Assembly (NCBI GenBank): GCA_040758355.1
Contig: JBFLWF010000024.1
Location: forward strand, 1 to 35,557
Direction: 5' to 3'
DNA from: Nitrospirota bacterium
Lineage (GTDB): Bacteria; Nitrospirota; Thermodesulfovibrionia; Thermodesulfovibrionales; Dissulfurispiraceae
DNA length: 35,557 bases
Shown: positions 1 through 35,557 of the stretch, piece after piece
How positions within the stretch are numbered: the first letter of the stretch is position 1
Layout of the letters: every line of letters begins with the position of its first letter
The notes under the pieces: model-generated
Seen by the model: the letters and a program-made list of their open reading frames with translations, nothing else
Told to the model about the DNA's origin: nothing
Database searches by the model: none
Position numbers and translations under genes: made by a program

Positions 1-92
1 AAATTCGTGTTATACAGAGAAGGGCTTACGGTCTCAGAGACGAGGAGTATCTGCGCCTGAAAATACTTACATGTATGCTCAAGGAGATATAA
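1..92 (+). CDS. ISL3-family transposase, C-terminal fragment (runs off the window start)
   Basis: Frame from position 3 reads IRVIQRRAYGLRDEEYLRLKILTCMLKEI*, matching the ISL3 C-terminal (NNKI)RVIxRRAYG motif; TAA at 90-92. Confidence 0.85.
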   Translation, partial: IRVIQRRAYGLRDEEYLRLKILTCMLKEI

Positions 93-120
93 AATGACCC
101 ACTCGATTACACGAAGAGCC
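1..120 (+). mobile_element. Right end of an ISL3-family IS
   Basis: Transposase stop is followed by CCCACTCGATTACACGAAGAGCC; its reverse complement begins GGCTCTTCG, a typical ISL3 terminal inverted repeat. Confidence 0.8.
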
Positions 121-171
121 AAGATTACAAGTCTGAAAGATACTTCCAATAAAACAAGGATTGAAACTTCA

Positions 172-618
172 CAGAGCGGAAGTGCAGAAGCACGGAAGCT
201 CGGAAGCAACTTCTGATATAATTTCAATATGGCGAAATATAAAGACCTCATAGTCTTTCAGAAAGCTGATGAACTTGCCTTTCAGATATACAGACTTACA
301 GAAACTTTCCCAAAACATGAAACTTTTGGATTAACCTCGCAAATCAGGAGAGCGGCATTGTCTATACCTACCAATATTGTTGAAGGATATGCGAGAAAAA
401 GCAAGAAAGAACTTGCTCAATTTATAAATGTTGCACTTGGTTCTCTTGCTGAAACCGAATATCTTCTGGACTTTTCTAAAAAGCTTAACTATCCCAAGAC
501 TGATACCTATGAGATTGAAAAATTGCTTGAAGAAGTTGGAAAACTCCTCTGGAGCTTTTATCGCTCACTTTAAGACGTTTTTTACTTCTGAACTTCCGCA
601 CTTCCGAGCTTTTGCACT
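172..618. repeat. Inverted 8-mer tandem arrays flanking the four-helix-bundle gene
   Basis: Left: CGGAAGTG CAGAAGCA CGGAAGCT CGGAAGCA (~177-208). Right: ACTTCTGA ACTTCCGC ACTTCCGA GCTTTTGC ACT (~584-618), approximately the reverse complement. Confidence 0.85.
229..573 (+). CDS. Four helix bundle protein (23S rRNA intervening-sequence protein / TIGR02436-like, Avd-like fold)
   Basis: YKDLIVFQKA...FPKHETFGLTSQIRRAALSIPTNIVEG...GSLAET family signature. Confidence 0.93.
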   Translation: MAKYKDLIVFQKADELAFQIYRLTETFPKHETFGLTSQIRRAALSIPTNIVEGYARKSKKELAQFINVALGSLAETEYLLDFSKKLNYPKTDTYEIEKLLEEVGKLLWSFYRSL

Positions 619-651
619 ATTCGGGGCTACTTCCAATAAAACAAGGATTTA

Positions 652-1704
652 TTACAACGGCAGATACGCCTTTGGATTTAGATCTATGCCCGCGATATTT
701 CCTGTCTTGAAGTGATGATACCCTGCCGCTGCTATCATGGCCGCGTTATCCGTGCAAAAAGAAATCGAAGGCAGAAATAATTCAACTTCCCTTTTCTCTG
801 CCATTTCTTTCATGCGCCTTCTCAATTCACTGTTCGCAGAAACACCGCCTGACAATGCAATCTTTTTTATACCCTTCCTTACTACCGCCCATTCCACCTT
901 TCTCACGAGAACATCAACAACAGCGGCCTGAAAAGATGCAGCAATATCGTTTATGTTGATAGCTGACTGCTGACTGCTGACTGCTGACTTTACTGCCGTC
1001 TTTAATCCGCTGAAGCTGAAATCAAAGGATTCAGGGACATATGCCCTTGGAAAATCAAATGCCTTCGGGTCTCCTTCCCTGGCAAGTTTATCTATTACAG
1101 GTCCGCCTGGATAGCCGAGGCCAAGCAGCTTTGCCACCTTGTCATATGCCTCTCCTGCAGCATCATCCCTTGTCCTTCCGAGTTCTACATATTGTCCGAA
1201 GCCATTAACGATATAAAGGCTCGTATGTCCACCCGATACGATAAGAGATAAAAAGGGAAATGACAACTTGTTCTCAAGGAATACAGAAAACATGTGTCCT
1301 TCGAGATGATTTACTGCAACAATGGGTATTTTTTTTGCGTAAGCAATCGATTTTGCAAAGCCGCATCCAACAAGCAGGGAGCCTATCAGGCCCGGGCCGT
1401 AACAGACGGCAATTGCATCAATATCATCAAGGGTAATGCCGGCATTGTTTAATGCCTCGTCCACAACAGGCCATATCATCTCTATATGTCTTCTTGAGGC
1501 AAGTTCAGGCACTATGCCGCCGTATTTCTTATGTATGTCGGACTGCGAAGAAACTACATTGGAGAGTATTCGTTCTCCATCAACAACCACCGAAGCCGAT
1601 GTATCGTCGCAGGATGTATCGATGCCCAAAATCAGTGATGAGTGATGAGCGATGAGTGATGAGACGCTTAACGCATTACGGTCTTTAGCCTCCTCCATAT
1701 GCAT
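652..1704 (-). CDS. tsaD: tRNA threonylcarbamoyladenosine biosynthesis protein TsaD (start uncertain)
   Basis: ILGIDTSCDDT, GGIVPELASRRH, HLEGH, GRTRDDAAGEAYDK, TDNAAMIA motifs. Confidence 0.96.
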   Translation of the reverse strand: MHMEEAKDRNALSVSSLIAHHSSLILGIDTSCDDTSASVVVDGERILSNVVSSQSDIHKKYGGIVPELASRRHIEMIWPVVDEALNNAGITLDDIDAIAVCYGPGLIGSLLVGCGFAKSIAYAKKIPIVAVNHLEGHMFSVFLENKLSFPFLSLIVSGGHTSLYIVNGFGQYVELGRTRDDAAGEAYDKVAKLLGLGYPGGPVIDKLAREGDPKAFDFPRAYVPESFDFSFSGLKTAVKSAVSSQQSAININDIAASFQAAVVDVLVRKVEWAVVRKGIKKIALSGGVSANSELRRRMKEMAEKREVELFLPSISFCTDNAAMIAAAGYHHFKTGNIAGIDLNPKAYLPL

Positions 1705-2770
1705 GCAATCCGCTCAGAAGGAGATTCACTCCAAGGTATGTGAAAATGGTGCATACAAACCCGATTACCGCAACTATGGCTATCTTATGCCCTCTCCATC
1801 CCCGCAAAAATCTTGCATGGAGATAGAATGCGTAGACAAACCACAATATCAATGACCATGTCTCCTTAGGATCCCAGCTCCAGTATTTGCCCCATGCCTG
1901 GTCAGCCCATATGGCGCCGAAGATAAGCCCTCCCAGTGTGAATATGGGGAATCCTATGGCAATGTTTTTATAGGTCAGGTCATCGAGGAGATCAGGGGAT
2001 ATGGAAAATGACTCGATCAGTTTTTTGAGGGCATAACCGTATCTCCATACTAAATATACAAAGACAGCAGATGCAGCATAACTGAAAAGAACTATCAGGC
2101 CCGAAGCGCTTCTGAATGTTGCCTTGAACAGATAGCTCTTAATGAATGCCTCCGGAGTCCTTACCGCGATCTTAAATGTGAGGAAGTCTATGCCCATAGC
2201 AACGAGGATTGAAATGAATATTCCCAATGTTACGGTCCAGAATATATATGCCCCGCTCTTTTTGTTGTCTGTTGTTACGGCAAGATACATTATGGCTGTA
2301 GCAAAGGATATGGCAAAGGTCGCATATGCTATGAAGCTCAGGGTAACATGGGCCAAAAGCCAGTTGCTCTGAAGTGCCGGTATGAGGGGATGGATATGCT
2401 TGTCCATTCCGGATATGTCGATGAACGCAAGCGCCATGCCTGCTATGGGTGTGATGAATGCGCCGAAGGAACGGTTTTTATATTTCCACTCTATTATGAG
2501 ATAGCCCAATATCAGACACCATACGAAGAATATCAATGATTCGTAGAGATTTGTGAGGGGTATTGCCCTCATTATGCCCATTTGCCCTATATCATAAAAC
2601 TCCTTGCCCCTTATGAAAAATGCAATGGTCTGCGATATAAAACCTACGGACGTTATTGTCGTGGCTATGATGCCGACCGTTGAATTCCTGAAAACAAGGT
2701 ATGCTATATAAGCCACCATTGCGAGGATATATGCAATGCTCGATATTCCAAAAAACTGGGAACTATCCAT
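1685..2770 (-). CDS. ccsA: Cytochrome c biogenesis protein CcsA/ResC (system II)
   Basis: WWD-domain motif GAIWADQAWGKYWSWDPKETWSL, PALQSNWLLAHV, C-terminal GLHAY. Confidence 0.93.
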   Translation of the reverse strand: MDSSQFFGISSIAYILAMVAYIAYLVFRNSTVGIIATTITSVGFISQTIAFFIRGKEFYDIGQMGIMRAIPLTNLYESLIFFVWCLILGYLIIEWKYKNRSFGAFITPIAGMALAFIDISGMDKHIHPLIPALQSNWLLAHVTLSFIAYATFAISFATAIMYLAVTTDNKKSGAYIFWTVTLGIFISILVAMGIDFLTFKIAVRTPEAFIKSYLFKATFRSASGLIVLFSYAASAVFVYLVWRYGYALKKLIESFSISPDLLDDLTYKNIAIGFPIFTLGGLIFGAIWADQAWGKYWSWDPKETWSLILWFVYAFYLHARFLRGWRGHKIAIVAVIGFVCTIFTYLGVNLLLSGLHAYGGG

Positions 2771-4187
2771 GTAGACCTCCTAACAACTTCTCTATCTTTT
2801 GCTCAAAGGCTGCTTTATTCTTGTTGACTGATGCAGCAATGGTAACCTTTGTGCTGCCCTTTTCATCCTTGAGAGTGACCCATATCCTCCCATGGCTCAT
2901 AAAGAATGCCGCATATAGACCAACTGCCATGACAAGGGAACCTAAATATACAATCCATACGCCCGGGTCTTTCCTCACCTGCAATCCCGTATACTGGGCT
3001 CCCCAGAGGTCTTTGAATTCAACCATGCCGTCAGGCACTCTCCATGTCTGGGGGTATCGCTTGAGTATCCATTGGTTGTGCTTCGGCTTTCCGTTTTCTG
3101 TGAATTCAACAAATACTGCGGGATTATTCATCATCTCTGCATATGTGAACATTCTGCCTGCCTCATCAATGCCAAGTGCAGGGCTGAAATCGGCAACCTT
3201 GCCCATTATGTTTGTGCCCGGGATGTTGAACGACTCCCCGAATTTAAGTTGAACATCCTGCTTCTTGCCGTCATTGGAGGTCACACTGAATTTAAACAAT
3301 GAATCCTTTGTCGGTGAAAAACCATAGCTCGATTGATAAAATGTAATCCCCTTATATCTTAGCGGGCTATTAACATCTATCTCTGTTACCTCTTTGCCAT
3401 CTATTTTAACAGGCCTGCCGTTTTCTAAAATTGTAAGCCAGCTCTTGTATGACTTTGGGGTATCGGAGTTCTCGTAAAAAGATGTCTCAAAGTCATTGCA
3501 CCCTATCTCAAATCCAAGAGGGATTTCCTTGCCATTCCTCATATATGCAACTGCAGAGGTTGTGCCTTCCAATAAATTCAGTGATGCATTGAATCCGAAA
3601 AATATTCCCGCAACAGCGCCGATGAGTATAAGGATTATGCTGAAGTGTGTTACATAAACTCCGAGCCTGCTGTGTCTGCCCTTCTCCGCATATATCTGCA
3701 GCCCATTATCCTGCAGATGTATATTTGCCTTAAATCCGATACGCTTGAGAGCGGATTCCATAACTCCCTTTGCATTGTCGATCTTTCCCTTTAATACCAT
3801 CTCCCTTTTTATCGGCATGGTATTTAAAAGATCGATAGAGAGCGGCTTTATTGGTTCCTTAACAATATTCCATATCCTTGGAAGCCTGTCCAAAGAACAG
3901 ATGATGAGGTTTGCTGCAAATACAAACAGGAGGGCGATGAACCACCATGAATGGAACATATTGGTAAAGCCGAGGGAATCCAGTATTCTGAATACCGTTG
4001 GAGAGGCATCTCCAAAAAACTTCGAAAGGAGCTTTATGTTGCGCTCGGGCTCGGCCCCCTGTTCGATTATTGTTCCGACAATCGATGTAAGCGATATGAC
4101 CGAAAAGACAACAACAGCAAGGGTTATGGACGAGAAAAAGCTCCACACCCTGTCAACGACGCCCTGATTTTCTTTCTTGTTGCTCAC
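2763..4187 (-). CDS. resB: Cytochrome c biogenesis protein ResB/CcsB
   Basis: SIVGTIIEQ, FHSWWF, LIICSLDR, GVYVTHFS, VNSPLRYKGITFYQSSY, TGLQVRKDPG motifs; overlaps ccsA. Confidence 0.92.
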   Translation of the reverse strand: MSNKKENQGVVDRVWSFFSSITLAVVVFSVISLTSIVGTIIEQGAEPERNIKLLSKFFGDASPTVFRILDSLGFTNMFHSWWFIALLFVFAANLIICSLDRLPRIWNIVKEPIKPLSIDLLNTMPIKREMVLKGKIDNAKGVMESALKRIGFKANIHLQDNGLQIYAEKGRHSRLGVYVTHFSIILILIGAVAGIFFGFNASLNLLEGTTSAVAYMRNGKEIPLGFEIGCNDFETSFYENSDTPKSYKSWLTILENGRPVKIDGKEVTEIDVNSPLRYKGITFYQSSYGFSPTKDSLFKFSVTSNDGKKQDVQLKFGESFNIPGTNIMGKVADFSPALGIDEAGRMFTYAEMMNNPAVFVEFTENGKPKHNQWILKRYPQTWRVPDGMVEFKDLWGAQYTGLQVRKDPGVWIVYLGSLVMAVGLYAAFFMSHGRIWVTLKDEKGSTKVTIAASVNKNKAAFEQKIEKLLGGLHG

Positions 4188-4551
4188 TCTGTGCCCTCTC
4201 TCCCTTTTATTTATGAACTATACTTTATCCTTAATCGTGTGAATATTTTATGAAGGCAGTGTTTTCTTCATAAAGCGTTTGATGATACCATAATCCATAA
4301 TCTGTAGTCTAATATTTTTAGCATCCGTAATAATGGATGTAGAGCATGCTTCAAAAGCCTTTACAAAGGCTTAATCTTTATTTATGCCAGAGATAACTAA
4401 CGCATCACTCAATAAGTGAGCAATGTAGTAGATGACGGATTCAAGACAATGCAACTCAATATTCTGAGTGCAAAGTCTTTTTCAGCACACTCTACATCCA
4501 TATTTGAGATGTTTGGCCGCGGATTACGGCATATCATTACGAATTATGCTA

Positions 4552-6372
4552 TCAGTAAACTATGGCCTTTATGGGAATTGTCACAGTGAAAACAGAGCCT
4601 TTGCCCGGTGCGCTTTCCACATCTATCCTGCCGCCGAGGGCGTCCGTCAGCTTCTTCGATATAAACAAGCCAAAGGATGTCGGATAATTAGAAAATTCCT
4701 CGAATATCATCTCCATCATTTCAGGTTCGATGCCCGATCCGGTATCGGCAACCGATACTTCTATATACTCCACATTGTTCCTTATCGCATCCGAGCACAG
4801 GACGGTCACTGTCCCGACTTCTGTGGATCTTACTGCATTGGTGACGAGGTTGGTCAGTATTTGCTTTAATCGCTGCCTGTCTGTATATACAGGCTTATCC
4901 AGAAACACATCCTGACAGTCTACAATCAATTCTATTTCCTTTGTCCCTATGACATTCCTTGTAGCGTCTTCAATCTCTTTTAAGAGCCCGCACATATTGA
5001 ATTCCTCCTGCGAGATGGCGAGCTTTCCCTCTTCAAGCCGCGAGAGATCGAGGAGATCGTTCATTAATTGCAAGAGATTTTTTCCGTTAGAGAGGATTTC
5101 CTCAAGGGTTCTCCTGTTGTCCGGCGAAATATCTGCCCCGGTGTCGAGTATTGCTCCTGCGCCATGGACAATTGTATTTAAGGAGTTCCTCAGTTCATGT
5201 GACATTTTGCCAAAAACCATTGACCTCAGCCTGGACTGTTCCTTTGTCCTGATATTTTCCCTTAAGTTGGATTCCCGCTCCCTTAATTCCTCGATCATGC
5301 TTTCGAATGACTTCTTCAACTCCAGGAATTCTCCTTTGTAGTCTTTGCCAATATCCACGCTCAAGTCACCTGCAACAACCGATTTAACAGCATTTATCAG
5401 TTTAGATACAGGTTTTGTGATAAGCCTTTTTGCAAGGTATGCATTCTGTATTACAAACAGCAGAATTACCACACCGGCAAAGGAGAGATACATGATTAAC
5501 AGTATGGTGAACGGCCTTGCGACCTCGGACTTTTTGACCGTAGCGATCAGCCTGAATGGCGCCTGCTCAAGGTCTGCCACATAAAAGAATATGCCGTCTT
5601 TATACTGCACAATGTTCTGGCTGTCCTCCGGTATGTTGTACCTGATCTTTTTGGCATAAGCACCTTCTCTTGTCAGGACAATATTGCCGTCCCTGTCTAT
5701 CAGATCTATTTTTTCGCTTTTATACAAGCCATTTTTTATCTTTAAAAAACCTGTCAGATCATCGACCTTCGATGAAGCATAAAGCAGGGCTGTCATATTG
5801 TCATGCACATCAAACACCGGCGTTATAAACTCCATACTGTTATCCGAACCGGCATCGGCACCGAAACCCGCAACAGCCGTTGATTTCAGCCCCGGAGCCA
5901 TTTCTTTTAAAAACGTCCTGTCAGACCAATCAGCCCCGACAAGATCGTTACGGCTGCTTGAGACAACTCTCCCATCCATCGAAAGAAGACAAAGGGCATT
6001 ATATTTTTTAGACGAGGCCTTTTCTTCAAAGAGTTTTGAGATATCGAGCTGCGCTTGATTGAAGGTTTCCCTGGCCTTTCTACCTTTTGGAGATTTCTGG
6101 CTATCCTTCATCAGTATTGCAGCACCATCCCTGAATATGCCCAGCCTCGAAAAGTCTTCGAGGTCGGTTTTGTAATACTGAAACCACGAGTCCATTATCA
6201 GCTTTTTGTCTGACGACAGATTGATGAGATGCAGCTTATGAAAATCCTTTAGAAAATGCGAGTAGCCAAATACATAAAAACCAATGCCTCCGGCAATGAA
6301 AACAATTAGAATGATAAACAGGGGAAATAGAGAGAGCCTCGTATTCAGCCTCTGGAAAAACCTTACCTTCAT
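4552..6372 (-). CDS. Membrane sensor histidine kinase (Cache-like, HAMP, HisKA, HATPase)
   Basis: Two TM segments, HAMP, H-box MSHELRNSL, N-box QILTNLVTNA, G1 DTGSGI. Confidence 0.88.
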   Translation of the reverse strand: MKVRFFQRLNTRLSLFPLFIILIVFIAGGIGFYVFGYSHFLKDFHKLHLINLSSDKKLIMDSWFQYYKTDLEDFSRLGIFRDGAAILMKDSQKSPKGRKARETFNQAQLDISKLFEEKASSKKYNALCLLSMDGRVVSSSRNDLVGADWSDRTFLKEMAPGLKSTAVAGFGADAGSDNSMEFITPVFDVHDNMTALLYASSKVDDLTGFLKIKNGLYKSEKIDLIDRDGNIVLTREGAYAKKIRYNIPEDSQNIVQYKDGIFFYVADLEQAPFRLIATVKKSEVARPFTILLIMYLSFAGVVILLFVIQNAYLAKRLITKPVSKLINAVKSVVAGDLSVDIGKDYKGEFLELKKSFESMIEELRERESNLRENIRTKEQSRLRSMVFGKMSHELRNSLNTIVHGAGAILDTGADISPDNRRTLEEILSNGKNLLQLMNDLLDLSRLEEGKLAISQEEFNMCGLLKEIEDATRNVIGTKEIELIVDCQDVFLDKPVYTDRQRLKQILTNLVTNAVRSTEVGTVTVLCSDAIRNNVEYIEVSVADTGSGIEPEMMEMIFEEFSNYPTSFGLFISKKLTDALGGRIDVESAPGKGSVFTVTIPIKAIVY

Positions 6373-6427
6373 TAATTCATCCTTTCTTCAACCCAAATTA
6401 CGCAGGTATTGCCTAACATAACAATGT

Positions 6428-7321
6428 TTACTGCTTATATACAACAACCCGGTTTCTGCCACCTTCCTTTGCACTATAGAGAGCGCCATCAGCCTGTCCG
6501 ATGAGCCTGTCGGGTGAGAGTTCTGTCTCGCCATTGTATGTTGTGACGCCTATACTGATAGTAACGGACAGCCGTATATCGCCGCTTTCGCAAAGGAAGT
6601 TCTTATCCTGCACGGTGACCCTTAATTTTTCTGCGGCAGTGAGAGCGCCTTCAGGATTGGTATTGGGAAGCAATATAATAAATTCCTCTCCTCCGTATCT
6701 GGCAACGATGTCTTCTGCCCTGAGTACGGATAATAAGGCACTCGAAATCTGCTTCAGTATCTCGTCGCCGCAGCCGTGCCCGTAGGTATCGTTTATCTTT
6801 TTAAAAAAGTCTATATCGAGCATCATAAGGGAAAGAGGCTCTTTATACCTGACAGACCACGCCATCTCCTCAAAAAATCTCTCCATGAAAAATCTGCGGT
6901 TATAAAGGCCTGTAAGGTAATCCCTGTCCAGAAGCTTTTCGAGTTCCTTAACCCTGTCGCAGGCAAATGTGATATTGCTGATCCTTGCCAGAATCTCTTG
7001 TTTAAAAAACGGTCTGGAAATATAGTCATATGCGCCGAGTTCATATCCCTTTGTTAGTTTGAGATGCGCCCTTTTAGAAGCTATGAGGATCACCGGAATA
7101 TCCCTCGTGGAAGGCGCTGATTTCAACTGACTTAATATTTCGAGGCTGCCCGGTCTCGAAAGCTTCGCATCGAGAATAATAATATCGGGGAGTTCGGCAT
7201 AAACCCTGTCAATAACCTCGCTGCTGTTTTCCGCAAAGATGCATTCGTATCCCTCTTCGAGGAGCATCTTTCCGAGGACATCTTTCGTATCATTCGCATT
7301 GTCGGCAATAAGAACTTTCAT
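6428..7321 (-). CDS. Receiver-GGDEF diguanylate cyclase
   Basis: N-terminal REC domain; DYLTGLYNRR, DIDFFKKINDTYGH, RAED I-site, ARYGGEEF. Confidence 0.93.
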   Translation of the reverse strand: MKVLIADNANDTKDVLGKMLLEEGYECIFAENSSEVIDRVYAELPDIIILDAKLSRPGSLEILSQLKSAPSTRDIPVILIASKRAHLKLTKGYELGAYDYISRPFFKQEILARISNITFACDRVKELEKLLDRDYLTGLYNRRFFMERFFEEMAWSVRYKEPLSLMMLDIDFFKKINDTYGHGCGDEILKQISSALLSVLRAEDIVARYGGEEFIILLPNTNPEGALTAAEKLRVTVQDKNFLCESGDIRLSVTISIGVTTYNGETELSPDRLIGQADGALYSAKEGGRNRVVVYKQ

Positions 7322-7412
7322 GACTAATTATAACCCAAGTTTATGTTATTAAGTTATTAAGTTATCGAGTTATTTCCAAATTACTCATTTACTTATTTAC
7401 TCATTTACTTAA

Positions 7413-8975
7413 TTATGCGCCAACTATCTCCAATGTCTTTATAAGGGCCTCTGCCTTTTTCAGGGTCTCGTAATATTCCCTTTCAGGGTCTGAGTCAGCC
7501 ACAATTCCTGCACCTGCCTGTACATAGGCAAAGCCGTCCTTTATGACAAATGTCCTTATGATGATATTCAGATCCATATTGCCCGAAAAACCGATATAGC
7601 CGAGAGAGCCCGTGTATGGACCTCTCTGGACCGGCTCAAGCTCATCGATTATCTCCATGCACCTGACCTTCGGCACGCCTGTAATTGTTCCGCCCGGAAA
7701 GGCCGCCTTTATTACATCAAAACATGTCTTCCCCTTTTCGAGGATACCTCTGACATTGGAAACGATGTGAATGACATGGGAGTAGTCTTCCGTGATCATC
7801 AATTCATCCACTGCAACACTGCCGTATCGGGAGACCCTTCCGATGTCGTTCCTCTCGAGGTCTATTAGCATTATATGCTCTGCCCTCTCCTTTTCATTCA
7901 ATAAAAGCTCAGCCCTCATCTGTTCGTCTTCCTTGAAGTCCCTGCCTCTCGGTCTTGTCCCTGCAATGGGCCTTGTCTCGATGACATTGTCTTTTACCTT
8001 TATCAATCTCTCAGGAGATGAGCTGACAATCTGGTAGTTGCCGAAATCGGCGTATGCGGCAAAAGGCGATGGATTAACCATTCTCAGCACCTTGTAGATT
8101 TCCCACGGGTCTTTATCGCCTATTTCGGCTGAAATCCTCTGTGAAAGATTTGCCTGGAATATATCTCCGGCAGCAATGTATTCCTTTGCCCTCCTGACAA
8201 TATCCATGTATTGTTCTTTGGACATCTCGTAATTTAACTGGAGGGCATTGTAATTTGAACTTTTTGAACGATTTAAACTATATTCAATGCAATACTGTTC
8301 ACCTGATCCAACTCGTTCAAACCGTTCAAGTCGTTCAACCGCCTCCTCATACGCCATGCTCCAATCAATATGTGAAATGTCCCTGTATCCCAGTCCTGTA
8401 TCTCTTGCTCCCGGAGAAACAATCACCCATGCCTTTCCCTGCATATGGTCAAAAGCTATCACATTATCAGCCATAAAGAAATGTGCATCGGGAATACAAA
8501 GGTCATCAACGGCATTCTTCGGGATATTTTCGATGTATCTGACAAAGTCATAACTTAACAATCCGATAGCTCCTCCCTGAAACGGAGGGAGTTCAGGTAC
8601 GTATTTTTGGGGATATGCTGCTACAAGTTCCTTTAATCTTTCCAGCGGTGGTCTTGAAGAGACTGTTTCTTTAAACTTTGACCCTTGACCCTTGACCCCG
8701 TTAGAAGCGTCGCTTCTAACGGGGTTGACCTTTGACCCTATACTTATCTCCCCATCTTTAACTCTGAATATAAGATATGGATCAAAGGCAATGAAAGAAT
8801 AGCAGGCTATCTTGTAATGTCCTTTTACGCTCTCAAGGAGGATGGAGTTTGCGCTGCAGCCGAGGGATTCGTAAACAATGTAAGGTTCAAAATAAGGAAT
8901 CTCGATATAGAGTGGAGGAATATTGCCATTTTTGACTGAATCCAAGAAATCTCTTTTATTTATATTTAACTTCAT
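7413..8975 (-). CDS. Anthranilate synthase component I / PabB family chorismate-binding enzyme
   Basis: LLESV, FQGGAIG, GDIFQANLSQR, SSSPERL, PIAGTRPR, EHIMLIDLERND, FPGGTITGVPK. Confidence 0.9.
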   Translation of the reverse strand: MKLNINKRDFLDSVKNGNIPPLYIEIPYFEPYIVYESLGCSANSILLESVKGHYKIACYSFIAFDPYLIFRVKDGEISIGSKVNPVRSDASNGVKGQGSKFKETVSSRPPLERLKELVAAYPQKYVPELPPFQGGAIGLLSYDFVRYIENIPKNAVDDLCIPDAHFFMADNVIAFDHMQGKAWVIVSPGARDTGLGYRDISHIDWSMAYEEAVERLERFERVGSGEQYCIEYSLNRSKSSNYNALQLNYEMSKEQYMDIVRRAKEYIAAGDIFQANLSQRISAEIGDKDPWEIYKVLRMVNPSPFAAYADFGNYQIVSSSPERLIKVKDNVIETRPIAGTRPRGRDFKEDEQMRAELLLNEKERAEHIMLIDLERNDIGRVSRYGSVAVDELMITEDYSHVIHIVSNVRGILEKGKTCFDVIKAAFPGGTITGVPKVRCMEIIDELEPVQRGPYTGSLGYIGFSGNMDLNIIIRTFVIKDGFAYVQAGAGIVADSDPEREYYETLKKAEALIKTLEIVGA

Positions 8976-9065
8976 ATGTAAAGGGTTATAGGTTATGGGT
9001 CATGGGTTATAGGGATAAAAATATTTCTTTTCCCATCACCCATTACCTAATACCTATCACCTGCT

Positions 9066-9785
9066 TCATGCCGTGAGAATCTCTAAAGAGATAAGCTCCA
9101 GTGCCTTGATAGGGTCTTCCTGCTTAAGTATCCCCCTACCCATGACAATATAATCCGCACCGTTTTTCAGGGCCTCTTTTGGTGTCGCCGTCCTCTTCTG
9201 GTCATCTGGAGGAACCCACGAAGGCCTGATACCAGGTGTAACTACAAGGAAGCCCTTGCCGCAGTGCTGCTTTATCATGGAAATCTCATGGGGAGATGCA
9301 ACAACGCCATCGAGCCCTGCCTTTTGCGCCAGCAATGCCAAGTGCTTTACATGGGTTTTGATTCCATGGGAAACAGAAAGTTCATTCTTTAAAACCCCGT
9401 TATCGAGGCTTGTCAGTACAGTAACCCCGATAATCTTCGGTCTTTGAATATTTTCCTTAAGGCATAACTCAGCAACCGAATCCCTGCACCGCTTCATCAT
9501 ATCGAGTCCGCCCGATGTGTGGACATTGAATATGTATACGCCGAGCCTCGATGCTGCAAGTGCTGCCTTTGTGACGGTGTTTGGAATATCATGGAACTTC
9601 AGATCAAGGAATACCTTTTTGCCCTTATTATGAATATCCTCAACCACCTTTGGCCCTGCAGAAACAAAAAGCTCGAAGCCGACCTTGAACACGCCTGCAT
9701 AATCACCGAGCATATCCACGATGCTCAGCGCCTGTTTTGCATCCGAAACATCAAGGGCAATTATTAATTTTTCCTTCCACGACAT
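9066..9785 (-). CDS. pyrF: Orotidine-5'-phosphate decarboxylase
   Basis: LIIALD, FLDLKFHDIPNTV, VTVLTS, VTPGIRP. Confidence 0.96.
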   Translation of the reverse strand: MSWKEKLIIALDVSDAKQALSIVDMLGDYAGVFKVGFELFVSAGPKVVEDIHNKGKKVFLDLKFHDIPNTVTKAALAASRLGVYIFNVHTSGGLDMMKRCRDSVAELCLKENIQRPKIIGVTVLTSLDNGVLKNELSVSHGIKTHVKHLALLAQKAGLDGVVASPHEISMIKQHCGKGFLVVTPGIRPSWVPPDDQKRTATPKEALKNGADYIVMGRGILKQEDPIKALELISLEILTA

Positions 9786-9786
9786 A

Positions 9787-10335
9787 TCACATCCTCGGCA
9801 GGGTTATCCCCTTCTGCGCCTGATACTTTCCTGCCTTGTCTTTGTAAGAAACCTCGCAAATCTCAGCAGCCTGTAAAAATAAAAGCTGTGCTATGCCTTC
9901 ATTTGCGTATATCTTTGCCGGCAGGGGAGTAGTATTCGAAATCTCTATTGTTACATGGCCTTCCCATTCAGGCTCAAGCGGGGTGACATTCACAACAAGA
10001 CCGCATCTCGCATATGTTGATTTGCCGAGGCATATAACCAGCACATCCCTCGGAATCCTGAAGTATTCGAGGGAGCTGGCCAGGACAAAGGAATTTGGCG
10101 GGATGATGCAGACATCGCCCTTGTAATCAACAAAGCCCTTGGGGTCAAAGTTCTTTGGGTCAACAACTGTGTTGTTTATATTGGTGAATATCTTGAACTC
10201 ATCGCCGATCCTCATATCATAGCCGTAAGAACTGACGCCGTATGAAATAACACCCTTTCTGACCTGCTTTTTGTTAAACGGCTCTATCATTCCCTTTTGA
10301 GCCATCTCCTTTATCCATCTGTCGTTTTTGACCAT
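9787..10335 (-). CDS. dcd: dCTP deaminase (start probably MVKNDRW at 10335)
   Basis: [40 protein letters not shown]. Confidence 0.95.
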
Positions 10336-10398
10336 AATACCCCCTGCTGAGAAGTAGTTGTAAAATATCATAAACAGGCTTTTACAGGCAAGAAAGGT

Positions 10399-11712
10399 TT
10401 ATCTGTCCAGAACCTCTGATTTAACTATAGGAAGATAAATCTTAAATATGGTACCTTTTGCAGGTTCGCTGTAGACATTTATATAACCGTTGTGCTGCTT
10501 TATTATTCCATAAGACACTGCAAGGCCGAGGCCGGTACCCTTGCCTAATTCCTTTGTTGTAAAGAACGGCTCAAAGATCCTATCTATTGTCCTATTGTCC
10601 ATACCCATCCCTGTATCGGAAACCGAAATGAGTGCGTATTCTCCATGCTCTACATGATCATTCGTTTTTATATATTCGCTGCCTAATTGCACAAGCCCTG
10701 TTTCGATAGCTAAGACTCCTCCACGTGGCATTGCATCCCGTGCATTGGTTGCGAGGTTCATCAATACCTGCTCTATCTGGCCGCTGTCCGCCATTACGGT
10801 CAGATCGTCTTCTGAAAGTATTGTTTTAAGGTGAATATCTTCTCCTATAAGTCTTGCAAGAAGGTTCTCCAGCCTGCTTATGATTTCATTGAGGTTTACC
10901 GGCTTAGGATTTATTATCTGCTTCCTGCTGAAGGCAAGGAGCTGCCGGGTCAGGCTGGCTGCCTTTTCTGCAGAAGCAAGTATCTGCTCCACATCCTGTA
11001 TCATAGGATTATCCTCATTCATGCCCATCTTCATAAGGCTCCCGTAACCAATTATCGCAGTCAGTATATTATTAAAGTCATGAGCGATGCCTCCGGTGAG
11101 CTGTCCTATAGCCTCCATCTTCTGTGCCTGCCGCAGTTGTTCTTCAAGACTCTTGCGTTCGGTTATATTTCTTACGACCTCTATTCCTGCGATGATCTTT
11201 CCTGTTGAATCCCTTAAAGGCGAAGCAGTAACCTCAACTATCGTTCTATTATCCGCACTTTTCCTCTCGGCAGTATGAATCCTGCCATCCTTTAAAGACA
11301 TCTCCACAGGACATCCCTCACAAACATTATCCCTGCCCTCATATGCCATATAACAGTAATCTCCGACATGTTCACCGATAATATTTTTATGGACCTGATT
11401 TTGATACAAAACCTTAAAACTTGTATCCTGAATGCTGATGCCGTCTCCAATGGCTGCAATTATCGCCTCTGACCTTATCTTTTCATCCAGCAAGGCTGTT
11501 GAAGCCTGACTCCTCTCGATGTCATAGCGGCGGATCATGTAGTAAAGCATCAGCGCGGTAACTGCAATGAACAACCATCCCTTGAAGGTCTGCAGTTTGG
11601 TGAGCGTTAAGGTGTCTTCAACTATTATGGAAAGCAGATTGTCCGAAAATAGTATCCACAGTCCGCCTATGAAGGCATAGATTATAGCGATTTTCAGAGG
11701 AGACAGTCTCAT
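10399..11712 (-). CDS. Membrane PAS-domain sensor histidine kinase
   Basis: Two N-terminal TMs (WILFSD...KGWLFI), [41 protein letters not shown]. Confidence 0.9.
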
Positions 11713-11936
11713 TCTTCCATGGCTTCTGCAATCTCTTTTAAAAGATTGAGGGCATCTTTTGCAGCATCTTCGTCCACCTTCTGGATTGCAAAGCCTGCAT
11801 GGACAAGGACGTAGTCACCTATCTTTGCATCTTCAGGAAGAAGCAGAAGGCTTATCTCTTTTCGTGCTCCGTAAACATCTACAGTGGCGAGGAGATTATT
11901 TATTTCGACAATTCTTGATGGGACAGCAAGACACAT
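11709..11936 (-). CDS. hypC: Hydrogenase assembly chaperone HypC/HupF
   Basis: MCLAVP N-terminus (ATG at 11936), GDYVLVHAGFAI. Confidence 0.94.
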   Translation of the reverse strand: MCLAVPSRIVEINNLLATVDVYGARKEISLLLLPEDAKIGDYVLVHAGFAIQKVDEDAAKDALNLLKEIAEAMEE

Positions 11937-12397
11937 TTTACATTCCACTCCTTCAGCTTTCCGATAACCGCATCTATCAATGTCTCTATTTTCCCTTTAA
12001 TCTCACCTGTCATGTCAAGGCCGACATCGAGGGATTGAGGTTGTATCCCGATAAGGCATATTTCTGACGGAGATATATCCATCAGTTTTGCGGCAAAAAG
12101 GACATCCGAAAGATTTATATGATGGACAGAGAGTTTTGAGTTGAGGACGGATGGGATATCGTCATTTTCGATCATCCCGATATGGCCGGGCTCTCTTCCA
12201 AAATCAACTGCATCAATAATCAGGACTTTATCGCGTCCTTCAAATATTGGCAGAAGATCGAGGCCCATGGTTCCACCATCAATTATCTCCACATCGGGAG
12301 AAAAGGTATACCTTTGTTTTATGGTGTTTGCTGCATGAACCCCGACGCCCTCGTCCCTCAAAAGGATATTACCAAGACCAATAAGTGCTATATTCAA
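11900..12397 (-). CDS. Hydrogenase maturation endopeptidase (HyaD/HybD family)
   Basis: GLGNILLRDEGVGVH, IDGGTMGL, IIDAV, SVHH motifs. Confidence 0.92.
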   Translation of the reverse strand: MNIALIGLGNILLRDEGVGVHAANTIKQRYTFSPDVEIIDGGTMGLDLLPIFEGRDKVLIIDAVDFGREPGHIGMIENDDIPSVLNSKLSVHHINLSDVLFAAKLMDISPSEICLIGIQPQSLDVGLDMTGEIKGKIETLIDAVIGKLKEWNVKCVLLSHQELSK

Positions 12398-12449
12398 TAC
12401 CTAACCCTCTTTCTTAAAACCAAATTACGCAAGTATTGCTATATATATG

Positions 12450-12496
12450 GCAGCAGGTGTGCTGAAAAGGGTGCGGCTTTGATGCACACCTGCTGC
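12450..12496 (-). other. Intergenic hairpin after the hydrogenase cytochrome b gene (possible terminator or mRNA stabiliser)
   Basis: 13-bp perfect inverted repeat GCAGCAGGTGTGC...GCACACCTGCTGC. Confidence 0.5.
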
Positions 12497-12525
12497 AATA
12501 TCCTGCACAATTCAGATTAAAACCA

Positions 12526-13176
12526 TTATTCTTCCTCCACTGTCTTATACCCGCTGAATATGGAGCTCATAACACCGCTCCTCTCTGCCCTGTCCAGCAG
12601 CCATCCTATATAAACATGGGCAATGGAAAAGGCGATTATCAGCCACATTACGAGGTGGTGATAGAGCCTTAAAGTCTGAGCACTGAACAGCGACAGCATC
12701 CAGCCACCCATAAGCTTCCAGAAAAAGCCAACATGGCTCTGTGAGTAAAGGGCAAATCCAGTAAGAATCTCCGCAATGAACAGGATGAATAATCCGAGAT
12801 ACACATAAGTGGCGCAAGCAGTGTGCCCCACCGCCTTAGGCGGCTCCTTTTTCAAAAACAGATAGAACTTTGTTATTTCGATTAACCCCTTAAACTTGCC
12901 TGCACTGAAGGGATTAAAGACCCTCCAGCTTGCATACTTATTCCCCGCCAGCGACCAGTATATCCTTATCAGAAAGCTCACTGCAAAAAGATACGCAGCA
13001 ACAAAATGTATGAACCTCATCCATCCCATTATGTACTGGTCAGTGGAGACGGCATGGATAAATGGATTCCCGATGTAATATCCTGTGATTGACAGAGAGG
13101 CTATACTGAGAACATTTATCCAGTGGGTCAGCCTTACAGGAAACTCCCAGACATAAACCCTCTTTAACATGGCCAC
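12526..13176 (-). CDS. Ni/Fe-hydrogenase b-type cytochrome subunit (HyaC-like)
   Basis: VYVWEFPVRLTHW, RFIHF, RIYW, LYHHLVMW...AHVY, SSIFSGYK. Confidence 0.93.
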   Translation of the reverse strand: MAMLKRVYVWEFPVRLTHWINVLSIASLSITGYYIGNPFIHAVSTDQYIMGWMRFIHFVAAYLFAVSFLIRIYWSLAGNKYASWRVFNPFSAGKFKGLIEITKFYLFLKKEPPKAVGHTACATYVYLGLFILFIAEILTGFALYSQSHVGFFWKLMGGWMLSLFSAQTLRLYHHLVMWLIIAFSIAHVYIGWLLDRAERSGVMSSIFSGYKTVEEE

Positions 13177-13180
13177 CCCC

Positions 13181-14890
13181 TTAAATAACTTTGATTTTTG
13201 TCACTTCTCTGCCTGCCGCATCAACCACATGAACAGCACACGCCATGCACGGGTCAAAGGAATGAACGGTCCTCAGTATCTCAACCGGCTTATTAGGGTC
13301 CGCAACAGGCGTGCCTATCAGTGATGCCTCATAAGGCCCTTTCTGGCCTTTTGCATCCCTCGGCGAGCCGTTCCATGTACTCGGCACAACGCACTGGTAA
13401 TTTGCGATCTTTCCGTCTTTGATTAATACCCAGTGTCCGAGGGCGCCTCTCGGCGCTTCATGGAAGCCATATCCCCTGGCTTCTTTGGGCCATGAAGACG
13501 GATCCCATTTGTCTCCATTATGTATGCGGTAATCCCCTTTCTTCATATTTGCAGTAAGCTGGTCGAGCCATGCAGACATCATCTCTGCCGTAATTAGTGT
13601 CTCGATACCCCTTGCAGCAACACGTCCGAGGGTCGAGAATAACGCCTCAGCGCCTACTCCCAGCTTTTTGAGTACGCTGTCCACAACCTCTTTTACCCTC
13701 TTGTGTCCGGATGCATAGGCAACAAGCATCCTCGCAAGTGGTCCGACTTCCATGGGCATATCCTCGTATCTCGGCGCCTTAAGCCAGCTATATTTTTTGT
13801 TTGTGTCGAGAAACTCGTAAGGGGGCTTTGGTCCCGTGTATTTAAAACTTGTTTCTCCTTCCCATGGGTGCTTTGCCTTTGCATCTCCCTCTTTGTATTC
13901 ATACCATGAATGGGTCACATACTCCATAATCTTTGTGTGGTCAACAGGATGGACCTTGCTTAAATCCTTGTTCTTTATAATTCCCCTCGGAAGCCACAGA
14001 TTTTTAGTATCGATCGCATTATCATTAGGGAATTCGCCACAGGCAAGGAAGTTCCCGACACCGCCGCCGTAATTTGCCCACTCTTTATAGAATGAGGCAA
14101 CAGCCAACAGATCAGGAATATATACATTCTCGACAAACTCAAGGGCCTTCTTTGCCAGCCCTGACATGAATGCAATGCTGTCTGCGTTTAAGGCATTCTG
14201 GCTGTTTGGGTCAATGGGTATGGACATGCCGCCGACAAGGTATGTCTGTGCATGGGGATTCTTTGCACCCAGCAGTGCCTGAATCTTTATCACATCCCTC
14301 TGCCAGTCAAGGGCCTCAAGATAATGGGCAACTGCCATGAGATTTGCCTCAGGCGGGAGTTTATATGCAGGATGCCCCCAGTAAGCATTGGCAAATGGGC
14401 CGAGCTGTCCGCTGTCCACAAGGGCCTTTACTTTAGTCTGAATGCCTTTGAAATAGGATGCAGATGACTTGGGCCAATCCGAAATCGACTGTGCAAGCGA
14501 TGATGTCTTTACAGGGTCAGCCTTAATGGCGCTCACAATATCAACCCAGTCAAGGGCGTGCAAGTGATAAAAGTGTATTACATGATCCTGAACATATTGT
14601 ATGCCTGTAATAAGGTTCCTGATTATCCTCGCATTATCCGGTATTACAATCCCCAATGCACTTTCTACCGCTCTCACGGAGCTGGTGGCGTGAACCGTTG
14701 TTCAGACGCCTCATATTCGCTGGGTAAATGCCCATGCATCTCTCGGGTCCCTGCCCTTAAGGATAATCTCTATTCCCCTGAACATGGTGCTGGATGACCA
14801 TGCATCCACCACCTTGCCGCCTTCTACCTGTGCCTCGATCCTCAGATGACCTTCAATCCTCGTAATAGGGTCAATTGCTATTTTTGCCAT
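13181..14890 (-). CDS. Group 1 [NiFe]-hydrogenase large subunit, 569 aa, with two in-frame TGA codons (60 and 63), probably selenocysteine
   Basis: From ATG 14890 (GGAGG RBS upstream): [19 protein letters not shown]...[21 protein letters not shown], continuing in frame into the track ORF 13181-14677. C-terminal motif is DPCMACAVH. Confidence 0.92.
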
Positions 14891-14911
14891 AAAAAACCCT
14901 CCTCATTATTT

Positions 14912-15982
14912 TCATTTACTCTCGCCGCTTTCCTTTTTCTTTGCAGAGCTTGCTATAGCGTGTGCTGCCACGCCGGCTGCTGCTGCCGCTGCTATGCCGA
15001 GACCGATCTTATCGGCAGTCGTCTCAACACCAAAGCCGGGAACCTTCGGGAGCCTTCTGTAAAAAGGCGTCATGGTATCCCAGAAATTGGGTGTTGCACA
15101 TCCGATGCATCCATGCCCTGCCTGTACAGGCCAACTCGTCTTTTCATTGTATTTCATCGTCGGACAATTCTGGTAAGCTGCCGGGCCTTTGCATCCCATT
15201 TCATACAGGCACCACCCGAGCCTGTGGCCCTCGTCACCCCACTGTCTCACAAACTGCCCTGCATCAAAATGGGCGCGTCTTTCGCAATTGTCATGGATCC
15301 TCTTGCCAAAGCCGAAGTATGGACGGCCAAGACCATCGAGTGTTGGCAAAGAGCCGAATGTAAGATAATGGACTATAGTTGCTGTTATATTCTCGACATT
15401 CACAGGACACCCCGGAAGATTGACGACTGTTCCGCCCACAGCCTCTTTTACGCCAACCGCACCTGTGGGATTGGGATTTGCAGCAGGGATGCCTCCATAA
15501 CATGCACACGTTCCAACCGCAATCGTTGCGAGGGCATTGCCGCAAACCTCCTTTGCAATATCAATGGCTGCCTTGCCTCCAACACAGCAGTACACGCCGC
15601 CGTCTTTTAAGGGAATAGAACCCTCCACAACAACAAAGTATTTACCCTTATGATTCTTAACCACGTCCATCAGGGATTTCTCGGCCTGCTTTCCTGCCGC
15701 AGCCATTATGGTTTCATGATAATCCACGGATAAAATATCCAGTACTATCTCCGCAATCGTAGGCTTGTTTGCCCTGAGCAGGGCCTCGGTATCGCCTGCG
15801 CAGTCCTGATATTCAAGCCAGACAAGGTATGGTTTCTGTTTCTTTTCGAGGGCTTCTGCTATCTGCGACACAAAGCTCGATGGCAGTGCCAGTGTTGCTG
15901 CCATGGCAGTGCAGAATTTCATAAAGTCCCTTCTCGATACCCCTCGTCGCGAAAGACCATCAAAAAGATTATCGTCCTGCAT
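14912..15982 (-). CDS. Group 1 [NiFe]-hydrogenase small subunit with Tat signal and C-terminal membrane anchor
   Basis: SRRDFMKFC Tat motif, GTCACYGG, PGCP, HDNC, CLYEMGCKGP, WPVQAGHGCIGC, hydrophobic C-terminal helix. Confidence 0.95.
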   Translation of the reverse strand: MQDDNLFDGLSRRGVSRRDFMKFCTAMAATLALPSSFVSQIAEALEKKQKPYLVWLEYQDCAGDTEALLRANKPTIAEIVLDILSVDYHETIMAAAGKQAEKSLMDVVKNHKGKYFVVVEGSIPLKDGGVYCCVGGKAAIDIAKEVCGNALATIAVGTCACYGGIPAANPNPTGAVGVKEAVGGTVVNLPGCPVNVENITATIVHYLTFGSLPTLDGLGRPYFGFGKRIHDNCERRAHFDAGQFVRQWGDEGHRLGWCLYEMGCKGPAAYQNCPTMKYNEKTSWPVQAGHGCIGCATPNFWDTMTPFYRRLPKVPGFGVETTADKIGLGIAAAAAAGVAAHAIASSAKKKESGESK

Positions 15983-16019
15983 AAAACCCCTCCCGTCAAG
16001 GAATTTTTATTTTGAAAGA

Positions 16020-16048
16020 AGTTTAGGGCATGATATGCCGATTGTCAA
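16020..16048 (-). promoter_or_regulatory. Sigma70-type promoter of the hydrogenase operon
   Basis: TTGACA-17 nt-TAAACT on the minus strand, ~40 nt upstream of the small-subunit ATG. Confidence 0.6.
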
Positions 16049-16132
16049 GAAATTTCCGGCAGTGTAATTTTTAAATAGTATTGCACCTGCTAATTAGAAA
16101 TTAATTTCCAACATCTTTTGCTATAATCCCTC

Positions 16133-16978
16133 ATGGACATTATCCCGGAACCTCAATGGGAAAGACTAATCGAGAAACTAATAAGACATAAGGGCACTGC
16201 CATGTTAATCGGTGCCACTGATTCAGGCAAATCCACCCTCGCAAAATACCTGATAAAAAGGCTGGCATCGCAAAATATCACGGTCTCACTCGTTGACTCC
16301 GATATTGGCCAGTCATCCCTTGGCCTGCCTGGAACAATAAGCATGAAGACCTTCCGCAATCAAAAAGATGTTGAAGATTTCAGGTTTGAGAGGATGTTTT
16401 TCGTAGGTTCAACTAATCCTGCAACAAAATTCCATCTCATGATCCATGGGACAGAGAGGATGGTGAGAATATGCAAAAAGAGGTCTGAAATCGTAATCAT
16501 AGACACAACAGGCCTTATTTCGGGCGGACTTGGGAAGGCATTAAAAATTAGCAAAATAAAGGCTATAAAACCGGAACATATAATTGCAGTCCATCGGAAT
16601 GATGAACTTGAGCATATATTAAATTTGATTGAAAACATACCTATTTATCGCATCAAGGCATCACGCATGGCAAAAGTCAGGAGCAGGGAATACCGTATCA
16701 GATACAGAAAGAAAAAGTTTGCCGATTATTTCGATAAAACAAAAATTTCTGAATTTTTATTGAATGCAAGAGACGCAGGGTTCTTTTATAACAATAAACC
16801 CTTCAGGCTCAAAGACAGGGATTTTGAGGAAGGCGCAATAATCGGCCTTAATCATGGTGAGGATACAATGGCCTTAGGGATTATCACCGAAATAGCAGAA
16901 AATTCCATTATTTTCAGGTCGCCGATAAAATCACTAAAGGGTATTAACAGAGTGGTGTTTGGGGATATTGTCATCTGA
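16133..16978 (+). CDS. Clp1/Nol9/Grc3-like polynucleotide 5'-hydroxyl kinase
   Basis: Walker A GATDSGKST, VDSDIGQSSLGLPG (DxDxGQ), IIDTTG, Arg-rich lid SREYRIRYR. Confidence 0.82.
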   Translation: MDIIPEPQWERLIEKLIRHKGTAMLIGATDSGKSTLAKYLIKRLASQNITVSLVDSDIGQSSLGLPGTISMKTFRNQKDVEDFRFERMFFVGSTNPATKFHLMIHGTERMVRICKKRSEIVIIDTTGLISGGLGKALKISKIKAIKPEHIIAVHRNDELEHILNLIENIPIYRIKASRMAKVRSREYRIRYRKKKFADYFDKTKISEFLLNARDAGFFYNNKPFRLKDRDFEEGAIIGLNHGEDTMALGIITEIAENSIIFRSPIKSLKGINRVVFGDIVI

Positions 16979-16985
16979 CATCATA

Positions 16986-18947
16986 CTACCTATCGAGCAC
17001 CTCCCTCACCTTTCTGAGGAGAACATTAGGAGAAACAGGCTTTGAAATAAATTCGAACTCTTTTTCATTAATACCTTTCAGGCTTAAGATGTCTCCTGTA
17101 TAGCCGCTCAGGAACATGACTTTAATATCTGGCGATATCTTCTTTATCTCATCATATGCCTCTTTGCCGCCCTTTTCGGGCATTATCACATCGAGTATGA
17201 CAAGTCGTATGAGGTCTTTATTCTCTATGAACCTGTTTACTGCCTCTTCTCCATTTTCCACTGCTATGACATTGTAGCCAAACTTTTCAAGCACTGCCTT
17301 TGTGAGTTTCCTCAATCCCGGGTCATCTTCTGCCACGAGTATGGTTTCTGTTCCTCCTCTTACCGGTACTACCTCGGATGGCTGTCTTTCGAATATCTCC
17401 GTTTTAATCAGCGGCAGGTATACCTTGAATGTCGTACCCATATCTGGCTCGCTGTAGACATTTATATAGCCGTTGTGCTGTTTGACTATTCCATAAACCA
17501 CTGAAAGTCCGAGTCCTGTACCTTTGCCGAGCTCCTTTGTGGTAAAAAACGGTTCAAATATCCTCTCCCTTGTCTTTTCATCCATTCCGATGCCTGTGTC
17601 TGTTCCGCTGACAAGGGCATACCTTCCAGGCTCTCCATAGCCGTGTTTTTTTACAAACTCGCTGTCTATCTCTACAGGTTCGGTAGCTATTGTCAATACC
17701 CCTCCTTCTGGCATTGCATCCCTTGCGTTTGTTGCGAGGTTGATCAATATCTGGCCTATCTGACTGCTGTCTGCCATTATCGTCATGTCCTTTTCATATA
17801 GTATGAATTTAAGTTTGATGTCTTCACGTATGAGTCTTAACAGCAGTTTTTCGATATTCCTTATACTGTCATTGATGTTTACAGGTTTTATATCAAGCAC
17901 CTGTTTTCTGCTGAATGCAAGGAGCTGGTGGGTTATCATTGCTGCTCTCTCTGCTGCATCGAGTATCTGCTCTACGTGGGACATCAGAGGGCTGTCTTTG
18001 TCCATATCCATCTTTAAAAGACTTCCAAAACCCATTATTGCATTGAGCATATTGTTAAAGTCATGGGCAATGCCGCCGGCAAGCTGACCAATGGCCTCCA
18101 TCTTTGATGCCTGGCGAAGCTGGATTTCGAGTTTCGCTTTCTCTTCCTCTGCCTTTTTGTGCTCGGTTATGTTGCGCACAACGGCGACTACGTAGCTCTC
18201 ATTCCCGGCAGTAACAACCCGAGTACTGACTTCGACAGGAAAGTGGCTGCCGTCCTTGCGCAGGGCCTCGAATTCGAAGAGGTTCTGCCCTTTGGCACGA
18301 AGTTCCTGAACGTGCGCCTGCCAGGCGGGAATGTCTCGGATTTGTGACTGGATGTCCACTACCCTGCGCTGCAACAGTTCGTCGCGCGTGTAACCAAGAT
18401 CGCGACAAGCCGCCTGGTTGACGTCCAAGAAGCGGCCAGTGGCAGGCTCCACGATGTAGATGCTGTCGATGGACTGATCGAGCAATTCGCGAAAGAGCCG
18501 AAGCTGGGCCTCCGCCTGCTTGCGCTCGGTGATGTCTCGAAGGAATGTAAATAACATTCCCTCGTCACCTTTAATGTAGTTGACGCTTACTTCTATATCA
18601 ATAATCCTGCCGTCCCTGTGTCTGTGGCGGGTCTCAAACCGATCCGAGCCGGTTTCCATTAGTTTCCTTATGCGGGCAGCTGTTTCCTCAGGACTTTCCA
18701 CAGCCTCGATATCCTGAACGCGCATCTTGAGAAGCTCATCCCTGCTGTAACCTATCATATGGCAATAGGCATCGTTGACATCAAGAAAGCGCCCCTCTGT
18801 ATCCACAAGCAAAAAGCCGTCCATGGATGTGCGAATTATAGTCTTGTACTGCTCCTCCACGAGTGTCCTTTCCTCAGCGGCCTGTTTCAGCACTGCAATC
18901 TCCCTGCGAAGTGCCTCGATCTGATTCATTGTCTTTTCATCCATCAT
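16986..18947 (-). CDS. PAS-PAS hybrid histidine kinase / receiver
   Basis: Two PAS domains, [27 protein letters not shown]-terminal REC (VAEDD, ILDVIMP, ISKP). Confidence 0.93.
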   Translation of the reverse strand: MMDEKTMNQIEALRREIAVLKQAAEERTLVEEQYKTIIRTSMDGFLLVDTEGRFLDVNDAYCHMIGYSRDELLKMRVQDIEAVESPEETAARIRKLMETGSDRFETRHRHRDGRIIDIEVSVNYIKGDEGMLFTFLRDITERKQAEAQLRLFRELLDQSIDSIYIVEPATGRFLDVNQAACRDLGYTRDELLQRRVVDIQSQIRDIPAWQAHVQELRAKGQNLFEFEALRKDGSHFPVEVSTRVVTAGNESYVVAVVRNITEHKKAEEEKAKLEIQLRQASKMEAIGQLAGGIAHDFNNMLNAIMGFGSLLKMDMDKDSPLMSHVEQILDAAERAAMITHQLLAFSRKQVLDIKPVNINDSIRNIEKLLLRLIREDIKLKFILYEKDMTIMADSSQIGQILINLATNARDAMPEGGVLTIATEPVEIDSEFVKKHGYGEPGRYALVSGTDTGIGMDEKTRERIFEPFFTTKELGKGTGLGLSVVYGIVKQHNGYINVYSEPDMGTTFKVYLPLIKTEIFERQPSEVVPVRGGTETILVAEDDPGLRKLTKAVLEKFGYNVIAVENGEEAVNRFIENKDLIRLVILDVIMPEKGGKEAYDEIKKISPDIKVMFLSGYTGDILSLKGINEKEFEFISKPVSPNVLLRKVREVLDR

Positions 18948-19040
18948 CTATTACCTCTTTGTCATACAAAAGTTCGGAGAAATGTCATATTAACAGCATG
19001 AAAGTGAACTGAAATGAAAAGAATTCTTTAATGGCAAGAA

Positions 19041-19068
19041 ACTGACTGACTGACTGACTGACTGACTG
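19041..19068. repeat. Tetranucleotide microsatellite (ACTG)7
   Basis: Seven perfect ACTG units upstream of the hybrid kinase. Confidence 0.9.
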
Positions 19069-19145
19069 AGCAAGTTTTGTTCCATCTCTATCTTACTCTT
19101 ACACCTTTAGAGCATTAGTACAAAAACCTCAAACTTTATTATCTT

Positions 19146-19174
19146 TAAATATCACTTAATGAATCCGGTGTCAA
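19146..19174 (-). promoter_or_regulatory. Possible sigma70 promoter for the hybrid kinase
   Basis: TTGACA-17 nt-TATTTA with an extended -10 TG. Confidence 0.4.
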
Positions 19175-19287
19175 GTTTTTTGTAGTCCTGGATTTTGTTG
19201 CCTGGTAGCTTGTCTTCGGTTGTTCATCAATAGATAAGTTTAATGCGCTCCTTGACTTCGCATCATTAACTGCTTTAAAGTATTTTT

Positions 19288-19539
19288 ATGCAGTTGACCT
19301 CTGAAATAAAGACATCTTTAAAGCGTGAATATACGCTTTGTTCAAATGCCGCTTCTTTTTATAAAAAGGCATTAAAAGAATTTGAGCGTAAATATCATCT
19401 CTCCACGCAGGCATTTCTAAAAAAATTTGAGATGGGTCTGATGGGAGATGAAACAGACTATTTTGACTGGTATGCCTTTGCAAAGCTCCTTTCCCAATGG
19501 CAGAAGACCCAGTCTGCCATCCGCTCTGCTGTCCGATGA
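19288..19539 (+). CDS. Putative antitoxin-like small protein
   Basis: LKEFERKYHLSTQAFLKKFEMGLMGDETDYFDW pattern; stop overlaps the next ATG (ATGA). Confidence 0.7.
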   Translation: MQLTSEIKTSLKREYTLCSNAASFYKKALKEFERKYHLSTQAFLKKFEMGLMGDETDYFDWYAFAKLLSQWQKTQSAIRSAVR

Positions 19540-19916
19540 CCCTGAAATTCATTGAGACCATCGAAAAAACCATTGCTTCTAATCCAATCATCCTATCCTC
19601 CAACATCCAAAAGCATTTTGGCCCTGACTCAAAAACAGTTTATGTCATGGGCAGTATTATCTTTATAGACTCATCAGTCCTTGAGATAGCAATATTTGCC
19701 GCTGAAATCTCCACTGCAGTAATAATTGACAAATATAGGTTTCATTACATGGATAATAAAGGTGAGATGCTCTTCCGCTATGACAACGCCCCTCATCATC
19801 CCGAAATCCAGTCTTACCCTCATCATAAGCATATTAAAAACCTTGTTATCCCTGCTCATCTTCCAAATCTGAAAGAAATTCTGAATGAAATAAGCGCCAT
19901 GATTTTGAAAAAATAA
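19536..19916 (+). CDS. DUF6516 (TumE-like) putative toxin
   Basis: YRFHYMD...FRYDNAPHHPEIQSYPHHKH signature; translationally coupled start at 19536. Confidence 0.75.
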   Translation: MTLKFIETIEKTIASNPIILSSNIQKHFGPDSKTVYVMGSIIFIDSSVLEIAIFAAEISTAVIIDKYRFHYMDNKGEMLFRYDNAPHHPEIQSYPHHKHIKNLVIPAHLPNLKEILNEISAMILKK

Positions 19917-19933
19917 GCCATATCCCGCATTTG

Positions 19934-22324
19934 TTACAACACTCCAGCCTTTATCCTTTCCCTTACAATATACGCCTGTCCGAGGGATATGCCTGCGTCA
20001 TTGCAGGGAACCTTCTCATTGGTATGGACATTGAATCCGAGGGCTGAAAGCTGACTAACCGTGCCTTCCAGAAGATATTCGTTCTGGAAAACGCCGCCGC
20101 TTAGTGCGACATTTTTTATCCCGTATTTCTTGCTTATGCGATTGACAGCTTCTGTTATTACGTTGATCATTGTATTATGGAATTTGGCAGCAATGAGACC
20201 TTTGTCCTCCTTGAGTTTTACATCTTCAATTATCTGCAAAATCATCTTCGAAAAATCCACAATTATCGGTGAATGAGTAGATGGGTGAATGGGTGAATGG
20301 GCATTCATGTCTGAAATTTCAAAAGGATATGCTTCCTGCAAATTCGAATTTCGAATTTCGAATTTCGAATTTTGTATAATGTTTTCAAGTGCTATTGCAG
20401 CCTCGCCTTCAAAGGTATTTTCATCGCATATCCCTGCAATTGCAGATACTGCATCAAACAGCCTGCCTGCGCCTGACGAGAGAGGAGAAAATTGTTTGTT
20501 GCCGAGAAGCTTTAAGATGTTTTCAATTTTGTCTTTTCCGTACTTTTCAAGAAAACCTATAAAGTCGAGCCAATCCCAAACACTCCTGACTGCTGACTGC
20601 TGACTGCTGACTGCTTTTGCAATATAACTTATCGCTGTTCTCCAGCACTCCTTTATAGCCCTATCGCCGCCGGGCAGCGGAATGTATTTAAAATGGGCAG
20701 CCCTCTCAAACCCCTTTAAATCACAGATAAGGAATTCTCCACCCCAGAGATTTTTATCCGTGCCGTATCCTGTACCGTCAAGGGCAACCCCTATGACCTT
20801 ATCCTTCAAGCCTTTTTCTGCCATAACAGACGCTATATGCGCATAGTGATGCTGAATGCCTATCTTCTCAACTTCTGCCTTCTGTCCTAATACCCACTGC
20901 GTGGATAAATAATTGGGATGCAGGTCATAGGCAATGGCAACGGGATTTGCCCTGTAAACCTGTTTAAGATTATTCAGGGTTTCCTCAAAAAAAATCAGTG
21001 TCTCAAGATTTTCCATATCACCGATATGCTGGCTTACAATGGCATAACTACCTCTTGTGATTGTAAATGTGTTTTTAATATCAGCGCCACAACCAAAAAC
21101 ATCAGGGCCGTCATCATTCAGTTGAATCGGCTCAGGCACATAACCCCTCGCCCTTCTTATAAACTGGCGAGGTTTAATCACTGAATCATCCACCCTCATG
21201 AAAATATCCCTGTTATGCAGGAGAAAGGCATCTGCAATATCTGAGAGCTTTGATACCGCCTCGTCATTGCTTATAACTATCGGCTCCTCTGACAGGTTGC
21301 CGCTTGTCATAACTAAAGCAGAAAAATGAAAGGTTATAGGCGATAGGCAATGGGCAATGGGATAATGAAACAAAAGATAATGTAAAGGTGTATAGGGAAG
21401 CATAAAACCAAGATATTTGTTATTCGGAGCAATTTCGTCAGGCAGTTCCTTGACCTTTAGCCTTTGACCCTTGACCCTTTTCTTTAAAAGCACTATCGGC
21501 CTGCGTCTATCTGCAAGCAGTTTTTCCTCTTCATCAGAAACCTCGCAGAATTGTCTGACGGCTTCCGTATCAGGAGACATGAGGGCAAAAGGTTTATTGC
21601 TGCGTCTCTTCTTCTCCCTTAATCTCCTAACAGCATCTTCATTCTCAGCATCGCAGCAGAGATGAAAACCTCCGAGGCCTTTAATTGCAATAATCGCTCC
21701 CTGCTTTAATAATTCTATCGCTGCCTCTATCGGGTTCTGGCTGACGGCTGATGGCTGATGGCTGATGGCTAAAGTCAATTTCGGCCCGCATTCATGACAT
21801 GCATTGGGCTGCGCATGGAATCTGCGATTAAGAGGATTATTGTATTCCGAAAGGCATTGAGGACACATATCGAATACTGACATTGTTGTGTTGGGTCTAT
21901 CATATGGAACTCGCTGCGTTATAGAATATCGCGGCCCGCAGTTTGTGCAATTTATGAATGGATAAAGATGGCGTCTGTCAGATGGGTCGAGCAGTTCTTT
22001 CAGGCAGTCATCGCAAATGGAAATATCCGTCGAGATAAGCGTGAATCTCCCGGCATCAATGCTCTCAACAATTATGAAATCCTCATAGCCATTAAGAGGC
22101 AGCTCCTCTGTCTTAATGCTGTCTATTCTGGCAATCGGAGGGCATTTATTCTGGATGGATTGAAGAAATTCATTAAGGGATTCCCCTTCAGCCTCGATGA
22201 TGACCCCATCGGATGTGTTTTTTACATAACCTTTGAGATTAGAATTTTTTGCGAGGTTATAAATAAAAGGCCTGAAGCCCACACCCTGGACAATGCCTTT
22301 TATCGATATGAGTATGCGATTCAT
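19934..22324 (-). CDS. hypF: Hydrogenase maturation carbamoyltransferase HypF
   Basis: GIVQGVGFRPF acylphosphatase domain, CDDC/CTNCGPR and CPQC/CHECGP Zn fingers, QHHYAH, DGTGYG, NDAGISLGQA. Confidence 0.96.
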   Translation of the reverse strand: MNRILISIKGIVQGVGFRPFIYNLAKNSNLKGYVKNTSDGVIIEAEGESLNEFLQSIQNKCPPIARIDSIKTEELPLNGYEDFIIVESIDAGRFTLISTDISICDDCLKELLDPSDRRHLYPFINCTNCGPRYSITQRVPYDRPNTTMSVFDMCPQCLSEYNNPLNRRFHAQPNACHECGPKLTLAISHQPSAVSQNPIEAAIELLKQGAIIAIKGLGGFHLCCDAENEDAVRRLREKKRRSNKPFALMSPDTEAVRQFCEVSDEEEKLLADRRRPIVLLKKRVKGQRLKVKELPDEIAPNNKYLGFMLPYTPLHYLLFHYPIAHCLSPITFHFSALVMTSGNLSEEPIVISNDEAVSKLSDIADAFLLHNRDIFMRVDDSVIKPRQFIRRARGYVPEPIQLNDDGPDVFGCGADIKNTFTITRGSYAIVSQHIGDMENLETLIFFEETLNNLKQVYRANPVAIAYDLHPNYLSTQWVLGQKAEVEKIGIQHHYAHIASVMAEKGLKDKVIGVALDGTGYGTDKNLWGGEFLICDLKGFERAAHFKYIPLPGGDRAIKECWRTAISYIAKAVSSQQSAVRSVWDWLDFIGFLEKYGKDKIENILKLLGNKQFSPLSSGAGRLFDAVSAIAGICDENTFEGEAAIALENIIQNSKFEIRNSNLQEAYPFEISDMNAHSPIHPSTHSPIIVDFSKMILQIIEDVKLKEDKGLIAAKFHNTMINVITEAVNRISKKYGIKNVALSGGVFQNEYLLEGTVSQLSALGFNVHTNEKVPCNDAGISLGQAYIVRERIKAGVL

Positions 22325-22332
22325 TTAGACAA

Positions 22333-22495
22333 CAGCGGGGTTGGGCTGACTTGAAGTAAAATTTCTGGGTTCTCTGAGGGGCAAAGTAACGACTGCCCCT
22401 TCGGTCTCAACTTAGAAAAACTATTGTATTCTGCTATGCTTTTCATATAGCACTGACGACTAATTAATTTTGCGAAAGTCAGCTCAACCCCGCTG
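22333..22495. repeat. ~165-bp fold-back element, copy 1 (MITE-like or structured RNA)
   Basis: Arms CAGCGGGGTTGGGCTGACTT / AAGTCAGCTCAACCCCGCTG; interior homologous to 25015-25187. Confidence 0.75.
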
Positions 22496-22504
22496 AATAG
22501 CTGC

Positions 22505-23158
22505 TCATGTAACCTTTTTAACAAATATCTCCTTTGCAAGTTCAGGGTCTATGGCAATGGTGGTCTCATCCACCTGAAGGACGATGGACGGCCTCTTCTG
22601 TATCAACTTTATTACCGTTCCCGGGATAATTCCAATGGAGCTTAAACGTCCTATCCTCGCAGCCTCTGACGGCGTGATAAATAATATCTTTCCCCTGTAC
22701 CCGACCTCGAAATCAACAAGCCTTACAACAACAGGCTGTACATCCACCCTGTATTTCTTGCAGCACTCTCCCCTCGGAATGGGCTTTCCATGAGGGCATG
22801 TAGGAGGATGTCCCAAAAATGTGCATACACTGTCCGTGAGTTCTTCGCTGAGTATATGCTCCATCTTGCAGGCATCTTCATGAACAACGTCTCCTGAAAG
22901 GTCAAACACATCGGTAAAAAGCCTCTCTGCAAGCCTGTGCCTTCTTATGAGCCCTTTTGACAGCTCATTGCCTTTATCAGTAAGCCTTATATTATTGTCA
23001 CCGACAGCGACCAGTCCTTCATGGATCAGTAATTGAATCAAGGAATCAACATCAGAGTCATCAGAACTTAATCTAAACCTTTTTATGTCAGAAGACTCTT
23101 CCTCGCTCAATTCCCACAAAAGCTCCAGTGCTTCGTCAATCCTCTCCTTTTCCATCAC
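22505..23158 (-). CDS. DtxR/MntR-family metal-dependent regulator with FeoA domain
   Basis: RRHRLAERLF, ACKMEH, LGHPPTCPHGKPIP, C-terminal FeoA/SH3-like domain. Confidence 0.9.
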   Translation of the reverse strand: MMEKERIDEALELLWELSEEESSDIKRFRLSSDDSDVDSLIQLLIHEGLVAVGDNNIRLTDKGNELSKGLIRRHRLAERLFTDVFDLSGDVVHEDACKMEHILSEELTDSVCTFLGHPPTCPHGKPIPRGECCKKYRVDVQPVVVRLVDFEVGYRGKILFITPSEAARIGRLSSIGIIPGTVIKLIQKRPSIVLQVDETTIAIDPELAKEIFVKKVT

Positions 23159-23164
23159 ACCTCC

Positions 23165-23839
23165 TTAAAACGGTAATGGTAAATCCATAACCTTTTGAAA
23201 ACTCTTCCTGTGTATAGGACATGGGCCGTATTTTTCTATTTTATCAAGATGTGCTTTGGTTGCATAGCCCTTATGTTTATCAAACCCGTATTGCGGATAG
23301 ATGGAGTGATATTTGATCATGATGCCGTCCCTCACAACCTTCGCAATAATGGATGCAGCGGCAATGGAGGCGCTTTTTGCATCGCCCTTAATAATAGGCA
23401 TCTGTTTTATTTTTATGGACGGGATGGTAAGGGCATCTATGAGGATTATATCGGGCTTGCCGGAATTATTTGTTAAATCCATCGCTGCATTGTGCATTGC
23501 CTGTCTTGTGGCCCTCAGTATATTAATCCTGTCAATTTCCACGGAATCAATGATACCGATGCCCATGTCCAATGCATTGAGCAGTATGGCCCAGAAGAGA
23601 TCTTCCCTCTCTTTTTCGGGTATCTTCTTTGAGTCCCTTATGCCCTCAATCCTGATATTATCGGGCAGGATTACAGCAGCCGCTACAACTGGCCCTGCCA
23701 CAGGTCCTCTGCCGGCCTCATCAATCCCCGCAATCATGCTGAATCCATTCTTCCTGATGGATTCGTCATATTCATAAAGGTCTCCCGAGAAATTTCCTGA
23801 TGGAAATTTCTCGGGTCGGCTTAGAGACCTGTTCCGCAT
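23165..23839 (-). CDS. rnhB: Ribonuclease HII
   Basis: AGIDEAGRGP, DSKK, KGDAKSASIAAASIIAKV, HKGY. Confidence 0.95.
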   Translation of the reverse strand: MRNRSLSRPEKFPSGNFSGDLYEYDESIRKNGFSMIAGIDEAGRGPVAGPVVAAAVILPDNIRIEGIRDSKKIPEKEREDLFWAILLNALDMGIGIIDSVEIDRINILRATRQAMHNAAMDLTNNSGKPDIILIDALTIPSIKIKQMPIIKGDAKSASIAAASIIAKVVRDGIMIKYHSIYPQYGFDKHKGYATKAHLDKIEKYGPCPIHRKSFQKVMDLPLPF

Positions 23840-23841
23840 AG

Positions 23842-24201
23842 TTATGCGTTGGCTACTGTTTCTCTTGCCTTTTCTTTAACCTTTGACTCTTTGCCCTTCT
23901 TGCCCCTGAGGTAATAAAGCTTTGCCCTCCTCACATCACCCTGCTTTACCACCTCTATTTTGTCAATGGAAGGCGAATGCACAGGGAATATTCTCTCAAC
24001 GCCCACACCAAAGGAAATCTTCCTTACGATAAACGTCTCACGTACGCCGCTTCCTTTGCGGGAGATCACGACTCCTTCGAAGGGCTGAAGCCTTTCTTTG
24101 TCTCCCTCGATAACCTTCACATATATTTTGACGGTATCTCCCACATTAAAGCCGGGTATCTCTTTCTTGTAACCCTCTTCTATTGTTTGTATCATATTCA
24201 T
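23842..24201 (-). CDS. rplS: 50S ribosomal protein L19
   Basis: [35 protein letters not shown]. Confidence 0.97.
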
Positions 24202-24218
24202 ACATTTCCTCCAGACTT

Positions 24219-25001
24219 TTATTTCTCTATTTTATGTATTTTTTCCGAGCAAAGCCCGCGATTAATATCTTCTAATATCTCTTTATCTTCTTCGTTTAAC
24301 TCAGCCATTTTAAGGAGGTCCGGCCTTCTCTGCAAAGTCCTCTTTATTGCTTCCCTTCTCCTCCACCGCGATATCTCCCTGTGGTTGCCGGAGAGCAAGA
24401 CTTCAGGAACCTTCATTCCCATAAACTCAGGAGGTCTTGTATAGTGGGGATAATCGAGAAGCCCCCGGGCAAAAGACTCTTCCTTTGCAGATTCCTCATC
24501 GCCCAGCACACCCGGTACCAACCGGGCAATGCTGTCTATTATAACCAAAGCAGCCAGTTCTCCGCCAGTCATTACATAATCTCCAATGGAAATTTCTTCA
24601 TCCACAAGGGATTCCCTGACCCTTTCATCTATACCCTCGTATCTGCCGCAGATAAAGAGAATTCTCCTCTTTTCCTTTGAGAGGTCTTCTGCCATCCCTT
24701 GATTGTATGCTTTGCCCTGCGGACTTAACATCACGGTCAATCTTTCCGTCCCATTTTTATAATCGGCTGCCTTTATCGCCTGAACTGCATTGTATATGGG
24801 CTCTATCTTCATCACCATACCAGGGCCGCCGCCGTATGGATAGTCATCAACCGTCCTGTGCTTATCTGTCGTAAAGTCTCTTAGGTTATAAACCCTTACA
24901 TCAAGCAATTCTCTCTGCAATGCCCTTTTGAGAATGCTCTCACCGAGATAGGCATGAAATATCTCGGGGAAGATGGTAATTATATCGAATCCGATAGTCA
25001 T
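24219..25001 (-). CDS. trmD: tRNA (guanine-N1)-methyltransferase
   Basis: [41 protein letters not shown]. Confidence 0.97.
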
Positions 25002-25014
25002 GCTCGTCTATACC

Positions 25015-25187
25015 AATGCTGGCATGATGCTGCGGACTTGAAGCAAAATTGCTGGGTTCTCCGAGGGGCAAAGTAACGACTGCCCCTTACCTCTGCTCTT
25101 AGAAAAATTTTATATTCTATTTTACGATTCATAAAGCACAAACGACTAATAATTTTGCAAAAGTCAGCTGCAGCATGCCGACGCATT
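25015..25187. repeat. ~170-bp fold-back element, copy 2
   Basis: Shares GACTTGAAG-AAAATT...CTGGGTTCTC-GAGGGGCAAAGTAACGACTGCCCCTT...CTTAGAAAAA...ACGACTAAT...AATTTTGC-AAAGTCAGCT with copy 1. Confidence 0.75.
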
Positions 25188-25192
25188 ACCTT

Positions 25193-25729
25193 CTATGCCT
25201 CTTCAGCTTCCATAAGCTTCACTATCATCTTTCTTGCCTCTAAATCTATCTCTTGAATAACATCCTTTATTGCAGGAATGAGGTATTCCCTATCTCCTCC
25301 CATCACAACATATACGTCACTGCTTCCTGTCTCGAATATGGACATTATCTTTCCGAGATAGTCGCCATCGATTGTATAAACACTCAGTCCGATTATCTGG
25401 TAGTGATAATAAACACCGCCAGCCAATTTCGGACTTTCTGATTCTTTGATCTTTATCAATGCACCGCGGTATCTTCTGGCGTCCTCCGGTGTTTCGCACC
25501 CCTCAAAACCTATCAGGAGGTTGTTCCGATGGGGTCTTACAGACTTTAATTTTTTATGCTCGATTCTATCCTGAACCTGAACAGCTACTTCCTTGAGTTT
25601 TGAAAATCTTTCGGGATCGAAGGTCAACGGCAGCACTATCACCTCTCCCTTCAAGCCCCACTCTCTTACTACCCTTCCTACAGTAACAAGACCTTCTTCT
25701 GCATTCATGACAAAACCTAAATTATGCAA
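25193..25729 (-). CDS. rimM: Ribosome maturation factor RimM (start may be ATG 25708)
   Basis: VGRVVREWGLKGEV, YYHYQIIGL, ETGSSDVYVV, LIPAI; conserved position between khpA and trmD. Confidence 0.92.
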   Translation of the reverse strand: MHNLGFVMNAEEGLVTVGRVVREWGLKGEVIVLPLTFDPERFSKLKEVAVQVQDRIEHKKLKSVRPHRNNLLIGFEGCETPEDARRYRGALIKIKESESPKLAGGVYYHYQIIGLSVYTIDGDYLGKIMSIFETGSSDVYVVMGGDREYLIPAIKDVIQEIDLEARKMIVKLMEAEEA

Positions 25730-25744
25730 TTCAAATCTAAAAAT

Positions 25745-25910
25745 TATATGTCAGGCGCTGCGAAAAGACTTTAAACCACGCACTTGTAAAAACATTTATC
25801 TTATATCCGTCATCTACTACATTGGATACTTGCTGGATTATATATTTATTATCTTTCATATACACTTGAACTAACACTTTTTAAAGTCTTTGAGCAGTGT
25901 CTGATATATA
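25745..25910. repeat. ~165-bp fold-back element, divergent copy 3
   Basis: 31-nt imperfect arms TATATGTCAGGCGCTGCGAAAAGACTTTAAA / TTTAAAGTCTTTGAGCAGTGTCTGATATATA. Confidence 0.7.
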
Positions 25911-25928
25911 AAACCGCTCAACTTAGGT

Positions 25929-25961
25929 AAAAAAACAAAGGGCGTTCCGAAAAACGCCCTT
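25929..25961 (-). terminator. Putative rho-independent terminator after khpA
   Basis: AAGGGCGTT/AACGCCCTT stem followed on the minus strand by a T tract. Confidence 0.6.
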
Positions 25962-25985
25962 CGAAAATTTTTATTTTGCCTACTT

Positions 25986-26216
25986 TTATTCCAATATCTC
26001 AAGTACACAGCGCTTGCCAACCTTTGTGCCTGCAGCGCCGAGTATGGTCCTCATTGCACGGGCAGTTTTCCCCTGCTTGCCGATAACCTTTCCGAGGTCG
26101 CCCTGAGATACCCTGAGCTCGTAAACCGTTGTCCTCTCCCCTTCAACCTCGGTAACCTTCACATCATCAGGCCTATCAACAAGTGACTTAGCCATCGCCT
26201 CGATCAATGTCTTCAT
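25986..26216 (-). CDS. khpA: KH-domain RNA-binding protein KhpA
   Basis: [25 protein letters not shown]; follows rpsP. Confidence 0.93.
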
Positions 26217-26263
26217 CTTTCCACCTCCATAGGGTTTAGAATTTAGGATTGTGGTTTAGAAAG

Positions 26264-26503
26264 CTACTGCGTTCCTGCCTTTTGCAGAAGCTTCTTAACA
26301 GTGTCTGTAGGCTGCGCACCACGCTCAATCCAGTATTTCGCCCTTTCTGAATCGACCTTTATCTCAGATGGTTCCTTCTTGGGGTCGTATGTTCCTATAA
26401 TCTCTATGAACGGGCCATCCCTCCGTGTCCGTGAATCCGCCACAATAATCCTGTAAAACGGCTTCTTGTGGGCGCCCATTCGTGTCAATCTAATCTTTAC
26501 CAA
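26264..26503 (-). CDS. rpsP: 30S ribosomal protein S16 (TTG start at 26503)
   Basis: [35 protein letters not shown] upstream of TTG. Confidence 0.96.
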
Positions 26504-26558
26504 ACAATCACCTCCTACGATAAATTCCAAAAGAGTTAAATTTTAATATATTTGCAGC

Positions 26559-26594
26559 AAATTAGGCAATAGGCTCTTACCTATTGCCTGATTT
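26559..26594. repeat. Hairpin directly after ffh, built from AGGCAAT units
   Basis: AAATTAGGCAATAGG-ctctta-CCTATTGCCTGATTT. Confidence 0.6.
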
Positions 26595-27924
26595 AAAACG
26601 GCATGATCTTCGGAAGCCTGAGCCCCTTCTTGCCCATTCCGCCCTTAAACATCTTCATCATCTTCTTCATTTCCAGATACTGCTTAATAAGCCTGTTCAC
26701 ATCGGTTACTGTTGTGCCGCTTCCAATAGCGATCCTCTTACGTCTGCTGCCGTTTATTATGTTGTGGTTCCCTCTCTCATCTTTTGTCATTGAGCTGATA
26801 ATGGCCTCTATCTTCACAAACTCCTTCTCATCCACCTTTATGTCTTTCATTGCCTTGCCCATGCCGGGTATCATGCCGAGGAGATTTTCGAGCGGGCCCA
26901 TACTTCTGAGCTTCTTCAACTGATCCCTTAGATCCTCGAAGGTGAAGCTCTCCTCCATTATCCTCTTATGGAGCTTTTCCGCCTCTTTCTGGTCAAAAGA
27001 CTTCTGCGCCTGCTCGATTAAGGTGAGAACATCGCCCATGCCCAGTATCCTGTTGGCAATCCTGTCGGGATAGAAGGGCTCCAGCATGTCTATCTTTTCG
27101 CCGATTCCTATGAATTTTATGGGCTTGCCTGTAACATCCCTTATTGAAAGGGCAGCGCCGCCCCTTGCATCTCCGTCCATCTTTGTGAGGATAATGCCGT
27201 CAAGACCTATCTGCTCATTAAAGCTCTTTGCCATATTAACCGCATCCTGACCTGTCATGGCATCGGCAACGAGCAGGACTTCCCTGGGATTTACCTTTGT
27301 CTTTACGGCCAAAAGCTCGTTCATCAGTTCTTCGTCAATATGGAGTCTTCCGGCAGTATCGATAATTACTATGTCCCTGCCTTCCATCCTTGCCTGCTTC
27401 ACAGCGTTCTCGCAGAGTGCAACAGGGTCCTGCGTCTCTTTTGAATAAAAAACAGGTATGTCTATCTGTTTGCCGAGGGTTATGAGCTGGTCGATTGCGG
27501 CAGGCCTTTTGAGGTCTGCTGCCACGAGCATCGGCCTTCTGCCCTCTTTTTTGAAAAATCTTGCCAGCTTTGAAGATGTGGTGGTCTTGCCCGATCCCTG
27601 AAGACCGACCATCATTATGACTGTGGGAGGATTCGGCGCAAGCTGTATCCTCTGGTTTGTAGTGCCAAGAAGTTCGCACAGCTCATCATGCACTATCTTT
27701 ACAACCTGCTGTCCCGGGGAAAGGCTCTCCAGAACTTCTTTGCCCACTGCCCTTTCCCTGACACGCTGGACAAAGTCCTTCACAACCTTGAAGTTTACGT
27801 CAGCCTCGAGGAGGGCAAGCCTTATCTCCTTAAGGGCAACATCCACATCATCTTCCTTAAGCAGTCCCCTGCCCTTTAATTTTTTAAATATGGAATCCAG
27901 TTTATCGCTTAAACTCTCAAACAT
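26593..27924 (-). CDS. ffh: Signal recognition particle protein Ffh
   Basis: [36 protein letters not shown]-domain SRRKRIA. Confidence 0.97.
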
Positions 27925-27943
27925 TACTCTATTCCATTACTCC

Positions 27944-28276
27944 TTAGCCCTGTAAAAGCGCATCTATTTTTGCCTTAAGCTGGGGCTTTGGAACTGCTCC
28001 GACAATCTGGTCCACCTTCTGCCCGTCTTTAAAGAACATAATGGTCGGTATACCCATTATCTTGTATTTGCTCGCAATATCGGGATTTTCATCCGTATTC
28101 AGCTTTCCGACCTTTACCTTGCCCGCATACTCCTTTGACAGTTCCTCAACTGTCGGTGCAATCATTCTGCAGGGTCCGCACCATACTGCCCAGAAATCCA
28201 CCATAACCAGACCATTGGCCTGCAGTACCTCCTTATCCCACGCAGCAGTCGTAAGCTCAACAATGCCTTCTGCCAT
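27944..28276 (-). CDS. trxA: Thioredoxin
   Basis: VDFWAVWCGPCRMIAP. Confidence 0.96.
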   Translation of the reverse strand: MAEGIVELTTAAWDKEVLQANGLVMVDFWAVWCGPCRMIAPTVEELSKEYAGKVKVGKLNTDENPDIASKYKIMGIPTIMFFKDGQKVDQIVGAVPKPQLKAKIDALLQG

Positions 28277-28389
28277 AAAATCCTCCTTATAAATTGATTA
28301 CACAGATTTTGTAAAACAATTACACTGATTAAAGATTCACTCTATCTGTGCAATCTGATTTTTTAATCTGCGTAATCATATTTGCACCA

Positions 28390-28419
28390 ATTATATTTTC
28401 TATGTAAATATTTTGTCAA
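28390..28419 (-). promoter_or_regulatory. Sigma70 promoter of the trxA-ffh operon
   Basis: Consensus hexamers TTGACA-18 nt-TATAAT. Confidence 0.65.
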
Positions 28420-28461
28420 TTTAGGTGTTGAAAAAAATCACGTTTGCAGATATATTTAAAC

Positions 28462-28986
28462 ATGGCCATATCAGGCAAGTATAAAGTCCTTATAGTCGAT
28501 GACGAAGCTATGACGAGAGATCTCGTCTCCTCCATACTATCCTCAAAAGGGCACACATGTGTAACTGCATCCGATGGAGTCGAAGCACTGGATAAGGCCA
28601 ACGAAGACACTTTTGATGCAGTCGTTACCGACATTGTCATGCCCAATATGGACGGCATTACCCTTACAAAAGAACTATTAAAACGAAACCCTTCCATTCC
28701 CGTAATGGTAATAACAGGATTTACGGATGAGCATTATTATGAAGAGTCCGTAGATGCAGGCGCCACCGATTTTATAAACAAGCCTTTCTCCATTGCCGAA
28801 TTTTTAGCCCGTTTTCACAGGATGATGCGGGACCATGAAACAATCTGTGAGATAAAAAAACGGGAAATGGAAATAGAAAAGATAGGCGCTGAAATGATAG
28901 CAGGCATACAGCACGACGCAAGGGAAAGGATCAGTACCCTCAAAAAAGAGATCGAAGAACTTAAAAAAGGGCTAAAAAGCGCATAA
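28462..28986 (+). CDS. Response regulator (REC plus coiled coil)
   Basis: VLIVDDE, VTDIVMPNMDG, ITG, FINKPF; ATG at 28462 preferred over TTG 28444. Confidence 0.88.
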   Translation: MAISGKYKVLIVDDEAMTRDLVSSILSSKGHTCVTASDGVEALDKANEDTFDAVVTDIVMPNMDGITLTKELLKRNPSIPVMVITGFTDEHYYEESVDAGATDFINKPFSIAEFLARFHRMMRDHETICEIKKREMEIEKIGAEMIAGIQHDARERISTLKKEIEELKKGLKSA

Positions 28987-29102
28987 TCATTGATTCACAA
29001 GTCCTTAATTTACAGATTATTTACAGGCCATTAAGTAAACTAAGAATAATCGGTCTGCATAAAGACGTCATCTGCATAATAGCGATAAATCGATACACAA
29101 AT

Positions 29103-30149
29103 ATGATAAAACTAACGAAGCGAATGAATGCATTGATCTCGTTATTGATACGTCTAAGATATTGGCAGATCCTCGTCATCGGTGTAGTGTCAGCTATTAT
29201 CATTTCCGAGTTCATAGTTGTCGCTATTGACATTCTTTGGGATGGCAGAATAAGCGGAGAACTCATTTTTGCCGGATTTCTCACACCCCTGCTCGATGCT
29301 TTTATAATACTTATCATTTTCGTGGCAATAATTGCGAAACTCAAGGAAAGCTACGAAGAACTAAAATCTGCTCAGGCACAGCTCATACATGCCGGCAGGC
29401 TTTCCAGCTTAGGGGAAATGTCTGCCGGGATTGCCCATGAGATAAACCAGCCTCTGCACATCATCAGATTAAAAAGCCAGTCTCTGCTTGTAAATGCCGA
29501 TGAGGGGCTGATTCCTACATTGTCCAAAGAGGTAACTGATGTTCTCCGGACTATTGATTCGCAGGTAGAGCGCATAAGCAAAATAATCACGCACCTGAGA
29601 ATATTTGCGAGAACCGATTCACTGAACGATACCAAGCCTATAGATATAAACCAGCCCCTGAAGAATGTATTTTTATTAATAGGAGAAAGCCTCAGATTAA
29701 AAGATATAACAGTCAGGAAAGAATTCTACGACGCCCCTTTAATGATTACTGCAGATGCCAGCAGGCTCGAACAGGTCTTCCTCAATATCATCCAGAACGC
29801 AAAGGACGCAATGGAAAAACTGCCTGCACAAAAGGTTCTAACCGTAAAGAGCCTTCCCGGAGAAGATGATACAATCGAAGTGAGGATTTCTGACAACGGT
29901 GGAGGAATACCTGTTGAAATAAGGGAGAAGGTATTCGAGCCTTTCTTCACCACAAAGGAGGTGGGGAAAGGAACAGGTCTGGGACTTTCCATCGCATATA
30001 ATATAGTCAGGGATATGGGCGGCAATATCGAATTCCATGTGGATGAAGGGGTCGGGACGACATTTATATTGACGTTCCCTAATATGATACAATCAAATGC
30101 AAGGGATAATAATCATGTTGGACGGAAAACCTTCCATATTGATCGTTGA
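29103..30149 (+). CDS. Membrane sensor histidine kinase (NtrB/DctB-like)
   Basis: Two TMs, [41 protein letters not shown]. Confidence 0.9.
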   Translation: MIKLTKRMNALISLLIRLRYWQILVIGVVSAIIISEFIVVAIDILWDGRISGELIFAGFLTPLLDAFIILIIFVAIIAKLKESYEELKSAQAQLIHAGRLSSLGEMSAGIAHEINQPLHIIRLKSQSLLVNADEGLIPTLSKEVTDVLRTIDSQVERISKIITHLRIFARTDSLNDTKPIDINQPLKNVFLLIGESLRLKDITVRKEFYDAPLMITADASRLEQVFLNIIQNAKDAMEKLPAQKVLTVKSLPGEDDTIEVRISDNGGGIPVEIREKVFEPFFTTKEVGKGTGLGLSIAYNIVRDMGGNIEFHVDEGVGTTFILTFPNMIQSNARDNNHVGRKTFHIDR

Positions 30150-30486
30150 CGATGAGCCGGTAATGGTCGGCATCGTGAGGGACTTTTTAGTGCCGAGGGG
30201 ATATACCGTGTTTGAAGCGACAGACGGCACCATAGGTCTGGAGGTCTTCAAGGAAAGGCATCCGGATATCGTAATACTGGACGTAAAAATGCCCGGGATC
30301 GACGGGAACAGGCTTAAAGACCTCATAAGAAAGATGGTCGGCACCGTGAGGATCATAATGACTTCAGGCCATACAGAAACAATAGAGTCTTACATAACCT
30401 CGGATGAGATATTCTTAAAAAAGCCGTTCCATATAAGAGAACTGATGGGGGCATTGAAAGCAGCCGAAGGAAACTCCTTGGTATGA
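30115..30486 (+). CDS. Single-domain response regulator
   Basis: ILIVDDE, ILDVKMPGIDG, TSG, KKPF; start uncertain (30097 or 30115). Confidence 0.87.
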   Translation: MLDGKPSILIVDDEPVMVGIVRDFLVPRGYTVFEATDGTIGLEVFKERHPDIVILDVKMPGIDGNRLKDLIRKMVGTVRIIMTSGHTETIESYITSDEIFLKKPFHIRELMGALKAAEGNSLV

Positions 30487-30538
30487 CTTATGTCACAGAA
30501 AGGTTTATACCAATGCATATAGAATATACGGCATAATT

Positions 30539-32440
30539 ATGAAGACATGGAAATTTAAATTCAGCCTTGCATACAAAGTAGGCCTTCTCATAATCGCTGC
30601 CGTCCTTATCACCAGCCTCACGCTTAATCTCATATTCAGAGGCCATTATCTGAGAGACGAAATGGAGCATATCGAAGGACAGGTCATGACAATATCAAAA
30701 CTGACATCCCAGCAATTTGCCCAACATATCCTCAAAAAGGAATCTAAAGCAATGCATGAAAATATCGTAGATAACATAAACGCCATTCAACACATCTCCG
30801 ACATGCAGGTATATGACAAGGGTGGTTATCTCATTTGCGATAAACACGGCATACAAAAAAAACAGCCGACAGATAAATTGATACAAAAGGGGATTAAATT
30901 AACATCCATGCTGCACAGATGGGAAGGCTATAAATTCAAGCATTTCGAACCTATCATCGAGAAAGGAGAGGCAATAGGCTTCCTGTACATCGAATACAAT
31001 GCCGATTTCCTTCCCGGATACATGGCTAAGCGGAGAAACTTCTTCGTAACCCTGACAGGGATTTTAACAGTGATTTTCATAGGGATAGCGATCATTATTT
31101 CGAGAAAGATCACAAAGCCGTTAGAGGTAATTGCAGACGTATCAAAAAGGGTCGCTGACGGCGATCTCTCCGTGTCTGTGCCTGTGAAATCAAAGGATGA
31201 ATTGGGAATTCTTGCTGAGAACTTTAATTACATGGTGGAAAACCTTAAATCAGCAAGGGCAGAGATGGAAAACTACACAAAAAACCTCGAACATGTCGTA
31301 AACCTCAGGACAGAAAGGCTGAACAATGCCCTTGCAGAACTACAGCAGGAAAAAGGGTTCATGGAGAAACTCTTATCCACCATTGGAGCGACAATAGCAG
31401 TGCTTGACAGAGATGGGAAATTCGTAAAGGTAAACAGGGCATGGGAAGACATGAGGGGATATGTGGAAGACGAGGTCAAGGGGAAATATGTGTGGGACTT
31501 TATGCCGCCGGATTCTGCCCATCTGGCAAAAATGATGTTTGAGGAGATGCTCGTATATAAAGCTCCAACAACCTTTAAAATAAAACTATTGACAAAGGAC
31601 GGTAGAGAGAAAATCGCTATAGCAAATAATGTGATCATTACGGATGAAAACAATGAGGTAAAATATATCATAGCCACAGGAATTGATATCACAGAAAAAG
31701 AGTTCCTCGAAGAGCATCTCATGGAGTCGCAGAGGCTCCAGTCAATAGCCACCCTCGTGACAGGACTCTCCCATAACTTTAACAATATACTTGTCGGGGT
31801 TGTGGGATATGCAGGGCTGCTGAGGATAAAGTTATCCTCCATAGAACATGAGGACATGAACGAATTATTAAAATATGTGGACACTATCGAAGACTCTGCA
31901 AACAAGGCCTCAGAGCTCATAAGGCATCTTGCCACATTCTCGAAAAAGGCGGAATTCAAGACAGAGGAGATAAACATTAACGATATTGTCACAGATATGA
32001 TTAACATGATAAAACCTACATTCCCAAAATTCATTTCTATAGAGTCGCAGCTTCAGGATGACCTCTATAGGGTCATTGCCGACAAGGGTAAGATCCATCA
32101 GTCCATCCTGAATATCTGCCTAAATGCACGGGATGCCATGCCCGAAGGCGGCACGTTAAAGATAGAAACATTTAATAAGGATATTGTGAAGCCGGAGCAC
32201 GTATTACAGCATCTCGGCAAATATGTTGTAATCAGGATAAGCGACACAGGGCAGGGAATGGATGAAGCGACGAAGAACAGGATATTCGAGCCATTCTTTA
32301 CGACAAAGGGGCTTCTCCATCACACAGGTCTCGGGCTTTCCATAGCATACAACACCATTAAAAACCACAGCGGCTATATTACAGTAGAAAGCGAAGTCGG
32401 CAAGGGGACTACGTTTACAATATTCCTGCCGGTGAAATAA
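30539..32440 (+). CDS. HAMP-PAS sensor histidine kinase
   Basis: Two TMs, HAMP (DELGILAENFNYM), PAS, GLSHNFNNIL, NARDAMP, FFTTK..TGLGL. Confidence 0.9.
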   Translation: MKTWKFKFSLAYKVGLLIIAAVLITSLTLNLIFRGHYLRDEMEHIEGQVMTISKLTSQQFAQHILKKESKAMHENIVDNINAIQHISDMQVYDKGGYLICDKHGIQKKQPTDKLIQKGIKLTSMLHRWEGYKFKHFEPIIEKGEAIGFLYIEYNADFLPGYMAKRRNFFVTLTGILTVIFIGIAIIISRKITKPLEVIADVSKRVADGDLSVSVPVKSKDELGILAENFNYMVENLKSARAEMENYTKNLEHVVNLRTERLNNALAELQQEKGFMEKLLSTIGATIAVLDRDGKFVKVNRAWEDMRGYVEDEVKGKYVWDFMPPDSAHLAKMMFEEMLVYKAPTTFKIKLLTKDGREKIAIANNVIITDENNEVKYIIATGIDITEKEFLEEHLMESQRLQSIATLVTGLSHNFNNILVGVVGYAGLLRIKLSSIEHEDMNELLKYVDTIEDSANKASELIRHLATFSKKAEFKTEEININDIVTDMINMIKPTFPKFISIESQLQDDLYRVIADKGKIHQSILNICLNARDAMPEGGTLKIETFNKDIVKPEHVLQHLGKYVVIRISDTGQGMDEATKNRIFEPFFTTKGLLHHTGLGLSIAYNTIKNHSGYITVESEVGKGTTFTIFLPVK

Positions 32441-32448
32441 AATATTGC

Positions 32449-32643
32449 ATGGTTAGAATCGTTACACAGATACTCATGGGGCTGATGCTGTTATTCGGGA
32501 CAGTCACCCTCACCCCAAAGATGCTATTTCACTTCAAGAACAAAAATATGCCGAGGGCGCTATACTTTCTGCTCGTCTGGCTCATATCCCTATCCTTTTC
32601 GATAGCGGCATTTTATTATGCATATGCAGGATTGACGGAATAA
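32449..32643 (+). CDS. Small hypothetical membrane protein
   Basis: 64 aa with two hydrophobic segments, directly after the kinase gene. Confidence 0.6.
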   Translation: MVRIVTQILMGLMLLFGTVTLTPKMLFHFKNKNMPRALYFLLVWLISLSFSIAAFYYAYAGLTE

Positions 32644-32692
32644 GACATGTGACAGACTTATAATCCATAGCCAAACATCTTCATCGGATTAT

Positions 32693-33553
32693 TTAACCTT
32701 GCTGCTGTTGCTGCTGCTGTTGCCTGTATAGAATCATGTATTCCTTTTCGAGGTCCTCGTACTGTTTCTGCATATCTTCAAACACTTTGGTCTTTTCCTG
32801 TAATTTATCCTCAAACTCCTTTAGCCTTGTGGTTAACTCCTCTTTTTCATGCATTATCTCGCCTAATTTTTCATCATACCGGCCTTCGTCTATTACCTCG
32901 CTCTTCTCGGCCTCCTCCCATACCTGCTTTAATTCGTCTTCCCATAGCCTGAATTTCTCGGCAAGGGATTCGTTCTCTTTTCCGAGTATTTCCATATAAG
33001 AGCTCAGTTCATTGTTATTATTCTCAAACGTCTCCAGGGCTTCTGCAAGCACCTTGTTTTCCGCAGATTCTCCCAGCAGTTTAACAAACCTGTCTTTCAA
33101 ACCCTGATATCCATCCTGAACAACATTAAGCTTCCGCTGGGCGCCTTCGAGTATGTCTTTATAGCACATCAGGTCAATGATCTTGCCCTTCTGGAAATTT
33201 ATTATGCGCTGCAGCTTATTGATCTTGCCTACCAGAGAACTCTCATCTGCGGTCTCGTCCACAGCCGCAGGAGGCTGCGGCACTTCAAACATCTCTGCTG
33301 CTACATGCTGTTCTTCAGGCATTTTCAGCGGCACTTCCTTCACTTCTTGTACTTCTTGTACCGGCTGAGGCCCTGCCTTCTGGATATCCTGTCCTTCCAT
33401 GCTGCTTCTCATATCTGACAGTTCTTTGAGGGCCTTCTGGTACAGTCTTTTATGCTTCCCGTTTCTTGCAAAGAGATACATTGCTGTTATCAGCAGTACT
33501 AACGAAACCTCGCCGAGCAGCAAAAGATAGAGGGCATCGATAGTTATCGTCAT
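32693..33553 (-). CDS. Hypothetical membrane-anchored coiled-coil protein
   Basis: N-terminal TM, long E/K-rich coiled coil, poly-Q tail; coupled to the vWA gene by an ATGA overlap. Confidence 0.8.
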   Translation of the reverse strand: MTITIDALYLLLLGEVSLVLLITAMYLFARNGKHKRLYQKALKELSDMRSSMEGQDIQKAGPQPVQEVQEVKEVPLKMPEEQHVAAEMFEVPQPPAAVDETADESSLVGKINKLQRIINFQKGKIIDLMCYKDILEGAQRKLNVVQDGYQGLKDRFVKLLGESAENKVLAEALETFENNNNELSSYMEILGKENESLAEKFRLWEDELKQVWEEAEKSEVIDEGRYDEKLGEIMHEKEELTTRLKEFEDKLQEKTKVFEDMQKQYEDLEKEYMILYRQQQQQQQQG

Positions 33554-35058
33554 TTTTTACTTCCTTTCTTTTTCACTCCCGTCCTGGATTTTGCAGCTAT
33601 CTTTCTCACAAGGAGAATTATAACAACTGCACTTGCCAGTGACAAATTTATAATACCGAATTTCATGAGCACAACACCCCATGACGAATCCTTCTTTTTT
33701 ATCTCTTTGCCCACAGGCGCTTTTTTCTCGATCTTCTGCAGAGGGGCTTCCGCTGCCTTGAATTGCAAAACCTTCTCCCTCTTGAATGTCTTGCCTTCTG
33801 CAACTATTTTGATGCTATACTCGCCGGCAGCATCGACTGCAAATATAGCGGAGTATTTTCCATCGCCCTGCTTGTCGTCACCGGACTTCCCGCTATCCAG
33901 AAGATCGAGTTTTGTAGCCTTGCCGTCAGGGGCAGTGGCTTCGGCAGAGAGTAACACCTGCTCAAGGAAATCCTTTTCTGTTATTATGTCCCCTTCCCTT
34001 TGCAGCCAGGCATCAATTTTTATGGAGTCGCCTTTATTTACAAAGCCCTTATCAAAGGTCGTTTTAAGACCGAGGTCCGTTATGACAAATACCTTATTGC
34101 CTTCCTTTGTGCTCAGCTTTACCTTCCATTTGCCCACAGCAGGCTCTTTAATGGTAATCATATCGAATGCCTTTGTCTCATACCACTGGATGTTCTTGCC
34201 GTACTTCGTCGGCGTATGTTTCCCCTTTGTCGGATCTATGAGTGTAGTGGATGTAACCGGCTGCTTGCTGATGAGCAGTATTGCCTCGCTTATGTCCTTG
34301 TCGATACTGAAGGTATCGTCTTCCAATGGTATTGTATCCGGGGACTTAATCTTTTCGAATATGGATGCAAAAATAACATGGAGGTCTTTATCGGCCTTTG
34401 CGAGCCTGAAAAAGCCTCCCGTTGCCTTTGCCATGTCTTCAAGGAGCTTCATGTCAGACATCTCTGTAAAGGCTATGGAATAAAGCCTTATGCCGGACTT
34501 TGCCACTTCGGGCAGCAGCCCTGTCAATTCTGCAAAGGCTGCTTCGTCCTTTTCCTTTGAGCCCAGAGCGAGCTTTCCGTCGGACATGAGAATAAGAACT
34601 CTGTTCTTCCTGCTGGATGCTTTAAGTCCATCGAATCCCTTCTTTACAGCATCGGTGATGTTTGTGGAAAATTCCTTTGATGTTATTTTGTTGATGGCGC
34701 CGAAAAGCCCTTCACGGTTCTTCTTTGTATTTTCGGTAAGAGGAGCCAATACCTTTGCAGAATCTCCAAAGCTTATAATACCTATGCGGTCATCCTCTCC
34801 AAGAAGAGATATAAAAAGTCTCGCCGCCGGCTTCCTGTAACTTTCCGGGTCTGTTTTTTTCATGCTCCCGGAACAGTCCATTAAGATCACTATGTCATAT
34901 CCTTCACTACTACCCCGAAAAGTCTGCGACTTTTCGGGGACCCCGTTTTTTGCCTGTTGAGTCTGAACGGGAGGGGTGGAAACTTTATCTACGGCAAATG
35001 CTGCAGGCAATAGGAATGAAAATAGAAAAGCAAAGATTAATGCATTTATTTTTTTCAT
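33550..35058 (-). CDS. Exported vWA-domain protein with C-terminal membrane anchor
   Basis: Signal peptide, MIDAS DCSGS...T...SDG, DSGKSGDDKQGDGKYS loop, C-terminal TM plus basic tail. Confidence 0.85.
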   Translation of the reverse strand: MKKINALIFAFLFSFLLPAAFAVDKVSTPPVQTQQAKNGVPEKSQTFRGSSEGYDIVILMDCSGSMKKTDPESYRKPAARLFISLLGEDDRIGIISFGDSAKVLAPLTENTKKNREGLFGAINKITSKEFSTNITDAVKKGFDGLKASSRKNRVLILMSDGKLALGSKEKDEAAFAELTGLLPEVAKSGIRLYSIAFTEMSDMKLLEDMAKATGGFFRLAKADKDLHVIFASIFEKIKSPDTIPLEDDTFSIDKDISEAILLISKQPVTSTTLIDPTKGKHTPTKYGKNIQWYETKAFDMITIKEPAVGKWKVKLSTKEGNKVFVITDLGLKTTFDKGFVNKGDSIKIDAWLQREGDIITEKDFLEQVLLSAEATAPDGKATKLDLLDSGKSGDDKQGDGKYSAIFAVDAAGEYSIKIVAEGKTFKREKVLQFKAAEAPLQKIEKKAPVGKEIKKKDSSWGVVLMKFGIINLSLASAVVIILLVRKIAAKSRTGVKKKGSKK

Positions 35059-35168
35059 ATCAATTTTTTATCGGAATTTTTATAAAGAACTATAGCATAA
35101 ATAGCTCATAGTTCATAGCTCATAGATTTTTTTTGCCATCAGCCGTGAGCTATCAGCCATCAGCTAAA

Positions 35169-35258
35169 TGGCGGAGGGGGAGGGATTCGAACCCTCGGTG
35201 GAGTTGCCCCCACAACGATTTTCGAGACCGTCCCATTCAACCACTCTGGCACCCCTCC
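35169..35258 (-). tRNA. tRNA-Ser(CGA)
   Basis: GGAGGGGTGCCAGAGTGGTTGAATGGGACGGTCTCGAAAATCGTT...long variable arm...GGTTCGAATCCCTCCCCCTCCGCCA; anticodon CGA; CCA encoded. Confidence 0.96.
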
Positions 35259-35433
35259 AAAAACGCCAGCCCTCGGCAAACAGTAATCAGCTATTAGTTT
35301 AAATCAAAACAACACAAATAAGGAATACCATATTCGAGTCATGTCTTTATAAAGGCAAAGCAGGCATGACTGAAAAGCATTCAGCGATACCTCATTGATA
35401 AAGGCTTTGCCCACATTATTCATAAATTACAAT

Positions 35434-35557
35434 TGAGGTCGGATGTCAATAGTGGATACCAATTCACTCATGCTGCAATCCTCGTTTGATAAAACTTTTT
35501 CTCATAAGCAACAGGGGATAGATACCCCAGCTTTGCCTGTCTCCTCTGTCGGTTGTA
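35434..35557 (-). mobile_element. Right end of an IS3-family IS
   Basis: Terminal TGAGGTCGGATGTCAATAGTGGATACC resembles IS3 IRs (TG...CAATAGTGGA); lies just after the transposase stop. Confidence 0.8.
35468..35557 (-). CDS. IS3-family transposase, C-terminal fragment (runs off the window end)
   Basis: YNRQRRQAKLGYLSPVAYEKKFYQTRIAA*, the IS3 YN..R..LGY.SP motif. Confidence 0.85.
   Translation of the reverse strand, partial: YNRQRRQAKLGYLSPVAYEKKFYQTRIAA

Follow-up and report, generated by a model that had tools for sequence, protein, structure and literature searches.

A probable IVS-like selfish cassette in the trailer remnant of a type I-B CRISPR array at the 3′ end of tsaD

The window (the whole 35,557-nucleotide stretch of Nitrospirota DNA analysed here) is contig C24 of genome G000, an assembly of 93 contigs. 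Near its start it carries what is probably the trailer remnant of a type I-B (Cas6b) CRISPR array, colonised at its repeat ends by a mobile, selfish, IVS-like cassette; we give this reading a probability of about two in three. The cassette consists of inverted short-repeat arms, a predicted extended −10 promoter of its own and a four-helix-bundle gene. Members of its branch are often found immediately after the 3′ end of a CRISPR repeat and oriented like it, and a 5′-clipped repeat follows them.

The left boundary of the cassette is a 37-nt repeat at 131..167 (+ strand). The initial annotation called it CRISPR-type, rightly: it is an intact type I-B repeat of the DR7 family, scoring 38.7 bits against Rfam CRISPR-DR7 (gathering score 37) and 100% identical to array repeats of two sister species, G001 and G002. 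By analogy with the 8-nt tag known for Cas6b with 37-nt repeats, Cas6b cleavage is predicted to leave 160-167 as a 5′ tag; type I-B Cas6b systems with 37-nt repeats carry the same 8-nt repeat 3′ end (both from the available part of PMC3479195). The suggested genome-wide search for further copies came back empty: the 37-mer is the sole copy within 10 mismatches on both strands of the 93 contigs, and regularly spaced copies with unique spacers are absent from the G000 assembly, which holds one full repeat only. The G000 array is best regarded as a remnant, since the orthologous site in G001 and G002 holds regular arrays. In the G000 assembly an ISL3-like IS end (1..120, +; transposase C-terminus ending at 97) stands 10 nt upstream of the repeat. 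It is multi-copy, with 120-130 nt matches at 26 further places in G000 and the full element as contig C85; we take it to be of the ISL3 family from its element ends and size. The intervening 121..130 (+), judged by its position before the repeat, is probably the final 10 nt of an IS-cut spacer. Its 8-nt target duplication has no exact partner across the G000 assembly. The flank of the IS on contig C54 agrees with window 121-132 in 11 of 12 letters.

On the right, the remnant is bounded by the stop codon (652-654) of the convergent tsaD gene (652..1704, − strand; TIGR03723, 442 bits). Against it lies a terminal repeat that retains an exact 22-nt core at 628..649 (+), its 5′ end clipped by the cassette arm and its 3′ end decayed against the tsaD stop; by a rough estimate, the chance of an exact 22-mer pair within 1 kb is ~1e-6. 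A degenerate second copy had been aligned here. The copy is real, and its core keeps 22 of 37 nt exactly, but it is not simply degenerate. The notional second repeat at 618-654 differs from 131-167 at 12 of 37 positions and reaches 17 bits (E 3.4) on DR7, and the right arm extends to 623, inside that repeat, so the repeat is 5′-clipped. The repeat-to-repeat interval is ~450 nt, against the ~35 nt between two full repeats that defines a CRISPR spacer.

The cassette begins 8 nt past the left repeat with a left arm of four tandem 8-mers (176..207, +) and ends with a right arm of five 8-mers complementary to them (584..623, +), closing a long predicted RNA hairpin around the gene. The arm duplex is calculated at −42.4 kcal/mol, compared with −24.4 ± 4.2 for shuffles and −37.2 for the best of 300 shuffles, and the arm stem is retained in the centroid structure. 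The fold of the entire 131-654 region has a z of −1.97 only, which speaks against the preferred reading. A terminator-like hairpin was seen at 200-216 (one found, 0.3 expected). Between the arms lies a gene of 114 aa (229..573, +), annotated from the outset as encoding a four-helix bundle and confirmed as such by matches to TIGR02436 (119.1 bits, cut-off 24) and to PF05635, 23S_rRNA_IVP (123.1 bits); its product matches PDB 2gsc at E 4.8e-20. G000 holds six TIGR02436/PF05635 family matches, and two of these six loci (L034 and L035) gave no tblastn match. The protein is under purifying selection, with pN 0.08-0.15 and pS 0.64-0.88 across the seven relatives that are close to full length; for two short fragments the pN/pS values were 0.105/0.218 and 0.039/0.353. 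The gene is nonetheless dispensable, because a copy on one run X4 contig has a stop at codon 56 and just 5′ fragments of it remain in G045.

How the gene is expressed bears on the earlier proposal that it is co-transcribed with pre-crRNA and released by Cas6-type cleavage. An extended −10 box, TG-n-TATAAT (214..222, +), lies 6 nt before the ATG and is predicted to act as a leaderless promoter; a Shine–Dalgarno sequence is absent before 229..573. Of the 88 relatives that could be scored, 23 have the same motif 5-8 nt before the start, and all 23 lack a Shine–Dalgarno sequence. The motif occurs at 16/18 scorable repeat-adjacent loci versus 7/70 other scorable loci, the background being 54 of 1879 long ORFs of G000. 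Since the pattern was defined after the flanks had been seen and related loci do not count as independent, the significance of the motif within the branch (Fisher p 1.7e-4) is overstated. A −10 box 6-7 nt before the start codon drives leaderless mRNAs in Deinococcus, according to the accessible part of PMC12340547. The simplest reading is expression from a leaderless mRNA that begins near 229 and comes from the cassette's own promoter; with the extended −10 box so near the ATG and no Shine–Dalgarno sequence, this seems likelier than Cas6 release, although a standard −35/−10 scan of 100-760 found no promoters. Cutting of the intact left repeat by Cas6b is plausible by analogy, but the cut RNA is predicted to hold its leader in the stem and to lack a ribosome-binding site. 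Release by Cas6 as the route to expression is therefore doubtful, the more so as the −10 box is conserved in the branch.

Array trailers next to tsaD were compared, as had also been suggested earlier. Among 30 tsaD loci examined for the repeat core, four have it at the tsaD end (G000, G002, G004 and G019). In G002, 21 full repeats identical to 131-167 stand beside tsaD at a spacing of 71-75 nt. The last interval there is 530 nt long and holds a different four-helix-bundle gene (38% aa identity) between 7-mer arms, followed by a 5′-clipped repeat that touches the tsaD stop. The type I-B operon of G001 is complete and includes Cas6b (cas8b, cas7, cas5b, cas3, cas6b and cas1); a four-helix-bundle paralogue sits between cas1 and cas2, and 17 full identical repeats stand beside tsaD. 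Two intervals of this array, of 2328 and 971 nt, contain an IS3-type integrase and a PIN toxin pair as well as other ORFs. A toxin–antitoxin pair on contig C68 of G000 is 58-77% identical to the pair in the G001 array trailer. Neighbouring spacers at the orthologous arrays measure ~34-38 nt. These arrays dispose of the doubt that the 37-mer might form no array anywhere, and they place the G000 cassette in the last interval, as first supposed, of an array that is of type I-B and lies at the 3′ end of tsaD. In G004 the same last interval holds an AbrB/PIN pair, preceded by an orphan 8-mer arm and a core and followed by a second core. Across the family the core is present in 9 of 68 genomes (reversed control 0); six of these nine have gene-sized intervals between copies, and five have a cassette or arm against the repeat. 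The same arm-to-clipped-repeat junction is common to G004 and G044, which belong to two genera and carry it at different sites. The slot is thus real, old and repeatedly filled by different cargo.

The cas genes sought in G000 were found in part. Contigs C72 and C66 carry cas8b, cas7, cas3, cas6b and cas1 residues 1-113, with cas5 split over two contigs; cas5 and cas1 are both interrupted at IS ends. No cas2, cas4 or leader was found in the G000 assembly. Linkage of these contigs to C24 is suggested by synteny with G001. The assembly is interrupted at about 26 copies of a single IS, and several other IS families also lie at contig ends. Exact 8-nt duplications paired 21 of 26 contig ends across the IS and gave a contig order; C66 and C24 end at the same IS, and their target duplications do not match. 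The hope of joining across the ISL3 element to recover the rest of the array was not realised, the C24 end staying unpaired. A contig from run X1, perhaps the source sample, is identical over 131-1700 and has leader-like sequence directly before 131. IS-mediated deletion of the cas1 C-terminus, cas2, cas4, leader and spacers was considered and, given that contig, is not established; the missing piece with leader, spacers, cas2 and cas4 may be unbinned, deleted or collapsed in the X1 contig. In run X4 the 131-167 repeat is accompanied by many 31-37-nt spacers, and one X4 contig has 164-232 in common with the window and then other sequence. The joint 168-652 seen in X4 could represent either an empty site or an end resembling that of G002. 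A second, apparently intact CRISPR–Cas system, of type II, lies at C28:20386-25296 of G000, with a 1070-aa Cas9-like ORF, cas1, cas2 and an array of 36-nt repeats spaced 65-66 nt. Since a contig end formed by a repeated IS lies 130 nt away from the site, chance resemblance or an assembly artefact had to be weighed. It is scarcely credible and is refuted by the contigs of independent run X2, which show repeat-spacer-repeat and bridge the right arm to tsaD, and by the arrays that G001 and G002 carry at this position.

Beyond this site, 91 relatives were compared, namely 30 loci from 301 genomes of the order and the best 80 of 187 loci from GTDB, with duplicates removed; the closest named records among those best 80 are mostly Nitrospirota. 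Adjacency was defined as a CRISPR repeat within 200 nt at a score of at least 16 (best of 73 shuffles, 11). By this measure 19 of the 91 closest relatives, the window included, adjoin CRISPR repeats (18 by score, one by eye), and they span seven CRISPR repeat families; the remaining 72 have no repeat beside them. The gene is in repeat orientation at all 20 inspected loci (the 19 and G002). At those whose contig covers the left side, left arms begin from a few nucleotides inside to ~14 nt past the repeat 3′ end. Right-hand repeats, judged by eye, are 5′-clipped in 11 of the 14 relatives that have one. In a quick tree (115 columns, 83 rows), all 14 repeat-adjacent rows fall in one 40-row branch with SH-aLRT 95, against 0/43 outside; the other 26 rows of that branch, at other sites, are intermixed with them. 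Repeat adjacency requires eight state changes on the tree versus 13.2 when shuffled (0/500). Both the haste and shortness of the tree and the exclusion of eight short or stop-bearing rows, five of them repeat-adjacent, weigh against the preferred reading. The non-repeat sites, which we named by reading the sequences, include positions that presumably follow methyltransferase- and sugar-dehydrogenase-like genes or lie between cas genes. Gene-less arm hairpins occur between repeats at L092, L111 and L129. At L107, L115 and L129 a 'repeat + left arm' unit recurs in tandem; the L107 unit also takes in the −10 box and continues into a different ORF, which suggests modular cargo exchange. L090 and L092 carry a second cassette type, which opens with a short GC hairpin placed exactly where the repeat ends on its 3′ side.

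These patterns bear on the two routes of entry first envisaged. That the cassette entered the last interval stands. Ordinary capture of a giant spacer by Cas1–Cas2, with expression as a Cas6-released hairpin mRNA, might account for a cassette that starts 8 nt past an intact repeat and for leader-like sequence directly before 131 on the X1 contig, although that contig may have collapsed the array. The clipped right-hand repeats here and in relatives largely refute it, and further strain comes from neighbouring spacers of only ~34-38 nt, from the position mostly at array ends, from a gene with no Shine–Dalgarno sequence, from the variable cargo and from the many relatives away from any repeat; we hold this reading very improbable. 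Somewhat less remote, yet still unlikely, is an array-homing element inserted at repeat/spacer junctions by the CRISPR machinery itself, through mis-resolved Cas1–Cas2 integration or half-integration or through Cas6-cut RNA ends. It would better explain jumps between repeat families than recombination does, and the shared-core recombination of the preferred reading leaves the jumps among all seven unaccounted for. Left arms near repeat 3′ ends, always in repeat orientation, fit homing as well, and the repeat-adjacent share of relatives probably lies far above the arrays' share of intergenic sites. Against homing, 26 of the 40 branch rows have no adjoining repeat, right repeats are usually clipped, and toxin–antitoxin pairs and IS gather in the same intervals; the orientation bias could also stem from selection against antisense transcription, and reverse transcriptase (PF00078) was found in none of the six host genomes searched (its own and five others; incomplete assemblies). 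Were homing true, self-promoting genes would land at repeat/spacer junctions of type I and type III arrays, making arrays landing pads for gene cassettes. Insertion by CRISPR machinery would mean that arrays are able to accept genes of 450 nt, a capacity of consequence both for CRISPR biology and for DNA-writing tools.

The closest known counterpart of the cassette is the Coxiella burnetii 23S IVS with S23p. As described in the available part of PMC4990558, it shares a length of ~430-450 nt, terminal inverted arms that pair into a stem, short tandem repeats ahead of its gene, a PF05635 four-helix-bundle ORF, a poor ribosome-binding site and a selfish-element reading. The cassette differs in lying in a CRISPR array and not in rRNA, in its 8-mer arms and conserved extended −10 box, and in purifying selection on its gene, where S23p is reported to be decaying (same part of PMC4990558). 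Of the marks of an ORF-bearing IVS, it has the PF05635/TIGR02436 ORF and pairing terminal arms and lacks the 23S rRNA location; it works like an IVS and is not one by location. The protein family is homologous in fold to the DGR protein Avd (E 1.2e-10 for NF033474 and 3.3e-8 for PF22296 against gene 229..573), a relationship also noted for the four-helix-bundle family in the accessible portion of PMC10053308. Both Avd matches stay below their cut-offs (41.6 vs 80; 34.4 vs 40), and no reverse transcriptase was found in G000, so the locus does not qualify as a DGR. Compared with intact type I-B systems, G000 has split cas5 and cas1 and is without cas2, cas4, leader or spacers. Genes of the 23S_rRNA_IVP family also occur in cas loci, I-B included; there they lie among cas genes, and arms, promoter and between-repeat position are undescribed in the available parts of PMC3936711 and PMC10910872.

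That link raises the possibility of a domesticated CRISPR accessory, a four-helix-bundle protein from the array or the cas operon that aids or regulates adaptation or crRNA handling. The paralogue between cas1 and cas2 in G001, the 18 such genes counted in cas loci (PMC3936711, available part), the listing of the domain among adaptation-linked modules (PMC10910872, available part) and the selection on the protein all lean this way; strong purifying selection is compatible with a host function too, a point against the preferred reading. We rate the idea as improbable, since sister species have a different cassette or none at this site, broken gene copies exist, just one of the six G000 family matches lies at a CRISPR repeat and the G000 system is IS-damaged.

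Under the preferred reading, the pentameric protein most likely serves the cassette, by binding hairpin RNA or DNA, and not CRISPR immunity; this is the weakest step. Entry would take place at a repeat, through recombination across the core that the repeats have in common. The outcome would be a partial duplication, in which a full repeat precedes the cassette and a clipped one follows it; arms and cargo would later be swapped or lost via recombination between repeats. Such entry fits because G004 and G044 share the arm-to-core junction and gene-less hairpins lie between repeats; no filled and empty pair of near-identical alleles was found, so the insertion step is inferred only. In read-through transcripts the arms would bring the cassette into hairpin form, Cas6b or RNase III could then excise it, and such excision would make array ends a cheap place to live. 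No paper on such cassettes between array repeats was found, the supplementary module lists of PMC10910872 and PMC3936711 lying outside the scope of that search. The case adds an orthologous slot occupied by two unrelated cassettes, a spread over seven repeat families inside a single branch, and a leaderless-promoter signature. With different cassettes in the same array slot of sister species at one locus, it offers a testable case for how ORF-bearing IVS move and for the role of the four-helix-bundle protein, and part of the reported 23S_rRNA_IVP–CRISPR link could be explained as hitch-hiking.

Traces of similar cassettes may extend into tsaD itself. Runs of 7-nt tandem repeats lie at 962-989 and about 1634-1661 of the window, inside tsaD or at its start, and are possibly arm remnants of such cassettes. 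The run at 962-989 forms a short in-frame Ser/Gln insert, and a longer insert occupies the same place in G001. The G001 tsaD (L039:14888-15970) carries a ~30-aa in-frame insert with a palindromic motif between short repeats, which we take to be of the PPQPPLAKGG type.

What the first reader, a model, noticed from the sequence alone, without database searches (positions are those of the whole stretch)
172..618. Four-helix-bundle gene in a cassette bounded by inverted 8-mer tandem arrays: the loaded form of a dispersed element family
Seen: the IVP/Avd-like gene has (C[GA]GAAG[TC]N)4 upstream and a near reverse-complement array downstream, so the flanks can pair into a stem with the ORF in the loop. 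Many comparable 7/8/9-mer arrays without a gene occur elsewhere in the window. Known: this protein family is encoded in hairpin-bounded 23S rRNA intervening sequences and shares a fold with Avd, the RNA-binding accessory protein of diversity-generating retroelements. Inference: gene plus inverted short-period arrays is a transposase-free mobile or self-excising cassette, and the other arrays are its empty sites or scars. I cannot confirm novelty from sequence alone.
Basis: partly seen in the sequence, partly recalled or inferred. Interest (0 to 1): 0.85.

Follow-up and report, generated by a model that had tools for sequence, protein, structure and literature searches.

The report
Repeat-armed gene replacing a CRISPR spacer
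A small conserved gene of unknown function, boxed by mirror-image runs of an 8-base repeat, stands in place of the last spacer of a CRISPR array; it is likely a travelling passenger cassette whose ring-forming protein is predicted (untested) to recognise its own repeats, which would tie this protein family to the unexplained 7- and 8-base repeats of many bacterial genomes.

Summary
Observation confirmed and extended. ORF 229-573 is PF05635/TIGR02436, between inverted 8-mer arms (173-207, 584-618). A congener holds a different family gene (38% identical) with 7-mer arms in the same slot; 7 of the 80 closest relatives abut CRISPR arrays with unlike repeats. All 6 family genes of this genome, 27 of 28 in relatives and 59 of 80 across phyla have inverted arms (control 136 of 3172). 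A sister cassette is absent from an exact junction in 5 of 5 relatives. Arm words follow protein kinship while synonymous sites are saturated; genomes without the gene have about 14-fold fewer arrays. Best reading (0.55): nuclease-free passenger cassette, arms read by its own pentamer, inserted by host machinery. Ten paper searches found the pieces in print but not the link. This scan noted the family in at least 25 genomes and the CRISPR slot in at least 7.

The parts
1..120 (+). Neighbour: right end of an ISL3-like insertion sequence at the contig end, upstream of the repeat
   Evidence: 29-aa tail weakly matches PF01610 (E 0.021, under cut-off); the same 120 nt lie at about 27 contig ends of the genome
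131..167 (+). Intact 37-nt CRISPR repeat, left border of the slot
   Evidence: Rfam CRISPR-DR7 38.7 bits; identical repeat forms arrays of 17 and 22 copies at the same site in G001 and G002; only copy in the G000 assembly at up to 8 mismatches
173..207 (+). Upstream arm: 4-5 units of an 8-mer with a fixed GAAG core, purine-rich; begins 5 nt after the repeat
   Evidence: sequence
200..216 (+). Small terminator-like hairpin at the inner end of the arm (consensus match only)
   Evidence: 1 found against 0.3 expected
214..222 (+). Predicted extended -10 promoter element (TGnTATAAT) 6 nt before the ATG, no ribosome site: predicted leaderless transcript
   Evidence: same motif 5-8 nt before the ATG in 13 of 72 related genes (6 of the 7 closest) against 74 of 2359 control ORFs; none of the 13 has a ribosome site; no full -35/-10 pair
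229..573 (+). Four-helix-bundle gene (PF05635 / TIGR02436), 114 aa, under purifying selection
   Evidence: 2GSC E 4.8e-20 by sequence, best fold match; pN 0.08-0.15 against pS 0.67-0.92 to the 7 closest relatives
584..618 (-). Downstream arm: reverse-complement 8-mer array; ends where the degenerate repeat begins
618..654 (+). Degenerate terminal CRISPR repeat (22 nt exact at 628-649), overlapping the tsaD stop codon
   Evidence: in G002 the matching copy is exact over 31 nt
652..1704 (-). Neighbour: tsaD, carrying two in-frame 7-mer arrays of other units (962-989, 1634-1663) at loops where relatives carry different units or none

Best explanation
The gene and its two mirror-image 8-base arrays form one cassette that stands in place of the last spacer of a CRISPR array, and it likely travels between bacteria as a passenger without a cutting enzyme of its own: its protein is predicted to form a five-part ring that likely recognises the four to five units of each arm, and host machinery would carry out the insertion. 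Shown: the architecture, its fixed polarity (purine arm first), exact filled/empty alleles, a different cassette in the same slot of a congener, deletion derivatives beside loaded copies, arm words that follow protein kinship, and arrays being scarce where the gene family is not found. Inferred: binding of the arms (more likely as DNA ends or single-stranded DNA than as a selected RNA stem); uptake by transformation; entry into CRISPR arrays by repeat-templated integration (Cas1-Cas2 or recombination between repeats); origin of the bare hairpins and single arrays from sister cassettes by internal deletion and in-place replacement. The CRISPR array is one recurrent landing place among several (stop/start junctions, tolerant protein loops), not the cassette's function.
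For: Arms at 6 of 6 family genes in G000, each with its own unit, 27 of 28 scored loci in relatives against 136 of 3172 control ORFs, 59 of 80 across phyla. Polarity: purine arrays have an inverted partner downstream 72 times and upstream 7; pyrimidine arrays upstream 46, downstream 2; random control 12 of 926. 347 of 463 arrays have 4-5 units, 21 have 6 or more. The C2 cassette (421 nt) is missing at an overlapped stop/start junction in 5 of 5 relatives; C39 and C20 cassettes are missing in 4 of 4 alignable relatives each. Same slot: different gene and 7-mer arms in G002, lone arm of the same 8-mer family in G004, other cargo in G001. Pairs of proteins at 80% or more share an arm 5-mer in 79% of 14 pairs, below 55% in 4% of 541; same trend between phyla; Mantel r 0.375, 0 of 2000 permutations (65 of 80 loci usable), although synonymous sites are saturated. 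68 arrays in 626.5 kb of 13 genomes with the gene, 3 in 400 kb of 11 without (p 0.0015). 7 of 80 closest relatives abut regularly spaced CRISPR-type repeats of several unlike sequences, one more has repeat remnants on both sides; gene-less or deleted copies follow loaded ones in L081, L095, L098. Solved homologues have five chains; Avd contacts RNA with all five protomers (10.1101/2023.10.23.563531, passages); XCC0516 has a four-unit array of its genome's 186-copy heptamer over its start codon (PMC4692102 supplement 2, row 15). ComEC is present, no reverse transcriptase found in the 99%-complete assembly.
Against: No binding, movement, circle or transcript was observed. The cassette has no catalytic gene and no target duplication at gene junctions, so the integrating activity is unknown. 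Linkage of gene and arms alone also gives some co-variation. The commonest units of G000 (42, 22 and 20 arrays) are not the arms of any of its 6 family genes, and this cassette's own unit has no dispersed copy. 21 of 80 relatives fail the inverted-arm score and 34 of 80 also have same-direction arrays. At shared sites replacement by another unit (20 of 49) is commoner than plain absence (11 of 49), which simple insertion does not predict. Only L130 passes an Rfam CRISPR gathering score among the 7 CRISPR-side relatives scanned; the others rest on spacing and repeat ends. The published table lists no inverted partner for the XCC0516 array.
Confidence: 0.55

Rival explanations
1. RNA-level intervening sequence: the arms exist to pair in the read-through transcript so that RNase III (or Cas6 at the flanking repeats) cuts the gene out, as for the S23p elements of 23S rRNA; the protein acts on that RNA.
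For: The flanks fold into a closing stem; RNase III is present; the Coxiella element has heptamers before its ORF and a 28-bp stem cut by RNase III (PMC4990558, passages); Avd binds an RNA stem-loop.
Against: In 55 stems read on the sense strand G-U type mismatches number 72 and A-C type 73; the predicted leaderless transcript lacks the upstream arm; 306 of 463 arrays have no inverted partner within 160 nt and 246 lie deep inside ORFs (crude calls), where cutting would be harmful.
Confidence: 0.17
2. Host regulatory system: the proteins are ring-shaped repeat readers (like TRAP, recalled) kept by the host to control termination or stability at arrays near gene ends; gain and loss are ordinary turnover.
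For: 154 of 463 arrays lie within 60 nt of a stop; the gene is conserved; array density follows gene presence; the upstream arm covers the -35 position of the predicted promoter.
Against: Only 14 of 49 shared sites keep the same unit in a congener at about 87% identity; 14 of 41 related genomes have no match; the nearest proteins lie in other phyla; the commonest units have no cognate gene here.
Confidence: 0.13
3. CRISPR accessory: this subfamily is kept at array ends because it serves the CRISPR locus (caps the pre-crRNA, tunes processing or adaptation).
For: 4 of the 7 closest relatives and this gene sit between CRISPR repeats; unrelated cassettes hold the same slot in two congeners.
Against: 72 of 80 relatives and 5 of 6 genes in this genome are not beside repeats; G001 has an intact array with toxin-antitoxin and IS cargo in those slots instead; the G000 locus looks decayed or unassembled (cas1 cut at a contig end; cas2, cas4 and leader not found).
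Confidence: 0.1
4. The arrays are slippage products or quadruplex-type signals unrelated to the gene, which merely lies between two of them.
For: Heptamer excess is published without any link to a gene (PMC4692102, passages).
Against: 27 of 28 against 136 of 3172; fixed polarity; the unit is unique to this gene's flanks; most units have no G-tracts.
Confidence: 0.02

Closest known systems
ORF-bearing 23S rRNA intervening sequence (S23p; Coxiella burnetii, PMC4990558, passages read)
   Same: Same protein family; ORF in the loop of a stem of about 28-35 bp; tandem heptamers before the start codon; patchy occurrence.
   Different: Not in rRNA; 8-mer arms; lies between CRISPR repeats; predicted own promoter inside the arms; hundreds of gene-less arrays in the genome; excision untested.
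GGGAATC / GGGGA(C/T)T heptamer arrays of Xanthomonas and Nostoc (PMC4692102; passages and part 1 of supplement 2 read)
   Same: Mostly four units, often in convergent inverted pairs, near gene ends, sometimes in frame; one overlaps the start of XCC0516, the solved member of this protein family.
   Different: Explained there by G-quadruplexes, and said not to be linked to mobile elements; the main text does not mention XCC0516. Here about 150 different units, most without G-tracts, tied to subfamilies of one protein family.
REPIN-RAYT systems (PMC3337134, abstract and outline read)
   Same: A gene flanked by inverted short repeats plus many gene-less inverted pairs in intergenic space.
   Different: RAYT is a transposase and REPs are palindromes of about 20 nt or more (length recalled); here the gene has no catalytic domain, arms are tandem 7-9-mers, and many lie inside proteins.
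Avd of diversity-generating retroelements (10.1101/2023.10.23.563531, passages read)
   Same: Related four-helix fold (PF22296 E 3e-8; fold matches E about 0.05); pentamer that binds nucleic acid between protomers.
   Different: Below the Avd cut-offs; no reverse transcriptase found in the genome; no template or variable repeat seen.
CRISPR spacer (Cas1-Cas2 product; general knowledge)
   Same: Sits between two repeat copies with 5 nt or less of other sequence on either side.
   Different: 450 nt, protein-coding, hairpin-ended; the right repeat is degenerate.

Membership tests
PF05635 / TIGR02436 four-helix-bundle protein | Profile score over the curated cut-off, full length | tested here: met
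   123 bits vs 33.8; 119 vs 24
PF05635 / TIGR02436 four-helix-bundle protein | Four long helices; pentamer | tested here: inconclusive
   Single-sequence model (pLDDT 67) has four helices and matches 2GSC best; the pentamer is inferred from 2GSC and 2RLD (five chains), not modelled
rRNA intervening sequence with S23p | Located inside an rRNA gene | tested here: not met
   Rfam finds only a CRISPR repeat and a tRNA in the window
rRNA intervening sequence with S23p | ORF in the loop of a terminal stem | tested here: met
rRNA intervening sequence with S23p | Cut out of the RNA by RNase III | not testable with these tools
   No RNA holder listed; RNase III gene present
Diversity-generating retroelement (Avd) | Avd score over cut-off | tested here: not met
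   41.6 vs 80; 34.4 vs 40
Diversity-generating retroelement (Avd) | Reverse transcriptase beside the gene | tested here: not met
   no PF00078 match in the assembly
REPIN-RAYT | Transposase gene between the inverted repeats | tested here: not met
   the only ORF between the arms is PF05635
REPIN-RAYT | Many gene-less inverted pairs sharing the repeat of the flanked gene | tested here: inconclusive
   Not for this cassette (0 further copies); yes for the C19 and C20 cassettes (32 and 20 arrays sharing words)
Insertion sequence / MITE | Target-site duplication and near-identical dispersed copies | tested here: not met
   No duplication at the C2 junction; six family genes with six different arms; the flanking direct repeat here is the CRISPR repeat
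Cas1-Cas2-acquired spacer | Full repeat duplicated on both sides, no leftover spacer | tested here: inconclusive
   Near-full copies in L130 and G002, partial in the window, L081, L082, L085, L087, L095, L098

The most novel reading that the evidence does not exclude
A class of nuclease-free mobile cassettes in which a pentameric protein reads its own 4-5-unit repeat arms, one unit per subunit, and hands the hairpin-ended DNA to host integration machinery, including Cas1-Cas2, so that CRISPR arrays act as integron-like platforms; their left-over arms are the source of the 7/8-mer repeats that fill many bacterial genomes and are written into protein loops.
Probability: 0.3. Interest if true: 0.88.

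Novelty: new variant of a known kind. Interest (0 to 1): 0.66.

Why it matters
It gives a concrete ligand to test for a large protein family with solved structures and no function, and a testable source for the excess of heptameric repeats that has been reported without explanation (PMC4692102 introduction). This copy adds a clean case for the mechanism: a unit unique in its genome, conserved with the protein across phyla, and a slot bounded by CRISPR repeats, which makes uptake of a whole gene as a spacer-like unit directly testable.

Tried and rejected
Target-site duplication reading of the 22-nt direct repeat: rejected, it is a CRISPR repeat. A 40-aa ORF at 94-216 runs across the IS end, repeat and arm: not treated as a gene. 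RNA-stem selection by G-U bias: none. An AG rule for all units: AG is in 81-83% of distinct units but other dinucleotides are nearly as common, not used. Dispersed copies of this 8-mer: none. Sequencing runs: no RNA holder listed. Joints 168-652 (X4) and 167-626 (X6) have sides under 30 letters and unknown middles: no evidence of excision; X3 laid nothing. Standard sigma-70 scan: no -35/-10 pair. The tree was the quick one, half its forks are open, and the G002 protein is a long branch: used only for the two supported groups. First pairing test on strict arrays missed degenerate arms and was replaced. No complex was folded: the tool takes at most four copies. Paper searches: 'four helix bundle protein'+'repeats' (5 papers, listings only, none on this), 'intervening sequence protein'+'inverted repeats' (0), 'GxxExxY' (2; one read in passages, irrelevant), heptamer/23S/IVS terms (1), Avd terms (1), heptameric SSR terms (1), CRISPR+four helix bundle terms (5 listings, unrelated), 'S23 ribosomal protein'+'repeat' (1), REPIN terms (21), CRISPR long-spacer terms (2 listings, unrelated). 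Subscription papers and bioRxiv supplements are not covered.

Full report
What is there. ORF 229-573 encodes a 114-aa PF05635/TIGR02436 protein, below the Avd cut-offs. Its nearest solved relatives are 2GSC (E 4.8e-20) and 2RLD, both with five chains; a single-sequence model (pLDDT 67) has four helices and matches them best. Arms 173-207 and 584-618 match as reverse complements at 24 of 35 positions and close the folded RNA (z -2.25). The pattern (R-GAAG-N3)x3 occurs twice in the 2.77-Mb genome, in these two arms. A second study's contigs (X2) cover the gene and the tsaD end with two substitutions, so the gene is not an assembly artefact.

The exact 22-nt direct repeat around the cassette is part of a CRISPR repeat: 131-167 is Rfam CRISPR-DR7, and 618-654 is a degenerate copy overlapping the tsaD stop. 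The upstream arm starts 5 nt after the first repeat and the downstream arm ends where the second begins, so the cassette stands in place of a spacer. G001 and G002 (same genus) have arrays of 17 and 22 copies of this repeat at the same site; in G001 the cas genes and leader lie to the left, and a contig of run X1 joins leader-like letters to position 131, so this is the trailer end. In G000 an ISL3-like end precedes the repeat, cas1 is cut at a contig end and cas2, cas4 and the leader were not found: decayed or unassembled. The same slot holds a different family gene (38% identical) with 7-mer arms in G002, a lone arm of this 8-mer family followed by an antitoxin-PIN pair in G004, toxin-antitoxin and small-ORF cargo in G001, and only a degenerate repeat in G019; of 29 other tsaD loci (1.5-kb flanks) only G002 had a family gene.

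The family test. All 6 PF05635 matches of G000 have inverted arrays, each with its own 7-, 8- or 9-mer, and so does its single GxxExxY gene. Of the 30 loci returned from 83 matches in 41 genomes, 28 could be scored (2 gave no anchor; one is G000's own C19 copy) and 27 reach the inverted-flank score, against 136 of 3172 ORFs of G000. Among the 80 best of 187 relatives in GTDB genomes 59 do, 45 have tandem arrays on both sides, and 34 also show same-direction arrays. Seven of the 80 abut regularly spaced CRISPR-type repeats (L081, L085, L087, L095, L098, L121, L130; picked by eye from 16 loci flagged) and L082 has remnants of the L087 repeat on both sides; four of these eight are among the seven closest proteins, in two phyla, and the repeats differ in sequence. 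Only L130 passes an Rfam gathering score (L098 was not scanned). In L085 and L098 ordinary spacers follow the cassette, so the last slot is common, not obligatory. L081, L095 and L098 carry gene-less or internally deleted copies behind a further repeat copy, L095 keeping the last dozen codons: empty forms derive from loaded ones. I computed no formal baseline; G000 has about 2450 ORFs and one intact repeat.

Filled and empty alleles. The C2 cassette (421 nt) is absent from an overlapped stop/start junction in 5 of 5 relatives, without a target duplication; C39 and C20 cassettes are absent in 4 of 4 alignable relatives each, G004 keeping one arm at C20. Of 400 array sites in G000, 49 could be anchored in 356 kb of G002 (about 87% identical where aligned): 14 same unit, 20 another unit at the same place, 11 absent with a shorter interval, 4 absent or decayed.

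The dispersed arrays. 312 of period 7 and 130 of period 8 against 1 and 1 in a shuffle; 347 of 463 have 4-5 units, 156 distinct units; 246 lie deep in ORFs and 154 within 60 nt of a stop (crude gene calls). 157 have an inverted partner within 160 nt (control 12 of 926), nearly always purine arm first (118 against 9), as expected of element ends. Sampled regions held 68 arrays in 626.5 kb of 13 genomes with a family gene and 3 in 400 kb of 11 without (p 0.0015; kin not independent; three gene-bearing genomes had none). The window's other arrays have other units, and the commonest units have no cognate gene in this assembly, so they are at most remains of sister cassettes.

Clues to mechanism. 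The gene is conserved (pN 0.08-0.15, pS 0.67-0.92 to the seven closest). Arm words follow protein identity, also between phyla (79% shared at 80% or more identity, 4% below 55%; Mantel r 0.375, 0 of 2000; 65 of 80 loci usable); a 12-row group holds the GGAAG 8-mer copies and an 8-row group the AGGCT 7-mer copies (SH-aLRT 88 and 92, quick tree). Conservation of a non-coding word while synonymous sites saturate points to selection on the word; recognition by the cassette's own protein is the simplest cause (inference). TGnTATAAT lies 6 nt before the ATG here and 5-8 nt before it in 13 of 72 relatives, none with a ribosome site, against 74 of 2359 controls: a predicted leaderless transcript that would lack the upstream arm. 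Sense-strand stems show 72 G-U-type and 73 A-C-type mismatches in 55 loci, which gives no sign of selection for an RNA helix. RNase III and ComEC are present, no reverse transcriptase was found. Avd contacts RNA with all five protomers, which makes one unit per subunit plausible but is an analogy.

Verdict on mechanism. Most likely a nuclease-free passenger cassette whose pentamer recognises its arms, with insertion by host machinery at gene junctions and between CRISPR repeats (0.55). Rivals: RNA-level excision (0.17), host regulator (0.13), CRISPR accessory (0.10), chance (0.02). Binding, movement and expression are all untested.

What is known. The Coxiella 23S rRNA element has this ORF family, heptamers before the ATG and an RNase III-cut stem (PMC4990558, passages). 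Four-unit heptamer arrays in convergent pairs were described in Xanthomonas and explained by quadruplexes; its supplement lists one over the start codon of XCC0516, the solved family member, without comment and without an inverted partner (PMC4692102). REPIN-RAYT has the same plan with a transposase (abstract). Ten searches found no paper linking the family to dispersed arrays or to CRISPR slots; subscription journals are not covered. Earlier notes of this scan report the family in at least 25 genomes, CRISPR-lodged copies in at least 7, and the dispersed arrays of this genome; they are leads, not support, and I saw the CRISPR setting before reading them.

Noticed in passing
window 1-120: End of an ISL3-like element found at about 27 contig ends; it breaks the assembly next to the CRISPR repeat.
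   Followed up: partly
window about 4340-4540: A dispersed element of about 200 nt with filled and empty alleles against G001, G002 and G004; no Rfam match.
   Followed up: no
G001:C56:63540-64475 (L073): A toxin-antitoxin-like gene pair between two CRISPR repeats, preceded by a 9-mer array and an extended -10 motif: arms may carry other cargo.
   Followed up: no
G001:C56:58420-58860 (L073): Another family cassette with inverted arms exactly between cas1 and cas2.
   Followed up: partly
L003:390-1230 (G004): Lone 8-mer arm, degenerate repeat, MazE-like antitoxin plus PIN-like gene, degenerate repeat, tsaD end.
   Followed up: partly
L098, L087, L082, L085: Different loaded, truncated and duplicated cassettes alternate with CRISPR repeats like integron cassettes.
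   Followed up: partly
window 954-989 and orthologues L073, L074: The tsaD loop carries a single 7-mer array here, other units in congeners, and whole in-frame hairpins with a C/G-run palindrome nested inside in G001 and G006.
   Followed up: partly
G000:C7:41242-41586 (L164): GxxExxY nuclease-family gene with inverted 9-mer arms; a candidate cutting activity in trans.
   Followed up: partly
window 19934-22324: hypF carries at least five in-frame 7/8-mer arrays of different units.
   Followed up: no
window 19497-19916: TumE-family toxin-antitoxin gene between a sensor kinase and hypF.
   Followed up: no

Follow-up and report, generated by a model that had tools for sequence, protein, structure and literature searches.

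Which amino acid is inserted when both N-terminal nickel ligands of a hydrogenase are encoded by UGA? This question is raised by a contig of a Nitrospirota bacterium (35,557 nt, here called the window), in which codons 60 and 63 of the 569-codon gene for a [NiFe] hydrogenase large subunit are TGA (minus strand, window 14890-13181). [NiFeSe] hydrogenases are valued as O2-resistant, H2-evolving catalysts and, to our knowledge, everything known of them derives from enzymes with one terminal selenocysteine (Sec), located in the C-terminal motif. A sequence-only reading of the window had placed TGA at both cysteines of the RxCGxC motif, and had proposed either a double-Sec active site or decoding of UGA as Cys by a special tRNA.

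The large subunit gene and its operon

Over the site the minus strand reads CAG CGA ATA TGA GGC GTC TGA ACA ACG GTT CAC. Read through, the N-terminal Ni-ligand motif is R-I-U-G-V-U-T-T-V-H, and translation with TGA as U yields one open frame of 569 residues with U60 and U63, starting with ATG at 14890 and ending with TAA at 13181. The product matches PF00374 over the complete profile (positions 1-508 of 508, residues 38-554, E 6e-245, 814 bits), as well as the solved A. vinosum enzyme 3myr_B (E 2e-227) and Hyd-1 and Hyd-2 of E. coli (E 1e-174 to 1e-185). Codons 60 and 63 align with both Cys of RICGVCT in A. vinosum 3myr_B, so that translation and alignment agree with the earlier placement of the TGAs. 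All four Ni ligand positions (RxCGxCxxxH and DPCxxCxxH) were aligned, the N-terminal pair being UGA instead of Cys codons; DPCxxCxxH is likewise present in relatives of the large subunit. The claim that the remaining gene and the operon are intact, with an ordinary C-terminal DPCMAC motif, was borne out by the full PF00374 match and by the intact genes for the small subunit, cytochrome b, maturation protease and HypC (Table 1). The partner-gene models TIGR00391, TIGR01409, TIGR02125 and TIGR00140 all exceeded their cut-offs.

The UGA-bearing gene is the one group 1 large subunit gene found in the genome. Judging from its relatives, its product is probably a group 1 uptake hydrogenase of HydDB group 1f. 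A relative with 75% identity carries the source name 'hydrogenase, group If', relatives with 68-73% identity are found in Geobacteraceae, Desulfuromonadales, Acidobacteriota and Roseiflexus, and the large subunit clusters with Geobacter, Acidobacteriota and Roseiflexus sequences in a tree. Hya of G. sulfurreducens, which shares the gene order including cytochrome b, and the enzyme of Acidobacterium are assigned to group 1f in the accessible texts of two studies (PMC6896113, PMC5900883). The gene would be functional and its product the catalytic subunit of a group 1 [NiFe] uptake hydrogenase that is exported to the periplasm via Tat and anchored by cytochrome b.

Truncation of the protein by automated ORF calling had been noted before and was reproduced: standard gene calling splits the large subunit into ORFs of 59 and 498 residues. 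Indeed, 56 of the 120 best homologues in the protein collection have a truncated entry of about 498 residues, and database entries of the UGA-type large subunit begin after the first 71 residues. Subunits of this type are routinely truncated by gene callers. Since these 71 residues are lacking from the entries, inventories of selenoproteomes and surveys of hydrogen metabolism probably miscount the enzyme with UGA at both positions (UxxU).

Table 1 Features of the hydrogenase locus (positions in the window)
Feature	Position	Strand	Evidence
[NiFe] hydrogenase large subunit, 569 codons plus stop, two UGA	13181..14890	-	TGA=U translation; PF00374; 3myr_B
First UGA, codon 60, first N-terminal Ni ligand, terminal (non-bridging)	14711..14713	-	sequence; role according to the accessible text of PMC13582414
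Second UGA, codon 63, second N-terminal ligand, Ni-Fe bridging	14702..14704	-	sequence, translation
AUA (Ile) codon before first UGA, nearly frozen in UxxU	14714..14716	-	ATA in 38/39 UxxU
Hairpin 1, nt +4 to +27 from first UGA, second UGA in stem, loop AACG	14687..14710	-	fold of window and of most relatives
Hairpin 2, putative SECIS, apical loop CGUGA at 14678-14674, G and U invariant	14667..14686	-	fold, covariation
C-terminal Ni-binding motif DPCMACAVH (residues 546-554), ordinary Cys codons, then 15-residue extension	13229..13255	-	translation
Small subunit, twin-arginine signal SRRDFMK	14912..15982	-	PF14720, PF01058, TIGR00391 E 1e-137, TIGR01409 Tat signal
b-type cytochrome, membrane anchor subunit	12526..13176	-	PF01292; TIGR02125 165 bits, cut-off 121.5
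HyaD/HybD-type maturation endopeptidase, start codon uncertain	11900..12397	-	PF01750; TIGR00140 155.6 bits, cut-off 151.8
HypC/HupF maturation chaperone	11709..11948	-	PF01455 E 6e-27
HypF carbamoyltransferase (hydrogenase maturation), nearby	19934..22324	-	PF22521, PF07503, PF17788, PF00708

Conservation of the UGA codons

Both TGAs are retained in independent assemblies: contigs from two runs of other studies, X2 (depth about 1967) and X4, are identical to the window at 14702-14713. The two codons are both TGA in 20 of 30 loci of relatives and in 19 of 80 named loci, the rest having TGC or TGT. TGA alternates with Cys codons at exactly codons 60 and 63, and the earlier argument that this is more than chance nonsense mutation is upheld by these counts. 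Among 110 distinct related loci the N-terminal motif is UxxU in 39, CxxU (UGA at the second position) in 9 and CxxC in 62, which corresponds to TGA in 39/110 and TGC/TGT in 71/110 at the first UGA position, and to TGA in 48/110 (39 UxxU and 9 CxxU) at the second. Within the host phylum the UxxU motif pattern was detected in 53 of 401 sampled genomes and a reversed control pattern in 0. UxxU is found in several separate clades of the tree; CxxU is the more widely scattered state, often neighbouring UxxU. Relatives down to ~70% identity have both TGAs at the same codons, 19 of 20 relatives' genes are without further in-frame stops, and the rest of the gene and the operon are under purifying selection.

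Gly (+1) and Val (+2) are invariant in 39/39 UxxU loci with varying third positions (entropy 1.30 and 1.37), and TTVH continues in frame past the second UGA, which indicates that translation continues between the UGAs and beyond them. The two UGAs are real, conserved and read through. Among the amino-acid positions no residue was found to track the UxxU state. Tyr99, the sole column reaching at least 90% in UxxU and at most 25% in CxxC, was rejected as a marker, as Tyr is also found there in Cys-type Chloroflexota.

It had been suggested that N-terminal Sec may already be annotated in Geobacter relatives. This found no support in the tree sample, in which the Geobacter/Desulfuromonadales clade (32 rows, a few labelled Myxococcota or Pseudomonadota) is CxxC in 32/32 rows, in contrast to the UxxU of the present gene; Geobacter proteomics papers mention selenocysteine for formate dehydrogenase only. 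A single contig from RNA run X20 (312 nt, 93% alike) covers 14331-14638. It stops short of the UGAs and comes from a relative, and is therefore uninformative on expression here.

RNA structure around the UGA codons

A co-varying hairpin (hairpin 2) lies 16-35 nt past the second UGA and is the best-supported SECIS candidate. Compensatory changes were found in 3 of its 7 pairs: 10 sequences replace AU by UA or GC, 4 replace GC by CG and 2 replace CG by UA. Some of these changes arise via amino-acid changes. For the hairpin structure overall 85.6% of cells are paired, compared to 27-47% with the partners slid; this covariation was scored on a structure specified by hand, which favours the hairpin reading. 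A hand-specified structure was used because the 39 UxxU sequences gave no more than 3 pairs when RNAalifold was run by itself. Compared with shuffled sequences, the window itself folds only moderately better (z -2.09, 6 of 200 shuffles equal), and a scan of 14550-14800 gave no Rfam family for the element, only chance matches with E above 6. The loop start is common to 7 of 9 CxxU loci, and a CGUGC loop was found in only 2 of 62 CxxC loci.

According to the accessible text of a recent study (PMC13582414), bacterial SECIS elements have a G at the first or second loop position, as does the loop C-G-U-G-A of hairpin 2. Counted from the second UGA this G is at +28, and from the first at +37. In the same genome the UGAs of fdhA and selD are each followed by a hairpin with a GUC loop, with the loop G at +23 and +21, respectively. 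Hairpin 2 alone may serve both codons, though at a spacing longer than in fdhA and selD.

Hairpin 1 may help to decode the first UGA. Its stem is fixed by conserved amino acids, and covariation is therefore no test of this hairpin. In UxxU genes, codons -1 to +13 show almost no synonymous variation, which is at background again from +14. Compared to the near fixation of ATA before the first UGA in UxxU (Table 1), it makes up 1/6 of the Ile codons before the first position in CxxU and 5/22 in CxxC. Furthermore, UxxU loci have ACG at codon +5 in 37/39 and GTT at +6 in 34/39. Over 7 phylogenetically independent pairs the UxxU-specific freezing was not significant (median p 0.06 for ACG, 0.25 for ATA and 0.6 for GTT).

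Decoding of the UGA codons

A search for the Sec machinery in the genome was positive throughout. It harbours a tRNA-Sec(UCA) (69 bits, 8-bp acceptor stem, G73), selA (638 bits), selB (385 bits) and a Sec-type selD, itself with one in-frame TGA. A second RF01852 match over the cut-off, at C17:36259-36344, was identified as an ordinary tRNA-Ser(UGA). Among 41 relatives, selA and selB are present in 20/20 UxxU genomes, and selB is found as a single copy per genome. TGA terminates 380 of 1263 long open frames in the genome, from which it follows that the codon is not reassigned.

The double-Sec active site proposed earlier gains support from the confirmation of the site, the sel genes and the alternation among homologues. 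Our preferred reading, with a probability of roughly 0.78, is a Group 1 uptake hydrogenase with Sec at both UGAs, directed by SelB and hairpin 2, and thereby with one terminal and one bridging selenolate. The UGAs and the RNA hairpin are common to many related bacteria, which makes a two-selenium enzyme most likely. SelB and Sec-tRNA(UCA) would decode both UGAs as selenocysteine, the recoding being directed by the coding-sequence stem-loop just 3' of them (hairpin 2, loop CGUGA). With Sec as the presumed residue at both codons, the mature site would have Sec60 terminal on Ni, Sec63 bridging Ni and Fe, and Cys548 and Cys551 from the C-terminal motif. The two selenolates probably tune O2 handling and catalytic bias, leaving the reaction itself unchanged.

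Alternatively, one or both UGAs might be decoded as Cys, constantly or under scarce selenium, by a selC*-type tRNA-Cys which SelB would bring to hairpin 2, resulting in an ordinary or mixed S/Se site. A tRNA-Sec-like RNA is indeed present at G000:C71:192-316 (39.7 bits to RF01852), with anticodon GCA, discriminator U, encoded CCA, an 8-bp acceptor stem and a long variable arm. [quoted passage not shown] Across 16 genomes 98% of the cloverleaf is paired and 10 pairs show compensatory changes; tRNAs of this type are known from Thermodesulfovibrio and Nitrospirae (PMC5389517, accessible text). As far as the available text of PMC13582414 goes, genomes that carry Group 4 UXXU genes are also enriched in them, and UGA recoding is attributed to both anticodon types. 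However, the anticodon GCA pairs with UGC/UGU and not with UGA; of the special tRNA proposed earlier, the tRNA-Cys itself was found and the UCA anticodon was not. According to a covariance model (line of 73 bits, chosen between the neighbouring scores of 73.7 and 62.6 bits), no more than 10 of 20 UxxU genomes have this tRNA, along with 7 of 21 others. BLAST detected it in 16 of 41 genomes, and the covariance model, which adds one, also cross-matches true tRNA-Sec. The absence of this tRNA from half of the UxxU genomes indicates that UxxU is independent of it, and completeness is 93% or more in most genomes that lack it. The single selB per genome, and the lack of an adjoining cysS* or selB* on the 4-kb contig of the tRNA gene, also argue against this explanation. 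Were Cys the product, TGC would do at no cost, and UGA has nonetheless been retained across long divergence. Decoding as Cys is thus considered unlikely.

Still less probable is that the first UGA is read by another route, such as near-cognate read-through, or is decoded inefficiently, leaving the second (the widespread CxxU state) as the sole genuine Sec codon. The wider scatter of CxxU, often beside UxxU on the tree, and the better placement of hairpin 2 for the second UGA agree with such a scheme, and AUA at -1 and ACG at +5, frozen mainly in UxxU, hint at an extra need at the first UGA. A Ni ligand position, however, accepts Cys or Sec only, the first UGA is kept in 39 loci, 53 genomes and several separate clades, and one SECIS is proposed for both codons of Group 4 UXXU genes (PMC13582414, accessible text). 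The products of 59 and 498 residues given by gene callers, and the 56 of 120 best homologues stored as ~498-residue forms, would also be expected from a pseudogene, a split gene or TGAs that are sequencing or assembly errors. This explanation is hardly tenable: it is contradicted by the match of the independent contigs (X2, X4) at the site, by TGAs at the same codons to ~70% identity in genes of which 19/20 are without further stops, by the 53/401 genomes and by the purifying selection on the remaining gene and operon. A truncated product would moreover lose two Ni ligands.

The preferred double-Sec reading can be elaborated into a possible, if doubtful, scheme that combines a two-part signal for tandem recoding with a facultative Se/S active site, SelB inserting Cys when selenium is scarce. 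Hairpin 2 would then be the shared SECIS. A second signal, allowing recoding of the UGA that lies 9 nt more 5', would be made up of hairpin 1 with the second UGA in its stem and of the sites frozen mainly in UxxU, namely AUA at codon -1 and the loop G of the +5 ACG. Where a selC*-type tRNA-Cys is also present, as in half of the genomes, SelB would insert Cys under scarce selenium, and one gene would give S/S, S/Se or Se/Se enzymes depending on selenium supply.

Relation to known hydrogenases

The canonical [NiFeSe] hydrogenases, such as those of Desulfomicrobium baculatum (1CC1) and Desulfovibrio vulgaris Hildenborough (HysAB), of HydDB group 1a, resemble the predicted enzyme in being periplasmic Group 1 enzymes with a selenolate Ni ligand and the bacterial SelB/SECIS route. 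However, they have a single Sec in a C-terminal DPUxxC motif, where the present gene encodes DPCMAC. They match the large subunit over residues 176-567 only (E about 1e-100), and the HysA-type model NF045518 (NCBIfam) scored 428.5 bits, below its cut-off of 780, with no DPUxxC in the large subunit.

UXXU [NiFeSe] hydrogenases have been published for Group 4 (2026; PMC13582414). In the accessible text they likewise appear as a mosaic of Cys and Sec types, for which co-occurrence of selC*-type tRNAs is discussed, with a SECIS-like hairpin with conserved loop G about 50 nt downstream. These Group 4 enzymes are multisubunit and energy-converting, whereas the present enzyme appears to be of the Tat-exported, cytochrome-b-linked Group 1 uptake type; the best matches of the large subunit are group 1, and NuoD-type models cover residues 13-107 only (~33 bits). 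Groups 1-3 were left out of that data set by its authors, as stated in the text available. Group 1 UxxU is far commoner in its own lineage (53/401) than the ~0.2% given there for Group 4. Baltazar et al. 2011 (as cited in PMC13582414, accessible text) described N-terminal CXXU in two Group 1 sequences, which agree with the present family in group and in Sec at the bridging N-terminal position (CxxU in 9/110 loci). The present gene differs in having UGA at the first, terminal ligand too. In the literature covered, mostly outside subscription journals, the published N-terminal Sec motifs found were UXXU for Group 4 only and CXXU for Group 1; a Group 1 UXXU hydrogenase was not found in print within this coverage. 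Nor is a natural enzyme with a bridging selenolate reported as characterised in the literature examined.

In E. coli Hyd-1/Hyd-2, each of the four Ni ligands, the N-terminal two included, has been exchanged singly from Cys to Sec by engineering and the variants have been studied (PMC11212049, accessible text); these retain activity according to the available text of PMC13582414. They are single laboratory substitutions, whereas the present gene has a natural double substitution. Selenium at other ligand positions has so far been approached via engineered single variants only, and a natural two-selenolate Group 1 enzyme, if true, would provide a direct test of it. The UGAs, 9 nt apart, would also form a compact natural system for the study of consecutive SelB recoding events. 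UxxU is common in an uncultured yet widespread lineage (53/401 sampled phylum genomes), although one genome of the same genus consists of a single closed contig and may represent an isolate. Close copies of the UxxU gene were detected in two hot-spring runs.

Reading frame and authenticity of the large subunit gene

The minus strand reads CAG CGA ATA TGA GGC GTC TGA ACA ACG GTT CAC at 14720-14688, and standard ORF calling splits the large subunit gene into a 59-residue and a 498-residue ORF. Reading TGA as U yields a single open frame of 569 residues containing U60 and U63, with a GGAGG box 5' of its ATG. The read-through protein matched Pfam PF00374 along the entire profile (E 6e-245) as well as solved group 1 hydrogenases, the best being the membrane-bound enzyme of Allochromatium vinosum (3myr_B, E 2e-227), in which both Cys of RICGVCT align with U60 and U63. 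At the C-terminus, the motif DPCMACAVH precedes a 15-residue extension. The sequence-only reading was thus correct in placing TGA at the two Cys positions of the N-terminal motif, in calling the C-terminal DPCMAC motif ordinary and in expecting automated ORF calling to truncate the protein. Elsewhere in the genome TGA is an ordinary stop, ending 380 of 1263 open frames of at least 300 codons.

The two-TGA gene is real. Logan contigs from two sequencing runs of other studies (X2 and X4) span the site and keep both TGAs. The X2 contig (hot-spring metagenome, depth ~1967) extends over all of the 801-nt stretch, its 20 differences falling outside 14640-14863 throughout, and the X4 contig covers 14300-14816 with 15 differences, the closest to the site being at 14654 and 14750. 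A further run, X1, possibly the source sample, is identical. A homologue (E up to 1e-50) was found in 35 of 41 genomes of the same order, this one included, and 20 of the homologous genes carry exactly two TGAs. Codon states at the two N-terminal Ni ligand positions (UxxU, CxxU or CxxC) were 20, 3 and 7 among the 30 best loci of these genomes, and 19, 6 and 55 among 80 named loci of a species-representative genome collection; all 110 compared stretches are distinct from one another. The alternation of TGA and TGY at both codons, for which the sequence-only reading suggested a search, exists in homologues. Sequencing error or gene decay is ruled out by the X2 and X4 contigs together with the occurrence of TGA at the same two codons across relatives.

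The double-UGA Group 1 hydrogenase is widespread in Nitrospirota. Of 401 genomes sampled evenly across the phylum, 53 (39 of 162 genera) contained the pattern U-G-V-U-T-T-V-H, and none contained its reversed control. Named UxxU loci are mostly from Nitrospirota (Thermodesulfovibrio-like MAGs); the others comprise five from Chloroflexota, one from Methylomirabilota and one labelled Thermodesulfobacteriota. Among the best 120 homologues in the protein collection, 56 are forms of ~498 residues and 60 are full-length Cys types. The ~498-residue forms begin at the GTG within the loop of hairpin 2 (see below), and their uniformity arises because gene callers start there; UxxU genes are stored in databases as truncated proteins and are systematically mis-annotated.

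Positions of the features discussed (in the window unless a contig or locus is named)
Feature	Position	Strand	Remark
Large subunit, read-through frame	14890-13181	minus	ATG to stop
59-residue ORF	14890-14711	minus	
Ile codon before first UGA	14714-14716	minus	
First UGA	14713-14711	minus	codon 60
Second UGA	14704-14702	minus	codon 63
Hairpin 1	14710-14687	minus	second UGA within stem
Hairpin 2	14686-14667	minus	loop CGUGA
GTG, gene-caller start of 498-residue ORF (from 14677)	14675-14677	minus	Val codon in apical loop of SECIS-like hairpin
Small subunit residues 61-64	15791-15802	minus	proximal Fe-S cluster motif
PAS-domain histidine kinase	10399-11712	minus	
PAS-domain histidine kinase	16986-18947	minus	
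281-residue P-loop protein	16133-16978	plus	divergent from hydrogenase operon
selC*-type tRNA-Cys(GCA)	G000:C71:192-316 (L004:192-316)	minus	genome under study, outside window
Rfam tRNA-Sec match	G000:C71:196-316		39.7 bits, under cut-off
selC*-type tRNA, second copy	G019:C52 (L146:1500-1599)		related genome

Translation across the UGA codons and the candidate recoding signal

Between the UGAs, all 39 UxxU genes encode Gly and Val, with variable third codon positions (entropy 1.30 and 1.37 bits), and T-T-V-H follows the second UGA in frame. Such a pattern marks translation through both UGAs and not a 59-residue peptide followed by a restart.

Synonymous sites in UxxU genes are nearly frozen from codon -1 to +13, counted from the first UGA, and return to the background level from codon +14. 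UxxU and CxxU genes match in GC3 (0.56 and 0.57).

Codon use around the UGA codons (position counted from the first UGA)
Position	Codon	UxxU	CxxU	CxxC
-1	ATA	38/39	1/6	5/22
+5	ACG	37/39	5/9	25/59
+6	GTT	34/39	4/9	22/60
+9	ACC	27/27		
+10	AGC	20/20		
+12	GTG	38/39	9/9	13/25 Val codons

The bias of ATA, ACG and GTT towards UxxU genes may reflect an additional requirement of the first UGA; across the seven phylogenetically independent pairs that the tree allows, these trends are not significant (median p 0.06 for ACG, 0.25 for ATA and 0.6 for GTT). The 38 UxxU genes with AUA as the Ile codon at -1 include five of six from other phyla; Cys-type genes having Ile there mostly use AUC.

A stretch of 57 nt in the window is predicted to form a pair of neighbouring hairpins (-17.1 kcal/mol, z -2.09, matched by 6 of 200 shuffles). 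Hairpin 2 is the well-supported one. In the alignment of 39 UxxU sequences compensatory changes occur at three of its seven pairs (AU to UA or GC in 10 sequences, GC to CG in 4, CG to UA in 2), part of them made by amino acid replacement (Ala to Gly or Ser at codon +14), and the loop G and U are invariant. In eight sequences the register is shifted (GCC UCG ... GCG), and judged by eye the hairpin still forms at the same place. Seven of nine CxxU genes share the start of the loop. Because conserved amino acids fix the sequence of hairpin 1, it is out of reach of a covariation test. Measured from the second and the first UGA, the loop G of hairpin 2 is at +28 and +37, respectively; the GUC loops after the fdhA and selD UGAs of the same genome start at +23 and +21. 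Rfam holds no model for the candidate recoding element.

Selenocysteine or cysteine at the UGA codons

The window gene most likely encodes a double-selenocysteine Group 1 uptake hydrogenase, as the sequence-only reading had proposed, and the probability that both UGA-encoded residues are Sec is put at roughly 0.8. A search of the genome (99% complete, 93 contigs) found the Sec machinery: a single tRNA-Sec(UCA), which has G73 and an acceptor stem of 8 bp (69 bits), selA (638 bits), a single copy of selB (385 bits) and a selD with one in-frame TGA, besides a Sec-type formate dehydrogenase gene. Both selA and selB are present in all 20 UxxU genomes, and as single copies in 39 and 40 of the 41 same-order relatives, respectively; being nearly universal in the order, the machinery is consistent with Sec reading without discriminating.

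A less likely alternative is that a special tRNA inserts Cys at UGA. The Rfam tRNA-Sec scan matched a second locus, for which ARAGORN made no call. It folds into a cloverleaf with an 8-bp acceptor stem, a 5-bp T stem, an anticodon loop CUGCAAA (anticodon GCA), discriminator U (U73), an encoded CCA and a very long, branched variable arm of ~47 nt; ARAGORN misses such long forms. Sixteen homologues in relatives keep the structure (98% of cells paired, compensatory changes at 10 pairs), with variable arms of 23-59 nt. The tRNA matches selC* tRNA-Cys, described in the accessible text of two papers from Thermodesulfovibrio and Nitrospirae, always alongside a complete Sec system (PMC5389517; PMC7609411). 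Group 4 UXXU genomes are enriched in such tRNAs and both anticodon types can mediate UGA recoding, according to the part of PMC13582414 available. The selC*-type tRNA may thus insert Cys at UGA in genomes holding it, this one among them. However, its anticodon is GCA, and a covariance search (73-bit line, the analyst's own choice) placed it in 17 of 41 relatives. Among those with a UxxU gene 10 of 20 have it, among the others 7 of 21, so the UxxU state does not depend on it. Double Sec remains the preferred reading, with Cys insertion as its rival in tRNA-bearing genomes. In one related genome (G019) a second copy, 2 kb from an intact one, can form five of eight acceptor pairs and is probably decayed.

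Family placement and evolution

By every tested feature the enzyme is a Group 1 hydrogenase, and Group 4 membership was rejected. A canonical HysA-type [NiFeSe] enzyme was likewise rejected: in contrast to that type, the window enzyme has Cys in its C-terminal motif, and it scored 428 bits against the NCBIfam cut-off of 780. Relatives at 68-75% identity are from Geobacteraceae, Desulfuromonadales, Acidobacteriota, Roseiflexus and Anaerolineae; the source of one of them labels it 'group If'. In the sections seen of PMC6896113 and PMC5900883, Hya of G. sulfurreducens and the enzymes of Acidobacterium belong to group 1f, a class that has been little studied and may be mixed.

As far as its accessible text goes, PMC13582414 (Sept 2026) describes CXXU, UXXC and UXXU motifs in 47 Group 4 sequences, terming UXXC and UXXU previously unrecognised, and excludes Groups 1-3 from its data set. 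It gives the Sec variants of Groups 1 and 3 as C-terminal UXXC, except for N-terminal CXXU in two Group 1 and one Group 3 sequences reported in 2011. In the accessible part of a 2026 review on the selenoproteins of prokaryotes, hydrogenase large subunits appear with UxxC only (PMC13188914). A search of largely open-access literature turned up no published UXXU enzyme of Group 1.

A quick maximum-likelihood tree of 106 rows (short rows L027, L059, L061 and L080 omitted, the two ligand columns masked) requires at least seven UxxU label changes on well-supported branches. Chloroflexota UxxU clades adjoin CxxU or CxxC sisters, and one CxxC gene (L030) is nested within Nitrospirota UxxU genes. Together with a Cys-type entry of the protein collection that is 92% identical to the window large subunit, this indicates that Sec and Cys states switch often and over short distances, as is reported for Group 4. 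No other residue in the large subunit tracks the switch.

Gene neighbourhood

A small subunit with a twin-arginine signal, a b-type cytochrome, a HyaD/HybD-type protease and HypC are encoded beside the large subunit gene on the same strand, with HypF 5 kb away. A genome family search detected no group 1 large subunit other than the window gene. In the small subunit the motif of the proximal Fe-S cluster is C-A-G-D, compared to C-T-G-C in D. vulgaris Miyazaki, Asp replacing the second Cys ligand. Across the family, Asp or Asn commonly occupies this position in Sec and Cys types alike (CAGD, CAGN, CTGD), in a survey whose pattern missed 39 of 110 loci. The P-loop protein has a Clp1 polynucleotide-kinase-like domain (PF16575, E 4e-40). 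PAS-domain histidine kinases on either side may be regulators of the hydrogenase operon; one directly follows hypC, and the other, a hybrid with a receiver domain, lies between the operon and hypF.
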